Shown here: one piece after another, positions 1 to 64,000 of the stretch
Layout: each line of letters starts with the position of its first letter
How positions within the stretch are numbered: the stretch's first letter is position 1
Assembly: GCA_965261085.1 (NCBI GenBank)
Contig: OZ253442.1
Coordinates: 224,001 to 288,000 of the forward strand
Direction of reading: 5' to 3'
DNA from: a bacterium
Lineage (GTDB): Bacteria; UBA8248
Length of the DNA stretch: 64,000 nucleotides
Translations under genes and position numbers: made by a program
Notes under the pieces: model-generated
The model's input: the letters and a program-made list of their open reading frames with translations, nothing else
What the model was told of the DNA's origin: nothing
Database searches by the model: none

Positions 1-495
1 GCCGGAGAGAGGCCGGACGCGTCTTGCGAGCGCCTGAGCCGTCGTCATCTCGGCGCCCCGCACCCTGTGCGCGCGGGCCATGCGCCGGCCCAGGAACCAG
101 AAGATGACCGCGCAAAAAGCTACACCGCCCAACCCGATCCAGAGACCCAGCCACGCCTTTGCGTAAACGGTATCGAGCATGCGTCTCCTGATTCGTTCGA
201 TCCTGGGGTCACCCGCGATGACGGCTATCCGCTCGATCGTTTGTTCGCCCTCGCGCCACTCGTAGGTCTGGCGCGAATCGGGGTCGTATTTCAGGCCGAG
301 CTTGAACTCGGCCAATACGCCGAGTCCCAGGACGCGCCATTCATGGGCGCTCGTCGTCGTGAATAGACTCACCGCAGGCGTCAGTACGATAGTCAGGACC
401 AGCCCTAAAATCCCCCAGCGGACGAGCTGGCCCCACATGCGGGCGTCGTGAAGCAGGGTCTGGCCGCCGCGCAGTGTGGCGTTTCCGATGGTCAT
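1..495 (-). CDS. traD: Type IV coupling protein TraD, N-terminal part (continues beyond the left edge; absent from the ORF track)
   Basis: Manual translation from ATG 495 (RBS AAGGAG) gives MTIGNATLRGGQTLLHDARMWGQLVRWG..., with two TM segments followed by RVRGAEM. This matches the F-type TraD N-terminal GGQ...RM..Q pattern and lies downstream of traG. Confidence 0.75.
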   Translation of the reverse strand, partial: MTIGNATLRGGQTLLHDARMWGQLVRWGILGLVLTIVLTPAVSLFTTTSAHEWRVLGLGVLAEFKLGLKYDPDSRQTYEWREGEQTIERIAVIAGDPRIERIRRRMLDTVYAKAWLGLWIGLGGVAFCAVIFWFLGRRMARAHRVRGAEMTTAQALARRVRPLSG

Positions 496-663
496 ACGAT
501 TCTCCTTTTTCATACTGTCTGCATGGTGGTGCTGCCGGCGTCCTGGCCTCGCGAAGCGCCGCGCGGAGGTCGAGGAGGGCGGGGCCTGAAGCGAAAGAGC
601 GGGGTCCCGGGAGAGTCCATGGCGCCCGCAACTTATCGACTCGTAATCCGGAAGGAGCGTTCC

Positions 664-1011
664 ATGAAAAAAGAAATACCATCCGTCAAGGCGCGTGTCC
701 TCGTCCTGATCGGACCCGCCATCGCGTTTCTTTTCACTCTCTACGTCATAGGCGTAGGCGGCGGCGCAAACCTGCTGTTCGCCGTCTGGTTCCTGGCCGT
801 GATCTGGACTTTCCTGACAGCGTTCGCGGGCGCCCTTTGGCATGCGTTCAGGGGGGACCGCACCGTCTTCACCGGCTACGAGCTCCCCGAAGGGGACGGC
901 GATCGCTTCGACTGGGCCACCCGCACGGGCCGCCATGCCTGGCGCAGGGAATACGAGGAAGGTGAACTCCACGCCCATGACGACTATCCCGGTCACGGCC
1001 CCATCACCTGA
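664..1011 (+). CDS. Small membrane protein, candidate entry-exclusion factor
   Basis: 115 aa from ATG 664 (AGGAG upstream) with two hydrophobic segments; convergent with and overlapping the 3' end of traG. Confidence 0.5.
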   Translation: MKKEIPSVKARVLVLIGPAIAFLFTLYVIGVGGGANLLFAVWFLAVIWTFLTAFAGALWHAFRGDRTVFTGYELPEGDGDRFDWATRTGRHAWRREYEEGELHAHDDYPGHGPIT

Positions 1012-3927
1012 TCGCCCGAAAAGCCACTCCCGCCTCCGCTTTCTTTCTTCCTCTCCGGTTCGGGCTCGGCTTTCTTCCCATCCCCCCCGGGCGCCGCGTT
1101 CCGCGCGGTGCCGTAGAGTTTTCCCCCCAGCCATTCACCGACGATCGGAACGTCCTTGACGACGTGTTCCGAGAAGGTTTTGTTGGTCTCCGCCGCGATT
1201 TCAGGACGCCCCTCCCCGATTCGCTCCCCCGTCACGCCCCTGCGGGCCGCCCGTCCGGCTTCGCGGATGTCGAGTTCGGTCTCGATCTCCGCACGGCCTC
1301 GTTCCGCCCGTTCACTGGCGTCCCCCGCCCCAGGCGTCCCGGCGCCGCGCGCGCGTTCGCGCACCGCGGACGACCAGTTATCCCAGGCCGCGTCAGCCTG
1401 ACCCACCCCCGCTTCGCGCAATCCTTCCCTCGCATGATCGAATTCCGACCGACCCGGCGGCGGGTCAGGCCCTCCGCCTGCCGGGAAACGCTCGGCGATG
1501 AAGGCGGCGGCGTGGGTCCTGAGCACCTCGGCGTCCTCTGCCGACCGGGGCGAGGCCAGGCGCATCGCGCCCGCTACGCCTATCTCGCGCCCGTCGGCGC
1601 CCTCCCCGCGCTGCGAGCCACGAGAAGAAGGGCTGGCCGAGTTCGCTCTCGATAGCACGGGAGTTTCCGCGTACCTCGGCCGCCTGGCTCGACCAGTTCG
1701 TGGCCTCCCTACGGCTCACCGCCTCCTGCTCTGAGAATCGGCGCATCTTCGTGAGGTTCGCGCCCAGACTCTCATCCAGGCTCTTCATTTCGCTCTCGCC
1801 CGACGCCGTCGTGTAGCGCCTCGAAGCGTCGGAGACACGCGACCAGAGGTCGAGCAACCCGTGCTGGCCCGCGTAGTCGGTCATCCGGTTCCAGGCCTCC
1901 CGACCGAATGTCTGTCCCCGCCAGCTCGCCGACCCGTTGGCGCCTACCTTGACGATGAAGTCGAACCCGCCTCCCATCCTCGCCTCGCCCGTCAGGACGG
2001 CGGCCTGCTCCTTCGTGATGCCGCCGGCTTGCGAGAGTTTTTCGAGATGGGATTCGAGGCTCTGCGCGCCCTGATTCTCGCTCTCCGTCACCCCCCGTGC
2101 GTGGGTGAGGCCGCTTCTCACGTCGTTTGAGAATCGCTCGACCATGGCGGCGGAATCCGTAGCGGCGGCCGTTCGCGCGGCGGCGGCTTCCGCCGAGAAG
2201 TGACGGGCCTGCTCGACGGCGGCGCCGGCCCGGACCTCGTGGCTCTGCGCCAGGGACTCGGAGAGCCTGACGCCCGCCGCGGGCACCCGGCTCGTGGCGG
2301 AACCCGCGTCCATCACGGCTGCGCCCTCGCCGGTCACGGTGTAGGCGGCGCCGCCCGGTGCGAAACCCGTGTAGCGGCCCGCGTCTACGTTCGCCGAGGT
2401 GCGAAGCTGGTGTCCTTCCACCGACGCGAAACGGTGCGTATCTGCGCTGGTGTTTCCGAGCGAGATGTTGCCCGTGGCGCCCTCCTGCGCGGCCGATGAG
2501 GCCGCGTCCTGTCCGACCGAGAGGACCGAAGTGGCGAGGCTCGTCGCGCGGCCAACCCCGTATGCCAGGGCCGCGGCCAGGAAGGGCACCGACATCGAGA
2601 GGTAGCCCGACATCACGGCCACGTCTGCCGCCACCGCCCTGATCCCCGCCTGGGCGACGAGCGAGACTCCTATGTCGCCGCCCGGCATGAGCGCACCCGC
2701 GCTCATGCGCGTTGCCGCCTCGCCCATCGCGACACGGTGTAGGATGGCGTAGAGCGGACCCCAGCTCTGCAGCCAGACGAGGCCCGAGAAATAGGAGCGG
2801 AATATTGTCCCGCCCGCGGGCGTCAACATCAACAGGACCGCCATCGGGAACGCGCCCACGTAGAGGCACTCGAAGACGATCCGAAGCATGGGCACCCAGG
2901 TCTCGGCCTGTCTTCCGATCGCCCGGTAGGCCGATACGGTCTGCGCCTCGGCGCGAGCCTCGGTATAGGATCTGAGCGCCGCTGCGTTTCCGGCCTCGGC
3001 GCTCCACTGCTCGCCCGCGTCGTGTACGGCGTTCAGCACCATCTGCTGGCGCAGCACCTCGGCCGCAGACCTCGAGGCCCCGATCAGGTAGTCGTGAGCG
3101 GCGGGAAGCGCGGCCATGAGTTCCGCCCGCGCCAACGCCTCGCTCGCCGCCCCCGGGAAGAGCCTCATCCCGAAGACGCCCGAGGCGCGCGTGATCTCCG
3201 CCCCCCAGAGTGCGTCGAGACGCGACGCGGCCGTGGCGCACGTCACGATCCCGCGGTCCAGCGTCGTTGCGCCCGTGCCTGAGGCCGCGCCCCTGCTCGC
3301 GTATTCCACCATGCGCGCGGGCGATGCGCCGGCCGAGGGCGATCCGGAAGCAGTGACGAGCGCCCAGAGGTCCGTGCTCTCGCGCAGGTCGTCTGCCGAT
3401 ATGTGGCCGAGCAGCAGAGAGTAAAACACGCACTGTCTCGCATAGGCCCTCAGGTTCCTCCCGAAGACGGCGTCGGTCACCTCCATCCGGGTCGCGGCGG
3501 CGGCGAGCCGCGCGCCGAAGATGAACCCGTATCTGCGGTAGGCCAAATCGTCCGGAAGGGAGAAGGCCTGTTCGGTCAGACGCGTGAGTCCGTCGCCCAC
3601 CCGGCTCGTGAGCGATGCGAACAGCGCGAGCCCCAGCGGCACGTTCGCCACCACCGCAGGCGCCAAAGCGGGGTCGAGCCTGTCCACCACGCGCACCGTC
3701 GCCCTGGGGACCACCAGCGCACCCCAGACGCAGGCGAATAACAGGAGCCACTTTGCGTTGTCCTTCCACGATCCCCCGAAGGCGGTGCGGAACAGCGCCC
3801 AGGCGAGTCCCGTCACGCCCGCAATCTGGGCCAGCGTCACGAAGGCGCCCCCTCCCGTGATGGCGGCCACGGCGTTTAAGAGGTCGACCAGGTAGGTCCC
3901 GCCGCCCAGGGTGAAGATTTCATACAT
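993..3927 (-). CDS. traG: Mating-pair stabilisation protein TraG, with one frameshift near 1604-1607
   Basis: Starts MYEIFTLGGG..LLNAVAA (TraG_N pattern) with multiple TMs. The C-terminus continues in the 993-1658 frame if one G is removed from a GGGG run (WLAAR-EGADGREIG). Confidence 0.85.
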
Positions 3928-3939
3928 GGGTGTTGTCCT

Positions 3940-5352
3940 CTAGCGCGCGCCCGCTGCGCCGCGCGAGAAGGCGAGCGCCGAGCGCAAATCGGCCGAGAGC
4001 GCACCGCTAAGTTCGGTCTCGATGAGACGGAGTTTTTCGACCACGGCGAGCGCGGTGTTGAAGCGTTTCAGGCCCTCGTTCCGGTGCCTGGCGAGGGCGG
4101 TGCGGTTTCTGCGCAGCCCCTCGCGCCAGTGCGTGAGACGCTCGCCGTCCGCGACGTCCATGGAGCCCGCGCGTTCCTCGATCGTGCGGTGAAGGTCCGA
4201 GACCCAGACCTGGAGCACGTCGAGCGCCACCGCTTCGGCGAGTGCTTCCACCTCCTGTTCCACCACCGCGCCCCGGTAGGCGGCTGCCGCGTTGACGAGC
4301 CGGTAGACCGGAATCGTCGTGAGGTTCACGAGTCCCAGGGCGTCGGCCGGGGGAGCCGTGTCGGCGCGCACCGCGTCGATGAGGCTACGGAGCAGTTCCG
4401 CGACCCGGTTCCTGAAACCCCGCGCCGCGGGCACCGTGAGCCTCCCGAGCGTGGGGTTGAGACACTCGACGGGAGTGTCGCACCGGTAGACGGGCAGTTC
4501 GCCGCCCCCTTCCATCAGGACCTCGGTCACGCGGCGGTCCAAAGCCAGGGGCTCCAGCACGCGCACGCGGGGACCGGAAGGGTCCGAATCCGATAGGGGC
4601 GCGGTTACGATCACGGAGCCCGATACCGACATGGCGAACTCACCGAGGTCCCGGTCGGACGCCAGGAAGCCCGAGGCCCGCACCGCGCGCCAGGCGTAGT
4701 TCACGTTGACCGGCGCCTGTTCTTTCAGAGGGCCCGTAGCCGCGGCCATGGTCGAGTTGCGTCTGCCGTCCGCGCCGCAGCCGTGGCGCGCGGCGGCGTA
4801 GTCCGAAAAAATTCCCTGCCGCGTCCCGATAGCGGCGCATATGGCGGCGCTCGCCCGGTCGTTCTTGGACCACACCGCGCCGACGAGCGCCTGGGCCGTC
4901 TCGCATGAGTTTACGTTCTGGTTGTTCACCCACTGGGCGAGCGCTCTCAGCTTCGACATGGTCTCGGCGATCACGGGTGATATGGTCTCGAGCGCCAGTT
5001 CGAATGCGAAACCCGCGGCGTTCTGCGCGACCGCACGGGCGAAGGCGATCATCTGGTCTGAATCGATGAAGGAAAAGGCGCCGGCGAACGCGTCGATGCC
5101 GCCGCAACCGGCGCGGTAGGAGGGCAGGCTCACCGTGGCGACCGATTCGGACCTCACCGGCGCGCGCAGGTAGAGGTTCCCGAGCGTCCAGTGGCCGGAC
5201 GCCTGGCCGTCGAAGGCGGTGGGTCCGGTGGTGTTCACGGCAGCGCCCCGCCAGAAGTTCTCCATCTCCGATAAGACGTCCGCGCGCGCGGGGACGGTAA
5301 AAAGGAGGGCTATGAGCAGGGCGAAGAATGAAATTTTTTGGCTAGTAGTCAC
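3940..5352 (-). CDS. traH: Pilus assembly protein TraH
   Basis: PS.RAGCGGIDAFAGAFSFI and NSCETAQALV motifs; probable GTG start at 5352 with a signal peptide. Confidence 0.9.
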   Translation of the reverse strand: MTTSQKISFFALLIALLFTVPARADVLSEMENFWRGAAVNTTGPTAFDGQASGHWTLGNLYLRAPVRSESVATVSLPSYRAGCGGIDAFAGAFSFIDSDQMIAFARAVAQNAAGFAFELALETISPVIAETMSKLRALAQWVNNQNVNSCETAQALVGAVWSKNDRASAAICAAIGTRQGIFSDYAAARHGCGADGRRNSTMAAATGPLKEQAPVNVNYAWRAVRASGFLASDRDLGEFAMSVSGSVIVTAPLSDSDPSGPRVRVLEPLALDRRVTEVLMEGGGELPVYRCDTPVECLNPTLGRLTVPAARGFRNRVAELLRSLIDAVRADTAPPADALGLVNLTTIPVYRLVNAAAAYRGAVVEQEVEALAEAVALDVLQVWVSDLHRTIEERAGSMDVADGERLTHWREGLRRNRTALARHRNEGLKRFNTALAVVEKLRLIETELSGALSADLRSALAFSRGAAGAR

Positions 5353-6145
5353 TTCCGACCTCCCTGGCGGTGAGGGCGAAGATGCGCTCGGCCAGCTGGT
5401 CCTCTGCGACGACGCCGAACGATACCGGGATCGCGCGTTTGTCCTTCGTGTCGTAGAGCACGACGGCGGGCACAGCCCTGGCATGAATGCCGAGACGCGC
5501 GGCGCGTCCCGCATCGGGGACAGCTTCGGGCCAGCCCTCTAACGCTCCTCCCGTCATTGATACGGCGAGGACTTCCAACCCGTGACGAAGCGCAAAGGCG
5601 CGAAGGAGCGGTCCGAAGACTCTGCAGGCGGGACACTTATCCGATCCCAGGTAGATGAGTCCGTAGCGCTTCCCGAGCCTGGCGAGCGAGGCGTCGCGCT
5701 CGGCGCGGCGCTCTTCCGACCAGAGCCTCTTGGCGAGCGCGCCCACCGGGCGTCTCAGCGTGTAGTCGAGACCCGGGTTCGCCCAGACCGCTCGGCGGAA
5801 GGCGTCCGAGAACACAGCGGCGCTTTGTAAGACCTCCTGCTGGAGGCGCATGTAGGCCGTTACGTTTTCAGGGCTTGGCTCCAGGATCGCTTGCGCGCGG
5901 GCTTCTTCCAGAGCGCGCCGCATAGCCATGATGCGTTCCTTGGCGTTTGGAGGCTGCACGGAAGGTGAGGCTTTCGTCATCGGCGCTTCATTGTCCTTCT
6001 TTTCATTGCGGTCGCAATAGAAGTGCCAGCCGAGGGGGGAAGACGCTCCCTCGCCGCACCATGAGCGCCACTCCCGCGCTTGTGCAGGCAGTGTGGTGAG
6101 CGTCAGGAACAGGCTGGCGAGGGCGAGTTTATGGACTACTGACAT
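5342..6145 (-). CDS. traF: Pilus assembly protein TraF (thioredoxin-like)
   Basis: GWHFYC, A..EPS.ENV..Y, CPAC and VPAVVL motifs; lies between traN and traH. Confidence 0.88.
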   Translation of the reverse strand: MSVVHKLALASLFLTLTTLPAQAREWRSWCGEGASSPLGWHFYCDRNEKKDNEAPMTKASPSVQPPNAKERIMAMRRALEEARAQAILEPSPENVTAYMRLQQEVLQSAAVFSDAFRRAVWANPGLDYTLRRPVGALAKRLWSEERRAERDASLARLGKRYGLIYLGSDKCPACRVFGPLLRAFALRHGLEVLAVSMTGGALEGWPEAVPDAGRAARLGIHARAVPAVVLYDTKDKRAIPVSFGVVAEDQLAERIFALTAREVGSDY

Positions 6146-6154
6146 TACGTCTCC

Positions 6155-7225
6155 TCACTTGTTCTTCGTATAAAAATCACTGATCCGTTCGCGCATCGCC
6201 GCACCCGCCCCGGCCGCTTCAGGGAGCGCGATGGAAGGTTCGCTCGCGCCGTCCACGAGGTCCTCGGTGAACTCCGAGAGGTCCACGGCCTCGAAGTCGA
6301 TTCGCTCCATCTCCTCCACGGTGAAGCCTCGGCAACTGCCCCAGCCGAGCCCCAGCTGTTCTCGCGCCGCCTCCTGCAGGATGCGGCCGAGCTTGGAGCC
6401 GAAGACGCACCAGACACGCTCACGGCGGATACAGACGCCCAAGATTCGCTTGGCGCACCGCGTTCCCAGGTAATGCGTGTTCCCGGCGTGGCGCTCCTCT
6501 GCCAGGAGGCGCTCCGCCTCGGTGCAGTCGCCGAGACCGATGAGGAGACCCGAATCCTTGCAGCAGTTCGCCAGTCCGCCCCACCTGATCCGGCACGCGC
6601 GCCGGTTTCCGCGGAAGAACAGCAGGTTCCCCCGGTCGAATTCATCGCCGCCCAGTTCCATCACCATGTTGAGTTTGGCGGTCGAATCAATGAACCCCGT
6701 GTTGGCCCGAGAGGTCCTGGTCTCGCAGTCAGCGCCGGCGCACCAGGCGACCGAACCGCAGGTACCGCCCGATTCGGCCCGGTCGAGGCCAGCCGCGCAG
6801 TCGGATACCGACCCCGACGCCAGGCCCGAGGCGCCGAAGCGAGAAGCCTCCGGCGCGCCCTGGATTTCACCGGCGCGTCCTGCGATGGGGTCCTCCGTCG
6901 GAATCGATTCGTCCGGTCGCGCGGTCACGCCCTCGATCACGGCGCGTCCGGCCAGACCGCCTGGGTCGTCGGGATCGGCAAGGACCCCGTTCGCTGCGTC
7001 TTCCAGGTCGGCCGCGCCCAGGCCACGTTCGGGTACGTTCGTCCCGGCGTAGCCTGGCACCTTTGACGTCGAGGCCGGATCCCGCGCGAGCGCGGCTGCC
7101 GCCGCACGTCCCGCATTGCCTATTGAGCGCGCCACGGCCTTCGGGTCTTCGGCGATAGCGTTGGCGATGCTGAAGTGCGCGAAGAGAAGCAGGATGGTTG
7201 TTTTCAGCCATGGAGTCCGGCTCAT
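6155..7225 (-). CDS. traN: Mating-pair stabilisation protein TraN (short form)
   Basis: Cys-rich C-terminus NCCK...HYLG..C...WCVFGSKLGRILQE...CRGFT.EE...DLSEF; signal peptide. Confidence 0.85.
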   Translation of the reverse strand: MSRTPWLKTTILLLFAHFSIANAIAEDPKAVARSIGNAGRAAAAALARDPASTSKVPGYAGTNVPERGLGAADLEDAANGVLADPDDPGGLAGRAVIEGVTARPDESIPTEDPIAGRAGEIQGAPEASRFGASGLASGSVSDCAAGLDRAESGGTCGSVAWCAGADCETRTSRANTGFIDSTAKLNMVMELGGDEFDRGNLLFFRGNRRACRIRWGGLANCCKDSGLLIGLGDCTEAERLLAEERHAGNTHYLGTRCAKRILGVCIRRERVWCVFGSKLGRILQEAAREQLGLGWGSCRGFTVEEMERIDFEAVDLSEFTEDLVDGASEPSIALPEAAGAGAAMRERISDFYTKNK

Positions 7226-7935
7226 GGGTATTCTCCTCTCAGTTTATCGAGATGACTCCGCGCCGTATCGCGACCCGGCCCGCCCTCTGCCGCGATGATC
7301 GAAAGCGCGGCGTCGAGGCCGATGTTTCCTTTGACAAGATCGTGGGGAGGCGCGGGGTCCGCCGCGCAGCCACGGCTCTTACAGGGCGGGACGCCGCCCG
7401 GGACGACGGCGACGGCAGGGACTGCCGTGACCCCGAACAGCCGGAAGGGGCGCGGGTCGATAGCGGCGCCGGCGTTTGCCGGGAGATGCGCTCCGATACG
7501 CTTCACCGTGGCTCTGAGTCCTCCCCGTGCGACGCCGCGCAGGACGAGTGGGATGCCTGCTCGCGCCGCCTCCACGCTCCACTCCCGCCAGGCCGCTGCG
7601 GGAACCGAGAGGCTCATGAAGACGATGACCTCGGGACCTCGTGGAGGTTCGGAGAGCCTGCCCGCCAGTCGGCCGGCCTGATCCTCCGCCGGGAGGGGGG
7701 CGGTAGTTTCGGAGGCGTTCCTGCCCGCGCGACCGAGCGCGCGCTCCAATACCGAGCGCGACCAGGAACCGAGGTCGGCGGGTGGGGATTTTTTCGTATT
7801 CCGTAATGCCCTTTCCACCATATCCCGGGCAGTCTCTTCGGCCGTTTCCTGCGCGAGAGCCGGAGCGGACAACGCCACGAGGAGGAAGGAGCAAAAAAGC
7901 GCCATAACAGTCATATTGATCACTTTGCAGCCCAT
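7222..7935 (-). CDS. trbC: Type-F conjugative transfer protein TrbC
   Basis: VFMSLSVP, LVLRG, IDPRPFRLFGVTAVPAV and GNI.L..AL motifs. Start trimmed to 7935; a slightly later ATG is possible. Confidence 0.85.
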   Translation of the reverse strand: MGCKVINMTVMALFCSFLLVALSAPALAQETAEETARDMVERALRNTKKSPPADLGSWSRSVLERALGRAGRNASETTAPLPAEDQAGRLAGRLSEPPRGPEVIVFMSLSVPAAAWREWSVEAARAGIPLVLRGVARGGLRATVKRIGAHLPANAGAAIDPRPFRLFGVTAVPAVAVVPGGVPPCKSRGCAADPAPPHDLVKGNIGLDAALSIIAAEGGPGRDTARSHLDKLRGEYP

Positions 7936-7946
7936 TATGAATTTCC

Positions 7947-8948
7947 TTAGAGGAGGCAGCAGTTGCGCTTGCGCCAGAGGAGGTACCCGAAATTCTCCCC
8001 CGCGACCGGAAGCTCGCGGAGTGATTCCCAGAGCACGGTGGAGCGGCCCGTGGGGTTGCAGCCGGTCAGGGCCGAGGTGGCGGGGACCGGCTGGGTCATC
8101 TGCCAGCGGTACTGAGATTTCTTCATGATCGGCATGGGGTAGCGGCCGCACAGGGCCGCCGATCCCGAAGTCCCCCACGCGAGCAGGGTCCGGTGCAGGC
8201 GGAAGACGAGACGTTGCGCGGCGAGCAGCGAGGCCTGCACGCCGCCCACGTGGGCGCCCACGTTGCCGGTCAGGGGATACATCGCGCCCTGACAGCCCGC
8301 GCACCAGTACAGCGGATCGAGCGGGAGTCCCGCAGAAGCCGCCGCGCAGTCCGCGGCGCACGCCGCCTGCGCCGGCAGGTCCGCGAAGAGCGCGGCTTCG
8401 GGATTCAGCAGAAACGAGAGTTCGTCATCTCGCCAGGCGGGGTCGAGCTCCGAGACCCAGGCGATGTCGAGTCCGCCTCCTTCCAGGCAGCCCAAGTCAA
8501 TCAGCGCCCCGATCCAGGAGAGCAGCGGGTAGACGTAGTAGTGGACGTGCCAAGTGGAACCCGCAGCACCATCACCTCCAGAGGAACCAGTGCGCCCGCG
8601 ACCGGCGGGGAGGCCTGCGTCTATGGTCATTCCGCCCAGGTTCGGGAAACACCAGGGTGTCCTGCTCGCGTCGATCAGCCGTGCCGGCTCCCAGACGCCG
8701 AGCGAGAGGCCGATCCGTGGGATGGGACTCCCGCAAAAACAGATGGGAGACCCCGGGTTGGGCGTGTCCGGCGCGCCTGCGGCCGCGCCTATCCGGATGG
8801 GGCCTATCGATATCGGGAACAGACACTCCCAGCACACGTCCGCTATGGGGTTCACGAAACGACCCGTGCAGGACTGTGCAGAGGCACTCTGTGTCGAGAG
8901 AATGCAGGAGAGGAAAATGATTGGAATGATAAAAATTAGGGGCCTCAT
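7947..8948 (-). CDS. traU: Pilus assembly protein TraU
   Basis: CTGRFVNPIADVCWECLFPISIG, WEPARL, SELDPAW..DEL and WRKRNCC motifs. Confidence 0.93.
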   Translation of the reverse strand: MRPLIFIIPIIFLSCILSTQSASAQSCTGRFVNPIADVCWECLFPISIGPIRIGAAAGAPDTPNPGSPICFCGSPIPRIGLSLGVWEPARLIDASRTPWCFPNLGGMTIDAGLPAGRGRTGSSGGDGAAGSTWHVHYYVYPLLSWIGALIDLGCLEGGGLDIAWVSELDPAWRDDELSFLLNPEAALFADLPAQAACAADCAAASAGLPLDPLYWCAGCQGAMYPLTGNVGAHVGGVQASLLAAQRLVFRLHRTLLAWGTSGSAALCGRYPMPIMKKSQYRWQMTQPVPATSALTGCNPTGRSTVLWESLRELPVAGENFGYLLWRKRNCCLL

Positions 8949-9613
8949 GGGCGGCCTCCTTCGTTCTCGGGATTCCCTTCGTCTTCCAGGGGGACTTCCG
9001 TGATCCGCAAAACCGGCCCCTCCGCTTCGAGCAGGGACGGCGTGGCGGCCAGGCCAAAACGCCTCGCGAGACGTCCGCCCTGATCGAAGTAAAACGCCCG
9101 GCCGTGCTCCCTTGCCAGGTCCAGCGGACGACCCGCGAGCAATACGATGACCGAGGTTTTTTTATGGCTAAGCGCCCATGCGACCTCGACCGGACGCGTC
9201 CCGTCGATGAACAGGAGAACGCGGGTTAAGGGGTGTTTTTCGAGGGGATTGATCCGCGTCCCCCGAGCCGCGAGCAGCACTCCGTCCGGCGCAAAGACGT
9301 CTTGTTCGACCATGACCGATGGATCGAAAAGCCGTGTCCCGTGTTCGCGCGCGGGCGCAATGCCCGATACGCGGGGAGGCGTCTCGATCCGCGCCCGCGC
9401 CAGGACGAGCGCCTCGCGTTTCATGCGTGCGAGTTCGCCCGAAGATTTCATATTTCCAAGTCTTTTTTCTATCTCATCGAGGAGGTTCGGTTCCTCGACC
9501 GGCCAGACGGCGCCGCGAACGCCCAAATCCTTCGCCGCAGCTGTTCCCGCCGCGAGAGAGAGGGTGCAGGCGAGCGCCGCCGCAAAGAACCTCCGGGGAG
9601 GAAGCCGTTTCAT
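8945..9613 (-). CDS. traW: Pilus assembly protein TraW
   Basis: KDLG..G..WPV.EP, FDPS, INPL, LLFIDG and FYFDQGG.L..RFG motifs. Confidence 0.9.
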   Translation of the reverse strand: MKRLPPRRFFAAALACTLSLAAGTAAAKDLGVRGAVWPVEEPNLLDEIEKRLGNMKSSGELARMKREALVLARARIETPPRVSGIAPAREHGTRLFDPSVMVEQDVFAPDGVLLAARGTRINPLEKHPLTRVLLFIDGTRPVEVAWALSHKKTSVIVLLAGRPLDLAREHGRAFYFDQGGRLARRFGLAATPSLLEAEGPVLRITEVPLEDEGNPENEGGRP

Positions 9614-10164
9614 GGCCGCGCCTCCTCGGGTTTCGCGAGAGGGCCTTCGAGCCCCAGCCAGGGGAGGTCGGGAAGCGGAAGGGCGCGGGCCCGGATGCGC
9701 TCGCGCGGCACCAGACCGATCTCCTCGTAGCGGCTGTCGTGGCTGTCCTTGTGATCGGCGTGGACATAGTAGCGGCCCGGCGGGATGACGCCGGGCTCTA
9801 TCGCTTCCAGGGCGCGGCCGTTCAGCGCGCGCCGCTTGGCGATTCCGATGAATTCTCCCCTCACGAAGACGCGACGCTCCGGGTCCACCGCCACGCTATC
9901 TCCCGGCAGGCCGATAACGCGCTTCATGTAGGGTATAGGCGAGCCCAAGTCTTCTGGCGGGTCGAAGAGGACGAGGTCGCCGCGTCCGGGCGCGCCCATC
10001 ATCGGCAGCGCGAAATACCCCCATGCGCCGTCCGAGGTGCTCGCGTTCACGTGGACGCGCGAGGCCGCCGCCAGCCACAGGCTCGAGAGGACGGCCATAC
10101 AGACCAGGAGCCTGAAACCCCGGGGGTTGGCACGGCCCTTCACGGCATCATCGGTCATCAGCAT
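9610..10164 (-). CDS. Conjugative transfer signal peptidase (S26 family, TrhF/TraF-like)
   Basis: N.S.S, KRVIGLPGD and S.DSRY..IGLV motifs. Confidence 0.85.
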   Translation of the reverse strand: MLMTDDAVKGRANPRGFRLLVCMAVLSSLWLAAASRVHVNASTSDGAWGYFALPMMGAPGRGDLVLFDPPEDLGSPIPYMKRVIGLPGDSVAVDPERRVFVRGEFIGIAKRRALNGRALEAIEPGVIPPGRYYVHADHKDSHDSRYEEIGLVPRERIRARALPLPDLPWLGLEGPLAKPEEARP

Positions 10165-10525
10165 TTTTCTTCTCCTTGTTCGGTGATGCGCTCTCCGCCA
10201 TCACAGCCTCGACCTCGGCGGTGACGTCCACTGCGCCCGCGGCGACCGCTCCGGCGCTCAACAGGACAACGCCTCGGCGCGCCGCCACTTTCGCGAGTGC
10301 TTCCTCGAGCCGTTTCGCCCAGTCGCGGGCCGCGGCCAGCGACTTCTCCGAATCGCCTCCCGCGCGCAACGACCTCGTCACGTAGTCCGCCGTGAGGCTC
10401 GACAGACGCACACTCGCGATCCGCGGGGGATTTTCGAGGGAAAACCTGAACGTGACGGCCGATACGGCGGCGGCGACACCTGCGGCGAGCAGGAGAGCGG
10501 CCGCGAACGCGGAAACTCCGTTCAT
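10148..10525 (-). CDS. trbI: TrbI-like F-type transfer protein
   Basis: N-terminal TM and VVLL...AVAAGAVDVT.EV C-terminal motif; ATG 10525 overlaps the upstream stop codon. Confidence 0.6.
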   Translation of the reverse strand: MNGVSAFAAALLLAAGVAAAVSAVTFRFSLENPPRIASVRLSSLTADYVTRSLRAGGDSEKSLAAARDWAKRLEEALAKVAARRGVVLLSAGAVAAGAVDVTAEVEAVMAESASPNKEKKNADDR

Positions 10526-10833
10526 GTTCGTTCCCCCGCGGCGCAAAGCGCATCTTTCATCTCGACCCACTCCGCGGCGTCATGACGCCTGAACCAGGCC
10601 GTTCCCTCCTCGTCATGGAACATGTAGTGGAAGCGGCCCGCGTAGAGGCGCTCATTGGCGTCGGCCGAGAGCACGCCCGAAGCGATAGCCGCGCGGAACA
10701 CGGCGTCGGTGTCCTCATACACCCGGATGAAGCGCCCCCGTTCCGAGCGCCGCCTACGCTCAGGCCGCATCGCGCGAACCTCCCGCCTGAGGCGTTCCTG
10801 TTTCTTCTGTCGCCGTTTGTGCTTGCGTGGCAT
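10522..10833 (-). CDS. Hypothetical basic protein
   Basis: ATG 10833 preceded by AGGAGG; translationally coupled to trbI; F..AI..G.LS...YMFH motif. Confidence 0.55.
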   Translation of the reverse strand: MPRKHKRRQKKQERLRREVRAMRPERRRRSERGRFIRVYEDTDAVFRAAIASGVLSADANERLYAGRFHYMFHDEEGTAWFRRHDAAEWVEMKDALCAAGERT

Positions 10834-11503
10834 GTGGTTCCTCCTGCCGCCTCGAGTGGTCATCTTCGCCCGGCGCATTCGTTTCGGATGCGCCCGAGCC
10901 GGGCGTTTGCCTGAGCGCGCTCAGGCGCTCGATCCAGAGCTTCGCCGCACGAGCGGGGGGAAGGGACCTGATCCTTCTCTCGAGCGGTGGAAAGGCGACG
11001 ACCGGGGGTGCGTTCCCGCTTGCTCCCGGCACGTCGCGCACTTCTGAGGCCTCCGCCATCCGCGCCACGAAGCACACGAGTTCCGCATGCGCAGATGTTG
11101 GTTTCGTACCGAGTCCGGCCGCCTCGCGCACGGCCCGGTCTATTTTTTCACCGAGCCGTCTAAGGCGCGGCGTCGGTCGCCGCGAGGGGGCGGCGTCGGG
11201 ACCAAGCCACGCGACGCTCGCCTCATAGAGCAGGGCCAGGAGCGCCGCCCCCCGGACGTCCTCGCCCCCGGGGCCGCCCAGCTCCTCTATCGCCTCGCTC
11301 ATCGTCACCGCATGGGCGGCCAGGGAATGGAAGCGCCTGAGCCGCCCGTCCCGGCGGCATGTGTTGGCGAGCACGTGAGCCAGGGCTTCGAAGTCGACGG
11401 CTTCGGCCGTCAGCGATTCGGGGTCCCCCGGCCAGACGAGCGGCCTTTCCTCCGCACTGCCTGGGTGCGCTCTTCTTTTCGCGTTCATGTGGTTTCTCTC
11501 CAT
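10760..11503 (-). CDS. HD-superfamily (YfbR/phage-type) hydrolase-like protein with degenerate active site
   Basis: LAHVLANTCR..G....FHSLAAHAV...ALLYEAS.AWLG aligns by eye to IAHALS..CRF.GH...YSVAQHS...LLHDA.EAY.GD, with HD replaced by YE. Confidence 0.55.
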   Translation of the reverse strand: MERNHMNAKRRAHPGSAEERPLVWPGDPESLTAEAVDFEALAHVLANTCRRDGRLRRFHSLAAHAVTMSEAIEELGGPGGEDVRGAALLALLYEASVAWLGPDAAPSRRPTPRLRRLGEKIDRAVREAAGLGTKPTSAHAELVCFVARMAEASEVRDVPGASGNAPPVVAFPPLERRIRSLPPARAAKLWIERLSALRQTPGSGASETNAPGEDDHSRRQEEPHATQAQTATEETGTPQAGGSRDAA

Positions 11504-11545
11504 TCGGGTTGATGTTCGTTTTCAGGTGTCAGGTGATATGAAGCC

Positions 11546-14047
11546 TCACGGCGCGCCCTCTTCGGCGACCCGCGCGACGGCCTCCTCGGTGGTGAGACCC
11601 TCACTTTTAAGTTTCTCGATGGCGGCGAAGGCGGGTCCGCGCGAGGAATAGAGCGCCTGCGACCAGCGGTCTAAGGCGAGCCGCGCCACCCGCCAGCCGT
11701 CCGGGCCGTGCAGAACCAACTCGGCGTGGCGCCCGTCCACGGTGGCGAGGCTCTTTAACGCGCGCTCCATCCCGGGGTCGCAGTGGATGCGTTTTTCCTG
11801 CTTGAGTAACTCGACGGACTCGTCCTTTTGCGCGAGGAATATCGTCCAGTCGGAGTTGTCCCAGGCCGCCCGCGCCGCAGGATTCGCGTAGTAGTCGTTC
11901 ACGCTCTGCGTGCCCGTGACGAGCGCCCCCCGGTACTTGCGCGCCCGCCTAGCGGCGCCCTCCAAAAACGCCTTGCTGTCCTCGCCCGAGAGCAGGTCCC
12001 ATGCCTCGTCAATAACGATAGCCTTGGGCCGCGTCCTCGGGCCGTGGTACATGCGCTGGGTGGCGAGGAAGACCACCAGCATGAGCACGACGCCCTGGAG
12101 ATCGCCGCGTCCCTTGAGCTCGGCGAGTTCGAACACGGTGAGCGCGGCATCCAGCGCCGGCGTCCCGCCGCCCTCGAAGAGGCGCCCCATGGCGCCGCCC
12201 GGCCGCCAGGGGCCGAGCGATACGCTTAAGTCCGACGCGCGCCTGTCGCCCACGGCTTCCAGTCCTTTCTGCACAAGGCCTAAGTCCGCATCGTTTCCGG
12301 CTTCCTCCCAGGCGCGCGCGATGGCCTCATCAATGAGCGCCGCCTCGATGTCGTCGATCCGCCCGCGCCTCCTGCACATGCGCCCGACCACCGAGGCCAG
12401 CATCGCGAAGCACTCCTCCCTGTAGTCGCCGTCTCTCGCGGCGGTCTCGGCGTCTATCATGGCGAAGGGGTTAAGCCTGGCCGGGTCCTTGCCGAAGGCG
12501 ATGAAGGCGCCGCCCAGGGCTTCGGCCGTGTGCTGGAAGGATCGCCCGTCGTCTATCACGACGGCCTCTCCGCCCGCGCCCGCGATGCCCGCGACCAGTT
12601 CCTGCATCAGCACCGACTTGCCCGATCCTGACTTGCCGGTCACGGCCACGTTGTAGTTTCCTGCCTCGTTAGCGAAAGGAGACCAGGGGGCGGGCTGCCC
12701 GCGTCTTCCCAGCAGCAACAGTGCGGGCGGCGCGTCCGGTCGCGCCCTCTGGCCGCGCCACTCGCCGTGCACGGGCGCCAGGTTGACGGCGGATGAGGTG
12801 AGTAGCGTCTTCATCCGGCCCATCCGGGCGAGGTCGGCGTCGAGTCCGCCTGCTGCGACCATGGGCAGGCAGGAGAGCCAGGCCGGCAGGTGCGCGTAGC
12901 GCTCCGCCCCCAGCCGCCAGCCCTGGCCGTGGTAGATGGCGCGCACCGCCTGTTCGGCCTCGTCTATCGCGTCGAGCGGTGCGTAGACCGCCGCCATATA
13001 GGAGGCCCGTACCAGGCGCTCGCCCTCTTTGAGCCGTTCGGTCACGAAGCGCCAGTCGCGCGCCTTCTCGGGAAGGCCGGGCAGATAGCGCGCGATCCCC
13101 GTCCCCGCCTGCTGCGTCGCGCGGGCGGATTTGAGAAATGCGCGCTCCCCGTCCGAGGCCTCGCCCATCATCACGGTGAGCGCGGTCAGAACCGGCGCGC
13201 CGGGTTGTAAGAAGTCGCGATAGAAATCCCCGATCAGCGCGCCTCCCCGCCAGCCGGGCCAGACTTCAGGGTAGGCGCGCGCCGAGAGTACCCGCACGGC
13301 CACATCCGTGCCGTCCGGGTGGTGGAAGACCAGTCCCGCCGGCGCCACGCTCATCGCGCGTCCGGGCGCCGCGCATTGCAGGTGAATCGGATCGCGGGGC
13401 GACCAGCGCCTCTCGGGGCGCTTAAGCCCGCCGTCGTGGACGCCTTCCGTATCGGGCGAGGCGAGTTCAGCGGCCAGCGAGAGCAATTCGTCGGGCTCCA
13501 TCCTCCGCGCCCAGGTCCCGATCGAGGCGAGCGCGCCCTCGATCGCCCGGCGGAAGCCGCCGAGCGCGGTCTCCGAAGCCGGTCCCGGCCGTCCCGGCAG
13601 GCTTGCCGCGAGGAATACCCGGCAGTCGTTCAGGGTGAACGGCGGTCCGCCCGGGTGGAGCGGCCGCCAGCCCGCGCCCGTGAAGAGCGCCGCGCGGCGT
13701 TTCGCCATCACCGCCTGCAGCCCCCCCGCCCCCTCCCTCGGCCCGGCCCACTCCGCGATCGCGGCGCCGTAGCGCGGGCTCGTCCAGTGGATCACCTGCA
13801 CGATGGAGCGATCGGGCGCAGAGTCCGCGAGCGTTCCCGCCAGGGCGTCCAGCGTCCCCTCGTCCACCCCGGCGAAGGGCGGGAGTTCCAGGACGAAGCC
13901 CAGGCTCCCCGCGTTCACGTAGAACTCGCCCGCCTCGTCCCAGGCCCGCCAGGGGAGGAGGTCCACGAGCGGGGCCGGGACGGCCGGAAGCGTCCAGGGC
14001 GTAAGCGCGTCGGCGCCGCCGAACATGTCCTTCAGACGCTCGATCAC
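11546..14047 (-). CDS. traC: VirB4-family ATPase TraC
   Basis: NYNVAVTGKSGSGKS (Walker A), VIDDGRSF, IVIDEAW (Walker B) and RRARKY.G motifs. Confidence 0.95.
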   Translation of the reverse strand: MIERLKDMFGGADALTPWTLPAVPAPLVDLLPWRAWDEAGEFYVNAGSLGFVLELPPFAGVDEGTLDALAGTLADSAPDRSIVQVIHWTSPRYGAAIAEWAGPREGAGGLQAVMAKRRAALFTGAGWRPLHPGGPPFTLNDCRVFLAASLPGRPGPASETALGGFRRAIEGALASIGTWARRMEPDELLSLAAELASPDTEGVHDGGLKRPERRWSPRDPIHLQCAAPGRAMSVAPAGLVFHHPDGTDVAVRVLSARAYPEVWPGWRGGALIGDFYRDFLQPGAPVLTALTVMMGEASDGERAFLKSARATQQAGTGIARYLPGLPEKARDWRFVTERLKEGERLVRASYMAAVYAPLDAIDEAEQAVRAIYHGQGWRLGAERYAHLPAWLSCLPMVAAGGLDADLARMGRMKTLLTSSAVNLAPVHGEWRGQRARPDAPPALLLLGRRGQPAPWSPFANEAGNYNVAVTGKSGSGKSVLMQELVAGIAGAGGEAVVIDDGRSFQHTAEALGGAFIAFGKDPARLNPFAMIDAETAARDGDYREECFAMLASVVGRMCRRRGRIDDIEAALIDEAIARAWEEAGNDADLGLVQKGLEAVGDRRASDLSVSLGPWRPGGAMGRLFEGGGTPALDAALTVFELAELKGRGDLQGVVLMLVVFLATQRMYHGPRTRPKAIVIDEAWDLLSGEDSKAFLEGAARRARKYRGALVTGTQSVNDYYANPAARAAWDNSDWTIFLAQKDESVELLKQEKRIHCDPGMERALKSLATVDGRHAELVLHGPDGWRVARLALDRWSQALYSSRGPAFAAIEKLKSEGLTTEEAVARVAEEGAP

Positions 14048-14544
14048 GGCAGCCTCCAGACAGCGGGTTCAATCACCGCGCGCACCCAGCCCCCCTCGCG
14101 GTAGACGCCGATCGAGTCCACGTAGGGCGCGATCCATATCCGCGCGACGCGTTCTTTCGTGCGGAGGTTCTCATTCGGCTTGGCCGGAGTCTCTTTCGTC
14201 GACTGTGGAACGATCAGCGGCTCGGCCGTGGCCACCTCCACGTCGTCTTCGCCTGGCGAAAAGAGTTCCACGAACCAGGCGATGATACCGTTCAGGAACG
14301 AGGTCCCGGTGGTTTCCGTGGAACGAACCGGGGAGGAGGGAGTCTTTTCCAGCGATTCTCCCTGCGCCCGAACCGCGGGGTCCGCCTCCGAAACGCTCGC
14401 GCACGCCGTCCCCTGCGCGATGGGGCACTGCCAGCTCTCGCCCACGTGGCTCCCTCCCGCGCAGCCCGTGAGTAGCAGGACGGCCAAAAGCGCCGTCGGC
14501 AAATGGAATCTTCCTGTCGATAATGGATGGGTATTCGTTCTCAT
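14044..14544 (-). CDS. traV: Lipoprotein TraV
   Basis: Lipobox LLTGC, C......C.SV and RT.ERV.RIWIAPYVD motifs. Confidence 0.88.
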   Translation of the reverse strand: MRTNTHPLSTGRFHLPTALLAVLLLTGCAGGSHVGESWQCPIAQGTACASVSEADPAVRAQGESLEKTPSSPVRSTETTGTSFLNGIIAWFVELFSPGEDDVEVATAEPLIVPQSTKETPAKPNENLRTKERVARIWIAPYVDSIGVYREGGWVRAVIEPAVWRLP

Positions 14545-15743
14545 CTGCTCCTCCCGTGGTTGTTGCTCTTCCTGTCTTCTCTCCCGTCGATTCGGGCGCC
14601 CTCGATGAACACGACCGTGACCCGCGTTCCCGTCTGGAGCTGGATCACCGGCTGGTACTGCTCGGCCCGGCGGATCAGGTAGTCCGCCACCCGGCGGCCG
14701 GCCGATCCGGCGCCCGCCCCCAGTCCCGCGCGTCCCAGGTCGCTCAGGCTCGCCGCGTTCTCGGCCCCCGCCGTCCCGGCGGGCGCCTGGAGCACGTTGG
14801 CGGCGGTCTCGCCCACACCCGACACCAGGCCCGCGAGGAAGGCCTTTTCCACGAGCGCTCCCTCGCGGCTCACCACCGGACCCCGCACGCCGGCCTTGCC
14901 GCCGCCCGCCACGAAGCCCGAGACTTTTGTCTCGATCACGGTCCCCGCATCGGATCCTGAGCAGGTCATGGTCTGAAGCCGCACGTATACTTTTTCGGAC
15001 GAAAGATCCCCGTAGGCCGCGCCCGTCAGCGTGCAGCCCTCGACGTCGGCTTCCATCGCTTTGCCTTCCGTCGCAGCGCTCCGCGCCTTGCCCGTGAGGC
15101 GAAGCAGCACCGGCCGCGGGTCGCCCTGGGAGGAGACGCCCGCCGAGGCATCCACGCCCGCCAGCACCACCGCCTCGGCGTAGGCGCCCGCGGGCAGCCA
15201 GGAGGAGAGCGGCCGGGGACCCGTCACAGGAACACGTTTATCCGCCTCTCCTGCGCCGGCCTGAAACTCCCGGATCATGGGCCCGGTCGGGGCCGTGGAG
15301 GCCTTACCGGCAGGAGCCGCACGCTTCGCCCGGACGGGCGCGACGGGGCGGGTCTCCAGTTTTTTGCGCAACTCGTCGATCGCCGCCGCCTGGCGGTCGA
15401 TCACCATCCGTCCGTCCGCCGCGCCCTTCGCGAGGCGCGCCCTGAGCCGCGCGTTCTCCTCCTCCGAGCGCCGGCTCTTCGTCTCCATCTCGCGGAGCCG
15501 CGCCTCCATCTGCCCGATCCGGGCCTCCGATCGCCTGACCCAGACGGCTTCCGCGGACCTTGCGCCCGCGAGCTCCGCTCGGACCCCGCCCCGGGTCGGC
15601 GGCGCCTCGCCACCTCCCGCCGAGAACCAGACCGCGAAGGCGACGAGCACAGCAGCTGCCAGGCCCGAGAACAGGAGCAACTGCCGGCTCCGGATCTTCC
15701 GGCTCTCGGGGTCCATCGTCGTTTTGTCCGCACTACTCATCAC
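14541..15743 (-). CDS. traB: TraB (VirB10-like)
   Basis: TM plus coiled coil; LPAG..AEAVVLAGVDA, GDLSSEKVY.R and YLIRRAEQY.PVI motifs. Confidence 0.92.
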   Translation of the reverse strand: MMSSADKTTMDPESRKIRSRQLLLFSGLAAAVLVAFAVWFSAGGGEAPPTRGGVRAELAGARSAEAVWVRRSEARIGQMEARLREMETKSRRSEEENARLRARLAKGAADGRMVIDRQAAAIDELRKKLETRPVAPVRAKRAAPAGKASTAPTGPMIREFQAGAGEADKRVPVTGPRPLSSWLPAGAYAEAVVLAGVDASAGVSSQGDPRPVLLRLTGKARSAATEGKAMEADVEGCTLTGAAYGDLSSEKVYVRLQTMTCSGSDAGTVIETKVSGFVAGGGKAGVRGPVVSREGALVEKAFLAGLVSGVGETAANVLQAPAGTAGAENAASLSDLGRAGLGAGAGSAGRRVADYLIRRAEQYQPVIQLQTGTRVTVVFIEGARIDGREDRKSNNHGRSR

Positions 15744-16471
15744 GGCCTCCCTCTACGCCCGACCTCACGCACCGTCACGACGAGCCGTCCGTCCGAGGGA
15801 CCGCTCGCAGGCTTCCCCGCCCAGAGCGCGGCTGCGCCCGGCGCCATGCCTTGCATGAGGGCCTGGGGGTCGTCGCCCTGGGTCGAGTCCATCTCGTAGA
15901 CGCGCGCGGTGAAGCGCCGCCCGCGCCAGGTTTCCAGGAGCGCGAGGCCCTCTGAACGTGACGTTTCGGATGCCGTGTGAATCACATAGCCGGGGAGAAC
16001 CTCGCGCAGCACGACCGCGCGCACCAGCGCCACGATCGCTCCCACGCGGCCCTCGCGGGGAGCGGGGCTTTCCGCCCGGGGCGCCGCGGCGGCGTTTCGG
16101 ATCATGATCTGCGCGGAATCCCGCGCGGTGGTCCTTAACGTCAGCCGGTAGGTGAAACCCTTCGCCGTCCCGATGAAGAGCGTCAACGGCGCCCGCGCAG
16201 GGGCGGTGGGTTCCAGGGGCCGCAGGTAGAGGTCCCCGCGTGACTTGTCGTGTTCCACCGCGAAGCCGTCCGGCCCCCGGATCACGCGCGCGACACGATC
16301 GCCGGCCAGCGTTATCCGGCTCACCGCACGGTCGGATATCTCGGCTTCGAGTTCCGCGTGGTCGGCGGCGTCCAGTATCTGCATCGCAGACGCCGTGGAT
16401 CCCCACGGCAGGAACGCCGCTACCAGAATCAAAGTGGTCAGAGTCATCGAAATTCTTCTCGTTCGCATCAT
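15740..16471 (-). CDS. traK: TraK (type-F secretin-like)
   Basis: Signal peptide, SRI...DR and GDLYLRP...LTLFI.T..G.TY.L.L motifs; lies between traE and traB. Confidence 0.82.
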   Translation of the reverse strand: MMRTRRISMTLTTLILVAAFLPWGSTASAMQILDAADHAELEAEISDRAVSRITLAGDRVARVIRGPDGFAVEHDKSRGDLYLRPLEPTAPARAPLTLFIGTAKGFTYRLTLRTTARDSAQIMIRNAAAAPRAESPAPREGRVGAIVALVRAVVLREVLPGYVIHTASETSRSEGLALLETWRGRRFTARVYEMDSTQGDDPQALMQGMAPGAAALWAGKPASGPSDGRLVVTVREVGRRGRP

Positions 16472-16472
16472 C

Positions 16473-17030
16473 CTATTTACGATCCTCCAGTTCCTCGAAA
16501 CGAAGCAGGCCGATCCGGCCCGCGTCCACGCGAAAGGACAACCGGTAGCGCTTCCGCTCGCGCGAGACGGGCTCGCGCCCCACCCAAGTCGCGAGCTCCC
16601 CGCCCACGACGACCATCAGCCTTTCGGGGTCCGCCTCTATCCGTCCGGGATAAAACGCCGTCGAGAGGTCGCGCCGCGCCATGCGTCCGGCCTCGGCAGC
16701 GACCCAGGCGCCGATCGCGCCGCGCGCGGAGGCGTGAGCGAGCCGCGCCGCCGCCTCGCGGGCGTGCTCCGCATTCTCGGGCGTCAGCGTCAGGAGCGTC
16801 ACGGCGACGGTCCGCCCCATATCCTCGAGATACCTTCGCCCGGCGCTCCCGCCCCCGACCTCCCACGCCGGCCCCGCCACCGCGGGCACCAGCACCGTCA
16901 TGCGCTCCACAGAGGCGAGGCCCATGCTCAGTCCCAGATTGGCCAGCAGCGAGAAGCCGAGAAGTATTGCCAGCGCCGCGCGCCCGTCCCTCACCTGCCG
17001 CCTCTGCGCCTCCATCAGTTCTCGTTTCAT
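16473..17030 (-). CDS. traE: TraE
   Basis: TM followed by TVLVP, YLE.M.....L.LTP.N and S.AFYP motifs. Confidence 0.85.
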   Translation of the reverse strand: MKRELMEAQRRQVRDGRAALAILLGFSLLANLGLSMGLASVERMTVLVPAVAGPAWEVGGGSAGRRYLEDMGRTVAVTLLTLTPENAEHAREAAARLAHASARGAIGAWVAAEAGRMARRDLSTAFYPGRIEADPERLMVVVGGELATWVGREPVSRERKRYRLSFRVDAGRIGLLRFEELEDRK

Positions 17031-17044
17031 CCCCTAAAGCCTCC

Positions 17045-17338
17045 TCATCCGATAAAGCGGCGCAGGTGGCTCGGCGGCGCGCCCTTGATCCCCAGCGCGA
17101 AGCCGGGCAGGAACCAGTAGAGCGCGCAGATTGCGACATCCGCTCCGCCGCCCCGCTTCGCGCGGCGCAAGAGCGCCCAGCCCGCGAGGCCGATTAACAA
17201 CCCCGTCAGGAAGGCGTTCGCCGCCAGGCCCAGGAGAGCCGGCCCAAGCAGGGCCGCCGCTTCGTCCAGGGTCCAGAACAGCCAGCGTTCCGGGTCGTCG
17301 AGGCGAGAGGGGATTGCGTGTTTCGCCTGATCGCTCAT
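17045..17338 (-). CDS. traL: TraL
   Basis: IP.RLDDPER.LFW.LDE and LYWFLP......PPSH.R.FIG motifs. Confidence 0.9.
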   Translation of the reverse strand: MSDQAKHAIPSRLDDPERWLFWTLDEAAALLGPALLGLAANAFLTGLLIGLAGWALLRRAKRGGGADVAICALYWFLPGFALGIKGAPPSHLRRFIG

Positions 17339-17347
17339 CCGTCCCCC

Positions 17348-17647
17348 TCATATGATCGCCGTGCCGACGAGGCCCGTGACGACGCCGGTGCCTGCGCCCG
17401 CCGCGATGCCCACCCCCACCGCGCCCGCGAGTTGGGCTGCGTTGAAGCGAAGCACCGAACCCACCAGGGCGGCGCCCACGGCGAGCGCCGCCGCGAGCTG
17501 TCCACCCGTGCCCGAGACGATCCCGGTCACCGTCCCGAGCGGACCCGAGAACGTCGTGTCCGTCGTCGCCCAGGCTTGGTCGAATCCCCACAGCGCCCAG
17601 AGGAGCGCGGTGAGCACGCATCTGCTCAGGAAAGAAACTCTGTTCAT
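17348..17647 (-). CDS. traA: Conjugative pilin TraA
   Basis: 99 aa from ATG 17647: leader ending AWA, then two Gly/Ala-rich hydrophobic helices; directly upstream of traL. Confidence 0.7.
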   Translation of the reverse strand: MNRVSFLSRCVLTALLWALWGFDQAWATTDTTFSGPLGTVTGIVSGTGGQLAAALAVGAALVGSVLRFNAAQLAGAVGVGIAAGAGTGVVTGLVGTAII

Positions 17648-18396
17648 CGCGCGATCCTCCCTCCGTCGTCGGACGTGGACGCCCGCCGACGCGCCGAGGC
17701 CCAGTCCTCGATATCCGCGAGCAGGTAGCGCACCCGGGAGCCGAAGCGGTGGAAGACCGGCCCCCCGCCGCTCACGCGGTAGCGTTCCAGCGTCTTCGGC
17801 GAGAGGCCGAGCCACGCGGCCACCTCCCGTGTGCTCAGGTAGTTCCCTCTGTTCCCGTTCATCTGTATCTCTCCTTCCCGTTCGATGTCGGCCCCGGTAG
17901 AGGGGGCCTGTGCGTTGAATGCGCCGGGCGCAGCGGGCCCGGCGGGTGGAATCATTTCGTTCGTCATCTCCGTCACCTGCGTCTGAATGGCCCTGAGCTC
18001 CTTTTCGCTCGCATGAGCCTCCATCCAGGCGCGCACCCGCTCGACCGTGCCGAGCCACGGCGAGACGCCCCGGCGCAGCTTTCCTACGAACGAGGGGTCG
18101 CCTGTGGTCTCTTCGCCCAGCATCGTGTGCTTGGTCCCCGTCACGGCCAGGAAGGCCTCGACCTCGCAGCGGAAGGCCGGACCCAGCGCCGGCTCTCCCA
18201 TGAAGGCCAGTACCCGGTCCGCCGTCTTCAGCCGTATCGAACGGCCCCGCATCAGTGAGAACACGAAATCCGGATCGCGCATCGCGGCCATCCCGAAGCG
18301 TCTCGCGCTCACCCAGTGGCGCGCGCGCCAGGCCGCAACGCTGCTTCGCAAGTGATCGTCGAGGGGGATGTCTTTATGGTGGGTGAGCGTCTTCAT
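17644..18396 (-). CDS. DNA-binding regulator with two Cro-like HTH repeats and a C-terminal AlpA/excisionase-type HTH
   Basis: Repeats S.RRFG..A..DP.FV..L.RGRS and T..LG....GDPSFV.KLRRG.SP, then YLSTREVAAWLGLSPKTLERYR..GGGP.F.RFG.RVRY. Stop overlaps the traA start; start estimated at ATG 18396. Confidence 0.75.
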   Translation of the reverse strand: MKTLTHHKDIPLDDHLRSSVAAWRARHWVSARRFGMAAMRDPDFVFSLMRGRSIRLKTADRVLAFMGEPALGPAFRCEVEAFLAVTGTKHTMLGEETTGDPSFVGKLRRGVSPWLGTVERVRAWMEAHASEKELRAIQTQVTEMTNEMIPPAGPAAPGAFNAQAPSTGADIEREGEIQMNGNRGNYLSTREVAAWLGLSPKTLERYRVSGGGPVFHRFGSRVRYLLADIEDWASARRRASTSDDGGRIAR

Positions 18397-18820
18397 GCGA
18401 ATGAATATATATAAATATATTATTTTTATCAACATCTAATTATACCTAGTTTCCAACGGCTCATGCCCATGCATGGTCTAACCTGCGACCGGCTACGCGG
18501 GGATGCGACAAAAAAGGGGGATTTTCCGCGGCGATGGAATGTATGGGAGCAGGGTGGACCCCCGCGAAATCGCACGGGAGAGAGTCTGTCCGGGCTTGAC
18601 CCGGGAAGCGGCGCGCCCTCCATTCGGGACTGCATGAAATCCGCAACGTGGTTCACCCGACCCCGAACGCCGGCAAGCCCGTGCGGCCCGCGCACCGCCC
18701 ACCTCCCTTGAGCCCCGCCCCGCTCCGGCAAGAGGCCGAGCCGAGCGTGGAGAGGGCGGATCCGGGAAGTCCGAGAGGGTTCCCGCGACGTTCCCATCCC
18801 ATCCACAGGAGGAGACACCC

Positions 18821-21800
18821 ATGACCCATCCTGAACCAACCGTCCGTAACATCCCGCTGAGCCGGCTGGAACTCGCGCCGGAGAACGTCAGAAAGACGCC
18901 GGAAGACCCGGCCGCCTTCGCGGAGCTCAAGGCTTCCATCGCGGCCCACGATCTGCTGGAGAACCTGATCGTCAGGATAGAGCACCCCGGAGGTGACCCC
19001 GGATCGGGTCCGGGGCAGGCTCATGTCGAGCGTTGCTCCGTGGTCGCCGGCGGACGCCGCCTCGCCGCCATGAAGGCCCTCCTAGAAGAAGAGGTGCTGG
19101 ACGCGGACCACCCCGTACTCTGCCGTGTGATCGGCGCGGCGGAGAACGCAGGAGAGTTTTCACTCGCCGAGAACGTGGTCCGGGTCGCCATGCATCCCGC
19201 CGACCAGGTGGCCGCGTTCACAAAGCTCTCAGAATCGGGCGTCTCCGTCTCCGCCATAGCCGCGCGTTTCGGACTGGCGGAACGCCTGGTCGAACAGCGC
19301 CTGAGTCTCGGCGGCGTGGCGCCTGAGTTGCTCGACGCCTACCGGGAGCAGGAGATGGACCTCGACACCCTGAAAGCCTTCACGGTCACGACCGACCACG
19401 CCCGCCAGAGGACGGCCTGGGAGGGGGTGAAGGAGCAGGGCTACCGCCCGAGCGGCTGGCAGGTGAGGCGCATGCTGACCGAAGAGAGCGTGCCCGCCGT
19501 CTCGGCCGTGGCGCGGTTCGTGGGCGTAGAGGCCTATGAGGCGGCGGGCGGGACGCTCACCCGGGATCTCTTCGCGGGAGAGGACGGGAGCGGGACATGG
19601 TACGACGATCCCGCGCTCCTGAACGAACTCGCGACGGAAAAGCTCCATGCGGCGGCGGACGAACTTAAAGTACGCTGGAAGTGGGCCGAGGCGGTCCTCG
19701 ATACCGACTGGAGCGCGCTCGCGGGCTTCGGGCGGATATCCCCCGAGCCGGCCGCGCCCACCGAGGAGGAGAAGGCCGAGCGGGAGAGCCTGCGCGTCCG
19801 CCAAGACGAACTCGCAGATCTGGATGACGACGAGTGGACCGAGGAACTCGCCTGCGAGGTCGAAGGGATCGAGGGGCGCCTCCGTACGATTGATGAGGCC
19901 GTGGAGGCACGGGCCGCGTTCCGCGAGCAGGATTTCGCGATAGCGGGCTGCATCGCCACGGTCGGCCACGACGGCAGGCTCAAGGTCGTCGAGGGTCTCG
20001 TCAGACCCGAAGACATGCCGGAACGGACGGACGCAGGCGGCGAGGGTGATGGAACGGACCCGGGCCGCGTGGACGCTTCGGCGATCACGGAACCCCTCGC
20101 GGCTCCCCCCGACCCGCGCGCGAGGGTCCGCGAGGAGACAGGGATCGGTATCGGACTCGCCGACGATTTGCGCGCCGTCCGCACGACGCTCGTCAAGGCG
20201 CACTTGTCCGGGGATTTCGAGGCGGCCTTCGACCTGACGCTCTTCCAGCTCGCACGCGCCGTCCAAGCCGATCTCGATGCCGGCCGCTCGGCCGTGATCC
20301 AGCTCGTCTCCACGGGAGAGGCCCTGATGGAGCGGAGGATTGCGGAGATCCCGCCATCCGAATGGGACGACCTGTCGATCGACCTGACGCCCAGGGAATA
20401 CGTGCTCGACTTCCTGGCGCACGCCTTCCCGGTCCAGCTGCAGGAGCCCTTCACCGACGAGGAGGGGAACCTCATGAGCCGGCCCGCCGTCGATGAGGAC
20501 GGGAACCCCGTGCTATCCCAGGAGGCCCTCGCCAAGCGCGAGGCGCTGATCGGGAAGCTGGCCTCCCTCCCGCCGGTGCCCACGGCGCTGGACCAGGTCG
20601 TGCACCGCTTCGGCCACGACGCCGTGGCCGAGGTCACCGGTCGCTCCCGGAGGGTGCTCCGGATGGAGGACGCGCAGGGCGCGCGGCTCGCGCTCCGCCC
20701 GCGTCCCGCATCCGCAGGCCTCGCCGAGACGGCGGCCTTCATGGAAGGTGAGAAGCGGATCCTAGTCTTCTCCATGGCCGGCGGCACGGGTAGGAGCTAC
20801 CACGCCGACCTGGGCTGCGCCAACACGCAGCGAAGGGTCCACTACCTGCTGGAGCCCGGCTGGCGGGCGGATCAGGCGATCCAGGGACTCGGCCGCACCC
20901 ACAGGACGCACCAGGCATCTGCGCCGCTGTTCCGGCCCGTGACCACCGACGTCAAGGGCGAGCGGCGCTTCATCGCCACCATCGCGCGGAGGCTCGACTC
21001 CCTGGGCGCCATCACCCGGGGGCAGCGCAACTCGCAGACCGCCATGTCCGGGAGCGAGGCGACGCTGTTCCGCGCGGGCGACAACCTCGAGAGCCCCTAC
21101 GCCCGGGCGGCGCTCCGCCAGTTCTACGGTGCCCTGTGGCGTGGAGGTGTCCCCGACTGGCCGCTTGCGCGCTTCGAGGAGGCGACGGGCCTCAAGCTCA
21201 CGTACGAGGGAGCGCTCAAGGAGGACCTCCCTCCCATGCCTAAGTTCCTGAACCGCCTGCTCGCGCTTCCCATAGAGGAGCAGAACGCGCTGTTCGCAGA
21301 GCTCGAATCGCGCGTCGAGTCCAATATCGAACAAGCCGTCGAGGCGGGGACCTACGAAGTCGGCGTCGAGACCCTGCGCGCGGACTCGCTCACCGCGGCC
21401 GGGCACGAGACCCTCTACACCCACCCCGGGACCGGGGCTGCGACCGGCCTAGTCGAAATACTCCGCCGCGACCGGCTCGTGCCCGTGACGGCCGACGCCG
21501 CGCTCGATATGGCCGGGAAGGCCGGGGAGCCTGCGCTCGTCGTCAACGCGCGCTCGAAACGGGCGGCCTCCCTCCTGCCGGCGCCCTTGATGATGTTCGA
21601 CGACGGGGGCGTGCAGGAACGGGTGCGTCTCCAGCGGCCCGCCGCCCGGGAGGGCATGGCGAGAGCCGAACTCGATGCCTCGAACTGGCGCGAGGCGGAA
21701 GAAGCCGAATGGCGCGCCCTCTGGGAGGAGGAGGTCGCCTCGCTGCCGGCGCACACCGAATCGCGATTCTGGCTCGTCACCGGGCTCCTCCTGCCGGTCT

Positions 21801-22192
21801 GGGACCGGCTGGGCGCCGAGAACATGCGAGTGCGCCGCCTCGACACCGACGACGGTGAAGCGATGATCGGGCGCGCCTTGGACGCCGCCGGTGTCCGCGC
21901 CGTGCGCGCCGCCTTCGGTCTGGACGGCGGTCCCTCTCTCAGCGCCGGGGAGGCCTTCGATGCCGTCATGGGACGCGGCGAGGTCCTGACCCTCGCGAAC
22001 GGCTGGCGCCTCGCGCGCCGCCGCATCATGGGGGCGCAGCGCCTGGAGATAGAAGGACCCGACGACCGCCACGTCGCCGACTTGAAGCGTGCGGGCTGTA
22101 CGGTCGAGATCGTCTCCTGGAGCGCGCGGGTCTTCGCGCCCGACGCAGCCGTTCTCGCCCGCGTCCTCGAAAGCCGTCCCCTCGCCGACTGA
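18821..22192 (+). CDS. ParB/RepB/Spo0J-family N-terminus fused in frame to a Strawberry-notch-like helicase C-terminal half
   Basis: ParB motifs NVRK, LKASI..H.LLENL.V, VVAGGRRL.A and SLAEN..R..MHPAD; Sno/Helicase_C_4 motifs VAEVTGRS, AGGTGRSYHAD and GWRADQAIQGLGRTHRT.Q. Confidence 0.85.
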   Translation: MTHPEPTVRNIPLSRLELAPENVRKTPEDPAAFAELKASIAAHDLLENLIVRIEHPGGDPGSGPGQAHVERCSVVAGGRRLAAMKALLEEEVLDADHPVLCRVIGAAENAGEFSLAENVVRVAMHPADQVAAFTKLSESGVSVSAIAARFGLAERLVEQRLSLGGVAPELLDAYREQEMDLDTLKAFTVTTDHARQRTAWEGVKEQGYRPSGWQVRRMLTEESVPAVSAVARFVGVEAYEAAGGTLTRDLFAGEDGSGTWYDDPALLNELATEKLHAAADELKVRWKWAEAVLDTDWSALAGFGRISPEPAAPTEEEKAERESLRVRQDELADLDDDEWTEELACEVEGIEGRLRTIDEAVEARAAFREQDFAIAGCIATVGHDGRLKVVEGLVRPEDMPERTDAGGEGDGTDPGRVDASAITEPLAAPPDPRARVREETGIGIGLADDLRAVRTTLVKAHLSGDFEAAFDLTLFQLARAVQADLDAGRSAVIQLVSTGEALMERRIAEIPPSEWDDLSIDLTPREYVLDFLAHAFPVQLQEPFTDEEGNLMSRPAVDEDGNPVLSQEALAKREALIGKLASLPPVPTALDQVVHRFGHDAVAEVTGRSRRVLRMEDAQGARLALRPRPASAGLAETAAFMEGEKRILVFSMAGGTGRSYHADLGCANTQRRVHYLLEPGWRADQAIQGLGRTHRTHQASAPLFRPVTTDVKGERRFIATIARRLDSLGAITRGQRNSQTAMSGSEATLFRAGDNLESPYARAALRQFYGALWRGGVPDWPLARFEEATGLKLTYEGALKEDLPPMPKFLNRLLALPIEEQNALFAELESRVESNIEQAVEAGTYEVGVETLRADSLTAAGHETLYTHPGTGAATGLVEILRRDRLVPVTADAALDMAGKAGEPALVVNARSKRAASLLPAPLMMFDDGGVQERVRLQRPAAREGMARAELDASNWREAEEAEWRALWEEEVASLPAHTESRFWLVTGLLLPVWDRLGAENMRVRRLDTDDGEAMIGRALDAAGVRAVRAAFGLDGGPSLSAGEAFDAVMGRGEVLTLANGWRLARRRIMGAQRLEIEGPDDRHVADLKRAGCTVEIVSWSARVFAPDAAVLARVLESRPLAD
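18997..19015. repeat. Short palindromic element CCCCGGATCGGGTCCGGGG in frame within the ParB domain; related copy at about 18586-18604
   Basis: 7-bp stem encoding PGSGPG; the upstream CTGTCCGGGCTTGACCCGG is a related copy in reverse orientation. Confidence 0.5.
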
Positions 22193-22344
22193 ACCCGCAC
22201 GTGCGGCCGGCCCGCATACGTATGGCCGGCCCATCTCCGTCCGGCGGGGGGCCGTTCCGCAGTCGTTATCCGTATCGCCGGCCGCCCGGCGCCTGTCGCC
22301 GGGGGCGGCGACAAATTCCGCCATCATTCAAGGGAGTTCGTTCC

Positions 22345-22605
22345 ATGACCTCACAGACACTGCCGAAAGTTACCGACTTCGCCTTCTGCCCGTCCTACGG
22401 ACCCGATGACGAGCCGCAGGAAATACGCCTCGTCATCGACGGAATGACCGGGAGCATCCCCACCGCCCTGGTCGCCCTCACCCTGGAAGACGCCGAGCGC
22501 TTCTGCGACAGGCTCAACGCCCGGCTCGGAATGGACCGGGAGGCCTGGTCCGCTCTGGCCGCGCGAACAATGGGCCCGGCGCAGGACGACGAGGCCGCCG
22601 GTTGA
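22345..22605 (+). CDS. Hypothetical protein (86 aa)
   Basis: ATG 22345 preceded by AGGGAG; lies between the ParB fusion and toprim genes. Confidence 0.6.
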   Translation: MTSQTLPKVTDFAFCPSYGPDDEPQEIRLVIDGMTGSIPTALVALTLEDAERFCDRLNARLGMDREAWSALAARTMGPAQDDEAAG

Positions 22606-22697
22606 GCCGCCCTCATTGCAATGCAGCCGCCCCGGTGATGTCGGAGGACGCTCACGCGCCGGCTCTTTTTTTGCCCGTTATCCAGAGGAGGTCCGCC

Positions 22698-23672
22698 ATG
22701 TCCCGAACACCATCTCCCGCGGCCGGGATCGCCGCCGCGCTCGCCTCGCGCGCCGAGGAAGTCTGCCGCCGCTATCTGCCCCGGGGCAAAAAGCAGGGCC
22801 GCTACTGGGTCGCGGGCGACGTCGACGGCTCGCCGGGACGCTCTCTCTTCGTCCGCCTGAAGCCTCCGGGCGCGCCGGGCAAATGGACCGACGCGGCCAC
22901 CGGGGAGCACGGCGACCTGCTCGACCTGATCCGCAGCCGTTACGCCTCGCCCACGCTCCGCGCGGCCATGGACGAGGCCCGCGCCTTCCTCGCCCTGCCT
23001 GCCCCACATTTGCCGGCCGGGGGGCCGCCATACGACGCGAGGGAAGCGGCGCGGCGCATCTGGCGGAGTTGCCGCCCGATTGAGGGCGGCCCGGCCGATG
23101 CCTACCTCCGCGCCCGGGGCATCACGCGGTTCCGCTTCCCCTCCCTGCGCTTCCACCCGGCGCTCTACCACCGCGAAGCCGACCGCCGACTGCCCGCCCT
23201 GGTCGCCGCCGTGACCGACTCGGGAGGTGCGCTCCACGCCGTGCACCGCACCTGGATCGATTCCGATGCGCAGACGAAGGCCGGCGTCCTCCCCTCCCGC
23301 AAGGCGCTCGGCCGGGTCTTCGGACGCGCCGTGCGCTTCGGCGCACCCGGCGCCACCCTTCTGGTCGGGGAGGGCGTCGAGACCGTACTCTCGATCGTCA
23401 CCGCGGCGCCCCGGGTCCCCGCTGCGGCCGCACTCTCCGCAGGTAGCCTCGGCGCCTTCGTCCCGCCCGAGGGGGTCACCCGCCTCGTCATCGCTCGGGA
23501 CAACGACGTGGAAGGGGAGGTGGCGGCGGAACGCCTGGCCAAACGCTGCGCCGGGATCGGGGTCGGCGCCCGCGTCATCGTTCCGGAACGCGGCGACTTC
23601 AACGACGACCTCGCTGCGCTCGGCGCCGCTGTCCTCGCGGCACGGCTCGGGCCGCTCTTCCACTTCGCGTGA
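22698..23672 (+). CDS. Toprim-domain primase-like protein of conjugative elements
   Basis: YLP.GK..GRYW..GDV.G.PGRSL, W.D.ATGEHGDLLDL, VGEG.ET.LS, IARDND.EG and P..GDFNDDL motifs; RBS GAGGAGG. Confidence 0.85.
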   Translation: MSRTPSPAAGIAAALASRAEEVCRRYLPRGKKQGRYWVAGDVDGSPGRSLFVRLKPPGAPGKWTDAATGEHGDLLDLIRSRYASPTLRAAMDEARAFLALPAPHLPAGGPPYDAREAARRIWRSCRPIEGGPADAYLRARGITRFRFPSLRFHPALYHREADRRLPALVAAVTDSGGALHAVHRTWIDSDAQTKAGVLPSRKALGRVFGRAVRFGAPGATLLVGEGVETVLSIVTAAPRVPAAAALSAGSLGAFVPPEGVTRLVIARDNDVEGEVAAERLAKRCAGIGVGARVIVPERGDFNDDLAALGAAVLAARLGPLFHFA

Positions 23673-23770
23673 GTCGGAGAGGAGCGGGCCTGAGCAGGAA
23701 GGGAGGGTTTGACAACCGCCGCCCTGCTGCGCAGCCGGCCTGCCGCCGGTGGGAGGGAGCAAGGTGGAAC

Positions 23771-24562
23771 CTACGGGCCTTTGCCGTATGTCTGGCGCGC
23801 CAACTCTCCCACTCGCCGTTTCTGCATATCGCTCAGCGAGCCGAACGGCGTCTGGGCCTTGGCGCCGTATACGAACAGCGAAGGTTCGCCCGTTATCGCG
23901 TACCACCTCGCATCGACCGGGTACGGGCGTTTTCTGAGCTCCCCGCTTATCTTGCGCCGGAACTCGTGAATCCGCCGCCAGTCGTTCAAGGCCGGGAAGC
24001 GTCCCTCGATATACTCGCGGTCTTTCCTCTTGACGCTCAGCAGGACGATTTCCGGCTTCAGGATTTCCAGCAACCGGCGCCACAGAATGCCGCCTTTCCC
24101 CTGCAGCGCACGGTGTTCCGCTTCTCCAAGCCCGCTCCACGTCGGATTCGTGGCGACGGGCGAACCAAAGTCCGTATGCAGGGCCGTCGAGGGTTTCCGG
24201 CCCGGATAGTAGCTGGCCTCCGCTCCTCCCAGCGCGACGTCGTAGAACCGGAACCATCTGCGATAGGGGTCAGCGTCGAAGTAGGAACACAGGCCTCTCA
24301 GGTAGCGCTCGCCCTCGGTCGCCGTGATCCCGGCGCATCCCGGAAACCTCCGGAACGGAGAACCCTCGGGGAATTCCGCCGACGAAGGATTCGATCCTAC
24401 GGTCACCACCCGAACTGACGAGGCGGAGTATGCCTCCAAATCGCCGAAGAAGAGAATCGGCATGGCGGGATGGACGCGCGAAGACGGAGCAGCGCATTCG
24501 AACGCCTTCCAGGCCTCCGCCACCAGCGAATTCAAACCGCCCCTTTCGATACGCCTGTCCAT
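23771..24562 (-). CDS. Hypothetical protein with a uracil-DNA-glycosylase-superfamily-like motif
   Basis: PILFFGD.......VVTVGSNPS..EF resembles UDG-fold motif 1 (GxNP); also L...LKPEIVL. ATG 24562 with GGAGG RBS. Confidence 0.5.
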   Translation of the reverse strand: MDRRIERGGLNSLVAEAWKAFECAAPSSRVHPAMPILFFGDLEAYSASSVRVVTVGSNPSSAEFPEGSPFRRFPGCAGITATEGERYLRGLCSYFDADPYRRWFRFYDVALGGAEASYYPGRKPSTALHTDFGSPVATNPTWSGLGEAEHRALQGKGGILWRRLLEILKPEIVLLSVKRKDREYIEGRFPALNDWRRIHEFRRKISGELRKRPYPVDARWYAITGEPSLFVYGAKAQTPFGSLSDMQKRRVGELARQTYGKGP

Positions 24563-24749
24563 ACCTCCATCTGACACGGACCCGGGGCAAGGGCAAGTCC
24601 CGGCGGTGTCGGCGAGTGGTCCCCACCGGATGAGAACCTCCCCCCGAGAGTAAGAGCGAAGCACGGAACCGGGCAAAGGCCCGGTAGGGAGAGGGAGACG
24701 GTCTTCCGACCCTGATGCCGGGGGCGACAACCCGAGAGGAGGCTGGACC

Positions 24750-24881
24750 ATGTATGAGAACGACTACGACATCGAGATGTTCACCAGTGACGAACTGCTC
24801 GCCGAGATCGGACTCGACGCGTACACGATCCGCAAGTTGCGCAACGAGGCGGACGGCGAAGTGGAGTTTTGTAGCGTTTAG
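24750..24881 (+). CDS. Small acidic protein (43 aa; not in the ORF track)
   Basis: GAGGAGG RBS; MYENDYDIEMFTSDELLAEIGLDAYTIRKLRNEADGEVEFCSV; immediately upstream of ssb. Confidence 0.5.
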   Translation: MYENDYDIEMFTSDELLAEIGLDAYTIRKLRNEADGEVEFCSV

Positions 24882-24955
24882 GACGAACCGGGTGGAGAGA
24901 AAGACTCTCTCCCTCCCATCACTTTTTCACACTCACACCACGAAGGAGTACTACC

Positions 24956-25402
24956 ATGGCATTCGGACTCAACAGAGCGGAACTGATCGGGCGTCTCGGC
25001 GCCGACGTCACCATCAACCATCTCTCGAGCGGCGGGCGCGTCGCGAATCTATCCATCGCCACCGACGAGGGCTACGTCGACAAGCAGTCCGGCGATCGGG
25101 TGGAGAAGACCGAGTGGCACCGGGTCGTGACCTTCCAGCCGGGCCTGGTGGATATGTTTGAGAAGCACGCGAAGAAGGGCCGCCTGGTCTACGTGGCGGG
25201 TAAGCTCCAGACCAGACGCTGGAAGAAGGACGAGGAGGATTCCGATCGGTTCTCGACCGAGATCTTACTCGCCCCCGGCGGGCGGGTGCAGTTCCTGGAG
25301 AAGATGAACGGGAACGGCAATGGCAACGGAGGCGGCGCGCACCCCGAGACGGCCGATGTGGCGGCCACCGCGGGCGTAGTAGGCGAAGATATTCCATTCT
25401 GA
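24956..25402 (+). CDS. ssb: Single-stranded DNA-binding protein
   Basis: LNR..LIGRLG.D, TEWHRVV.F and KG.LVYV.GKLQTR.W motifs; C-terminal EDIPF. Confidence 0.95.
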   Translation: MAFGLNRAELIGRLGADVTINHLSSGGRVANLSIATDEGYVDKQSGDRVEKTEWHRVVTFQPGLVDMFEKHAKKGRLVYVAGKLQTRRWKKDEEDSDRFSTEILLAPGGRVQFLEKMNGNGNGNGGGAHPETADVAATAGVVGEDIPF

Positions 25403-25410
25403 TCACGTCA

Positions 25411-25443
25411 GGGGTCGGCGTTACGGCGCCGGCCCCTTTTTTT
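25411..25443 (+). terminator. Rho-independent terminator after ssb
   Basis: GGGGTCGGCG...CGCCGGCCCC stem followed by T7. Confidence 0.8.
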
Positions 25444-25530
25444 GCTCGTTATCCAGAGGAGGTCCGCCATGCCCCGAACACCCTCTCCAGCGCCGGGATC
25501 GCCGCCGCCCTCGCCTTTCTCGCCCTGCCG
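25437..25530 (+). pseudogene. Relic duplicate of the RBS and 5' end of the toprim gene
   Basis: CGTTATCCAGAGGAGGTCCGCCATG(T/C)CCCGAACACC... is near-identical to about 22667-22746. Confidence 0.7.
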
Positions 25531-25803
25531 GCCCTCTCATCTACCGGGAACACCCGGGAAATCTCCGGTTCCGTGAACGATAAACCATGTTCACGGAAGA
25601 TCGGCATGCACCTGCAATCACCGCATACCCTGGACAGTGGTTCGGTCTACCCCCCGCTGCGGGAATTTTGGGCCGGAAAAAACGGCCCAAAATGACCCTC
25701 TCCGCAGCATGAGAGATTGTTTCACGATGAGCTTCGCCTTCATCGTGAAACAACCGGAAGCTCTTGTGTCCCGGTGGCGATACTACCCTCTCTCTCTTAG
25801 CGT

Positions 25804-26016
25804 CCTCATTTTAGCACGAACGGCGAGCAATAAAGGGTGGCCGCTAGCGGCCATCATTTGCCGGTACCCCCCAAAAAACGTCGAGCGGCAAAAAACGAAA
25901 GCGCCGCTCTATGAAGCGTGTTTTTCGGGAACCCCCCGGAAAATGACGAGCCCTTGATTCGCTCGCCTACGGGCATCGGGAACACCACCCGATGCCCTTA
26001 CGTGCTGAAAATGGGG
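25804..26016 (+). promoter_or_regulatory. Highly structured non-coding region, candidate ssDNA promoter/ssi (Frpo-like)
   Basis: Long-range arms CATTTTAGCACG/CGTGCTGAAAATG and GGCGAGC/GCTCGCC; 16-bp palindrome at 25838-25853; 10-bp hairpin at 25971-25997. Confidence 0.45.
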
Positions 26017-26059
26017 CGCTAAGAAGCGCATCCGTTAACTCTCTGGAAAGGAGAAAGGC

Positions 26060-26434
26060 ATGGAAACCACCGTGGTGAACCTGAACGACTATGTTGCGCC
26101 CCAATTCGGAAGCGGCTGTCTCGTCGTGATTGACAGGACGACGAAGTGGGGAAATCCCTTCCGGATCGGCCAGGACGGCGACCGCGCCGACGTGATTGAA
26201 AAATACCGGCAATGGCTCTGGAGAAAAATCCAGCAGGAGGAGATCAACCTCTACGAACTCGCCGACCTTCATGGCTGCGAACTCGGCTGCCACTGTCATC
26301 CCCTTCCATGCCACGGCGACGTCCTCGCACGCGCCGCCGCGTGGGCAGCCGACTACCTCGGCGACATGCCCAAAGAAGTGAAGCGAGACGATCTCGGCTA
26401 CGCGCTGCCCCAATACGACTATTCCCTCGCTTGA
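26060..26434 (+). CDS. DUF4326-family protein
   Basis: I.R.TKWGNPF.IG.DG.R..VI.KY..WL and L.G..LGC.C.P.PCHGDVL motifs. Confidence 0.85.
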   Translation: METTVVNLNDYVAPQFGSGCLVVIDRTTKWGNPFRIGQDGDRADVIEKYRQWLWRKIQQEEINLYELADLHGCELGCHCHPLPCHGDVLARAAAWAADYLGDMPKEVKRDDLGYALPQYDYSLA

Positions 26435-26497
26435 GGACAACCGAACCACTGGCCGAAAAGCCCGGCTGGAAAACCCAATCACTGAAAGGAGTGAACG

Positions 26498-27454
26498 ATG
26501 ACTGCCACCGCGACACACGACCACAAGGAGAGCATCATGCACGAGCACACAGAGCACGAAGCACAGAATGAATCCTTCACCGCCATGGTCTGCGAGCAGG
26601 CAGCGCTGTTCGGCGCAACCCCGGGACCCGATGAGTTCGACAACCGACCCGTATGGGACCAGAACGAATCCACAGACGCCGTCACTCAGGCCTTCCGCAT
26701 CCTCGCGCAAGCCGCACCTGACGGCACGCAACTTGCGGATGAGCGAGCGAATCTCCTCTGGGGCTTCGTCAACACCCTGGACGCCCAGACACAGCGCCTC
26801 GACCGCGCCGCCGACAGGCTCATCCCCGGCATACGCGAACTCCAGCGCGAACAGGACGGCTCCGAGATCAGATCACGCGAACTCGAACTCACGACCGACC
26901 GCGCGCAAAACCTGAGCGACCGCCGAGACGCCTTCGAAGGACTGCGCGACACCGCCGCCGAGGCTTATCGCGTAGAGACCGGCGAGGTCTGGCGGCCCAG
27001 GCGAGGCTCCCACGTCTCCCAAACCGGCAAGCTGACCTCTGCGGTGATCGAGGCGCGCGACTTCCAGCGCGCCAGAAAGGACCGCGAGAACACCGCTCAT
27101 CTTCCCCAGGGAACACTCGTCGCCGTCGCGGGCGGCAAGGAGGCGAACGACGTAAGCAAAATCATCGCGCATCTCGACAAGCTCAAGGCCAAGTACAAAG
27201 ACGTGGTGCTCGTCCACGGCGGCGGCCCCGGCGCCGAGAAGATTGCAGCGGGATGGGCGGAGCGAAACGGCGTCCACCAAGTCGTCTGTAAACCCGACTG
27301 GGACGCACACGGCAGGGCCGCTCCCTTCAGGCGCAACGACGACTTGCTCGCACTCCTGCCCAAGGGCGTCATCGCGTTCCCGGGCAGCGGCATCACAGAC
27401 AACCTCGTCGACAAGGCCCGCACCCTCGGAATTCCCGTCCAAAAAGTAGCGTGA
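26498..27454 (+). CDS. DUF2493 (YspA/SLOG-like) protein of conjugative elements
   Basis: LLWGFVN, WRPRRGS.VS, VAVAGG, VLVHGG..GAE.IA..WA, PDW..HGRAAPFRRND and FPGSGIT.NL motifs. Confidence 0.82.
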   Translation: MTATATHDHKESIMHEHTEHEAQNESFTAMVCEQAALFGATPGPDEFDNRPVWDQNESTDAVTQAFRILAQAAPDGTQLADERANLLWGFVNTLDAQTQRLDRAADRLIPGIRELQREQDGSEIRSRELELTTDRAQNLSDRRDAFEGLRDTAAEAYRVETGEVWRPRRGSHVSQTGKLTSAVIEARDFQRARKDRENTAHLPQGTLVAVAGGKEANDVSKIIAHLDKLKAKYKDVVLVHGGGPGAEKIAAGWAERNGVHQVVCKPDWDAHGRAAPFRRNDDLLALLPKGVIAFPGSGITDNLVDKARTLGIPVQKVA

Positions 27455-27818
27455 CGTGAACGCTCAACGGGTCGCGTCGTCGCCGCCCGGCGGCGCGGCC
27501 CGTTGCGTCTCGTCGACCAACGCTCGCGCCACTTGCGCCGGCATCGATGATGACTCCGCTGGTCTTGCCGCAGGAACAACTCCCCGCATTGCTCCTCCCG
27601 CTCAATCGCCGCGGCGGCTCCCGCTCGCCATTATCATCGGCAAAAATTTCCCCGACTTGCGTTTCAAAAAATCCCTGCGCTAGCCGCCCTTCGGCGTTTC
27701 GTTCAGTACACCCGACGCAGCGGGCTGCACCGGCTCCAGAGGCTGCGAATGACCGCGATCTCCTGCGCCCGGCTGTTATGGTTCATCCCCCCGCGCATCC
27801 CCGTCATGCCGGAAATAG

Positions 27819-27988
27819 TGCGTCGTATTTGCGACGATCCCCTGATTTTGATAATTATATCAACAGGTTAGAGAGAGGCTGGATGCGGTTTTTGCGGTAG
27901 CGTTTCTCCTGCAGATACCAATTGCGTCGCAGACGGGGGTGCGCACGAATATGATCCCACTCGGCCTGCGTCGCAAATGCGACGCAGG
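27819..27988. promoter_or_regulatory. Candidate oriT region
   Basis: Perfect 11-bp inverted repeat at 27965-27988, repeated TGCGTCG motifs, and a perfect IHF consensus TATCAACAGGTTA at 27858-27870; adjacent to an RHH gene. Confidence 0.45.
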
Positions 27989-28098
27989 ACACGGATGCGC
28001 AGGACCATGATCGACCGGCGCAACCCGGCCCGGGAATCCGGTGAGCGCCCGCTGTTTCGGCTTCCGAAAGGCGCAGGCGGGAGCCGGAAACATCTCAC

Positions 28099-28443
28099 AT
28101 GAACGACCATTCAGAGGATAAAACGGGGGAAAACGGCATGGGAAACACGATCAACAAGCACATCCGCGTTGACGAAGACCACTGGAAACGGATCGAAAAG
28201 GCCGCTCATGAGCGGGGGATTTCACCGAGCCGGTTGATGATCTCGGCGGCGCTCGAGGCGATCGAGGGACGGGAATGGCCTCGTACGGAAGCGGAAATCC
28301 ATCTGTTGCGCTCCGCAATGTTCGCCGCACAGGCCATCATCCGCGACATGGAGAGGGCAGGGCGAGAGGAAGAGATCGAGCAAATCAGCAGAAATATCTC
28401 CGAAGTCGCGACCGAATTGCCGGGCAAATCGGGGCGGGATTAA
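28099..28443 (+). CDS. Ribbon-helix-helix protein, relaxosome accessory factor candidate
   Basis: KHIRVDEDHWKRIEKAAHERGISPSRLMISAALE fits the RHH beta-alpha-alpha pattern; true start may be 28138. Confidence 0.6.
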   Translation: MNDHSEDKTGENGMGNTINKHIRVDEDHWKRIEKAAHERGISPSRLMISAALEAIEGREWPRTEAEIHLLRSAMFAAQAIIRDMERAGREEEIEQISRNISEVATELPGKSGRD

Positions 28444-28642
28444 GTCGGCTTCAAAAAAATTTGCGGGTGATGCGGGTAAGTTTCGGATGAGAATAGTAGT
28501 GTAGCTGACGGAAAGACAACTTTAAACGTTCGGGTTCGAGACGAAAAAGGATGAACTTTTCAAGGCAAAATCGGTCAAATAGATGCAAATTTAGGGAATT
28601 ATAAACTTAACTATGCAAATTAGCTCAAGCCCTTCAATATCT

Positions 28643-28858
28643 TTAACCTGTTTGAATTTTCGAAAGGCTTTCTTTGATATCTTCAAGTTGTCTGATAATT
28701 CCCGGATTTTCTTCCGTTCCATCCAGCAATCTATTCAAATCTTCTCTTAACAATTGATTACTTTTATCTATTCTGTCTGCCATCTTTTTTGCTAACATTC
28801 CAACCTCCTTTTCTAATTTATTCAAACGTTTCTTAATTGTATTTATATTGTTTGTCAT
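28643..28858 (-). CDS. Small coiled-coil hypothetical protein (passenger)
   Basis: 71 aa with GGGAGAGG RBS; AT-rich. Confidence 0.5.
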   Translation of the reverse strand: MTNNINTIKKRLNKLEKEVGMLAKKMADRIDKSNQLLREDLNRLLDGTEENPGIIRQLEDIKESLSKIQTG

Positions 28859-29040
28859 AACCCTCTCCCTAAAAAGAAATTCAATTTAATCTTTTTCAAT
28901 AATATCCATTCCGGTATAAACCTTCAATCACTCCAACAAAATCAATATTTCTTAAAATAAAATCAAAATATCTTATAATAACACTTGACATATATTGCAT
29001 TATTTGATATAATTTTATTATTGAATAGGAGATACACTCA

Positions 29041-29985
29041 ATGGCACACAAAGCACCCGGCAAGGCATTCAGAGAAGGTATTTCACTAATCGACCTTTTC
29101 AAGATGTTCCCCGATGAGGAAACCGCCACCGCATGGTTTGAATGCTTGAAGTGGGGCAAAGACCTTGAATATCTTTGTTGTCCTCGTTGCGGTTGCATGG
29201 ACAAAGTAAGTGTAGTCCCTTCAAAAAAACCTATGCCCTACTGGTGCGGTGATTGCCGACGCAATTTTAGTGTTCGAATTGGAACAGTCATGGAAAAATC
29301 AAGGATTCCCCTTCAAAAATGGGCAATCGCCATGTACCTGAATGTAACAAGCCTTAAAGGTGTTTCTTCAATGAAACTTCATCGAGACCTTGATATTTCC
29401 CAAAGGTCTGCTTGGTTCATGGGCCATAGAATCAGGGAAGCTATGAATAATGAAGAAGGATTGTTTGAAGGCCCTGTTGAAATCGATGAAACTTATGTAG
29501 GTGGTTTGGAAAGGAACAAACACGGGAAGAAGAAACTCAAGGCAGGACGCGGTGGAGTAGGTAAGGAAATCGTAGTTGGAATCAAGGATCGCAAAACCAA
29601 TAAAATTCATGTCGAAGTGGTGGAAGATACCAAGCAGGAAACATTACATGAAGTGGTGAATAGAAACGTTGATGATGATGCTGATAAGTTCACTGATGAA
29701 AATCGTTCATATAGGGGATTGAAGAACCACAAGAGAGTGAACCATAGCATGGGCAAGTGGGTTGATGAAATGGCTCACACAAACGGCATTGAATCCTTCT
29801 GGTCAATGTTCAAGCGGGGATTTCATGGAACCTACCACCGGATGAGCCGCAAGCAGTTGCATCGCTATATCAATGAATTTAGTGATAAACACAATATCCG
29901 ACCAATGGATACTATTTCCCAAATGGAAACTCTTGCCGGTAACATGGACGGCAAGAGACTAACCTATGAAGATTTGGTTGCTTAA
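29041..29985 (+). CDS. IS1595-family DDE transposase
   Basis: Zn ribbon CPRC..CGDC; VEIDETYVGG, TDE..SY, VNHS, HTNGIESFWS.FKRG..G.YH and YINEF motifs. Confidence 0.95.
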   Translation: MAHKAPGKAFREGISLIDLFKMFPDEETATAWFECLKWGKDLEYLCCPRCGCMDKVSVVPSKKPMPYWCGDCRRNFSVRIGTVMEKSRIPLQKWAIAMYLNVTSLKGVSSMKLHRDLDISQRSAWFMGHRIREAMNNEEGLFEGPVEIDETYVGGLERNKHGKKKLKAGRGGVGKEIVVGIKDRKTNKIHVEVVEDTKQETLHEVVNRNVDDDADKFTDENRSYRGLKNHKRVNHSMGKWVDEMAHTNGIESFWSMFKRGFHGTYHRMSRKQLHRYINEFSDKHNIRPMDTISQMETLAGNMDGKRLTYEDLVA

Positions 29986-29987
29986 TC

Positions 29988-30122
29988 ATGACGAAAATAG
30001 AAAACGATAAGAAGAAAGAAGAACAAAAGAAAGCGCGAGATTCTATCCCTTCGGAAGTGCATGAACAAGTAGAAGCCGTAGCAAAAAAGATTCTTGGAGT
30101 TCATAAAAAGAAGAAAAAGTAA
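29988..30122 (+). CDS. Small basic protein (44 aa) directly after the transposase
   Basis: ATG 2 nt after the transposase stop; MTKIENDKKKEEQKKARDSIPSEVHEQVEAVAKKILGVHKKKKK. Confidence 0.4.
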   Translation: MTKIENDKKKEEQKKARDSIPSEVHEQVEAVAKKILGVHKKKKK

Positions 30123-30144
30123 GATTTTCTTGTATAAATAGAAA

Positions 30145-30254
30145 CGGCGACACCCGGCAGTGGGAATTTTCCCTCGGTTGCTCTAAGGCTTGGAGGTAAG
30201 GCCACATCCCAACGCGGTGGTGGCACGTCCCTTAACCTGCCGGGTGTCTCGCCG
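30145..30254. ncRNA. Candidate structured RNA/DNA element 1
   Basis: 12-bp perfect closing stem GACACCCGGCAG/CTGCCGGGTGTC with internal hairpins; GC-rich island in AT-rich DNA. Confidence 0.35.
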
Positions 30255-30274
30255 CGCCGTTCCTTATCTTAATC

Positions 30275-30517
30275 ATGTTATCCACTTCAAGTCAATTTCT
30301 TATACCCAACACAACCACAATGACACGAATCACAAGAATGATAATGAATGAAAAGAGACAACATGATATCCATGAAGAAGCAATGGAATGGGTTAATGAT
30401 AGTGTGATGTCTTGGATTCGGAATGGGGATGTTCTTGAGGAAATAATCAATAGAGGCTGGTTGTATTATGGAATCGTGGCGTATCGTGTGAACCATTCAA
30501 ACGAGGACAAAAATTGA
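30275..30517 (+). CDS. Hypothetical protein (passenger)
   Basis: ORF overlapping the start of the next ORF; start uncertain. Confidence 0.35.
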   Translation: MLSTSSQFLIPNTTTMTRITRMIMNEKRQHDIHEEAMEWVNDSVMSWIRNGDVLEEIINRGWLYYGIVAYRVNHSNEDKN

Positions 30518-30723
30518 AAATCTTCCGTGAAAAAATTCGAACAACAAATGAAAAACGATGGGTTCAGGCATCCATAGAAGATAAGCATTGCATCAAGATA
30601 CGAAGCAAAAGGAATATGGTACGACTTCCCGATGATCGTGATGATATGTATTCAAGTCGTCTAGGCGTCAGGACATGGAAAAACTACCGGAAAAACCAAT
30701 GGAAAATGATTAAATTAATTTAA
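30514..30723 (+). CDS. Small basic hypothetical protein (passenger)
   Basis: GAGGA RBS; IRSKRN..RLPD..DD......RTWKNYRKNQWK motif. Confidence 0.45.
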   Translation: MKIFREKIRTTNEKRWVQASIEDKHCIKIRSKRNMVRLPDDRDDMYSSRLGVRTWKNYRKNQWKMIKLI

Positions 30724-30890
30724 TCTTGACTTTCTAATTTTTGTTTTTTCGTCAATTCTTCTAATTTTTTGGTATTTTTCAAATCGCCAACAACTCCCTT
30801 CTCAATAATATAGGTCTTTTATGGTAAAAATGCAAATTGTTCCGCTTCCGACTTCTCCCGGTTGAAATTGAGTCCATAATCGTAAATAGT

Positions 30891-30986
30891 GGGGATTACC
30901 CATCGCTCTTTTTTTCCAGACAGGAGGACTCAACTCTAATCTGGAACGACACTTCTTTCCACGAGGTTAACCGATGGGTAATCCCC
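30891..30986. ncRNA. Candidate structured element 2
   Basis: Perfect 15-bp inverted repeat GGGGATTACCCATCG at 30891-30905 and 30972-30986, with an inner TTCCAGA/TCTGGAA stem. Confidence 0.35.
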
Positions 30987-31057
30987 TGTCTACTTATTTC
31001 GCTACAGCCCTTGGATTGTTGTGTTGATATGGTGGTTGATTCAATTTCTCAATGCTC

Positions 31058-31312
31058 TTAACTTATAGCCTTAAAACCATTAACTACATTATTGTTGGTG
31101 GTCTCAACGAGCTTGCACACAACTTTAAGGCCGTTGTCCAATTGATCAATCCGGCCATCCATTTTGTCGAGCCGGCCATCCATTTTGTCGAGCCGACCAT
31201 CAATCTTGTCGAACCGAGCATCGTGCTCATCAAACCGACCATCAATCTTGTCGAAGCGATCATTCATATCACCGCGAAATTCCTTAAATGTTTGTCTTGT
31301 TTCATCGTCCAT
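31058..31312 (-). CDS. Heptad-repeat coiled-coil small protein
   Basis: RFDKIDG/RFDEHDA/RLDKMDG repeats from a 21-bp tandem unit; GGAGG RBS. Confidence 0.65.
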   Translation of the reverse strand: MDDETRQTFKEFRGDMNDRFDKIDGRFDEHDARFDKIDGRLDKMDGRLDKMDGRIDQLDNGLKVVCKLVETTNNNVVNGFKAIS

Positions 31313-31393
31313 AGATCAAACCTCCTTTACCTTCCTCCATTCTGTTTCATGGGTGCGAGGCTACACAATGTATAACCCCGCACCCAATAATTC

Positions 31394-33025
31394 TTATTTC
31401 TTTTCCGCGCCGAATGCGCCAGCAACTATTCCATTCACAAAATTACCATTGAACTCGCCGGTAGCCATAGTGGGAGCATCATCCCCACCGCCGCCGTATA
31501 GCATTCCTTCATAAGGCGCGTCGGTCCCGCCACCGTTCGTCATGCCGGAGAAAGCACCCGTGCCGGGGGTAATTTCTCCCTGTTTTAGCTTGAGCACCCA
31601 AGCGTTCATTTCCCCACCCGAGAGGTCGAAATTTGTGACCATGCCCTCGATAGTGTCCGCTTTGTTCACCGAAACGTCGTTCCCTCCAAATGATGCGGTC
31701 AGTTCCACATCAGCCATGAACGAGCCAGCCGTCACCTTCTCCTTGCTGCCATCCGCCTTGAGTGTGTCATAGGTGTAAACACCCGCCGCATTGCCTTCAT
31801 AAGTCGCCGTTCCCTCAACGTTGCTGTAATCAGGAGTAGTATCTGCATCCGCAAGAGACACGGCTCCGTGGAAGGTCTGAACGGCGCTGTACCCTTTATC
31901 GTTCTTCTTGAGCCAAAAACCGTAGTAATGGTAATCGGTATCCGCCACGTCAACCGTTGCGCCCGCGTCCGGCGTAAATCTGAACGTGCCCGTGAACGCC
32001 GTCGTAACGCCCATATGGTTTACAGTGGCGGAACACCCACTACTATCGGTACAATCGAAAGTGCCCTTCGCTCCATCGAATTTACCCCTATGCTTACCCT
32101 CGTCAGTTGTCGTAGTACTGTTGTCCGTGCGGAATGATTCTTCTCGCGTCTCACCTTCACGAGCGGCGGGGATGCCGAGGTCTATCTTACCCTTCATGGC
32201 ATCCACCACCTCCATTGTCTGGAAATCTTCTCTGGAGGTGGCTGGATCATCAATCAAGGTTAAAGGATGAACCACGCCGAAAGGCGTGGTTGTCGGGGCC
32301 TCGATGTTAGTATACGCACCGATGATCTCCGTATCCTTGCCAATGGTCCTCGTATGCTTGCCATCCATCATCTTGAATTTTTGGTCGGATTTTCCGAGGT
32401 TGGCCGGGTCCATTACCTCAATCATAGGACCGTCTTTATACGTGATTTTGAGGTTATACATGGTAGTAACGGCGGTTTCATCGTAAGCCCCGCCACCATC
32501 AAACGGCCTGATATCTACGGCGGTTGCCCCACCGGCCTCGGCCATCATAGCCTTAGCTTTCGTCTCGGCCATTTTTGTAGCAGCTTTCCTCATTTCAACT
32601 TCACGCATTTTCTCGTCAACCATGTTCTGCGCAGTCCGCACCATGCCAGCGTACTTCACAGCATCATCTCGTGCCGCTTCCGCCATCATCTGATATTTCT
32701 TAGCGTCTGCCGTATTATCCGCTGCCTGAGCCATATCGCTGTACATCTTTGCATCTGCCGCCGCATCAACCGCTCGCGTATGAGAAGGCACGTCTGCATC
32801 CGTCATGCTGACAACACCACTCACCGCAGCCATAGCAGCCGCATAAGCATCCATTGCAGCTTTTTTGGCGTCCGCAATCGAAGTGTCCGGCATCGTCATG
32901 GATGTATCGTCTTTCGATGTATCGTCTTTCATAACTGATCCACCACCGCCTCCACCACATCCAGCAATGCCGAATGCCGCGATTAGAACGAGGGCCATTG
33001 AAAGAGTTTTGAATCTTTGCATCAT
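31394..33025 (-). CDS. Surface lipoprotein with a TbpB-like C-terminal beta-barrel
   Basis: AAGGAGG RBS, lipobox IAGC, Gly linker, Ala-rich helical stalk, and GTATYEG.AAG...GEFNG.F.NG.VAGAFGA. Confidence 0.75.
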   Translation of the reverse strand: MMQRFKTLSMALVLIAAFGIAGCGGGGGGSVMKDDTSKDDTSMTMPDTSIADAKKAAMDAYAAAMAAVSGVVSMTDADVPSHTRAVDAAADAKMYSDMAQAADNTADAKKYQMMAEAARDDAVKYAGMVRTAQNMVDEKMREVEMRKAATKMAETKAKAMMAEAGGATAVDIRPFDGGGAYDETAVTTMYNLKITYKDGPMIEVMDPANLGKSDQKFKMMDGKHTRTIGKDTEIIGAYTNIEAPTTTPFGVVHPLTLIDDPATSREDFQTMEVVDAMKGKIDLGIPAAREGETREESFRTDNSTTTTDEGKHRGKFDGAKGTFDCTDSSGCSATVNHMGVTTAFTGTFRFTPDAGATVDVADTDYHYYGFWLKKNDKGYSAVQTFHGAVSLADADTTPDYSNVEGTATYEGNAAGVYTYDTLKADGSKEKVTAGSFMADVELTASFGGNDVSVNKADTIEGMVTNFDLSGGEMNAWVLKLKQGEITPGTGAFSGMTNGGGTDAPYEGMLYGGGGDDAPTMATGEFNGNFVNGIVAGAFGAEKK

Positions 33026-33544
33026 ACTTCCTCCTTGAGAGTTTACTGCGTGAATTTCCGATGTTAACTGCATGTTTGTTTTATAGATAACCTGCCCCTC
33101 CTTGAGCGATTTTACTTCTCTGCATATTGGTTAGCTTCGATTGTCCGCCATGAACAAATCAATGTCAACCTGAAAAAATTTGACTTATCATTCATTGGCA
33201 ATCAACCCTTTAGCCGGGTCGGTTGCCAAACGCATCTCACATAAAGTGGAGTCCCCGCATATTCTCACTCCGGGAAGGAATGATCTTGTATTCAGCAAGC
33301 GGCCCGGTTCTCCAGACCGAGCAACTTTTTTTGGCAAATTAATACTACTAAAAAACTCCTTTGTTGACAACTTGATCTTTCAAAAGCATTCGGAGATAGG
33401 TTCCTCGATATCCAGACTACGCACCACTTTTATTCAGTAACCACTTTCTATGCAATCAACCCTTCGGGCTGAACATTACGCAATTAACTCCTTATATTTA
33501 AGCCGCTTTTGACTCATTCCATTAGCGATAGGTTTAGTATATTT

Positions 33545-33632
33545 GGTGGCCCCGGTGCCAGCTAGGTAAGGTGGGAATCTAGGCCGTAATCCGTACGGGA
33601 GTGAACCCCCCCTAAAAATCCCCGGTGCCACC
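33545..33632. ncRNA. Candidate structured element 3, just inside the right TIR
   Basis: Closing stem of 10/11 bp (GGTGGCCCCGG/CCGGTGCCACC); direct repeat CCCCGGTGCCA at 33550-33560 and 33620-33630. Confidence 0.3.
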
Positions 33633-34229
33633 TTCTTTATTTATACAAAAAGTTCTGGAATTTTGCATAGTTAAGTTTATAATTCCCCAAATTTATAAAA
33701 GAAGTTGTAAAATGAATGGTTGATACATTGTGAAAGAACATCCGGGTCACGAATTGGCAATGTAAAGGCGTTATAAATGAGGCCGAAGAGCGGGACATTT
33801 CGTCGAACCGTCTCGTGTTAGAATGTGCGGCGCTCTAGAGGAAGATACATACCCTCCGGAGGCATTCTGTCCACCAGAGCTGGGTAAAACTCGTTCACCA
33901 GCTTTCTCCCACCTCGGGGGCCGAGGACGATGGTTCTCGACCGTTAACAGAAACGAGGAAACTCTATGAAGCAGGTGTTACGCTCCAGCGGATTGTTTTG
34001 CGTGAATGGAAGCGTGCGACGGGACGGGGTGCGAGGGTGTCGGAATCAGATATCCCGGGAATGATGAGGGGTAGGCGCAGACATGTCGAGCCGTGTATGC
34101 ATGTTGATCAAATCCGGTTACGAAACAATTACACAACCCGGCAGGACGTCATCAGGAGGACAGGGGGAGACGGAAATCCTTGTCAATAAACAGACGCAGG
34201 ACTCCCAAGAGCGTGGAAATTTTCCAGAA

Positions 34230-34691
34230 CTACGAACGTGTCAGTGATGATTGAATGCGATAGAAGTCCTGGACGACACTCGATACGTCGATTCTTTCCG
34301 ACCGCAGAGCACCGTGAGCGATCTGGTTACGAACATTATAATGCTGCATCGCCCGTTTCCAGTACTCCGTGCCCTTTTCGAGGACAAGCGTCAATCGGTC
34401 CTCCAAACTTAGACCTGATAGCCTTCGGTCTTCCGGGTTGTATAGCGACCACGCCCGACGGTAGTTCCAGTCTCCGTGCTCCTGCCCGCGGCGAATTGCC
34501 TGTCGGCATGCCTCCTCGATTTCCGCCTCGAGTTGCCCCCAGGCCAACACGAAGTACGCCTGATCGTTGATTCGCTGCTTTAGCGCGATCCGCTCGTCAC
34601 GCTCGGCGGCCACGCCTGCCACATCCCGTTGGCTTTCCAGAAAATTGTCTATTTGCTCATAGACTGCGGCGATGGCCTCAAGGTCCTTCAC
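34230..34691 (-). CDS. HEPN-motif protein
   Basis: Helical 153-aa protein with AYFVL.WGQLE and RNQIAHG (Rx4H). Confidence 0.65.
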   Translation of the reverse strand: MKDLEAIAAVYEQIDNFLESQRDVAGVAAERDERIALKQRINDQAYFVLAWGQLEAEIEEACRQAIRRGQEHGDWNYRRAWSLYNPEDRRLSGLSLEDRLTLVLEKGTEYWKRAMQHYNVRNQIAHGALRSERIDVSSVVQDFYRIQSSLTRS

Positions 34692-35134
34692 GACAGCGCC
34701 TGCTTGAGCCAGCTTTCCGTCAGGTCGACCCGGTCGAGCCGCTGCTCGGCGTTCGCAACCTGCCAGTCCGGCGTTTCAAAACTGCCGGCCACGTCAACGA
34801 TGAGGTAGTGACTGCTCCCAAACTTCATGTCAATCCGGCCATTCGCGCCGATGATCCAAAGTCCGCGCGGTTCGAGTCGCGCACTGTTTCCCGAACCGTT
34901 GACGAGCAGGAGCGTTGGAATCTGCCTTGCCGCCACATTGAACCTGCGCATCATTTCTTCGTGCATGCACACCGTCTCTCCCTCTTGCGCGGTCCAGCCG
35001 TCCGGCAGCCACTCGCCAATTTTGGTGTAGAGGTTCTCCACGCGCTCTTCCCAGTCGTTGACCCGCCGATTGATATGCCGGGCGTCGACTTTTTCGTCGG
35101 TCACGTCATCAAGAACGTTCTTCATCTCACTCAC
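34688..35134 (-). CDS. Hypothetical protein coupled to the HEPN gene
   Basis: 148 aa with W..RV..LY..I..WL and P.GLWIIGANGRID; ATGA overlap with the HEPN gene. Confidence 0.7.
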   Translation of the reverse strand: MSEMKNVLDDVTDEKVDARHINRRVNDWEERVENLYTKIGEWLPDGWTAQEGETVCMHEEMMRRFNVAARQIPTLLLVNGSGNSARLEPRGLWIIGANGRIDMKFGSSHYLIVDVAGSFETPDWQVANAEQRLDRVDLTESWLKQALS

Positions 35135-35704
35135 CTCTCGGGGAAGACAACGGACAACCTGAGATTATCCAGCCAATCCAGGATTCCGTGTGTCACGGAA
35201 GGGCACACCCGCAAGCTTGCAAATTGAGTCTTCACCTCCTGCCACCACATGCTACAATGATCGCAACGACCTGCACAACGCCAAGGGAGTGTCCTTCGCC
35301 AAGACCCACACTCGTTTCCTCCTCCGCTCCCGGGATATGGCCTGGGCGTCAAGCATTGCCATAGCCCTCGACTCAAGAGGGCCGGACTTGGGCGCGAAAT
35401 CAGCCGTAACATCGAAGTTGTGCCGCAAATGCCAGCAATAAACAGCGAAACAGGAGCTTGAATAGTCCAATCGGTCGAGCTCTGCGGACGATAATGCGTG
35501 AACTTGAAACCCGGAGTCGCGCGGCGCAGGCAAACAAGATTACGGGCCCGTGAAAAAATCATTGAAATTCCGGCCCGTTTTTGCCTAGTTTCTAAAATGA
35601 TTATCAAGGCCCGTCATGTTCACGAGATTCCTCCAGCCATTTCCTTTCATTCATCGCTTAAGTACCCTGCCGCAATATCTGACAACAGTTTGCAGTTTTC
35701 AGTA

Positions 35705-36571
35705 TCAGTACGGCATTCTCTGGTCTCTGCGGCGTAGTTGATATTTTTCGTCGTTGGCAAGATCGGCGAATGGCCGAGATGATCTACCCGATATGTAGTT
35801 AATTGTATGCTCAACAGCTAGGGTGATATCCGTCAGAACGTCGTCAACCGACCCGGCCAAATCGGATGGTCGACCATCGTCTTGTTCAAAACGAAAGCAG
35901 ACATCTATTTCGAAATCAGTGTTACAAAGCCTTGGTGGAAGTTCACCTTTTTTTATAGTCTCATCCTGACGGACACGATAATCGTCTGTAAGACCACCTA
36001 GTTTGGGTTCAATCGAAACTAAATGTCTGTGTTTATCCACATTACAAAGGTATGCTAAATGACTAAACTCAAATGGATTGGCGTTGAGATCGTAGGAACC
36101 ATACTCACCTACGTGAGCGACAAACCCCTGGTTCAATAAAATTTTGGCCTTTTCCTGTTCACCGACTCCTTTAAGCGCTTTGTTGTCTATATATTCACGT
36201 CCTTTCTTCACGTATTCAGAACCTTTTTCTGAATAGATTACTTTGTGGATAACTTTGTCTATCTCCCAAACGATGGGGAATGCGTTTTGTTTGGTCGGAT
36301 TTCCACCGTTTTCACAAACGAGTTTATAAACCAAATGATCAAGCGACGATCTGAGATGATAAGCTATCTCTCCTATCAAGATGGACCATTTTATCGAAGG
36401 CGCATCGAATTTATCCGTAAGTTTGGGACTCCAGGACTTCTCTCCAGTTTGCATTACCTGTACTTTGCCACGCTGAGTTTCGGCAAATGCCTGAATGTCG
36501 GCGCGTAGAGCATCTAATGTGCGACGCGCTGCGTCGAGTTTCGCTTGTATGCCTTCATCATTGGTCGTCAT
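35705..36571 (-). CDS. Hypothetical protein, possibly HEPN-like
   Basis: 288-aa low-GC ORF with IGEI.YHLRSSLDHL...FPI...CNVDKHR. Confidence 0.6.
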   Translation of the reverse strand: MTTNDEGIQAKLDAARRTLDALRADIQAFAETQRGKVQVMQTGEKSWSPKLTDKFDAPSIKWSILIGEIAYHLRSSLDHLVYKLVCENGGNPTKQNAFPIVWEIDKVIHKVIYSEKGSEYVKKGREYIDNKALKGVGEQEKAKILLNQGFVAHVGEYGSYDLNANPFEFSHLAYLCNVDKHRHLVSIEPKLGGLTDDYRVRQDETIKKGELPPRLCNTDFEIDVCFRFEQDDGRPSDLAGSVDDVLTDITLAVEHTINYISGRSSRPFADLANDEKYQLRRRDQRMPY

Positions 36572-36833
36572 TGATCACGCCTTCTTCTCTGCAGCTTTAG
36601 ATTGGATAAGCGGGGCATAGCCCAAATCAAGCTGGCACTAGCGTCAACGGACTTTGGCATTTGTATGTAATACCCTTTGAAATTAGGGAATTCCCAGTCA
36701 TTTTGCATATTAATAAAAATGTCCTATGGAATCGTGAAGATTGAGCAAGAAAATCACAGCCACTCTTCAACTAGCTCAGCGTCGGTATGATCACTGTTCA
36801 TCTCCCGCTTTTTTTATTCCCCGTCGATGCCTG

Positions 36834-38078
36834 CTAAGAAGCCCTATCGTGCAGGGCAATCCATTCCTCAGCCTCTTTCTCTGTATATGTCCCGGTATGG
36901 GCCCCCATACCTTCCCACGGCTTGCAACAAGGCGGCTTGTCGACATGCGGCTGTAGCATCATGCGCAACATCTGCACATCCCCACAATAGGATACACCCG
37001 CATCAGGACAATCATTTCTCAAATCGGACAATCCCTTGGCAAGATAATCCACGTATTCTTTACTTAACCCACCACTCAATATAACCTCGGAAAAATCGGT
37101 TTCCTTCCCGATAGCCTCCTTGATGCGCTCTGGATAAGACATTTCAACATCCCATATAGAATTTCCGGTTCCTTGCATATGCACCTTGGCAAAGAGAGTC
37201 CCCTGCATTCCGGTCCTGTAAAAATAAGCCCCTTGCATTTGCGTCTCTGATAGGTGAGCGCATTGCATCCGTGTTCCCAGCAGATAAGCGCCTTGCATCT
37301 GTGTTCTCGCCATCGTAGAACTTTGCAAGCAGGATCTTCTGAGATCAATTCCTTGCATCTGTGCTCCATTGAGATTGGAACCTTGGAGATATGAATCTCC
37401 AAGATAAGTCGCTCGCATATGCGTACCAGCCAGATTGGCCCCTGCAAGGTGTGCTCCCCCTAGATCCGCTCCATTCAGCCAACTCCCCTGCAAGTTGATG
37501 TGAAGAGCTTTGAAGACTTCATGCTCCTGCACGAAAAGCAGAGTCAGCAAACTTTGAATTTCCTCTGAGGGTTTCGACTTGTACTGTTCCCGATACTCGT
37601 CTTCGCCCGTCGTGCGGCGTATATAGGCGCAGAGGATATCCAGAACGGTTTGACGAAGGTCTTTGGTATCTTGCGCCAGATGGAAGAGTTCATAGGCCCC
37701 GCCAAGACGCACGGATTCCGAATCGTGCCCCAGATGCTCGATGGCGTTTCTCAGGCGCTCCTGCCGCAACCCCTTCTCGGTGTTCTGGTTGGCTTTTGCT
37801 TGCTCCGCAGTAGCTCCGGCCTGCGCATTCGCAGCATCCTCCATCGCTTTGGCGCGTTTGTAAGATAGTACGGCCTGGATGGCGAGCAGGATGCCGCCCA
37901 TAGCAACGCCCAGAAAGTTCAGAATTCTGAACTTGTCGGATATTCCAAAGAGCCTGAAGGCCCACACCGGTTTTACAGTGAACATGACGCCAGCAAAAGC
38001 GGACAGCAAGGAAGTAAGCAAAACAATCAGCAAAACTATCAGAACATTTGAGGATTTCAGCCCGTTCAGCATCAGCAT
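36834..38078 (-). CDS. Membrane-anchored pentapeptide-repeat protein
   Basis: Two TMs, ERL.NAIEHLG......RLGGAYEL, and A(D/N)L.GA-type repeats. Confidence 0.85.
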   Translation of the reverse strand: MLMLNGLKSSNVLIVLLIVLLTSLLSAFAGVMFTVKPVWAFRLFGISDKFRILNFLGVAMGGILLAIQAVLSYKRAKAMEDAANAQAGATAEQAKANQNTEKGLRQERLRNAIEHLGHDSESVRLGGAYELFHLAQDTKDLRQTVLDILCAYIRRTTGEDEYREQYKSKPSEEIQSLLTLLFVQEHEVFKALHINLQGSWLNGADLGGAHLAGANLAGTHMRATYLGDSYLQGSNLNGAQMQGIDLRRSCLQSSTMARTQMQGAYLLGTRMQCAHLSETQMQGAYFYRTGMQGTLFAKVHMQGTGNSIWDVEMSYPERIKEAIGKETDFSEVILSGGLSKEYVDYLAKGLSDLRNDCPDAGVSYCGDVQMLRMMLQPHVDKPPCCKPWEGMGAHTGTYTEKEAEEWIALHDRAS

Positions 38079-38592
38079 CGGTATCTCTTCGTCTCATTTT
38101 CATCCGGTCGGGAAAACACAGTCAAAAACACTCTTTGAGAAAGAGTCAAGCGGTTTCCGCACTTCAAGACTTGTCGGTATCCAAGTATGTGCGCCGGAGC
38201 TCAGACAAGACATCGGCCTGCAGGTCGTTGAAACACTTCAAATCCATCATACCGGGCGCGTCTGGATGGGCGAACGTATTCCGGTAATCCCGATGCCTTT
38301 GATTGAAACTCTGACCAACCTTAATGTAATTTCTTCTGCGTCTCAACAATTAACCTAGAGATACGAACGACGATCCTCGAGTACATCCAAGGCGCTACAG
38401 CCCGAACCGCTACGGCTCTATCTCAGGCACCTTGGTCCCAAAGATTTTAAACGGGCTGTGGCGGTAGCTAGACCGCTGGCGACGGATCAGACGCTATCAT
38501 GGTGCGCGGAGCGGTGGCTGCTGAACCAAGACTGTGGATCGCTGGTGACTGGCCGTGCTCAAGCCGTTGTTAGCCAGGTTTGGGAGGACTCT

Positions 38593-38750
38593 CCGACAAA
38601 CCCGCGCCGAGATGCGCGGGGGTTTGATTCTCCTCGTTTCCGTTTTGATTACACTCTGCGAAAGGCGAACCCCGAGCGAGATTACGAATATTCAACATAT
38701 TCCAATGAAATCAACGGGATAATGAGATTTCATTACTGTTGAAAATCCCT
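38593..38750. repeat. Dispersed non-coding repeat of about 155 bp, copy 1
   Basis: Collinear with 45299-45456; identical 23-bp core TCCTCGTTTCCGTTTTGATTACA at 38631-38653. Confidence 0.75.
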
Positions 38751-38980
38751 AACTGTTCTGAAGACGGACGACGCGGTGGATCGGTCCAGATTACGTTCAT
38801 AAAAAAGATGGATAGGTGGCTCCCGGGCAAGATACACAACAGGAGTCTGGCGACCCCTCTTCTGTTACAATACATATTAATGGCTTTAACCAGCAGAAGG
38901 TGTTGAGTTAATTCAAGGCATTAAACTAGGGAATTCCGATTCTTCATGTATACATTTGAAGATTAACCCGAAGAGAGAAT

Positions 38981-41900
38981 ATGACTCAAGTTGGTGGCCC
39001 AGCCGCGATCAATGGCTTTCTCTATCAGATAATTCACCATATTAGCTGGCTGTCCAACGTTACCTTGAAGGGTAAATTGGACGGTCAGGTAGTTGATGAC
39101 GCATGTTTGGTGCTGGAGCCTCGCAGTGGCGGCGATGCCCGTGCGGAGGCATCAGGCATTTATATTGTAGAGCAATACAAGACCCGTGCAGACGGCACGT
39201 GGTCTCTCTCCGACATGGAAGCTGTCCTGTGCGACCTCCAAAAGGCAATACCGCCATCGTTTCCGGCGAATGCCCGTTACCGTTTCGTAACTGACGGCCG
39301 ATCCGGCAGATTAGATACCTTCAAGGCGTTCCTTGCCGATGTGAAGGCGGCTGACGGTCCGGATGACCTTGATAATGACGAAAAGAAAAATTTTAGCACT
39401 GACATTGTTGCGACCAACCGCGAGTTTTTCGACCGCATCAACAACGCAACAAGGCACGGTATTCCCCAATCGACCGCCGAGGAGCGCGTTGCCACCTTCC
39501 ATCTATTGTCACGTTTTGAAATGGAATTTTCCGTCAGTGGCAACACCCATGCGGCAGCAATTGAGAGGCTCTTGCGGTGTTACGCGCCCGATCTCGGGGA
39601 TGAACGTGGGATTCGGGAGCGTCTGGTCGGCGTACTGTTTGAAAAGCTGGGCAAGGGTGAAACACGGCTCGATGCTTCTGCCATAGATGCCATATTCCGG
39701 GTTGTCGGCCTCAACCCGGACCGGCTGCATAGGTTGGCGATTTTGCCTGAGACCATGAGTGAATTGACTTGCCGCCGTCTTGCCGGACTTAAGTACCAGC
39801 TCGATCGAGACGTACGAGGTGCTCCCGAATGGCCGGCGGGAAAACCTGTATTGCTCATTGCGGGAGAAAGTGGCGTTGGCAAGACTTGGCAGTTGGGACG
39901 ATTGCTGGAAGCGCTGGGAAAGCAGCGTAATTTCGTCACCTTGGTGCGTACAGCCCAAACTCGTGAAGACTTGCTGACCCAAGCTTCACGAGATTTTTGG
40001 CAACTAGGCCTCGGCGAAACATCCGAAAAGTCGCTCCTTGCCGTGTCGCTTTTTCTCCGTGAGCTGCAGCCACATCAGTCGACACCTGGGCTGGTCGTCG
40101 CACTCGACGACGTTCAGGACATCGATCTCGCCAGGGATCTTGTCCGCCAGGATTGGGCTGACCGGGGCATTCGCCTGGTATTGACCGTTCCGACCACAGT
40201 GGCACAGGCGCTTGCTGTAACCGACAGCGATGTAGTTTGCGAATATATTGTTGGTGATTTTTCGATCCAAGAACTTGATTCACTCTTGAAAAGGACCGGT
40301 CGGCGATGGGCCAATCTTCCGTCAGATCTGAAGATGCTTCTGCGCAGGCCTATTCTTGCCGGTCTCTTCCTTGAACTCCCATATAGTTCAGTGCAGAGCG
40401 CTCCGCGCAGCGAATATGAGATATTCGATCGGTTTTGGCAGAGGATCTCAGCCAAGGGCAGGCACGGAGACGAAGGAGTCGTGACGGCCCTCGCCGCTCA
40501 TGTTCTCGCAGGGAAGCCCTATCCTCTTTTGCGGCCGGAGTGGTCCGAGATTGGCCTAACCGAGGATGAAACCGTTGTGCGACTCGAAGCCACTGGCTGG
40601 TTTCGAAGCACGAAGAGTGGCGAGGTAGTGTTCGCGCATGACCGTCTCCTAAATTGGGCGGTTGCAAAGTCGTTGGTACAACAATTCGACCGCGGGGAAC
40701 TGTCGGTCGACGATCTCGGGGAGATTCTCGCGGACCAACGCGGAAATCAAGCTCAACGCGCACGGAGCCGGCTCGACTATGTTCCCATGGATGTGCTGTG
40801 GTTGCTTGCGGAAGACGAACAGAACTCCCGGATGCTCAGCCGGCTTATCGCGCGAATGGAGGACAGAAGCGAATACGGGAGCTACGGTGAGACGCTGTAT
40901 GTTCATCTCCTGCCAACTCTCGGTCAGCGCGTGGTGCCGATTCTCTTAGAGCGACTGGATGAAATCACCATGGGCTCGGACGGAGACTACCGGCTCGGGT
41001 TCATCGGTAAGGCTTTTACCTCCCTCGTGCAGCAGGAAAATTGCGAGTTGAAGGAAGCCATCGATTCTCTGTTGAGCGATTCTTCCCATGACTTGCAGAA
41101 TGTCGCTTTAAAAATGCTTACGGCAGTGCCCAGTACAGAACATCTTGACCGTGTTTGGGAACTCCACCAGCAGCGTCTTTACGAATTGGAAGAGAAAAAA
41201 GATGTCTCAAGGCATAGCGACTATCAAACCAGTTTTGCAGCTCTACTCGCCGGAATTGCGCTGGCCCCCCGTTGGCTCAAAGATCGTATCCTTGCGGCCG
41301 ACGCGAAAAAGGAAAGTGTATCCGAATTCGGATTCTTGCTGAATGCACTGGAACACCCAGATGCACCTTCTATTTGGAAGGAGGCAGGGCATGCATTGAT
41401 GACCAAAGTTTCAGTCAACAAGCCGCGTTGCTTGCTGTATTGCATCGCGCGCTTTGCAGATAGAGATAATCTGGATTTTGTGAACCGCCACCTGTCAAGC
41501 TCCGAAGATTTCGCTAGCAGCGCAGCTCTCACAGCCCTATCGATCCTTGACCCTACAGCAGCCATCGACCGGCCCGTCGAGGTTGGGGATGCAGATCTTT
41601 ATTTTTTTCGCAATCATTGGCTTCCGATTCTGCTGCGCGCCCAACCGGAACTGACCCGCCGACGTATTCTTGAGCTCGCCGAAACGGATCCCCCAAAACT
41701 CCGATTAATAGTGGACCTTTTCTGGGAGCGGCCAGACGAGGTGGACTGTACTATGCTTCGTTTTATATTGCGCACATTGGAAAATGACTTTCGTACGCAT
41801 CCTCAAGGAGCACTTAGAGGAGATCAACTCTGGCTCTACCATCCGCTGGACTTCCTTGGGCGCATTACCCGCCTGGAGCTATTGACCATTCTCGAAGCCG

Positions 41901-43519
41901 AAGCGGGCGGGGAATTGGAAAACATGATCGTAGCCGCTGCGTGCAATCGCTTACATACAAACAGCAATACCCGCGACACCATTCTCGAAAATGCACGCCG
42001 TGTCCTTATTCTCATGGGTGGCGATGGCATCGCAGACCTGATCAAACGCGAGTTGGAGTCCGAGCATTTTGGGGTTCGCCATGGTGGTTTGAATTGGGCC
42101 GCCGTACGTGTTGACGACGGTATCGTGGATCGGCTTACGGTATTAGCGTCCCAACCAGTGCCGCAAGATGCTGACGAAAATATGAAGTCTCGCTTTTATC
42201 AGGAGTTCTGCCAGTCGATGACCGCACTCGCTTCGTTGGGCGCCGATACGGCTTTGGTCGAAACACTGAATAACAGTGGTTTGGTAATGGTATCGCCCGA
42301 TCTTGCCCAGCTTCGAGCTCACCGAGGTCCGATGCCAAAAGCCCTCACGAACCAGACGCTTCAAACACTTCAAAATGTAAAATCATCTGAGGATTTGCTG
42401 CTAACCGCACTGGTAATTGCTTGGTTAAGTGGTGATGCGGATCTGATCCTACCGGTGCGCTCTGTCTTGGAGAAAGCGGACAAGGAGGGGCGAGTCGCCG
42501 CAAATGCCTGCATCACGCTTCAAGCGCTTGGTGATACCTCGGATGATTTCGCACAGCTTGCTTATTCCCTGCTTTACACTGCAAGGAATTCAGAGTGGGG
42601 TCTGCAAGCACTAATCCGTATGGGAAACCAGGGGGCAAACCTACTGGTGAACTATTTGAAGAGTAGGACCCCTCTGAAGCGAAACAATCTTGACGATCTG
42701 ATAATTCGTGTTTTGTATGACAATCCTGCGACTAGAAAGCTAAGTATCGATACAGCTGTTGAACGTTGTCGCCGGGGACAGGTATTGCGCGACTGCCCCT
42801 ATGACATTGCTGCCGAAGGGGGTGACGCTGCGTTGAGGGAACAAATTCTCGACAAGGCGTTTGCCTCTCGTTCTTTCTCTATAATGCAGCCGCTTCGTGC
42901 CATTGAGGGTTTGGCGAAGTTCGATGTTACGCGAGCTGTCGAGGCGATCGAGCTTGCGTTCCAATTCCACTCAAAAGTTGAGCGGGAGCTATGTAAGCTG
43001 CTCGTACGAATCGCGCCGGAGTCCGCGGCAAGGCGGCTAGTCGATGCTGCAGTCCCTATCGAACGGAAATCCTTTCGCCCAGCCGTGGGTAGGGCATTGC
43101 GATGTCTCGATTCGGGTGTTGTTTCGCGTCTATTGGTTGAGCGAATGAATGGCTTGTTGTCTGAACGCAAGATAGCCGCGGAACTTGCCAGTTGGCTGCC
43201 TACATCAGCGATATCGGATGCAGTCGGCAGGCTCGCCGATCATGATAGTGCCAACGAGGTCAGGCACGCTGCGCTCGCAGCGCTTGAGTGCCATCGACGG
43301 GAAATCAATGTCGCCGCCCTTCTAGCGGCCTTCCCAATGGCAACTCCGGACCGACGGTGGAGTTTGTTGATTGCGATCCTGGAAGCTGGCGACCCGTATC
43401 TGCTCACTGACTATGAAGATCCACTCTGGTTGGGGAACATACTTACGGAGGACTTACCGGCCGTGTACGAACATCACGCGAACGGTGTATTGCTGCAACG
43501 CAAGAAAAAGGAAGACTGA
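38981..43519 (+). CDS. Nuclease-STAND NTPase-helical (HEAT-like) repeat protein, Avs/NLR-like defence candidate
   Basis: N-terminal GG.AA..GF.YQ...E....D......EQYK (Cap4/DUF4297-type PD-(D/E)xK); Walker A GESGVGKT; Walker B VVALDD; LRRPILAGL; FAHDRL; long helical C-terminus ending EVRHAALAAL. Confidence 0.75.
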   Translation: MTQVGGPAAINGFLYQIIHHISWLSNVTLKGKLDGQVVDDACLVLEPRSGGDARAEASGIYIVEQYKTRADGTWSLSDMEAVLCDLQKAIPPSFPANARYRFVTDGRSGRLDTFKAFLADVKAADGPDDLDNDEKKNFSTDIVATNREFFDRINNATRHGIPQSTAEERVATFHLLSRFEMEFSVSGNTHAAAIERLLRCYAPDLGDERGIRERLVGVLFEKLGKGETRLDASAIDAIFRVVGLNPDRLHRLAILPETMSELTCRRLAGLKYQLDRDVRGAPEWPAGKPVLLIAGESGVGKTWQLGRLLEALGKQRNFVTLVRTAQTREDLLTQASRDFWQLGLGETSEKSLLAVSLFLRELQPHQSTPGLVVALDDVQDIDLARDLVRQDWADRGIRLVLTVPTTVAQALAVTDSDVVCEYIVGDFSIQELDSLLKRTGRRWANLPSDLKMLLRRPILAGLFLELPYSSVQSAPRSEYEIFDRFWQRISAKGRHGDEGVVTALAAHVLAGKPYPLLRPEWSEIGLTEDETVVRLEATGWFRSTKSGEVVFAHDRLLNWAVAKSLVQQFDRGELSVDDLGEILADQRGNQAQRARSRLDYVPMDVLWLLAEDEQNSRMLSRLIARMEDRSEYGSYGETLYVHLLPTLGQRVVPILLERLDEITMGSDGDYRLGFIGKAFTSLVQQENCELKEAIDSLLSDSSHDLQNVALKMLTAVPSTEHLDRVWELHQQRLYELEEKKDVSRHSDYQTSFAALLAGIALAPRWLKDRILAADAKKESVSEFGFLLNALEHPDAPSIWKEAGHALMTKVSVNKPRCLLYCIARFADRDNLDFVNRHLSSSEDFASSAALTALSILDPTAAIDRPVEVGDADLYFFRNHWLPILLRAQPELTRRRILELAETDPPKLRLIVDLFWERPDEVDCTMLRFILRTLENDFRTHPQGALRGDQLWLYHPLDFLGRITRLELLTILEAEAGGELENMIVAAACNRLHTNSNTRDTILENARRVLILMGGDGIADLIKRELESEHFGVRHGGLNWAAVRVDDGIVDRLTVLASQPVPQDADENMKSRFYQEFCQSMTALASLGADTALVETLNNSGLVMVSPDLAQLRAHRGPMPKALTNQTLQTLQNVKSSEDLLLTALVIAWLSGDADLILPVRSVLEKADKEGRVAANACITLQALGDTSDDFAQLAYSLLYTARNSEWGLQALIRMGNQGANLLVNYLKSRTPLKRNNLDDLIIRVLYDNPATRKLSIDTAVERCRRGQVLRDCPYDIAAEGGDAALREQILDKAFASRSFSIMQPLRAIEGLAKFDVTRAVEAIELAFQFHSKVERELCKLLVRIAPESAARRLVDAAVPIERKSFRPAVGRALRCLDSGVVSRLLVERMNGLLSERKIAAELASWLPTSAISDAVGRLADHDSANEVRHAALAALECHRREINVAALLAAFPMATPDRRWSLLIAILEAGDPYLLTDYEDPLWLGNILTEDLPAVYEHHANGVLLQRKKKED

Positions 43520-44047
43520 AGAGTGGTTTTCCCTCTCTATTGAAGGGCTTCGATAAGCCGGGTCTGCTTAGCAATGGGGTGTCCCGCACGTACATCGGGA
43601 GCGAGACGTGCATAGCCGGAAATACGATGGTTCTATTTCCGGTAGAAGAAATGAACTTAAGGCGAGCGAACTTCCAATGCGACTCGGAATCCTGCGCGCG
43701 TGATAAGGTAATTAAGAGATAATTGAGTATCTGTTTGGTAGCGCCGGATGAAAATTTGACACAAACTCGCTAGTAAGCGCAGGAGTTGTAATTCGTCCGC
43801 TTCCGATTTGATTACGTATTGCAGATAATCAAATCCCCAACCAAGCTCGAAAAAATAAATATCTGCAACAGTTTCAATTAACTACGCAAATTTCACGCCT
43901 GTTGAAAATCCCCCACTGTCTGAAAACGGGCGATAAAAAGCTTGTGCAGATTCTTTTCGTCTGCTATTTTCCTGCCGGCTACACACTTGCCAGAGGACGT
44001 TTTTGATTTTCTTGATGCCCGAGAGGGCCCACGAGGGAGACATTGCG

Positions 44048-45073
44048 ATGAGACAGTACTTGTCCACCATAGTATGCGCGATTGTTGTCTTGGTATTGAC
44101 CGCAAGCGCCGCGTTCGCCGCAAGCGCGACGCTGGAGACGGTGAAAAAGCGCGGCAATCTCATTTGCGGCGTCAACACCGGCCTCACGGGTTTCTCCTCG
44201 CCCGACGACAAGGGCGTCTGGAGAGGTTTCGACGTCGATTACTGCCGCGCCGTCAGCGCAGCGGTTTTCGGCAATCCCGACAAGGTGACCTACAAGCCGC
44301 TGACCGGCAAGACGCGCTTCCCGGCGCTTCAATCGGGTGAGATCGACGTTCTCTCCCGCAACACGACGTGGACCTTCAAACGCGACGTGAACCTGGGCTT
44401 CGAGTTCGTCGGCGTGATGTATTACGACGGGCAGGGCTTCATCACCCGCAAGTCCCTCGGCCTCAAGAGCGCCAAGGAGCTCGACGGCTCTTCGGTCTGC
44501 ATTCAGACGGGCACCACGACCGAACTCAATCTGGCCGACTATTTCCGCAGCAACAAGATGAAGTTCAAATCGGTCGTCGTCGAGGACGCGGCCGAGGCGC
44601 GCCAGAACTACGCCGCCAACCGCTGCGACGCCTACACGACGGACCGCTCCGGCCTCGCGGCCCAGCGCTCCGTGCTCAAGAACCCGGACGCGCACGTGGT
44701 CCTGCCCGAAATCATCTCGAAGGAGCCCCTCGGCCCCGTCGTGCGCCACGGCGACAACGTATGGGGCGACATCGCCCGCTGGGTGCGCAACGCGCTCATC
44801 GTCGCCGAGGAACTCGGCCTCACTTCCAAGAACGTCGACGCCATGAAGAAATCGAACAACCCCGAGATCAAGCGCTTTCTCGGTCAGGAAGGCGACTTGG
44901 GCAGCATGCTCGGTCTCTCGAAGGACTGGGCCTACAACGTCATCAAGGGCGTGGGCAACTACTCCGAGATCTACGAGCGCCACATCGGCCCCAAGACGGC
45001 CATCGGCCTCGCGCGCGGCTACAACAACCTGTGGACGAACGGCGGAATTCTCTACTCGCCTCCGTTCCGCTAG
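44048..45073 (+). CDS. aapJ: General L-amino-acid ABC transporter substrate-binding protein (AapJ/BztA-like), orphan
   Basis: TL..VK.RG.L.CGV, GFDVDYCRA, RF.ALQSGEIDVLSRNTTWT, ISKEPLGP.VR.GD and VGNY.EIYER motifs; start trimmed to ATG 44048. Confidence 0.9.
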   Translation: MRQYLSTIVCAIVVLVLTASAAFAASATLETVKKRGNLICGVNTGLTGFSSPDDKGVWRGFDVDYCRAVSAAVFGNPDKVTYKPLTGKTRFPALQSGEIDVLSRNTTWTFKRDVNLGFEFVGVMYYDGQGFITRKSLGLKSAKELDGSSVCIQTGTTTELNLADYFRSNKMKFKSVVVEDAAEARQNYAANRCDAYTTDRSGLAAQRSVLKNPDAHVVLPEIISKEPLGPVVRHGDNVWGDIARWVRNALIVAEELGLTSKNVDAMKKSNNPEIKRFLGQEGDLGSMLGLSKDWAYNVIKGVGNYSEIYERHIGPKTAIGLARGYNNLWTNGGILYSPPFR

Positions 45074-45103
45074 GCTGCTTCTGCAACCGGTAACATGAAC
45101 CCG

Positions 45104-45135
45104 CTCCGGCCTCGGGGATTTCCCCGGGGCCGGAG
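45104..45135 (+). terminator. Strong hairpin after aapJ
   Basis: CTCCGGCCTCGGGG/CCCCGGGGCCGGAG stem; no clear U tract. Confidence 0.5.
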
Positions 45136-45298
45136 TGGCGCGTTTGCAATGAGTGGAGCGGTCGTATAATAGCGACGCGTGTAAAAACATTCAGGCGTCG
45201 AGTGAGATCGCCGCCAAAGGCAGTTGTTGATATTGCGCGGCGTAGCCGGTTTGGACCCATGCTTTTCTGACCGCCATCACCCCACGGTTGAATGGTTA

Positions 45299-45456
45299 CC
45301 GACAAAGACCCGCCGGGATACTCGGGAGTTTGAATTTCCTCGTTTCCGTTTTGATTACATTTTGTAGAAGGCGGAACCCAAATGGGAATGGGAACAATAC
45401 ATGTTTCCCAATGATGTCAACAGGATAACGGGATATCGTCGCCGCTAAAAACACTC
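45299..45456. repeat. Dispersed non-coding repeat of about 155 bp, copy 2
   Basis: Collinear with 38593-38750; core at 45337-45359. Confidence 0.75.
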
Positions 45457-45599
45457 CTCCGTCTCTATGCGGGCGGAAGGCATTGATGTTGGATCCACCG
45501 GAAGGACCCCCCGCGGTCGTTCACGACGCCATAGGCCGGAGCGGATCAGTGTACAATCTCAGACCCGCCGCGTTCTCTGACCAGTACCCATTCACCCCT

Positions 45600-45720
45600 C
45601 ACGTGGCCGCTCCCCCAGTTGGAGCCTACCCTGATCGAGAGGCCACGTTCCTTCTCGCCGTGAAAGAAGGCGAATGAGGCGTTCACGTCCCATTCCTCAT
45701 AGTCGCTCTCCTCGTGTCGT
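45600..45720 (-). pseudogene. Fragment of an outer-membrane beta-barrel C-terminal domain
   Basis: HEESDYEEWDVNASF......GLSIRVGSNWG is homologous to the fragment at 49470-49845; boundaries approximate. Confidence 0.55.
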
Positions 45721-45816
45721 GGGGCGCTTCGCAAAGCACCACTGCGGGTTATTCCCGACCGGGAAGGGTAGGGCGATCCCTCCCAAGGACCGCATTTGTA
45801 CAACTTCGCGCCCCGC

Positions 45817-48800
45817 CTAGAAACTCCACCCGAAAGTGACCCGGCCCGAATACTGCGCGTCGCCCGAACTGAGGCCGCCCACCGAGACTTCCGCTCCCAC
45901 CGAGAAGCGTCCCTTGCGATACGTCCCGCCCAAACCCAGCAGGAGACCCGTCCTGGCCGACTCGGAAGAAAGCCTCTTTCCCGAAACGTCTACATTCGTC
46001 TCCGCCCCGCCGAGGGTTTGTTCAAGGTCCACCGAGCCGCGAAGGGAGAACGCGCCGCCCCGCCAGTTCCGGGCCTGCGCCGTCTCGACCGCCACCCCCA
46101 GAGCGCCCGTGAAGCGGACGGCGTCGCCCACCGATACGCGCGAGTCCACCGCGTCGGTGAAGTCGCCGACGTCGACTTCAGTGCGCGTCAACCGCACCCG
46201 GGGTGTCAGGTACATTTTTCCGCCCGGCTTCGTCCGCCTGCCTGCCTCGAACTCCAGGGTATGGGCGCGCGCCTCGACGCCCGTCACCAGACGGCCCAGT
46301 TCGTTCGACGAGAGGTCCGCGGCGTAGCTCGCGATGGAGAAGCGCCCATGCGCGTAGTATTCGTTCTCACCGCTCAGGGAGACGCCGAAGGCCAGGCCGA
46401 ACCCGTCAGCCTCGATCTTCCCGCCGCCCGTCGGCGCGGCGACGTTCGCCGAACCCTTCACGTGGCGCACGGAGACCGAACCCGTGGCGTTCTCCCCGAG
46501 GGAGACGTCCAGACCCGCCTCCGCCGAGAAGCGGCTGAAATTGAATTGCGCGCCCACGCTCGCGCGTTCCGGCTCGTAAGACCCTCTGCCGCCCAAGAGT
46601 TTGACCCACACGGGCGAACCGGGCGAGGAGACGCGCTTCCCGAAGAGTCCCCCTCCGTTCAGGCGGAGCAGGAAGCCGGGCAGGGCCTCGTACACAGCCG
46701 CGCGCGGCGCGTATTCCTCCATCATCGCGGGCGGCGGAGCCATGCAGTCCGGGGGCGTGCCGATTTGTCCTTCCGGACAGGTGGGCGGTGGTGGCGGTGG
46801 TGGCGGTGGTGGCGGTGGTGGCGGTGGTGGCGGTGGTGGCGGTGGTGGCGGTGGTGGCGGTGGTGGCGGTGGTGGCGGTGGTGGCGGCTTCCTGCGTTCG
46901 TTAAAGTCTTGCGCCGAGAAATCCCGGTCCGCCACGACGTCCGCAGCCGGGTCACTCACGACCCAGTTCGCCGTGTCCGTCATGCGATCCGTCACGGTGA
47001 CGCCATCGGCTCGCATCCGGACGTTCCACGCCCCGTTCGAAGCTTTTCGCCCCGTCACGCCCATCTCGGCGTCGTGGAGCTTCACGTTGTTGACGTAGAT
47101 GGTCGTCCCGCCCCCGTCGTTGATGATCCAGTCGTCCCCGATCGCCTGCGACACCCGCCGGCCGCCGAGGTTCATGTCGACCCGGAGTTTGGGCTTGATG
47201 GGCGGATCGTTGGCGGGGTCCGCCCCCGGGGTGTCGCCCGTCGCGAGAATCGCGATCCCGGACTCCGAATTGATGCTTCCCCGTGGTCCGATGACCACCC
47301 GGCCGCCGCCCGCGAGAAACACGCCCTCCGCAGCGCTCCTCACGGCGCCGTTCACAGTGACGGTCTGCCTGCGGTAGTCGTCTATTCCGATAGCGGCGAC
47401 GCGAGCCAACGCGCCGGAACTGAGGGCGCCCACCCGGACCCCCTGCGCGCCCGCTCCGTTCACATCGATACTGCCCCCGGCGTCGATCGAGATGCTGCTG
47501 GTGGGCTGCGCCGTGTCGTAGTGATAGGCCACGATGCCGTGGGCGTTAGCGCCCGTCGTGGTGATGGTGTGGCCGCCGCCCGTGTCGATCGAAATGTCGT
47601 CTCCGTTCCCAGCCTCCAGGTCCCCCCGGATACCGTAGGAATTCGCTCCCCGCGTCTCGATGGAACCGCCCTGGACATCGATGTCGATGCTTCCCCCTTC
47701 TTCGACGGGGCCGTCTGCCAAAGACGTATTGTAATGCCTAGCGAAGATGCCATGGGAAAGGGTGAGTCCAGACTCATTCACTGCCGTGCTTTCCGTCACA
47801 ATGGTTGTATTGCTGGCGGCGATGACGATGTCGCCGGAGTCTTCATGAAAGCCATAGATGCCACCGGATGTCAGGCCTTTTGTCGTGATGCTCCCGCCCT
47901 GAACGTTGATGGTGAGGTTGCCGTCGCCTCTATGAATGCCATAGACGCCGTGGGAGTAAGTGCCTGGTAAGCTGTCAGAATAGATAGCTGTGCCTTTCGT
48001 CATGATGGTGCTGTCCCGAATGTCGATGATGATGTCACCGACTATATCCCCTGTGATATATCCTAAAACGGCGTAGGATTGCGTGCTATTCGTGGTGATG
48101 GTTGTATCCCGCACATCGATGTGAATGTCGCCGTTTCCCTCATCTTGCCAGCCAGTTATGCCGATGCTTCCCTGCCCGCCCGACGTTTCGATAACGAGAT
48201 TGTCAGCGTAGATGTTCACATTGCCGTTTCTTGGAAAACCTCCCGGCTCCCGTTTAGCAAAGATTGCGTAGGCAAAATCACCTCGAGTACGAACAGCCAA
48301 GTCTCTGGCGTCAATGAAAATATCGCCCTCGCTTTGGTGCAAAGCGCTGATGCCCCAACCACTGAGGTTCGTTATGATGGTTCCATGTTGAACATCGATT
48401 TGAATCTTGCCGGAGCTGACCTTGTCTTCAGAGTTTCTTCGGTGCCAGGCCAAGATACCATGGGCGCTGTTGCCCTCCGTGGTAATTTCCACATTGGTTG
48501 CCGTGATGGAGGTGTTGTTGACGGCGTCTTCCGGGAAATCCCGTTCCGTCGGTTCAATGACTCCTGTGATGCCGTGGGCGCCCTTGGCCGCGGTGGTGAT
48601 TCGGACGTTTGAAGCAACGATGTCGATGTCGCCGAAACCTTCGTGCCCGCCATAGATGCCATAGGTATGTGATGGATAATCGGAGAGGTCTTCATAAGTG
48701 CCAGTCGTATTGATGCTCCCGTCTCCAAAGTAGATGTCGATATCGCCGTCGCCTTCATGAAAGGCGATTACACCGCGGGCTCCCTGGCTCGCTGTTATGA

Positions 48801-49344
48801 TGTCGGTGAAATTAACGTCGATGTCGATCTTGCCCGTGCTCGTATGATGGCCGTAGACGCCGTGGGCGCCCTCGCCCGCCGTATCGATGGTACTGTTGAT
48901 GGCTTGATCGTTCGCATCAACTCCGGAGAGGACGTCGATATCGATGGAACCCGTGCCTTCATGCTTCCCGTGGACGCCGTATTCCATCGGTTCCGTCGTA
49001 TCGATGTCGACGCCTTCAGCGTCGATGTCGATGTCGCTGTCGCTGGTGGAAGTGGCGTCCTCGGTGCACTCGATTCTCTCTCCGATTGCGGGCGTGTTAC
49101 TGCACACGGCGGTCGTCTGGGCCTGCGCGTTTCCCCCCCAAAGGGCGAGCGCGAGGAGCAGGGCGAGAGTGGCGATCGACGCCCACGGGCCCGGTTTCGC
49201 CAGGACGAAGTAGGAATCCACAGCTTCACGCAACTTGTCGTAACTTCTCTGCGCACCGGATGCGGCCGATGATTCCCATGGGATAGCCGAACCACGCCTG
49301 CTGCGTGAAACCCCGAAGGTCTTCTTTCTGCTTTCGCTCATCAT
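45817..49344 (-). CDS. Autotransporter adhesin with a beta-helix passenger and polyproline linker
   Basis: Signal ending GNAQA, I.T.G..AHGI...H.G.GDI.I repeats, 35 Pro, YAPRAAVYEALP, and a barrel ending FGWSF. Start trimmed to 49344. Confidence 0.88.
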   Translation of the reverse strand: MMSESRKKTFGVSRSRRGSAIPWESSAASGAQRSYDKLREAVDSYFVLAKPGPWASIATLALLLALALWGGNAQAQTTAVCSNTPAIGERIECTEDATSTSDSDIDIDAEGVDIDTTEPMEYGVHGKHEGTGSIDIDVLSGVDANDQAINSTIDTAGEGAHGVYGHHTSTGKIDIDVNFTDIITASQGARGVIAFHEGDGDIDIYFGDGSINTTGTYEDLSDYPSHTYGIYGGHEGFGDIDIVASNVRITTAAKGAHGITGVIEPTERDFPEDAVNNTSITATNVEITTEGNSAHGILAWHRRNSEDKVSSGKIQIDVQHGTIITNLSGWGISALHQSEGDIFIDARDLAVRTRGDFAYAIFAKREPGGFPRNGNVNIYADNLVIETSGGQGSIGITGWQDEGNGDIHIDVRDTTITTNSTQSYAVLGYITGDIVGDIIIDIRDSTIMTKGTAIYSDSLPGTYSHGVYGIHRGDGNLTINVQGGSITTKGLTSGGIYGFHEDSGDIVIAASNTTIVTESTAVNESGLTLSHGIFARHYNTSLADGPVEEGGSIDIDVQGGSIETRGANSYGIRGDLEAGNGDDISIDTGGGHTITTTGANAHGIVAYHYDTAQPTSSISIDAGGSIDVNGAGAQGVRVGALSSGALARVAAIGIDDYRRQTVTVNGAVRSAAEGVFLAGGGRVVIGPRGSINSESGIAILATGDTPGADPANDPPIKPKLRVDMNLGGRRVSQAIGDDWIINDGGGTTIYVNNVKLHDAEMGVTGRKASNGAWNVRMRADGVTVTDRMTDTANWVVSDPAADVVADRDFSAQDFNERRKPPPPPPPPPPPPPPPPPPPPPPPPPPPPPPPPPPPTCPEGQIGTPPDCMAPPPAMMEEYAPRAAVYEALPGFLLRLNGGGLFGKRVSSPGSPVWVKLLGGRGSYEPERASVGAQFNFSRFSAEAGLDVSLGENATGSVSVRHVKGSANVAAPTGGGKIEADGFGLAFGVSLSGENEYYAHGRFSIASYAADLSSNELGRLVTGVEARAHTLEFEAGRRTKPGGKMYLTPRVRLTRTEVDVGDFTDAVDSRVSVGDAVRFTGALGVAVETAQARNWRGGAFSLRGSVDLEQTLGGAETNVDVSGKRLSSESARTGLLLGLGGTYRKGRFSVGAEVSVGGLSSGDAQYSGRVTFGWSF
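46783..46887. repeat. Tandem repeat (CGGTGGTGG)x11 within a 105-bp tract encoding 35 consecutive prolines
   Basis: Read directly from the sequence. Confidence 0.95.
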
Positions 49345-49469
49345 TGAGATCCTTTCTCGCCAAAACGCAAAAATAGTAAATAGCTGAATTCCGTATATCG
49401 CTAAGTTGGTTCCCTGGCGAAAATCCGCTATCGTCTTGTAGCTCGGCGACGCACCCTGGCACAGCAGGC

Positions 49470-49845
49470 CGCGCCTGACGTCGAAGTTGGCGTCGGGCTC
49501 GAAGCTTCCCGTGGAGAACCCGCCCAGGCGCTGCGTCCACACGCGCTCGGCACCTCCCGAGGCGGCCCCCTAGGCGGAGCCCATACGCACCGAGAGGCCC
49601 GGTCCGCCCGAGCCGGGTGCGAAGCGTACCGAACCGCTCACGCCCCATTCCTCGTAATCGCTCTCAGTGTACGCAATAAGCCCGCGCGCGCTCAACTCCA
49701 TCGTGAGGGCGCCCGCCGCGTAGGTGAGCGAGCCGCCCACTTCGAGGCCCTCTCCCGCCTCCGCGTCGCCCCCGTCGTAGCGAACGCCCACCTCGACGGT
49801 GGGCATGAGTACGCCGCTATCCCCTACCCGCAAGCTGCGCGAGCC
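49470..49845 (-). pseudogene. Fragment of a large outer-membrane protein beta-barrel domain, with an internal stop
   Basis: PTVEVGVRYDGGDAE.G.GLEVGG.L.Y...RGLIA...SDYEEWGVSGSVRFAPG..G.GLS; stop at 49570. Confidence 0.65.
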
Positions 49846-49985
49846 CTCGCGCACCAGTTCGCTCAACTCGTCCCGATAGGCTGGATTCGTAAAGGGAATC
49901 GTCGTATCTTTGTGTATGGTGGTGCATCTCCTATGTGCTGAATGACCGGGCTTCTGACAACCCTATTTCAGCAGGAATGCGCGCC
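49840..49985 (-). pseudogene. IS256-like transposase 5' remnant
   Basis: Minus strand reads (H)KDTTIPFTNPAYRDELSELVREG, resembling IS256-family N-termini, with AGGAG upstream. Confidence 0.4.
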
Positions 49986-49992
49986 GCCTACT

Positions 49993-51809
49993 GAGACTGT
50001 GAAAGTATCGACCCTCGTAGTCTCCAGAACGGGGCTCGCTTACGCTTGCAGCCGGCAGGCCGATGGCCGGACACTGTCATCAACCAGGGGAGCAACAACA
50101 CCGCAGAACCGGGAGAGAATCGCCTCGGCGGCCGAGCAGTTCGGGGTCGCGGTCAAGTCTTCGGGGAATCGGGGTCAAGTTCACACGCCAATTGTCCCCA
50201 ACCGCTGTTTTTGCAGACAATACTCCGCAAATGCAGCTTCGCCCAACACATTCATTACCTGCTTGAAGTTGTAACCCAGCGTCATCAGGCTGAATTCGCC
50301 GCGGCACTTGCCGAGTCCGCGCATCAGAAAATGCTCCATCCCCGCCCAGCGCCTGAGTGTACCGAACGGATGCTCGACGAGTTCGCGTCGCCCGCGCATC
50401 AACGGCGCATCGGCGCTCATCTTCCTGCGATGCCGGTCCACCACGTCCTCATGCTCCCAGCGCTGTATCCTGCGCGTCGATCTCGACTTCGCCAGGCATC
50501 GACCCGACAACGAACAATCCCGACAAACAGCCGCCGTCCCGCGATAAATGAAATACAACTTGCCCTTGTTGATTGCCGAGCCGCCTCTTGCCAGCCGCTC
50601 TCCGGCCGGACAGACATACGTGTCATCCTGCGCATCGTAACGGAAATCATCGGCGCCGAATCGCCCGTCCCTGCCCTTGCGGACCGCATGGTCCGGTATC
50701 GAAACATACGCCTCCATGCCCTTCTCTTCGCAACTCTTCAACCCGGCACCGTTGAAATAGCCCGAATCCGCCAGACCCACCAGGCCTTTGCTGCCCATGG
50801 CTTCGCGGGACTTCGTCATCATCGGCTCCAACTGAGCGGAGTCATTGCCGTCCTGCACCACATCCTCCGCGACAATCAGCTTGTGCCTGTCGTCCACCGC
50901 GATTTGACAGTTGTATCCGCCCACCATCTTGCCCTTCTTTATCAGCAACCGCGCATCGTCATCGACCTCGGATACCTGACCCTCTCCGCTCTCCAGCAAG
51001 CGCTTTTGCAATGCCTTCTTCTTTTGTTGCCTCTCGACCAGGGCCTCGAGCTTCGACGCCAGTTCCGGATCCTCCGAACCGTCCGCATACTCTTCCGCAT
51101 CCGCCTCGTCCATCTGCCGGTGATACGCCGCAATCTGCTCGTCCAGACGCTTCAGGTATCTTTCCAGGGATACCCTGGTATGGAAGCTGTCCGGATTCGC
51201 ATCGGCCTTCAGATAAGTCCCGTCAATCGCCACCCGGGTGCCGCCCAGAAGTGAGAGTTCGCGGCACAAGAGTACGAACTCCCGGTTGACCGCCCGAAGA
51301 GCAGCCGCATTGTTCTTGCGAAAATCCGCTATCGTCTTGTAGCTCGGCGACGCACCCTGGCACAGCCAGATCACTTCCAGATTGCGCTGCGTCTCGGCTT
51401 CGAGCCGACGCGAACTCCGTACCCGGTGCTGGTAGCCGTACAGATACAGCTTCAGCAGCAGCGCCGGGTCGAACGCCGGCTGACCGGCGCCGCAGTTCGC
51501 TTCGGCATGCTCGAATCCCAGCGCCTGCAGATCCAGCGTGCCGACGAACGCCTCGATCGCGCGCACCGCATTGTGCTCGGACACGTAGTCGTCCAGACAC
51601 GGCGGAAGTAGCATCATCTGGCTTCGGGACTGCACCTCCTGATAACGTCTCTCGGACATGGTGGTGATCCTTTATCTGGTTGTCTCACTCGCTGATAATG
51701 ATAGCATCTACAGACAATCCGGCCTTCATTCGCCATCGTCTCTCACCTGACTCGTTGAATATCCCCTCATCGAGTCGCTCGACGCTCGTGGGAATACTTT
51801 CACAGTCTC
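49993..51809 (-). mobile_element. IS1182-family insertion sequence
   Basis: TIRs GAGACTGTGAAAGTAT at 49993-50008 and 51794-51809 (extendable by 2 bp); no TSD and non-matching flanks. Confidence 0.88.
50181..51659 (-). CDS. IS1182-family transposase
   Basis: P..LLKLYLYGY....SSRRLE, P.YKTIADFR, AIDGT..KA, GYN.Q.AVD, ADSGY and VEHPFGTL motifs. Confidence 0.95.
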   Translation of the reverse strand: MSERRYQEVQSRSQMMLLPPCLDDYVSEHNAVRAIEAFVGTLDLQALGFEHAEANCGAGQPAFDPALLLKLYLYGYQHRVRSSRRLEAETQRNLEVIWLCQGASPSYKTIADFRKNNAAALRAVNREFVLLCRELSLLGGTRVAIDGTYLKADANPDSFHTRVSLERYLKRLDEQIAAYHRQMDEADAEEYADGSEDPELASKLEALVERQQKKKALQKRLLESGEGQVSEVDDDARLLIKKGKMVGGYNCQIAVDDRHKLIVAEDVVQDGNDSAQLEPMMTKSREAMGSKGLVGLADSGYFNGAGLKSCEEKGMEAYVSIPDHAVRKGRDGRFGADDFRYDAQDDTYVCPAGERLARGGSAINKGKLYFIYRGTAAVCRDCSLSGRCLAKSRSTRRIQRWEHEDVVDRHRRKMSADAPLMRGRRELVEHPFGTLRRWAGMEHFLMRGLGKCRGEFSLMTLGYNFKQVMNVLGEAAFAEYCLQKQRLGTIGV

Positions 51810-52101
51810 AGATCGCCTCTGCATCCGAGGCGTCGTTTTTCTGACGTTTAACGTACGCCTTCACATATCGCGGTGGCATGATCTTCACCTCATGGCCGAT
51901 TTCGCCAATCTCGCGGCCCCAATAGTGCGCGTTCCCGCATGCCTCCATCGCGACCCGGCACTGCGGCTGCGATTCTAGAAAACCCAACACCTTCCCCCGC
52001 GTCAGCTTCTTGCGGAACGCGACCGACCCGTCAGGGTTCGCACCGTGAAGTTGAAAACCGTGTTTCGCCAAGTCGATGCCGATGATGTGGACCTGTTTCA
52101 T
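51808..52101 (-). pseudogene. Truncated IS110/IS1111-family recombinase, interrupted by IS1182
   Basis: IGIDLAK, MEAC..AHYWGR and KNDASDAEAI, then the IS1182 end; paralog of 55807-56832. Confidence 0.88.
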
Positions 52102-52310
52102 CTCGCTCCTCCCGCAGGGCGGCAGACCATGTCAACACGCCCAGTTTGATGGCGCCGGGAGGGGCGCAGAAATGCCCCCTCCTACCCGGCCACAAATTTT
52201 GTAAGCATTCGGTCGAGGGGTGATGGTGTCCGCGTAGCTCATTCCGGATAATCGAAGAGATTCCCGTAAGGTGCTGGTAACATCTTCCGGCATGTGGTAA
52301 TCATGTCGGC

Positions 52311-54629
52311 ATGAAGATTTGCACGGAAGCTGTCGAGACGGAGCCGGCGTTGGTCGAGAGGCCGGATGAGCCATGGCCTCATCCCCCCGAGTTGTTCACA
52401 ACCGGAGAGGCGTACTGGCGTTCGCTGTACGAGCGCGAGCGTGCGCGCGCGGAGGCGGCGGAAGCGCGCTGCGAGGAGTTGCGGTGGAAGGAGGTGGATA
52501 CGCGCACGCGGGCGGGTTCGCTGAAGTGGTATCTCGACAACTGCCGGAGGAAGCTTGCCGCGAGCGTCGGGAAGTTGAAGGAAGTCCGCCGCGCGGCGAA
52601 GAAGGACATCCTGGCGCTCGAGGCGGAAGTGGCTCGACAGGAGAAGCTTCTTCGCAAAGCCGGTGTCGAGCCGGGCAAGCGCAGCCCGCTCGCGTCGCTG
52701 CGCAAAGAGGTGGCCCGGTTGCGCAAGGCTCTCTCGGGCGCGTTGCCTCCGGGGGAGGCCGCGCGGCTGCGCAGAGTCGTGGAGAAGCGGGAGAATACGA
52801 TCGAGTCTCTGCGCAAGGAGATTGAGGGGCGGGAGGAGGCGCTCGCCCGGCTGAAGAATCGGCTGGCCTGGGAGAAGCTGGAGACGAAGTCTCAGAAGAA
52901 GACGGTCCAGTGGCGTGACGAGGAGGTCATCCGGCTCTGCGGGAAGTTGCGGGAATTGCGTGACGATTTGCGGGTCTCCCTCAGGGCCGCGGACGTCGCG
53001 AAGGAACGGCTGAAGGAGCGGTTGTTGCGCGCGAAGGAGGCGTTGCGCTCGAGGTCGCCGTCTCGTTCGGACGCGGAACTTCGCAAGGCCCTGGGGAGGT
53101 CGCGGCGTCAGAAGACGGCGCTCAGGTCCCTCTCCAGGGAGAACGGGCGGTTGTGCCGTGCGCTTCGCAAGTCGGAGACCCACAGGGCGCGGCTGGAGGC
53201 CGAGCTCGCGAAGCTTCGCGCCACCGGAGCGGTGCTGGCGAGAAGGCTGTTCGGGCGCGGGAGCGAACGACAGGAGAGGCCACGCTCGGAGCGCAGGCGC
53301 GGCGGGCAGCCCGGCGCCCAAGGCCATGGCCGCACCCCGCGGCCCGCGCTCGGGGAGAGGACCGAAGTTCGCAACCCGCCGGCCAGCGCGCGCGTCTGCG
53401 CCGGTTGCGGGCAGCCCTACGTGGCGAACGGCGCACGCATGTCGAGCATCGTCGAGATCGAAGTCTCGGCCTACAGGCGGGTCATACGCCGTCCGAGGTG
53501 GCGCCGGGTGTGCGCGTGCGCGTCGTCTCCCATGGAAGTGTCGGCGCCGCCTGCGCCGCGCCTGTTTGCGGGCACGTCTTACGGGACGAGCGTCTGGGCG
53601 CGCCTGCTGTTCGAGCGCTACGCCTGCTTCCGCCCACTCAACCGGGTCGCCGCGTGGCTCTCCGACCAGGGACTTCCGGTCTCCGCGGGCACGCTGGGCG
53701 ACAGCACACACCGCTTCACGCCGCTGTTCGAGCCGCTGGCCCGGGCGATCCTCGCCCGCCAGAACGAGGCGGCGGTGCGCCATGGGGACGAGACGACGTG
53801 GCGCGTACAGTCGCTTCGCGAGCAAGGACGCTCGAGCCGCGCCTGGCTGTGGGCCTCGGTAAGCACAGACTCCGTCTACTTCCACGTCGACCCCTCGAGG
53901 AGCGCCGATGTCGCGATGAAGCTGTTCGGCGCGGCCGGCCCCCATACAGTCATCGTCTGCGACCGCTACAGCGCCTACAAGAAGCTGGCGCGCGAACTCG
54001 ACGGCGCCGTGAGTCTTGGCTTCTGCTGGAGCCACGTTCGGCGCGATTATATCCACTGCGCCGCCGGCGATGCGCGGCTGACGTCGTGGTGTGAGAGATG
54101 GATCGGGCGGATTGCGCTGCTCTACCGCCTGAACGAGGCGCGCCTGGCCCGTTACGACTCAGGCTTCGAACGCCAGGACGCGGCGTTCGAAGCGGCGCAG
54201 GCCGCGCTCAAGAAGGCGCTCGATAGCCTGTTCGCGCAGGCCCGACGGGAACTGTCGGCCCTGCCGGCGCAGGTGCGCGAGGGCAAGGCGCTTCGCTCAC
54301 TGCTGAACCACCGCGAAGGGCTGAGCGTCTTCGTCGAGCGCCCCTCGGTGCCAATGGATAATAACGCCGTCGAGCGCGCGCTTAGGGGACCGGTGATCGG
54401 GAGGCGGCTCTCGTTCGGCTCCGTGAGTGAGGCCGGCGCCAGGTTCTCGGCGATGATGTACTCGGTCCTCGGCACCCTCGCGTCGAACGGCATCGACCCG
54501 CTCCGCTGGCTGGAGGCATGGCTCACGGCCTGCGCGGAGAACGGCGACCGGGCGCCCGGGGACCTCTCCGCGTGGCTGCCCTGGTCGATGAATGAGGAGC
54601 GCAGGCGCGCCCTCATGGCGCCGGGATGA
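52311..54629 (+). CDS. IS66-family transposase TnpC with a long coiled-coil N-terminus
   Basis: LFGRGSE, GGQPG..GHGR, C..C, HGDETTW.V, CDRYSAY, CWSHVRR and DNN..ERALR motifs. Confidence 0.93.
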   Translation: MKICTEAVETEPALVERPDEPWPHPPELFTTGEAYWRSLYERERARAEAAEARCEELRWKEVDTRTRAGSLKWYLDNCRRKLAASVGKLKEVRRAAKKDILALEAEVARQEKLLRKAGVEPGKRSPLASLRKEVARLRKALSGALPPGEAARLRRVVEKRENTIESLRKEIEGREEALARLKNRLAWEKLETKSQKKTVQWRDEEVIRLCGKLRELRDDLRVSLRAADVAKERLKERLLRAKEALRSRSPSRSDAELRKALGRSRRQKTALRSLSRENGRLCRALRKSETHRARLEAELAKLRATGAVLARRLFGRGSERQERPRSERRRGGQPGAQGHGRTPRPALGERTEVRNPPASARVCAGCGQPYVANGARMSSIVEIEVSAYRRVIRRPRWRRVCACASSPMEVSAPPAPRLFAGTSYGTSVWARLLFERYACFRPLNRVAAWLSDQGLPVSAGTLGDSTHRFTPLFEPLARAILARQNEAAVRHGDETTWRVQSLREQGRSSRAWLWASVSTDSVYFHVDPSRSADVAMKLFGAAGPHTVIVCDRYSAYKKLARELDGAVSLGFCWSHVRRDYIHCAAGDARLTSWCERWIGRIALLYRLNEARLARYDSGFERQDAAFEAAQAALKKALDSLFAQARRELSALPAQVREGKALRSLLNHREGLSVFVERPSVPMDNNAVERALRGPVIGRRLSFGSVSEAGARFSAMMYSVLGTLASNGIDPLRWLEAWLTACAENGDRAPGDLSAWLPWSMNEERRRALMAPG

Positions 54630-54633
54630 CGCC

Positions 54634-55506
54634 GTGACCGAGTGCCGCTACTACGGGCGCGACTTCACGACGGAAGAGATGGCGCTGCTGCGCGCGCTGA
54701 TCGCAGGCTCTCCTGCGCTCAACCGCCATGCGCTCTCGAAGGAGTTCTGCCGCCGCATCGGCTGGTACAAGCCCGACGGCGGACTCAAGGACATGATGGC
54801 ACGGGTGACCATGCTCGCCATGGACAAGGACGGCCTGATCACGCTCCCCCCGCCGATGCGGCCACGCCACGCGGCTCGGCCAATCGTCTTCGGACCCGAC
54901 ACCGAAGCGCCTCTCATCCCGTCGCCGACCACCCTCGATGAGGTCCGCCCCATCGGGATGCGCATCGTCGTGCGCGGAACCCGCGAGGGCCAGCTCTGGA
55001 ACGAGTTCGTCGCCCGCTACCACTACCTCGGTTACAAGACCCTCGTCGGCGCACAGATGCGCTACGCCGTCCACGACCGCGACGGCAGGCCCCTCGCCAT
55101 GCTCGGCTTCTCCACCGCCGCGTGGAAGCTCGCCCCGCGCGACAGCTTCATCGGCTGGACGCCCAAGCTGCGTGAGAAGAACCTCCCCTTCGTGGTCGAC
55201 AACCCGAGGTTCCTCATCCTGCCATGGATCAAAATCCCCAACCTCGGCTCGCACCTCCTCGCCATCATCCGCAGGCGCCTGCCCGGGGACTGGACCGAAC
55301 GCTATGGCGTCACCCCCGTGCTCGTCGAGACCTTCGTCGAAACGCCCCGCTACACCGGAGCCGTCTACAGGGCATCGGGATGGATTCCCGTTGGAACCAC
55401 CCAGGGACGAGGGCGCTACGACAGGGACAGACGCTACGACAAGCCCAAAAAGGACGTCTGGCTAAGGCCGCTCCGCAGCAACTGGAAGCAAGTCCTCAGC
55501 CGCTGA
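54634..55506 (+). CDS. DUF4338 (DruA-like) protein
   Basis: YYGRDF, WN.....YHYLGY..LVGAQMRY, AAWKLAPRD.FIGW, RFLILPW....NLGS, ETFVE...G..YRASGW..VG.T.GRG motifs. Confidence 0.88.
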   Translation: MTECRYYGRDFTTEEMALLRALIAGSPALNRHALSKEFCRRIGWYKPDGGLKDMMARVTMLAMDKDGLITLPPPMRPRHAARPIVFGPDTEAPLIPSPTTLDEVRPIGMRIVVRGTREGQLWNEFVARYHYLGYKTLVGAQMRYAVHDRDGRPLAMLGFSTAAWKLAPRDSFIGWTPKLREKNLPFVVDNPRFLILPWIKIPNLGSHLLAIIRRRLPGDWTERYGVTPVLVETFVETPRYTGAVYRASGWIPVGTTQGRGRYDRDRRYDKPKKDVWLRPLRSNWKQVLSR

Positions 55507-55550
55507 AACAAACCCCATCACCCCTCGACCGAATGTGTATGGACGCGCCC

Positions 55551-55806
55551 CAAAATGCAAGCTTTTTCTTCGGACAGTTCGGCGCAATGTGGTCAGGCGC
55601 AGTCGTGTATTCGGCCTCTAGATTGCGGCGTTTCCCTCTTGCCACGGGCCCGTATGGAGATGCGCGGATCGGGTCCGAATCGCTTACGCGAGCTTGAAAG
55701 CTCTCCATTCAGGTCCTGGTTTTCCCGATCCCGTCTCATTGACCGTATGCCCCTTACCTGTCCTCCGACCTGCTCACATTCCCGGCATTATCCGCTCGCC
55801 TGCCGC
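55551..55806 (-). ncRNA. Predicted bridge/seek RNA region of the IS1111-type element
   Basis: Non-coding end downstream of the recombinase. Stem GGATCGGG/CCCGATCC encloses target matches CTGAATG and GTAAGC; a second loop carries the donor-junction match ATACACGA. Confidence 0.75.
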
Positions 55807-56832
55807 TCAGGCGGCCGGCACCGGCTCCTTGTAGACCTCTTTTTTCGTCATCAGCGCCCAGGCGATGCGCGCCATCCTGTTGGCCAGCGCCACCGCGACC
55901 AGCATACGCGGCTTTCGCGCCAGCATCCGGGCCAGCCATGAGCCCGGCGGAGCGCCGCGCCGGACCGCCCAGCGCACCACCGTCATCGCGCCTATGATCA
56001 ACAACCGCCTGACGTCGCGCTGGCCCATCTTCGATATCCTGCCCAGCCGGGGCTTGCCACCGGTGGAGTGCTGCCGCGGGACGAGCCCGAGCCAGGCGGA
56101 GAAGTCGCGACCGCGCCGGAAGCTTTCCATCGGCGGCGCGAAGGCCTGGATCGCCATCGCCCCGATCGCCCCGATCCCCGGTATGCTCATCAGGCGCCTC
56201 GCCTCCTCGTCTTGGCGCGCACTCGCGAGAAGTTGCCTCTCCAACTCCCCGATCTTCGCATTGAGGCCGGCGATCTGATCGAGCAGAACCCCGCCCAGAT
56301 CGCGGACCGCCTCGGGCAGGCCCAAGCCCGGATCTGCAACGGCCGACGCCAGCCGCGCGACATGGGCGGGACCCTGGGGAGCAACGACGCCGAACTCCGC
56401 CAGATGGCCGCGCAGCGCGTTGATCGTCTGGGTGCGCTGTCGCACCAGCAAATCGCGCGTGCGGAACAGCATCCCTCGGGCCTGCTGCTCTTCAGTCTTC
56501 ACGGCCACGAAGTGCATGGTCGGGCGAGAGGCCGACTCGCAGATCGCCTCCGCATCAGCCTCGTCGTTCTTGTGGCGCTTGACGAAGGGTTTCACGTAGA
56601 TCGGCGGGATAAGCTTCACCTCATGGCCGAGCTTGCCGATCTCACGCCCCCAGTAGTGCGCGCTCGCACATGCCTCCATCGCCACCAGGCACCGCGGCTG
56701 CGAAGCCAGAAAGCCCAACACCTTCGCCCTGGTAAGCTTCTTCCGGAACGCGACCGATCCGTCCGGGCGCGTGCCGTGGAGTTGAAAGCTCTGTTTTGCC
56801 AGATCGATGCCGATGATGTGAACCTGTTCCAT
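55807..56832 (-). CDS. IS110-family DEDD recombinase/transposase (341 aa)
   Basis: GIDLAK, MEAC, KNDEADA (DEDD) and GLVP.QHSTGGK (catalytic Ser) motifs; start trimmed to ATG 56832. Confidence 0.95.
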   Translation of the reverse strand: MEQVHIIGIDLAKQSFQLHGTRPDGSVAFRKKLTRAKVLGFLASQPRCLVAMEACASAHYWGREIGKLGHEVKLIPPIYVKPFVKRHKNDEADAEAICESASRPTMHFVAVKTEEQQARGMLFRTRDLLVRQRTQTINALRGHLAEFGVVAPQGPAHVARLASAVADPGLGLPEAVRDLGGVLLDQIAGLNAKIGELERQLLASARQDEEARRLMSIPGIGAIGAMAIQAFAPPMESFRRGRDFSAWLGLVPRQHSTGGKPRLGRISKMGQRDVRRLLIIGAMTVVRWAVRRGAPPGSWLARMLARKPRMLVAVALANRMARIAWALMTKKEVYKEPVPAA

Positions 56833-57460
56833 GGATTCCCCTCCTGCAGGGCGGTAACGACACCACCTCACCACAGTGTGATGCCTTCGGGAGGGCGCGT
56901 CCATCCCATCGCTTACCAAATTTTCGGACACATATACACCAGGATGCGCAGAGGTTTTAATGAATCCGCTTTCGGTTTGATTACGGCCTGCGGCAGGAGA
57001 ATTCCAACAGGTATGGACAGGTCTAATATCTGACATAATATCAATAGGTTATATGGATTCTGCCGACGATGAAAAAGGCCCGAAACATCCAATGCACCTG
57101 ATTTATCGAAAAACCCCGTGAATTTATCGATATTTATCGTATTTTTCAGAAATTATTATTTGCATAAAATGGCGTTTCATCACTTCCGAACGAGCCCAGC
57201 CATCTTGTTCCACTTCGAACCGAAAAGCATCCCCGCTTCGTCGTCGCCTCACGCTTGGTAGTAACGATCATCCTCTTCACTCCACCTCGGAGTCACCCGG
57301 AATCAGAACCGGCGAAAGCGCCGCTTCGGGTGAGCGCGCCATTCCAGATTCCAGGATTTCACGCTCACGGCAAATGCGGTGTAGAACCCGACCAAGCAGG
57401 GCTGTTGAAAAAGTCCTGATTTCGTGCTTTGGCGAATGGTACCAACCGGGCAAGGGTTCC

Positions 57461-57543
57461 GTAGGGACAGGCCCCCGTGCCTGTCCGAGGTCGCTACGAG
57501 GCGGTGCGGCTTTGTTCGTCATTCCGGCGAAAGCCGGAATGAC
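57461..57543. repeat. REP-like palindromes
   Basis: GTAGGGACAGGCCCCCGTGCCTGTCC (GTAG-type hairpin) and GTCATTCCGGCGAAAGCCGGAATGAC. Confidence 0.55.
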
Positions 57544-57727
57544 GGCGGTGGTCAATTCCGAGCGAGGAGGGGTTTTTCCAACTACCACGGGGAGCGAGCG
57601 TTTGCCGACCGATGAAAGAGGGTCAGCGAAAATTGGGTCGTGGATTTAGGCTTAGAAAAAAAGGCTACGAGAAATTCAGGAATGCCGAGGTGCCTGCCCG
57701 TATGAAAGTGGCGGAGAGGGTCGACCT

Positions 57728-57820
57728 GTGACTGATCAGACAGGACTAAGCAGGTCAGCAGCAGAAGGCGTGGTCGATGCCGCGTTCAAGACGGTTGGCG
57801 AGGCCCTTGCAAACGATCAG
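57728..57820 (+). pseudogene. HU-like DNA-binding protein N-terminal fragment
   Basis: DQTGLSRSAAEGVVDAAFKTVGEALAND resembles HU helices 1-2; the G.FG.F beta arm is absent. Confidence 0.45.
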
Positions 57821-57913
57821 TCGCTTTTGGTCAAGCCGGGTTCGAAAGGTACAATAGTCAACCCCATGTGTGTGGGATGGGGTGCGTCCACGCCTTACAA
57901 AGAGATTGCCAGA

Positions 57914-59412
57914 ATGGAAATCGAACAAAAACACGCAGTCAAATTGGAAATACCCAAAATAGAAAAATCAAATTTATCGCGTGCCGTCGATTACTACCGG
58001 AAAATATCTTACCATCGAGGGTTGGTTCTCGAGGGAATAAGGCTCTGTGCGATGAGGAATCGCGGATTTTGGCACGGAATATACGAAGAGCTATTACAGG
58101 AGAAACGGAGACCGGTTAAACGAGAAGTGGTCGAGGAGCGCATACGCAATATCCAGAAAGAAAGAGGTGAGGCGGCGTATCAGCAGGTTTTACGGGAGTA
58201 CAACAACCAACGGATCGAAGCAGGTCTAGATCCGGCAAAGGATGGAGGTCCCTTCTGGGTTGCACATGAGGTGAAGTCATCCATGGAGCAGAGATTGGTA
58301 GTGCCAATAACGTTTTTCAGCTGGGAAATATACATGTGTCTATTGTACGTAGAAATTGAAGCGTACAGATCGCATACGCAAGGATTCCAGAGTTAGGAAA
58401 TAAGGGGATAGACAAGTTTTTCAGGAAGAATCGGCGTATTTTAGGTGCATTGAAAGAATACAGGGATAAAGTGCTTCACCCGCAGGCAAAGGTAAGTGAG
58501 GAACAAGTAGCCGACCGGTTCTTCGATTTGTTGGAGAACACCAGCAACAACGAAATAGATTTGGTTTTTACAATACAACGGATGATTGATTGTCACATCC
58601 AAGGCGTGGGGTTGGGAATCATCCAGAGTATGGACGCAGAACTGGTTGAACTCTTAGATATACTCAAGTCGGGACAAAGACTTCCCATGAAAGGACATGA
58701 TAAGTTCGAGGTATGGATGGACCAAATTGGGTATATTACACCAAACACAAATCTGATGACGCCGGAACAGTTCGGGGGCACCACGAGGGAGGGTCAGGCG
58801 CCAAATCTCTCAATGACAAATGTGGTAGGGCTAGTTTCAAGAATGATGGAACACCGAACCAAGCGAGATGGGCCTACTGGGCAGGGACTAGAACTACCTG
58901 GAGACACCGGTTACGGACGGATGCTAATGAGGGCTTTCATTCTCATGTCCGAAGGAATGGGGCTCGTGGACACGGCGAAGTTACTAGGGTCGGAAGATCC
59001 AAGAACTTTACCGTTGTCAGAGATATGGAAGACCGTGAAAGAGGGGGCCGAACCAGAAACTCGACAGGAAGTGCAAAACCTGATGGCATTGGAACGCGTA
59101 GCGATCGCAATGATTCATGAACCGATACGGACCTACCACAAGATGGTGAAAAGGCACAGGGTTCGAGTGCCAGAGTGGATGGCACAGTCCATTCCGACGG
59201 AGAAAACATATCAGAAGCTGCGCGACTTCAGGAACGTAGTTTTTCACGTAAAGGTCGAGAAACACAGTCCGGACAAGCTTGAATGGGGATGGATACAACA
59301 CACGGCAAAGCACCCAACAATCGACATAATTCACGCCTTGCTCACGTTTTACGGATTTGGGAATGGGTTTGAGGAACTACGTGCGCGGGCGCGAGATAAC
59401 CGCGGGGTGTAA
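57914..59412 (+). CDS. Putative tandem-HEPN protein split by a frameshift near 58375-58385
   Basis: The downstream frame stays open back through RIPELGNKGIDKFFRKNRRILGA; two Rx4H motifs, RDKVLH and RNVVFH. Start uncertain. Confidence 0.55.
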
Positions 59413-59993
59413 GCGGTTTGCGGGGTCGAACCGGAATGCGCGGAGGTCGACGTATAGGCGGTTCGCGACCGCGGCGACCCGCTGGACGATCTGGCTTATT
59501 TCCGAGGCTGGGAGAAGGGGATGGAAGCGGTGGCAGAGTTGTGGCGTGTGCGGCCATGATCACCGACCAAGAGAAAAAATCGTCCGGGCAGCGAAAAAAG
59601 AGGGCGGCGGCGTCATCATCAACCCCCTGTTCAGTGACATGACCTCCAATGTGATGTGAGTCGCCTTCGTCAAGCGCTACGGCCTGGGCAGCGGCTTTAA
59701 GCTCCGCATCGTCAGAAAGGGAACTGGCTAGACCGTCGCGAATGCCGCTGCGCCGGCAGCACGTATTGCTGCGGGATTTTAAGCCGCGCGAATATGCAAT
59801 GGCGAGCCCGCGCGGGATATGGACAGGCGGTACGTCTGTAATGTTCGGACTTGAGACGCGACTTCCGTGCCGAAGCCGAGGAAGGTGGCCCGCATCTAAG
59901 GACAAACGCTTCAAACCCGCAAAGGAACTCTTCCCTCCTCGGTCAGTAAGAGCGAGAGGCCGGCGTAACTGCTTTATATGTCGTGTGTGGTTT

Positions 59994-61496
59994 CTAAATG
60001 AACCCGGCGACGGTGCCCTTCGCCGCGTCGAGGAAGCTGCCCGGGAAGATGCCCAGCAGCAGGGTCGCCACCACCAGCACCACCAGCGCGAAAAACAGAG
60101 AAGGCGCGCTCGAAAGACTCATCACCTCCTGGCTCTCTCCCCTGTTCTCCATAAACATCACCATCATGATGCGGCCGTAGTAGTACATCGAAACCGCGCT
60201 CATGAGAAGCCCGATCGCGGCGAGCCAGTAATACTCGTTTTGCACCGCCGCGGCGAACAGGTAGAGCTTGCCGACGAAGCCGGCCGTCGGCGGAATGCCG
60301 CCGAGAGATAGCAGGAACACCACGAAGGCCATCCCCGCCCAGGGGTGCGCCTGCCCGATTCCCCTCCAGTCCTCGATGTTGTCACCCCGGTAGCCCTCCC
60401 GGCACACGAGAACCAACATGCCGAAGGCTCCCAGGTTCGTGAACAGATAAGCAAGCAGATAAAACACCACCGCGCTGATGCCGATGGAAGTAAACGTCAC
60501 CTTGCCGTCCACAATGCTCATGGTGGCCACCACGCCCATCAGCACGTAGCCCGCGTGTCCGATGCTCGAGTACGCCAGCATCCTCTTGAGGCTCGTCTGG
60601 GCGATGGCCGCCACGTTCCCCCACACCATCGTGAACGCCGTGAGCGCCCACAGCAAGGTGTTCCACCTATCGGCCATGGCAGGGAGCGCCACGAAGAATA
60701 TCCGCATCAAGGCGGCCACGGTCGCGAATTTGACGGCCACGGACATGAAGCCCGTAATCGGGGTCGGAGCGCCCGTATAGGCGTCGGGCAGCCACATGTG
60801 AAAAGGCGCCATCGCCAGCTTGAATCCAAAACCCGCGACCAGGAGAATCAGGCCGAAAATCATCAACGGGTTCTGCGCGATGGCCGCGCCCCCGGAACCT
60901 GCGAACGCCGCCGCTATTCCGGGAATCGAGGTCGTTCCGGTGAATCCGTACGTCAGGGCCATGCCGTAGAGGAGAACGCCGGAGGCGAAAGCGCCCATGA
61001 GGAAATACTTGAGGCCCGCCTCCCGGCTCAAGGGGTCGTGCCGCATGAACGCCACGAGCACGTAGATGCTGATGCTCATGGTCTCGAGACCCAGATAGAC
61101 CGTTATCAAATCGTTGCCCGATGCCATCACGAGCATCCCGAACACCGAGAAGAGCAGCATGGCGTACAATTCGCCGAAGTTGATCTTCTCCACCTTGGCG
61201 TATTGAAGCAGCATCAGAATGGAAATGGCCGTGCAGAGAAGCACGCACACCTTGACGAACACGCTCAAATTGTCGACCACGTAAAAGCCGCTGAACGTCG
61301 TTCTCGAACCCTCGCCCCATTGCCCGAAGGCGACGAGCCCCAAAATCACGACCCCCACGAACGCCACGACGCCCACGCGCGATTTGTTCTCGATCGACAC
61401 GAACAGGTCGAGGATGAGAACCGCACAGACGAGTACGGCCAGTCCTATCTCGGGAGCCGCCAGGGATAAGGCGATATCGGGAATCACCACTTGCAT
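59994..61496 (-). CDS. nuoN: NADH-quinone oxidoreductase subunit N
   Basis: EAGLKYFLMGAFAS, FKL..APFHMWLPDAYTGAPTP, KRMLAYSSIGHAGY and GGIPPTAGF.GK motifs. Confidence 0.96.
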   Translation of the reverse strand: MQVVIPDIALSLAAPEIGLAVLVCAVLILDLFVSIENKSRVGVVAFVGVVILGLVAFGQWGEGSRTTFSGFYVVDNLSVFVKVCVLLCTAISILMLLQYAKVEKINFGELYAMLLFSVFGMLVMASGNDLITVYLGLETMSISIYVLVAFMRHDPLSREAGLKYFLMGAFASGVLLYGMALTYGFTGTTSIPGIAAAFAGSGGAAIAQNPLMIFGLILLVAGFGFKLAMAPFHMWLPDAYTGAPTPITGFMSVAVKFATVAALMRIFFVALPAMADRWNTLLWALTAFTMVWGNVAAIAQTSLKRMLAYSSIGHAGYVLMGVVATMSIVDGKVTFTSIGISAVVFYLLAYLFTNLGAFGMLVLVCREGYRGDNIEDWRGIGQAHPWAGMAFVVFLLSLGGIPPTAGFVGKLYLFAAAVQNEYYWLAAIGLLMSAVSMYYYGRIMMVMFMENRGESQEVMSLSSAPSLFFALVVLVVATLLLGIFPGSFLDAAKGTVAGFI

Positions 61497-61530
61497 CAGA
61501 AAGACTCCATCAAATCAAGCGAAATCTCGT

Positions 61531-63081
61531 TTATTTTCTCTTGAGCTTCGTCATTTTACCGACCACGGCTTTTTGCGGAACTGCCGCCACGTTCACCATC
61601 TTCACGACTTTCTTCACGCTCGCCTCCATCCTTCCGAGGAACGGCTTGGGATACAGGCCAATCCAGAACATCAGGACGATCAGCGGCAGAAGGTAGAGAA
61701 CTTCGCGCGCGTTGCAGTCGGTGAGTTTCTCGTTCTTGGGATTATCCAGATTTCCGAAGAAAACCCGCTGGAACAGCCAGAGCATGTACGCTGCTCCCAG
61801 GACGATGCCCACCACGGCGAACGCGGCGTATACATAGCTCTTCTTGAACGCGCCGATGAGAATAAGAAACTCGCCCACGAACCCGTTCAGCCCCGGTAGC
61901 CCGATGCTGCTCAGCATCGTGATGGCGAAGAACACCGTGTAGACAGGCACGACTTTCGAGAGGCCGCCATATTCCGAGATGAGACGCGTATGGCGCCTTT
62001 CGTAAACGATGCCCACCAGAAGGAACAAGGCGCCCGTGCTGATTCCGTGGTTGATCATCTGAAGCTGCCCGCCGAGCACGCCCTGCTCGTTCAGAGCGAA
62101 CACGCCGAGCATCACGAAGCCCAGGTGACTCACGGAAGAATAGGCCACCAGTTTCTTCATGTCAGTCTGCGCCATGGCCACCAGCGCCCCGTAGATGATG
62201 CCGATAATGGAGAGAAGCATCATGAAGGGCACGAAAACATGACTCGCCTGGGGCAGCAGGGGCAGGGCGAAGCGCACGAATCCGTAGGTTCCCATTTTCA
62301 ACAGGATACCCGCCAGAATCACGCTGCCCGCCGTGGGGGCTTCCACGTGCGCGTCCGGCAGCCAGGTGTGAAAGGGGAACATGGGAACCTTGATGGCGAA
62401 GCCGATGAAGAACGCCAGGAATATCCATATCTGGAGCGAAAGCGGTATCTTCGGCCCCACGGCGTACAACTCGACCAGATTGAACGTGAGGGTTCCGGTT
62501 CCCATTTTGAAGTTGGCGAAGTAGAACGCCAGAATCCCCAACAGCATCAACACGCTGCCGAACAGCGTATAGAGGAAAAACTTGATCGCCGCGTAGAGTT
62601 TCCTCGGCCCGCCCCACACGCCGATGAGGAAATACATCGGCACCAGGGTGATTTCGAAGAACACGTAGAAGAGGAAAATATCGAGCGCGACGAAGGTGCC
62701 CAGCATACCGGTCGCCAGCAAAAGGAGACAGACGTAGTATTCTTTTTCACGCTCCTCGATGGAGGTGAACGAGCACAAGACCCCCACGATCATCGTCAGC
62801 GTCGTGAGCAGTACGAGCAGTACGCTGATTCCGTCGATGCCGACGAAATAGCTCACGCCGATGGTGGGTATCCAACTCACCTTCTCCACGAACTGAAATC
62901 CGGCTTCGGCTTTATCGAAACGGAACCACAGGGGAAGTGAAATCAGGAAGTCCAAGACCGCCACCGCCGTGGCGAAACCCTTGATGGCTTTCGTCTGCTC
63001 TTTTTTCATGAAGAGCATGATAATCACCGCACCCGCCGCGGGCAGGAAGGTGATCAGCGTAAGAAGCGGCATGTTACTCAT
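61531..63081 (-). CDS. nuoM: NADH-quinone oxidoreductase subunit M
   Basis: GIDGIS, AAIKFFLYT, KVPMFPFHTWLPDAHVEAPT and GLPGLNGFVGEF motifs. Confidence 0.97.
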   Translation of the reverse strand: MSNMPLLTLITFLPAAGAVIIMLFMKKEQTKAIKGFATAVAVLDFLISLPLWFRFDKAEAGFQFVEKVSWIPTIGVSYFVGIDGISVLLVLLTTLTMIVGVLCSFTSIEEREKEYYVCLLLLATGMLGTFVALDIFLFYVFFEITLVPMYFLIGVWGGPRKLYAAIKFFLYTLFGSVLMLLGILAFYFANFKMGTGTLTFNLVELYAVGPKIPLSLQIWIFLAFFIGFAIKVPMFPFHTWLPDAHVEAPTAGSVILAGILLKMGTYGFVRFALPLLPQASHVFVPFMMLLSIIGIIYGALVAMAQTDMKKLVAYSSVSHLGFVMLGVFALNEQGVLGGQLQMINHGISTGALFLLVGIVYERRHTRLISEYGGLSKVVPVYTVFFAITMLSSIGLPGLNGFVGEFLILIGAFKKSYVYAAFAVVGIVLGAAYMLWLFQRVFFGNLDNPKNEKLTDCNAREVLYLLPLIVLMFWIGLYPKPFLGRMEASVKKVVKMVNVAAVPQKAVVGKMTKLKRK

Positions 63082-63104
63082 AGTTCCTCCAAAACCTCAT
63101 CGCA

Positions 63105-64000
63105 TCAGCGGAAAAGGTACGCGCTCAGCATCACGAAGATGCCCAACAGCATCACGAAAAGATAATTCTGAACCATTCCGGACTGCATATATTTGAATAC
63201 CTGGGAGATAAAGCGGATGAAGCTCGCCGTGCCGTTCACCGCGCCGTCAACCGTCCGTAGGTCGAAAATCCCGGAAAGACGGCTCGTCACGACGGTGATG
63301 AGCGAACTGCCGTTCACCGCGCCGTCCACCACCTTCGCATCGAAGGTCCACAAGCCGCGCATGAGCTTGTAAGTCGGCTCGACGATGCAGGCCTGATAAA
63401 TCTCGTCGATATAGTATTTGCCCAGGAGCAGATAATATATGCCCGGCATGCGTCTGTATAAGCGCCTCGGCGCTTCGGTGTCCTTCACGTACATAAGCCA
63501 CGCGAGGGCGATGCCGCCCAGGGAGATGGCGATGGCCAGGATGATCAGGTACACCGCCGCGGGCCCACTGTGGCCGCCGCCATCGGTCGCGGCGTTCATC
63601 AGGCGCACCCCCTGGTCCATGGCGTGGCCGCCGGCCGGCATCTTCGCCAGCGAGGGCGCCAAGAAGCGGTGTATCCAGCCGCCCTCGGGCGGGAAACCGG
63701 GAATGACGCCGCCAATCACGCTCAGGACCGCCAGGATGACGAGCGGAACCGTCATCGTGGGGGGAGATTCGTGAATGTGCTCGCGGGCGTGATGATCGAC
63801 GCGCATCTCGCCGTGGAACGTCATGAAGATGAGCCGGAACATGTAGAAGGCCGTCATGAAGGCCGCAACGCAGCCCATGACCCAGACCGTGTAGTGCCCC
63901 GTGAAGAAAGCGTTCGCCAGAATCTCGTCCTTGCTCCAGAAACCCGCCAGCGGCGGCACGCCCGCGATGGCGATGGCGCCTATCAGGAACGTCCAGTACG
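63105..64000 (-). CDS. nuoL: NADH-quinone oxidoreductase subunit L (3' part)
   Basis: GVPPLAGFWSKDEIL, TAFYMFRL....FHG, HESP, KYY.DE.Y and QSG.VQNY motifs. Confidence 0.95.
   Translation of the reverse strand, partial: YWTFLIGAIAIAGVPPLAGFWSKDEILANAFFTGHYTVWVMGCVAAFMTAFYMFRLIFMTFHGEMRVDHHAREHIHESPPTMTVPLVILAVLSVIGGVIPGFPPEGGWIHRFLAPSLAKMPAGGHAMDQGVRLMNAATDGGGHSGPAAVYLIILAIAISLGGIALAWLMYVKDTEAPRRLYRRMPGIYYLLLGKYYIDEIYQACIVEPTYKLMRGLWTFDAKVVDGAVNGSSLITVVTSRLSGIFDLRTVDGAVNGTASFIRFISQVFKYMQSGMVQNYLFVMLLGIFVMLSAYLFR

Follow-up and report, generated by a model that had tools for sequence, protein, structure and literature searches.

An IS1111-type insertion sequence occupies a fixed base of IS66-type terminal inverted repeats and encodes a candidate guide RNA for this site

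How does one insertion sequence come to lie within the terminal inverted repeat (TIR) of another, five bases from its tip? The question is raised by a locus in a 64,000-nucleotide stretch of contig OZ253442.1, from a bacterium of the UBA8248 lineage; the stretch is referred to below as the window. Here, the right TIR of an IS66-type element is split by an insert around which target duplication is absent; when positions 55515-55535 are joined to 56912-56916, the result is a perfect 26-nt reverse complement of the left TIR (52201-52226). The coordinates and sequences given for this arrangement in an earlier, sequence-only reading proved right to the base, except for a 1-bp ambiguity of the junction: the final base of the flank is also the final base of the insert, which can be placed at either 55535-56910 or 55536-56911, and this base is, in the transposase direction, a C common to flank and insert. 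The features of the locus are collected in Table 1.

Table 1. Features of the IS66-type host element and of the IS1111-type insert, in window coordinates
Feature	Position	Strand	Remarks
Left 8-bp target site duplication (TSD) of the IS66-type element, CAAATTTT	52193..52200		Identical to 56917-56924
Intact left TIR of the IS66-type element	52201..52226	+	First 12 nt, GTAAG^CATTCGG, are an unoccupied target site, one of two left intact in the genome
IS66-family transposase	52311..54629	+	772 aa; Pfam DDE_Tnp_IS66, NCBIfam NF033517
Second ORF, DruA/DUF4338-like	54592..55506	+	304 aa; Pfam PF14236, 1.3e-36
Right TIR, inner 21 bp, interrupted	55515..55535	-	Sequence match to left TIR
IS1111-family insertion sequence	55536..56911	- (transposase direction)	1376 bp; 4 genome copies, 100% identity
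IS right end (own orientation)	55536..55550	-	3-bp extension ACA and 12-bp subterminal inverted repeat
Non-coding region downstream of the transposase gene	55536..55806	-	271 nt; predicted seekRNA/bridge RNA source
Putative donor guide, AUACACGA	55603..55610	-	Equals right-end tip plus left-end start, i.e. the circle junction
Predicted target-binding module	55667..55731	-	Outer 8-bp stem, internal loop with both guides, inner hairpin
Left-target guide (predicted), GUAAGC	55682..55687	-	Equals TIR tip plus common C; 6/6 positions; pairs with bottom strand
Right-target guide (predicted), CCUGAAUG	55706..55713	-	Complementary to top-strand CATTCGG of the TIR (7 pairs, one a G.U)
DEDD (IS110-family) transposase gene	55807..56832	-	341 aa; Pfam PF01548 and PF02371, NCBIfam NF033542
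IS left end (own orientation)	56893..56911	-	7-bp extension CGATGGG and 12-bp subterminal inverted repeat
Right TIR, outer 5 bp CTTAC, interrupted	56912..56916	-	Sequence match to left TIR
Right 8-bp TSD	56917..56924		Identical to CAAATTTT at 52193-52200

The insert belongs to the IS1111 group within the IS110 family, as had been proposed, and displays every feature of the family that could be tested: DEDD domains, repeats, extensions, non-coding region and signature motif all agree. The transposase matches PF01548 (the N-terminal, RuvC-like DEDD domain; 1.8e-15) and PF02371 (the C-terminal domain; 5.6e-22), scores 321.7 bits with the NCBIfam model NF033542, "IS110 family RNA-guided transposase" (cut-off 140), and contains in its C-terminal domain the string GLVPRQHSTG, which is the IS1111 motif GL-P----S(t)G. 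The subterminal repeats (55539-55550 and 56893-56904) are perfect over 12 bp and are 3 and 7 nt in from the two ends of the insert, the 7-bp extension being on the side upstream of the transposase gene and the 3-bp extension on the other; the non-coding DNA amounts to 271 nt downstream of the gene (from the stop codon at 55807 to the end at 55536) versus 79 nt upstream. The IS1111 group has been defined by subterminal repeats of about 11–13 bp, 7-bp and 3-bp extensions and a downstream non-coding region, the right extension of 3 bp being stated as a family rule in the Introduction of the same article (PMC11187229). A search for a sigma-70-like promoter of the transposase gene found none within the integrated copy, and the abutted ends of a circular form would yield weak hexamers only (TTGCAT, 17 nt, CACGAT; by eye).

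The transposase of the interrupted element matches the IS66 family profiles PF03050 (DDE_Tnp_IS66, 2.2e-56) and NF033517 (279 bits, cut-off 180). An 8-bp target duplication is the rule in the IS66 family, and the duplications around the IS66-type elements of this genome, CAAATTTT, CCTTTGCC and CTTCTGTC, are of this length. The canonical IS66 layout has three genes, with TnpA and TnpB accessory ORFs; because only two ORFs, the transposase gene and the DruA/DUF4338-like gene, fit between the TIRs, the host represents a non-canonical IS66 subgroup. The second ORF had been described as a passenger of the IS66 element. That it travels with IS66 is correct, but it is not a one-off acquisition: it accompanies the transposase in all three elements of this genome that are copies of this IS66 type or related to it, occurs in multiple copies in related genomes, two of which yield as many as 14 matches each, and is better seen as the constant second gene of this subgroup. 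The TIR of the element starts with GTAAGCATTCGG, and IS66-family TIRs are given in print as GTAAGCGTCCGG... (PMC12888890).

The position of the insert is specific to the base. All four full copies of the IS1111 element in the 4.27-Mb genome lie at GTAAG^CATTCGG of IS66-type TIRs, with the junction ...CGACCGAATG^CTTAC and in a single orientation relative to the TIR, and because all of them share the same base and the same orientation in a genome of this size, the placement is far beyond chance. One copy is in the right TIR of the IS66 element of the window, two are in the TIRs on either side of a second IS66 element, identical to the first over 3330 nt, and one is in a TIR of a 235-bp, IS66-derived MITE. 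The 12-mer target is present at six sites in the genome, four occupied and two intact; the intact form, GTAAGCATTC[AG]G, occurs genome-wide at these two sites, both of which are in IS66-type TIRs, and the IS66-type TIRs with a tip of GTAAC or GTAAT are unoccupied in this genome. Specificity for IS66 TIRs, which the sequence-only reading had postulated from the single locus, is thus supported by the genome-wide tabulation, where no full copy has unrelated flanks, and with three of the four TIRs of the two IS66 copies and one MITE TIR occupied, its term "hyperparasite of IS66 ends" is fair as a description.

What would direct the element to this base is suggested by the DNA downstream of the transposase gene, which is predicted to encode a guide RNA (seekRNA or bridge RNA) alongside the DEDD recombinase. 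In the predicted fold of the target-binding module, an RNAalifold consensus of 19 distinct rows, two guide blocks are on opposite sides of an internal loop and would together read the outermost 12–13 nt of the IS66-type TIR. After the left guide comes GAU, with which the left end of the IS begins, and the right guide pairs at seven of nine positions, one of the pairs being G.U. Scored as a whole, the element matches its own target at 13 of 15 positions, a value that is reached with none of the targets of 16 other lineages. The complement of the top strand is located 5' of the match to the bottom strand, which is the order reported for IS1111 seekRNAs (PMC11187229). The putative donor guide covaries, by eye, with the right-end extension in relatives of the element (ATACA, ATGCA, ACATA, ATGTA and ATATA). 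A scan of positions 51500-57500 against Rfam at E-values up to 1 gave no family match.

Comparison with 23 aligned relatives reveals a conserved non-coding scaffold in which the guide blocks vary in step with the flanks. When guides are scored against their own flanks, the 17 distinct guide pairs sum to 220, a value attained in none of 20,000 permutations (mean 156.1, sd 7.9, maximum 190), although the rows are kin and the permutation test overstates their independence. The match between guide and target is perfect (15/15) in several relatives (L024, L041 and L038), and some others carry IS66-type guides yet are located at imperfect sites, GTATC^CGTTCATC in L023 and GTAAT^GATCGTTTCGG in F1872. 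The RNA is presumably produced and used, and the guide RNA, which is absent from the sequence-only reading, would be the actual basis of target specificity. As a separate observation, two fragments (C1:1192341 and C1:2514902) abut IS66-like TIR halves with which their guides mismatch; these fragments may be recombinants.

We consider it highly probable that the intact IS1111 element inserts at GTAAG^C of the IS66-type TIR by means of its own seekRNA or bridge RNA. The element, presumably in the form of a circle with abutted ends, would be recombined into this site in one orientation and without duplication, such that each IS66-type end with the 12-mer, MITE ends included, would be a landing pad. 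Insertion would part the 5-bp tip of the TIR from the inner 21 bp by 1.4 kb, and an end parted in this manner is most likely disabled for the IS66 transposase, making inactivation of the host a reasonable expectation. The mechanism invoked is the known one of seekRNAs and bridge RNAs, and the locus is a new example of known behavior.

Three other accounts of the arrangement deserve consideration. The site could be recognized by protein, with the DEDD transposase or a TIR-bound IS66 transposase directing the insertion and the complementary blocks being incidental. Nothing specific speaks for this account, except that the target serves another transposase as its binding site, and we regard it as extremely unlikely: guides and flanks change in concert across 17 lineages with transposases 77–85% alike at the DNA level, the targets of most of these lineages are not IS66 ends, and four IS1111 members have been shown to be guided by RNA (PMC11187229). 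The distribution of the copies could also reflect passive spread, either because an IS66 element moved with IS1111 already in its right TIR or because recombination copied occupied TIRs between IS66 copies. Consistent with this account, the two IS66 elements are 100% identical, the right TIR of each carries the insert, and each composite has a TSD of its own (CAAATTTT or CCTTTGCC), as expected if it moved as a unit. However, the copies in the left TIR and in the MITE differ in their interior flanks beyond 10–21 nt, which implies at least three independent events; the four copies represent three or four insertions, of which the two in right TIRs could be a single one, inherited when the host transposed. 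Moreover, a DDE transposase would probably be unable to use a TIR with 1.4 kb between tip and inner part, and the covariation of guides and targets accounts for the site without passive spread, which we consider improbable.

The third account accepts the insertion and concerns its consequences. It had been suggested that the element excises precisely on a regular basis and restores the IS66 TIR, thereby acting as a reversible on/off switch of IS66 mobility. Insertion occurs without duplication, so that exact reversal would restore the TIR, and the IS621 recombinase is able, with its bridge RNA, to mediate excision (PMC13626964). The same source describes excision as less efficient than insertion (PMC13626964); with ISEc11, an IS1111 member, circle formation was observed but no re-joined target (PMC11187229); copy-out that preserves the donor copy has been reported in a preprint; and gain of copies is suggested by the presence of four identical ones in the genome. 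Contigs of four runs over 55000-57400 bridge both junctions of the IS and contain neither a 55535-56912 joint nor a circle joint, although contigs drop rare forms. We therefore give a regular switch little credence, and favor RNA-guided insertion that most likely disables the occupied end.

The same junction is found beyond this genome. GTAAG followed by the conserved left end is present in at least 118 stretches of public genome contigs, loci that were picked by a pattern already containing GTAAG and for which IS66 genes on the far side are the sole independent check. Among the 19 full-length public elements, 17 have at least 300 nt on the far side and are testable in this way: the far side encodes the C-terminus of an IS66 transposase in six, HTH_Tnp_1 in four and neither in seven. 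GTAAGC is present at the homologous non-coding position in 18 of the 19. In Acuticoccus yangtzensis (L080/L201), the TSD GCCTCCAG is followed by GTAAG^[1370-bp IS]^CGTCCGG, about 660 bp, CTTAC and the TSD repeated; the TIR partner in L201 was found by a 24-nt search and not by a 40-nt search. In related genomes, the same IS66 type also occurs with its right end uninterrupted, as in L167, where ...CCGAATG adjoins CTTAC. For the relatives on the Agrobacterium pTi and Rhizobium plasmids, the intact GTGAG-type site had no match in their own records, and a 17-nt TIR pattern searched with three mismatches in five genomes gave about as many matches as the reversed control. A quick version of a transposase tree was also built, the distant rows of which were selected via the GTAAG pattern, so that it has no bearing on whether targeting of IS66 is ancestral. 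A tentative extension, possible but in our view rather doubtful, is that these elements form a widespread IS1111-type lineage specialized on the conserved tip of IS66 TIRs, which would disable IS66 ends, both ends of a single copy and MITEs, with the left guide fixed as GUAAGC and the right guide retuned to each TIR variant (CGTCCGG in many Alphaproteobacteria, CATTCGG here); in this way, one IS would curb how far another spreads, and the host might be re-armed by rare events of precise excision.

In the papers searched, we found no description of insertion of IS1111- or IS110-family elements into IS66 TIRs; those among them that name both IS1111/IS110 and IS66 do so only in lists of IS families. 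IS66-family ends and the MITEs derived from them join the short list of mobile-element termini used by IS1111-type elements, here with the guide bases that would read the site identified from natural sequence alone. In the genus, natural reprogramming of a single conserved RNA scaffold has given rise to at least 17 guide pairs, and the 17 pairs analyzed can serve directly for comparative work on the target rules of IS1111 seekRNAs, which are under development as programmable recombinases. For genome annotation, the arrangement accounts for the frequent adjacency of IS110-family and IS66-family transposase genes and, if insertion truly disables IS66 ends, the two IS families would offer a simple instance of a selfish element held back by another.

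The closest parallel is with IS4321 and IS5075, which reportedly target a single position within the 38-bp TIRs of transposons of the Tn21 family (Partridge and Hall 2003). The parallel in geometry had been drawn in the sequence-only reading and holds: these elements are likewise of the IS1111 type, with subterminal repeats, and are found at a fixed base inside the TIR of another element, in one orientation and without duplication. Their host, however, is a Tn3-family transposon, whereas here it is an IS66-family IS and a MITE, with the site 5 bp from the tip and both ends of one host copy occupied. In Paracoccus yeei, divergent copies of the IS110-family element ISPye46 flank IS256- and IS5-family transposase genes, and the authors raise "preferential transposition into ISs" as a possible interpretation; this case resembles ours in that copies lie on both sides of another IS, and differs in the families of the host IS and in that the question was left open, with no TIR position or guide defined (PMC11578231). 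ISEc11, ISKpn4, ISPst6 and ISPa11, the IS1111 members described with seekRNAs (Siddiquee et al. 2024, PMC11187229), share with the element of the window the non-coding region downstream of the transposase gene, the 7-bp and 3-bp extensions and the GL-P----(S/T)G motif; their targets are a short linear site, attC sites and REP, and RNA production and activity are here postulated on the basis of sequence comparison. As in IS621 (Durrant et al. 2024, PMC11208160), the left guide corresponds to the bottom strand and the right guide to the top strand around an internal loop, and the ends of the donor are read by another segment of the RNA. IS621 differs in belonging to the IS110 group, in encoding its RNA in the left end and in the opposite order of its guides, and its core is a CT dinucleotide, whereas here a single base, C, is common to the IS end and the target.

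On every membership feature examined in its sequence, the 1376-bp insert is a member of the IS1111 family. The transposase scores 321.7 bits against a cut-off of 140 for NCBIfam NF033542 ("IS110 family RNA-guided transposase"), and its translation contains GLVPRQHSTG, which fits the GL-P----S(t)G motif in the form typical of IS1111 (PMC11187229). Perfect 12-bp subterminal repeats lie 3 and 7 nt from the ends, leaving extensions of 7 bp on the tnp-upstream side and 3 bp at the other, a target duplication is absent, and 271 nt of non-coding DNA lie downstream of the transposase gene; subterminal repeats, 7-bp/3-bp extensions and a downstream non-coding region define IS1111 elements according to the same paper. 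The junction is ambiguous by one base, a C at which the left end of the IS overlaps the right target half (in transposase direction). Joining 55515-55535 to 56912-56916 gives a perfect 26-nt reverse complement of the left TIR of the IS66-type host. The sequence-only reading had described the TIR halves, the TSDs, the 12-bp repeats and the lack of a duplication, all of which were re-derived exactly.

The host, 3340 bp in all (52201-55535 plus 56912-56916), has two protein-coding genes and, since the canonical IS66 accessory ORFs are absent, represents a non-canonical IS66 subgroup. Its DUF4338 gene had been taken for a passenger, but a chance association is contradicted by its presence beside the transposase in 3 of 3 genome copies or relatives and in multiple copies in related genomes; a search of 51 genomes from the class matched it in 14, two of which reach up to 14 matches each. 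This subgroup consistently has, as its second gene, one for a DruA/DUF4338-like protein, with a domain familiar from the Druantia defence system. Related genomes contain right ends of the host's type that are uninterrupted, such as ...CCGAATG joined directly to CTTAC at locus L167, and these serve as empty-site comparators.

Features of the insert, its host and associated repeats (window coordinates unless prefixed C1, the window's own genome, G000)
Feature	Position	Strand or state	Details
Host left TIR	52201-52226	intact	
Host TSD	52193-52200 and 56917-56924	both sides of host	CAAATTTT
Host IS66-family transposase			772 aa; PF03050 2.2e-56; NF033517 279 bits, cut-off 180
Host DruA/DUF4338-like protein	54592-55506		304 aa; overlaps transposase ORF; PF14236 1.3e-36
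Insert transposase ORF	55807-56832	minus	341 aa; DEDD_Tnp_IS110 + Transposase_20
Insert copy 1			host right TIR
Two further insert copies	C1:3786097-3789426 (second IS66 copy)		both TIRs of second IS66 copy
Fourth insert copy			one TIR of 235-bp IS66-derived MITE
235-bp MITE	C1:3722726-3722960; C1:2515160-2515394 (+ CTTAC beyond insert)		IS66-type TIRs; 8-bp TSD CTTCTGTC
IS1111-type N-terminal fragment	51808-52101	minus	78%-related; DNA match 51806-52163
IS4/IS5-like transposase gene	50181-51659		DUF772 + DDE_Tnp_1
Dispersed repeat	56939-57135; C1:1871992-1872178, 3699634-3699807, 1192738-1192859, 2516797-2516915, 996116-996236		core GGATGCGCAGA..AATGAATCCGC

The 4.27-Mb genome holds four full copies of the insert, 100% identical, besides several decayed relatives. 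All four lie in IS66-type TIRs at ...CGACCGAATG^CTTAC, at the same base and in one orientation, with the end that carries the predicted seekRNA always adjoining the inner TIR part, which upholds the earlier proposal that the element targets IS66 ends. The second IS66 copy has TSD CCTTTGCC and matches the host without a difference over 3330 nt. The 12-mer GTAAGCATTC[AG]G is intact at two sites, the window's left TIR and one end of the second MITE copy (TSD CTTCTGTC); four of its six sites are occupied, and none lies outside IS66-type TIRs. Those TIRs with a GTAAC or GTAAT tip are unoccupied in the genome; in the MITE, the GTAAG end is the target and the GTAAC end is never occupied. At least three insertions are independent; the pair of right-TIR copies may trace to a single insertion that was passed on together with the host.

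The non-coding region appears to encode a guide RNA that reads this site. Relatives 77–85% identical to the insert occur in 14 of 22 other genomes of the genus and in none of 19 genomes from the family's other eight genera, and among the same-genus relatives the target differs from sublineage to sublineage. Their aligned non-coding regions consist of a conserved scaffold and two variable blocks, the first being the reverse complement of the right target half (in the insert, CCUGAAUG against CATTCGG, seven pairs including one G.U) and the second repeating the left half's five final bases, with the shared C added (GUAAGC, then GAU, the start of the IS left end). The order is that described for IS1111 seekRNAs, in which a top-strand complement precedes a bottom-strand match (PMC11187229), and the strands assigned to the blocks are those that bridge RNAs read with their left- and right-target guides (PMC11208160). 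When the blocks were scored against the flanks in 21 elements, which represent 17 distinct guide pairs, 13 of 15 positions paired between the insert's guides and its own target, a value equalled by none of the 16 other targets, and three relatives (L024, L041, L038) matched perfectly at 15/15. The summed own-guide score was 220, against a mean of 156.1 (sd 7.9, maximum 190) for permuted assignments; none of 20,000 permutations reached it, a figure that overstates independence, as the rows are kin and some have similar targets. RNAalifold predicts that the guide blocks face each other across an internal loop, with an 8-bp outer stem on one side and a hairpin on the other. A third block, AUACACGA, joins the right-end tip to the left-end start, varies by eye with the right-end extension among relatives, and is likely the donor guide. 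An Rfam scan gave no family match.

Several related loci deserve separate mention. Two sublineages (L016/L037 on G006:C139 and L020/L038 on G013:C139, both in relatives' genomes) lie inside a sibling copy's non-coding region, just 5' of its putative donor guide, and their own guides fit that site (GAGGUC or GAGGCC, with GUAUGUC or GUGUAUCCG); judged by these matches, they are ISs directed by their predicted guide RNA to the guide-RNA gene of relatives. Another relative, L019 (G009:C25), combines right flank GGTTCAGTCGTGGGGTGATAG with guides GUAACC and ACUGAACG, which together point to a different variant of the IS66-type TIR. At its left end there are, unusually, about 16 nt in place of the 7-nt extension, with GTAAC before them. 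Relatives 65–70% identical, in Agrobacterium fabrum pTiAg57 (L013) and a Rhizobium sp. T1473 plasmid (L014), occupy GTGAG^CGTCCGGTGAGC, one base off the canonical IS66 TIR tip, and a search of both plasmids gave no intact copy of that site. Two right-end fragments that stand alone (C1:1192341-1192605 and C1:2514902-2515040), both from a 78% relative, adjoin an IS66-like TIR half, CATTC[AT]GTCGTCGGG, which their guide blocks mismatch; they may be recombinants. Left of the host, the IS1111-type fragment is truncated by the IS4/IS5-like transposase gene, and the host entered a few tens of bases past the fragment's end; four IS types are nested here. A dispersed repeat of ~120–195 bp lies 15–30 bp outside IS66-type ends at at least five loci and may be a favoured landing site of IS66-type elements themselves.

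Of 44 genomes of the order, just one, the window's own, has GTAAG joined to the conserved left end. In a collection of representative genomes this junction is found in at least 118 stretches; those listed are mostly from Alphaproteobacteria, with a few from MAGs carrying labels of other phyla. Eighty loci gave 78 distinct junctions, of which 34 had too little downstream DNA, 17 yielded no right end and 27 had a candidate right end; 19 of these 27 are full-length elements (1347–1392 bp), with right flanks mostly starting CGTCCGG and, in 18 of the 19, GTAAGC at the homologous non-coding place. Because the loci were picked with a GTAAG-containing pattern, only far-side genes provide independent support. 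Among the 17 full-length elements with at least 300 nt there, six (L080, L086, L087, L102, L114, L126) face an IS66 transposase C-terminus (PF03050; five also PF13817), four face HTH_Tnp_1, which is expected of the IS66 first ORF and not specific, and seven face unrelated genes or nothing. The full structure is seen in Acuticoccus yangtzensis: TSD GCCTCCAG, GTAAG^[1370-bp IS]^CGTCCGG..., ~660 bp with the remains of an IS66 transposase, ...CTTAC and a second copy of the TSD. IS66-family TIRs appear in print as GTAAGCGTCCGGCGAACTCACCTT (PMC12888890).

Insertion has placed the 5-bp TIR tip and the inner 21 bp 1.4 kb apart, and the occupied end would be unusable by the IS66 transposase; if so, neither identical IS66 copy is mobile, since one is occupied at a single end and the other at both. 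The sequence-only reading went further, proposing a reversible switch in which excision of the insert re-arms the host. We regard this as very unlikely. ISEc11 forms circles, yet the re-joined target was undetected (PMC11187229), a preprint abstract describes copy-out that preserves the donor, excision of IS621 is less efficient than insertion (PMC13626964), and the presence of four identical copies suggests copy gain. Contigs from four runs span both insert junctions and contain neither a restored TIR nor a circle, although rare forms could escape contigs.

Mechanistically, the insert would follow the established seekRNA/bridge-RNA scheme. In Paracoccus yeei, IS110-family copies flank IS256- and IS5-family genes on both sides, and the authors leave undecided whether ISs are preferred targets (PMC11578231). 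The literature searched gave no description of IS66-TIR targeting by such elements; since the junction is common in public genomes, ISfinder or TnCentral may already list named members. The main value of the system lies in a natural series of reprogrammed guides and a clean case of one IS parasitising another. The insert's position in an IS66 TIR parallels that of IS4321/IS5075, which Partridge & Hall reportedly found in Tn21-type TIRs.

Follow-up and report, generated by a model that had tools for sequence, protein, structure and literature searches.

What brings an insertion sequence to one fixed position inside the terminal repeat of another transposon, and what part the long non-coding region behind its recombinase gene plays in that choice, is the question raised by an IS1111-group element in the window (the whole stretch of 64,000 nucleotides analyzed). 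The region 3′ of the recombinase gene comprises 271 nt (55806-55536, minus strand). A preliminary description, made from the letters of this locus alone, read it as a naturally programmed bridge RNA, and covariation of the putative guides across relatives supports that reading. We consider it likely (probability about 0.88) that the element encodes a bridge RNA (seekRNA), with a target loop for the IS66 end and a donor loop for its own ends, which guides the recombinase.

The element and its recombinase gene are delimited as follows:

55536-56911, minus strand: complete IS1111-group (IS110-family) insertion sequence of 1,376 bp, its ends taken from four identical genomic copies compared with the intact target.
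56893-56911, minus strand: left end, made up of the 7-nt extension CGATGGG (56911-56905) and the left subterminal inverted repeat ATGGACGCGCCC (56904-56893).
55536-55560, minus strand: right end, with TTGCAT (55560-55555), the right subterminal repeat GGGCGCGTCCAT (55550-55539) and the 3-nt extension ACA (55538-55536).
55807-56832, minus strand: gene for the 341-aa recombinase, in which Pfam finds a DEDD RuvC-like domain and a Tnp domain.

In members of the IS1111 family the subterminal inverted repeats are described as 11-13 bp long and as extended by 7 bp on the left and 3 bp on the right (excerpts of PMC11187229), and the window element, whose repeats measure 12 bp and whose extensions are these same 7 bp and 3 bp, fits this rule. 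Its end motifs recur in 58 relatives. In the IS1111 group, the bridge RNA or seekRNA is encoded downstream of the recombinase gene (excerpts of PMC11187229 and PMC11208160). The recombinase domains, the ends and the 271-nt region all agree with the initial assignment to an IS1111-group element with a long non-coding region downstream.

The N-terminal domain of the recombinase matches PF01548 (1.8e-15, residues 7-146) and the C-terminal Tnp domain PF02371 (5.6e-22); sequence matches in the PDB are the ISCro4 transposase (9t56, 4e-14) and the IS621 transposase (8wt6, 2.1e-11). Residues D10, E53, D90, and D93 sit in the motifs GIDLAK, AMEAC, and KNDEADA, and alignment with ISCro4 suggests a catalytic role for them. 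The motif GLvPrqhsTG (G249-L-V-P252-RQHS-T257-G258) corresponds to the Tnp-domain motif worded GL-P----S/T-G in PMC11187229 (excerpt), with T257 as the candidate nucleophile.

The element into which it has inserted belongs to the IS66 family. IS66 terminal repeats begin with GTAAGC, and IS66 elements generate 8-bp duplications on insertion. The relevant features are:

52201-56916, plus strand: IS66-family host element, with the IS1111-type insertion inside.
52201-52220: left IS66 terminal repeat, intact.
55516-55535 and 56912-56916: right IS66 terminal repeat, split by the insertion.
52193-52200 and 56917-56924: 8-bp IS66 target duplication CAAATTTT.

The host transposase (ORF 52311-54629) carries the Pfam domain DDE_Tnp_IS66 (PF03050) at 2.2e-56. 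Several contig pieces from the four best DNA runs end at 56916, the IS66 terminus.

The target proposed for the insertion, GTAAG^CATTCGG, is real. Its uninterrupted form, GTAAGCATTCGGTCGAGGGG, lies at 52201-52220 as the sole exact match in the window (two matches were found in none of 100 shuffles), and all four full copies of the element in the 4.27-Mb genome are flanked by GTAAG and CATTCGGTCG, 5 bp inside an IS66-family terminal repeat. The rejoined flanks equal the intact repeat at 52201; insertion at this same position in four of four copies thus proceeded without target duplication. Two exact empty sites are left in the genome, so that four of six are occupied.

To place the guides we used 31 distinct non-coding regions from relatives with 75-85% identical proteins, of which 23, with near-duplicates omitted, make up alignment A1. 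Four loop strands are recognized in the window element:

55706-55715, minus strand: target-loop 5′ strand (right-target guide) GACCUGAAUG, a hypervariable block of A1.
55679-55687, minus strand: target-loop 3′ strand (left-target guide) GUAAG+CG+AU, that is GUAAGCGAU, identical to the left junction GTAAG/CGAT.
55651-55658, minus strand: donor-loop 5′ strand UCCAUACG, near-invariant in A1.
55603-55610, minus strand: donor-loop 3′ strand AUACA+CG+A (AUACACGA), equal to the last 5 nt of the right end plus the first 3 nt of the left end, the predicted circle junction.

The strings on which the preliminary description built its reading are all in place on the minus strand: GGATCGGG (55731-55724), CTGAATG (55712-55706), GAGCT-ttca-AGCTC (55703-55690), GTAAGC (55687-55682), CCCGATCC (55673-55666), CCATACG (55657-55651), and ATACACGA (55610-55603). 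CUGAAUG pairs with the top strand CATTCGG, one of the pairs being G:U. With the left junction formed by insertion, the left-target guide shares 9 nt; with the empty target it shares 6 nt (GTAAGC) and is mismatched at the second core position, where its G faces the complement of A. The second base likewise differs between the donor core, CG, and the target core, CA.

Taken at this one locus, matches of 6-9 nt are suggestive and only marginally above chance. When the mononucleotides of the 246-nt region were shuffled 2,000 times, 29 shuffles reached the 9-nt identity to the left junction and 113 the 8-nt identity to the computed right-end/left-end junction, while complementarity to the right flank was not above chance (855 shuffles with G:U pairs allowed, 677 with Watson-Crick pairs only); the three matches occurred jointly in 7. 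The caution originally attached to matches of only 6-8 nt was therefore fair, and it is family-wide covariation rather than the single locus that makes the guide assignment convincing.

Across the 31 regions the scaffold is conserved, and the variable blocks fall exactly at three loop strands. Elements without a recognizable left-end or right-end motif (22 of 81) were left out, L050 was dropped because its right end was mis-parsed, and L045, which has a duplicated hairpin, was excluded from the 5′-guide statistics and from A1. With the proviso that permutation figures overstate independence, since the relatives share ancestry, the hypervariable 5 nt of the left-target guide agree with the left flank at 94 of 100 positions over 20 guide/target classes (permutation mean 36.8, maximum 61; 0/10,000 as good), the right-target guides reach a summed complementary run of 133 against their own right flanks (permutation mean 61.6, maximum 91; 0/10,000 reach 133), and the donor-loop 3′ strand agrees with right end plus core at 62 of 64 positions over eight distinct guide/end combinations (1/10,000 permutations as good). 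Over 45 guide/site combinations, the left-target guide matches at five of five positions in 32, at four in nine, and at three in four. Whether the core base within this guide is C or T varies together with the left end's first base.

By sequence comparison, then, three of the four loop strands covary with flanks and ends across relatives. The covariation between loop bases and insertion sites that had been put forward as a check is present for both target guides, at 0/10,000 permutations each. The block containing GTAAGC, which had been read as the left half of the target plus core, equals each relative's last five left-flank nucleotides plus core; the block containing CTGAATG is complementary to each relative's right flank, as expected of a right-flank guide; and the block containing ATACACGA, first noticed as a match to the circle junction, follows each relative's own right end plus core. 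The CCATACG segment is no junction copy: it covaries with nothing and is the invariant donor-loop 5′ strand.

Close relatives provide natural retargeting. The recombinase of L016 is 96.5-96.8% identical to those of L022 and L023, the guides are entirely different, and the targets differ accordingly. A single guide base separates L022 from L032 (GUAAC vs. GUAAG), and a parallel difference is seen in the commonest flank (GTAAC in 6 of 12 sites). Thirteen more distinct elements of the same genus obey the same guide rule when read by eye.

The conserved parts of the region form a consensus structure with these elements:

55554-55780, minus strand: predicted bridge/seek RNA body of about 225 nt (RNAalifold consensus).
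55780-55772 with 55562-55554, minus strand: helix P1 closing the RNA body, AAUGUGAGC with GCUUGCAUU.
55666-55731, minus strand: target-binding stem-loop, with outer stem GGAUCGGG/CCCGAUCC and inner hairpin GAGCU-uuca-AGCUC (55703-55690).
55613-55650, minus strand: donor-loop inner stems of the consensus fold, GGCC/GGCC (55650-55647 with 55616-55613) and GUGGC/GCCGC (55645-55641 with 55629-55625).

In this structure 98.1% of alignment cells are paired, vs. 28-48% when the partners are slid, and seven pairs have changes on both sides, a result reached by 0 of 500 shuffles. Helix P1 is paired in 99.5% of cells and has three pairs changed on both sides; the outer stem of the target loop is 97.8% paired over 23 sequences, and its inner hairpin includes one pair with five double changes. 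The donor inner stems hardly vary, the one double change being GACC/GGTC in L017, and the donor-loop 5′ strand is near-invariant too; for this reason both lie beyond a covariation test. Single-sequence and consensus folds disagree on how the donor loop is closed at its outer side, which leaves that closure ambiguous: the stem GCGCA/UGCGC of the single-sequence fold was rejected because by eye it is not kept in relatives, and the consensus prefers GAGA/UCUC plus GGUCA/UGACC.

Thermodynamic folding of the whole region, of the target loop, and of the two loops together is no better than that of shuffles (z = -1.16, -0.69, and -0.46), so stability is not counted as evidence. A scan of 54500-58000 against Rfam 15 (E ≤ 1) gave no matches; a model of the IS1111-type bridge RNA may be absent from that release.

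From these data the following mechanism can be proposed. The 3′ non-coding part of the recombinase transcript would fold into a bridge RNA of about 225 nt with two internal loops, and the RNA would be made and bound by the recombinase. In the target loop, CUGAAUG would pair with the top strand of CATTCGG and GUAAGC with the bottom strand of GTAAGC, so that the two guides jointly set the crossover at the step from G to C, 5 bp into the IS66-family terminal inverted repeat. [quoted passage not shown] The DEDD/Tnp recombinase, with T257 as candidate nucleophile, would then swap strands at the shared C without duplication. No handshake guide of the kind that follows the right-target guide in IS621 was found at this position; the spacer base there varies in a manner unrelated to the donor end.

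The excised element is expected to form a circle with a junction promoter. Across the circle junction, TTGCAT would face CACGAT with a 17-nt spacer (read by eye), and by analogy with ISEc11 and IS621 (excerpts of PMC11187229 and PMC11208158) it is a possible -35 element of such a promoter. TTGCAT is conserved except in four relatives (TTGCAA in L014; TTGCGT in L060, L068, and L071). A promoter and terminator scan of 55400-57050 returned one promoter-like site, on the plus strand and outside the element, and no terminator, an outcome with no bearing on how the RNA would be made. Of the listed sequencing runs that contain the element, none is recorded as RNA.

Within a true bridge RNA, the pairing register might nevertheless be another one. 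The 5′ guide could act as GACC^GAAUG with a bulged U, pairing with CATTCGGTC over 9 bp, and GUAAGCGAU could serve mainly to recognize the left junction at excision. The 5′ target guide does contain an extra U compared with the perfect 9-mer, and a decayed sibling (L005) carries uninterrupted GACCGAAUG; the fit of GUAAGCGAU to 9 nt of the left junction against 6 nt of the empty site points the same way, as does the GAU tail of this guide, which is conserved whatever the right flank. That tail is itself beyond a covariation test, because the left end is invariant (CGAT or TGAT), and L016 and L027 read GAA although their left end is CGAT. The register first described, with no bulge and a 1-nt spacer before the hairpin, is the one in which the 5′ guide of most relatives pairs. 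We regard the bulged register as a possibility of secondary rank, and the unbulged pairing remains the preferred one.

A second alternative is that element and RNA are relics, the copies being fixed and immobile and the guide matches a record of past activity. Several decayed relatives are indeed present in the same genome, and the contigs of the four best DNA runs over 55200-57200, which are in short pieces and hence uninformative, contain neither a right-end/left-end joint nor an empty-site joint. Against this stand the four full copies, each with its ORF and without a difference over 1,400-1,451 nt (100% identity), which argue for recent spread; the relic reading is accordingly improbable, and the window element is intact and recently active. 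The four copies may not be independent insertions, since gene conversion among IS66 copies could spread a single one.

Least credible, to the point of being very improbable, is that the matches are coincidence or DNA-level hitch-hiking (a flank copied in imprecise excision), in which case the IS66 repeat would be read by the protein, as the means of target choice, and the non-coding region would be a mere 3′ UTR or terminator: the short single-locus matches, the chance-level right-flank complementarity, the unremarkable folding stability and the empty Rfam scan would suit it, but three blocks change with flank or end in about 20 target classes while the intervening stems stay fixed, the right flank recurs as its reverse complement in one block and the left flank in its own sense in another, with a conserved hairpin between the two (which a copied flank would not yield), nearly identical recombinases have different targets, and experiments on IS1111-type elements show the region to be needed in cis or in trans and to be reprogrammable (excerpts of PMC11187229).

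The bridge-RNA mechanism is already known, having been described in 2024, and the window element is a clear natural example of it; the comparisons that follow draw on excerpts of the reports cited. The closest parallels are the seekRNAs of ISEc11, ISPa11, and ISKpn4 (Siddiquee et al., 2024; PMC11187229), which share the downstream region, the 7-nt and 3-nt extensions and the lack of duplication. They also share a loop built around a conserved hairpin, in which a top-strand match lies 5′ of a bottom-strand match and both overlap at the insertion point, and close relatives that are naturally retargeted. The strand order is the same in the window element, where CUGAAUG (55712-55706) precedes GUAAGC (55687-55682) with the conserved hairpin between them. 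The targets differ: those three elements enter a chromosomal site, a REP sequence or an attC site (PMC11187229), and the target read from the sequence of the window is an IS66-family terminal repeat.

The IS621 bridge RNA (Durrant et al., 2024, PMC11208160; Hiraizumi et al., 2024, PMC11208158) is similar in having target and donor loops that each read both DNA strands, a core dinucleotide common to target and donor, and a DEDD enzyme with a Ser/Thr nucleophile. Unlike that of IS621, which is encoded in the left end, the predicted RNA of the window element is encoded in the right end, and the loop strand order is reversed; the core is CG or TG in the window element's group vs. CT in IS621, and the long 12-bp subterminal repeats are a further difference (PMC11208160, PMC11208158). 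The handshake guide of IS621 (PMC11208158) has no recognizable counterpart next to the right-target guide here; instead, the AU conserved behind the left-target guide agrees with the donor's left end.

IS4321 and IS5075, also of the IS1111 family, resemble the window element in that their insertion point lies at a fixed place within another transposon's terminal inverted repeat (Partridge and Hall, 2003, as cited in PMC11187229 and PMC11208160); that transposon end is the 38-bp repeat of Tn21-family (Tn3-type) transposons rather than an IS66 repeat. Their recombinases are 41.5-41.8% identical to that of the window element over 98% of its length. IS5075, as read in L101, has the same target-loop layout, with AAAACGGAA complementary to the right flank and UAUUUUC in left-side sense, and its left end and right flank have the first core base alone in common, which is also true of the window element. 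Its 3′ strand matches the uninterrupted target, whereas that of the window element matches the left junction. ISPpu9 (PMC12288879), likewise of the IS110 family, has the gene of a small RNA, Ssr9, behind its transposase; extra solo copies of that RNA gene in its genome are comparable to L008 and L010, two solo non-coding remnants in the genome of the window element, and its target, a REP sequence, is unlike that of the window element.

How far the preference for IS66 extends can be read from the relatives. The preliminary description had the GTAAGC guide hitting the conserved GTAA terminus of IS66 elements, and the data bear this out for the IS66 subfamily of the genus alone. A tblastn search with the window's IS66 proteins against 80 loci matched at L022 and L032 alone, and none of the 10 ORFs in the right flanks (7 loci) of relatives with GTAAG or GTAAC guides in other genomes has an IS66 domain in Pfam; one of these ORFs is an IS630-like DDE_3 transposase. 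These results led us to drop the idea of a clade-wide preference for IS66. The titles and abstract openings found in literature searches report no IS1111-type element in IS66 repeats, and the target tables of Siddiquee et al. and Durrant et al. (Supplementary Table 5) may list one.

Within the genus, the right-target guide ends in GAAUG in the window element vs. GAACG in the congeneric L107 and L119, which parallels a CG-to-CA change in the IS66 repeat; the donor core stayed CG despite that change in the target. In all lineages with such a core mismatch (the window element, L045, L106, L108/L109, L120, and IS5075), the second core base is that of the donor at the left junction and that of the target at the right one. 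It is conceivable, though we hold it unlikely, that the lineage is a specialized parasite of a parasite, tracking one IS66 subfamily (with a DruA-like gene) within a single genus, and that the core-mismatch cases mean polar exchange. If those cases are independent, IS1111-type exchange would be polar, or would fall between the first and the second core position and leave no 2-nt heteroduplex to be resolved at random; this, if true, would be a mechanistic difference from the IS621 scheme revealed by natural insertions alone.

The locus leaves the general picture of how bridge-RNA systems work unchanged. For the host elements, the occupied IS66 ends (four of the six exact sites) are probably crippled, and IS66-family terminal repeats join the transposon ends attacked by IS1111-type elements, of which Tn21-family repeats are the known case. 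For the IS1111 family, a stretch of 5 kb displays the target, the donor ends, an empty site, and both guide loops, and about 20 naturally retargeted relatives are at hand. The locus is thus a useful worked example for the IS1111 bridge recombinases, which are less studied than IS621, and rules for their scaffold and guides can be drawn from it.

The element under study lies on the minus strand, inside a plus-strand IS66-family element, with the following features:

52201-55535 and 56912-56916, plus strand: host IS66-family element
52201-52220, plus strand: left terminal repeat of IS66, GTAAGCATTCGGTCGAGGGG, intact
52311-54629, plus strand: IS66 transposase ORF, 772 aa (PF03050, 2.2e-56, residues 422-711)
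54592-55506, plus strand: 304-aa ORF, DruA/DUF4338-like domain (PF14236, 1.3e-36)
56911-55536, minus strand: insertion sequence, 1,376 bp
56832-55807, minus strand: recombinase gene, 341 aa, with Pfam domains

The 341-aa recombinase contains the Pfam domains DEDD_Tnp_IS110 (1.8e-15) and Transposase_20 (5.6e-22), the acidic residues D10, E53, D90, and D93, and the motif GLvPrqhsTG, in which T257-G258 occupies the position of the catalytic Ser-Gly; its sequence matches the solved transposases ISCro4 (9t56, 4e-14) and IS621 (8wt6, 2.1e-11). The element carries 12-bp subterminal inverted repeats (ATGGACGCGCCC/GGGCGCGTCCAT), extensions beyond these of 7 nt on the left (CGATGGG) and 3 nt on the right (ACA), and a 271-nt non-coding region 3' of the recombinase gene. 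Its domains, repeats, extensions, and downstream non-coding region are those by which Siddiquee et al. (PMC11187229) define the IS1111 group.

The right IS66 repeat is interrupted by the IS1111-type element after base 5, and an 8-bp duplication, CAAATTTT, lies on both sides of the composite (52193-52200 and 56917-56924). The genome has four copies of the IS1111-type element, 100% identical and all (4/4) with left flank GTAAG and right flank CATTCGGTCG; one IS66 copy carries two of them, one at either end; one is inserted in a variant repeat, and only two exact empty sites are left in the 4.27 Mb. The flanks of the four copies, with the intact and split IS66 repeats, establish that the target GTAAG^CATTCGG in the preliminary description is correct.

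The DruA/DUF4338-like ORF follows the IS66 transposase ORF with a 38-nt overlap; a Druantia-type domain within an IS66 element is unexpected, and in a different species the end of the same ORF borders on a related insertion (L105). About 100 bp away from the left end of IS66 there is a truncated recombinase-gene relative (51787-52101, minus strand; residues 1-105, 75% identity, ending at TGA), immediately upstream of which the IS66 element appears to have inserted; a CGATGG...TGGACG left end was not recognisable at this relative.

The region downstream of the recombinase gene had been described as a bridge or seek RNA, and the strings quoted for it all occur on the minus strand where they were placed. 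The minimum-energy fold gives two stem-loops, each with an internal loop, and a consensus fold retains the target stem-loop and the donor inner stems while adding two helices:

Target loop (first stem-loop): outer stem GGAUCGGG/CCCGAUCC; inner hairpin GAGCU-uuca-AGCUC; 5' strand ...GACCUGAAUGG; 3' strand GCGUAAGCGAUUCGGA
Donor loop (second stem-loop): outer stem uncertain; inner stems GGCC/GGCC and GUGGC/GCCGC; 5' strand UCCAUACG; 3' strand GAAUACAC(GA)
55780-55772 with 55562-55554, minus strand: closing helix, AAUGUGAGC with GCUUGCAUU (consensus)
Further helix: GGUCA/UGACC (consensus)

Across the 23 sequences of the consensus structure, 98.1% of cells are paired, vs. 28-48% with partners slid, and seven pairs are changed on both sides, a number reached in 0/500 shuffles. 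Fold stability at the window locus is not above that of shuffled sequence (z = -0.46 to -1.16), and Rfam gave no match across 54500-58000 (E <= 1). The guide matches are weak when taken alone, as the preliminary description had cautioned of matches of only 6-8 nt: among 2,000 shuffles, 29 reached the 9-nt identity to the left junction, 113 the 8-nt identity to the joined ends, 855 the complementarity to the right flank (not above chance at a single locus), and 7 all three at once.

The deciding test of the putative guides, at the level of sequence comparison, is covariation among relatives, the check suggested in the preliminary description. Recombinase relatives number in the thousands; a one-genome-per-species scan gave 343, of which the best 80 loci (75-85% protein identity) were used. 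Including the window's, this made 81 elements, 59 with recognisable ends (22 were dropped, as was the mis-parsed L050), leaving 31 distinct non-coding regions, 45 guide/site combinations, and 23 guide classes. In the alignment, conservation extends over the stems and most bases of the loops, and three short blocks are hypervariable, each tracking a flank or end of its own element:

Block 1: ~10 nt after AAAACCAG
Block 2: 5 nt after GCUCGC
Block 3: three positions (four with the first core base) in GGCCGGA-NNNN-[C/U]GA

The 5-nt block repeats the final 5 nt of the left flank, agreeing at 5/5 positions in 32 of the 45 combinations, 4/5 in nine, and 3/5 in four; over 20 non-redundant classes, 94/100 positions match (permutation mean 36.8, maximum 61; 0/10,000 as high). 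The 10-nt block is complementary to the right flank from the insertion point or next to it, with a summed run of 133 against a permutation mean of 61.6 (0/10,000 reach 133), and the result holds without the core (97 vs. 40.8). The donor block agrees at 62/64 positions with the element's joined ends, taken as the final 5 nt on the right and the initial 3 nt on the left (1/10,000 permutations as good). Shared ancestry among the relatives means that the permutations overstate their independence, but every change of target counts as a separate event. The recombinases of L016 and L022/L023 are 96.5-96.8% identical, with wholly different guides and correspondingly different sites, and by eye the guide rule also fits 13 more distinct elements, carried by other species in this genus. 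This covariation of three blocks supports the earlier reading of a naturally programmed, RNA-guided recombinase.

Of the 58 parsed elements, 56 begin their left end and their right flank with one and the same dinucleotide (CG or TG), and the first core base (C/T) changes jointly at four places: left end, right flank, and the 3' strands of both loops. This dinucleotide is a 2-nt core in the sense used for IS621 (PMC11208158). The two exceptions are the window element (CG/CA) and L045 (TG/TC); further mismatches occur in the same-genus L106, L108, L109, and L120 (CG/CA) and in IS5075 (TA/TT). At every second-base mismatch the left junction has the donor's base and the right junction the target's (window 56905-56916 and 55531-55540; L045, L106, L108, L109, L120, and IS5075 as read in L101), a pattern that spans six lineages, which may not be independent.

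The GTAAGC guide noted earlier does match the empty site (6 nt), and is part of a conserved left-target guide, GUAAG+CG+AU, which equals the left junction (GTAAG|CGAT) over 9 nt; the empty-site match stops at 6 nt because the target has CA and the donor CG. The right-target guide is adapted to its IS66 repeat variant, as its UG faces CA; congeneric relatives L107 and L119 have ...GAACG with GUAAG or GUAUG. Compared with the perfect GACCGAAUG present in L005, a decayed sibling, the 5' guide contains an extra U, and its predicted pairing is either 7 bp with one G:U or 9 bp with a bulge. The CCATACG segment previously noted does lie in the donor loop, where its role is that of the 5' strand, nearly invariant among relatives. 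UCCAU of this strand faces left-end positions 3-7 (ATGGG or ATGGA) in the target-loop register and may pair with them; the one compensated comparison is IS5075, in which the corresponding CUCAU faces ATGAG (by eye).

L008 (G000:C1:1192341-1192623) and L010 (G000:C1:2514902-2514991 and downstream) are solo non-coding-region remnants (78% identity) without a recombinase gene upstream; both end in CCACATA, adjoining CATTC[A/T]GTCGTCGGGTGAG, an IS66-like repeat, and one has an internal deletion of both loops. L045 (2524-2818) has a tandem duplication of ~23 nt in its target loop that takes in the inner hairpin and the 3' guide, so that AAUAAA and AAUAAU are both candidates for the left-target guide. 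The guide class CAUCCGAACGG/GUAAC of L022-L039 (record OZ253470.1 and a close relative) is found at 12 different sites with GTAAC-like left flanks and the CG core in common, several right flanks matching at only 2-4 bases; here site choice seems to depend mainly on the left guide and the core. In L060 (3141-4010; guide AUAAG, left flank TTAAG), an IS630-like transposase (HTH and DDE_3) is encoded in the right flank; the target of L060 may be a different transposon.

In layout and in the order of its strands the predicted RNA agrees with IS1111-type seekRNAs. It shares its two-loop logic with the IS621 bridge RNA, with the loop strands in reverse order and the RNA at the other element end. IS5075, as read in L101, has the same target-loop layout, and the lifestyle matches that of IS4321/IS5075, which insert in Tn21-family repeats and whose recombinases are 41.5-41.8% identical to the window's. 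Modelled on the published IS1111 and IS621 mechanisms (PMC11187229, PMC11208160, and PMC11208158), the most likely course is that the element would excise as a circle; the 3' portion of the recombinase transcript would supply an RNA that binds recombinase dimers, one loop holding the joined ends and the other the IS66 repeat, with strand exchange at the shared C. The anatomy and covariation on which this builds are observed at the DNA level: among the listed sequencing runs that contain the element none is an RNA run, and the contigs of four DNA runs, all short pieces, yielded no information about junctions.

The proposal that the guide addresses the conserved GTAA terminus of IS66 elements is supported for the IS66 subfamily of this genus; in another of its species L105 (G011:C25:24392-24740; non-coding region 79% identical, guides GAACUGAACG/GUAAC) is a related element at the equivalent position of a related IS66 repeat, with G instead of C as the first right-flank base. 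Outside the genus, no IS66 flanks were found at relatives with GTAAG guides (0 of 10 right-flank ORFs from 7 loci). Among the titles and abstract openings covered, none described IS66 repeats as the target of an IS1111-type element. The element adds an example to an already known kind of system, and the locus offers a clean natural case accompanied by a set of naturally retargeted scaffolds.
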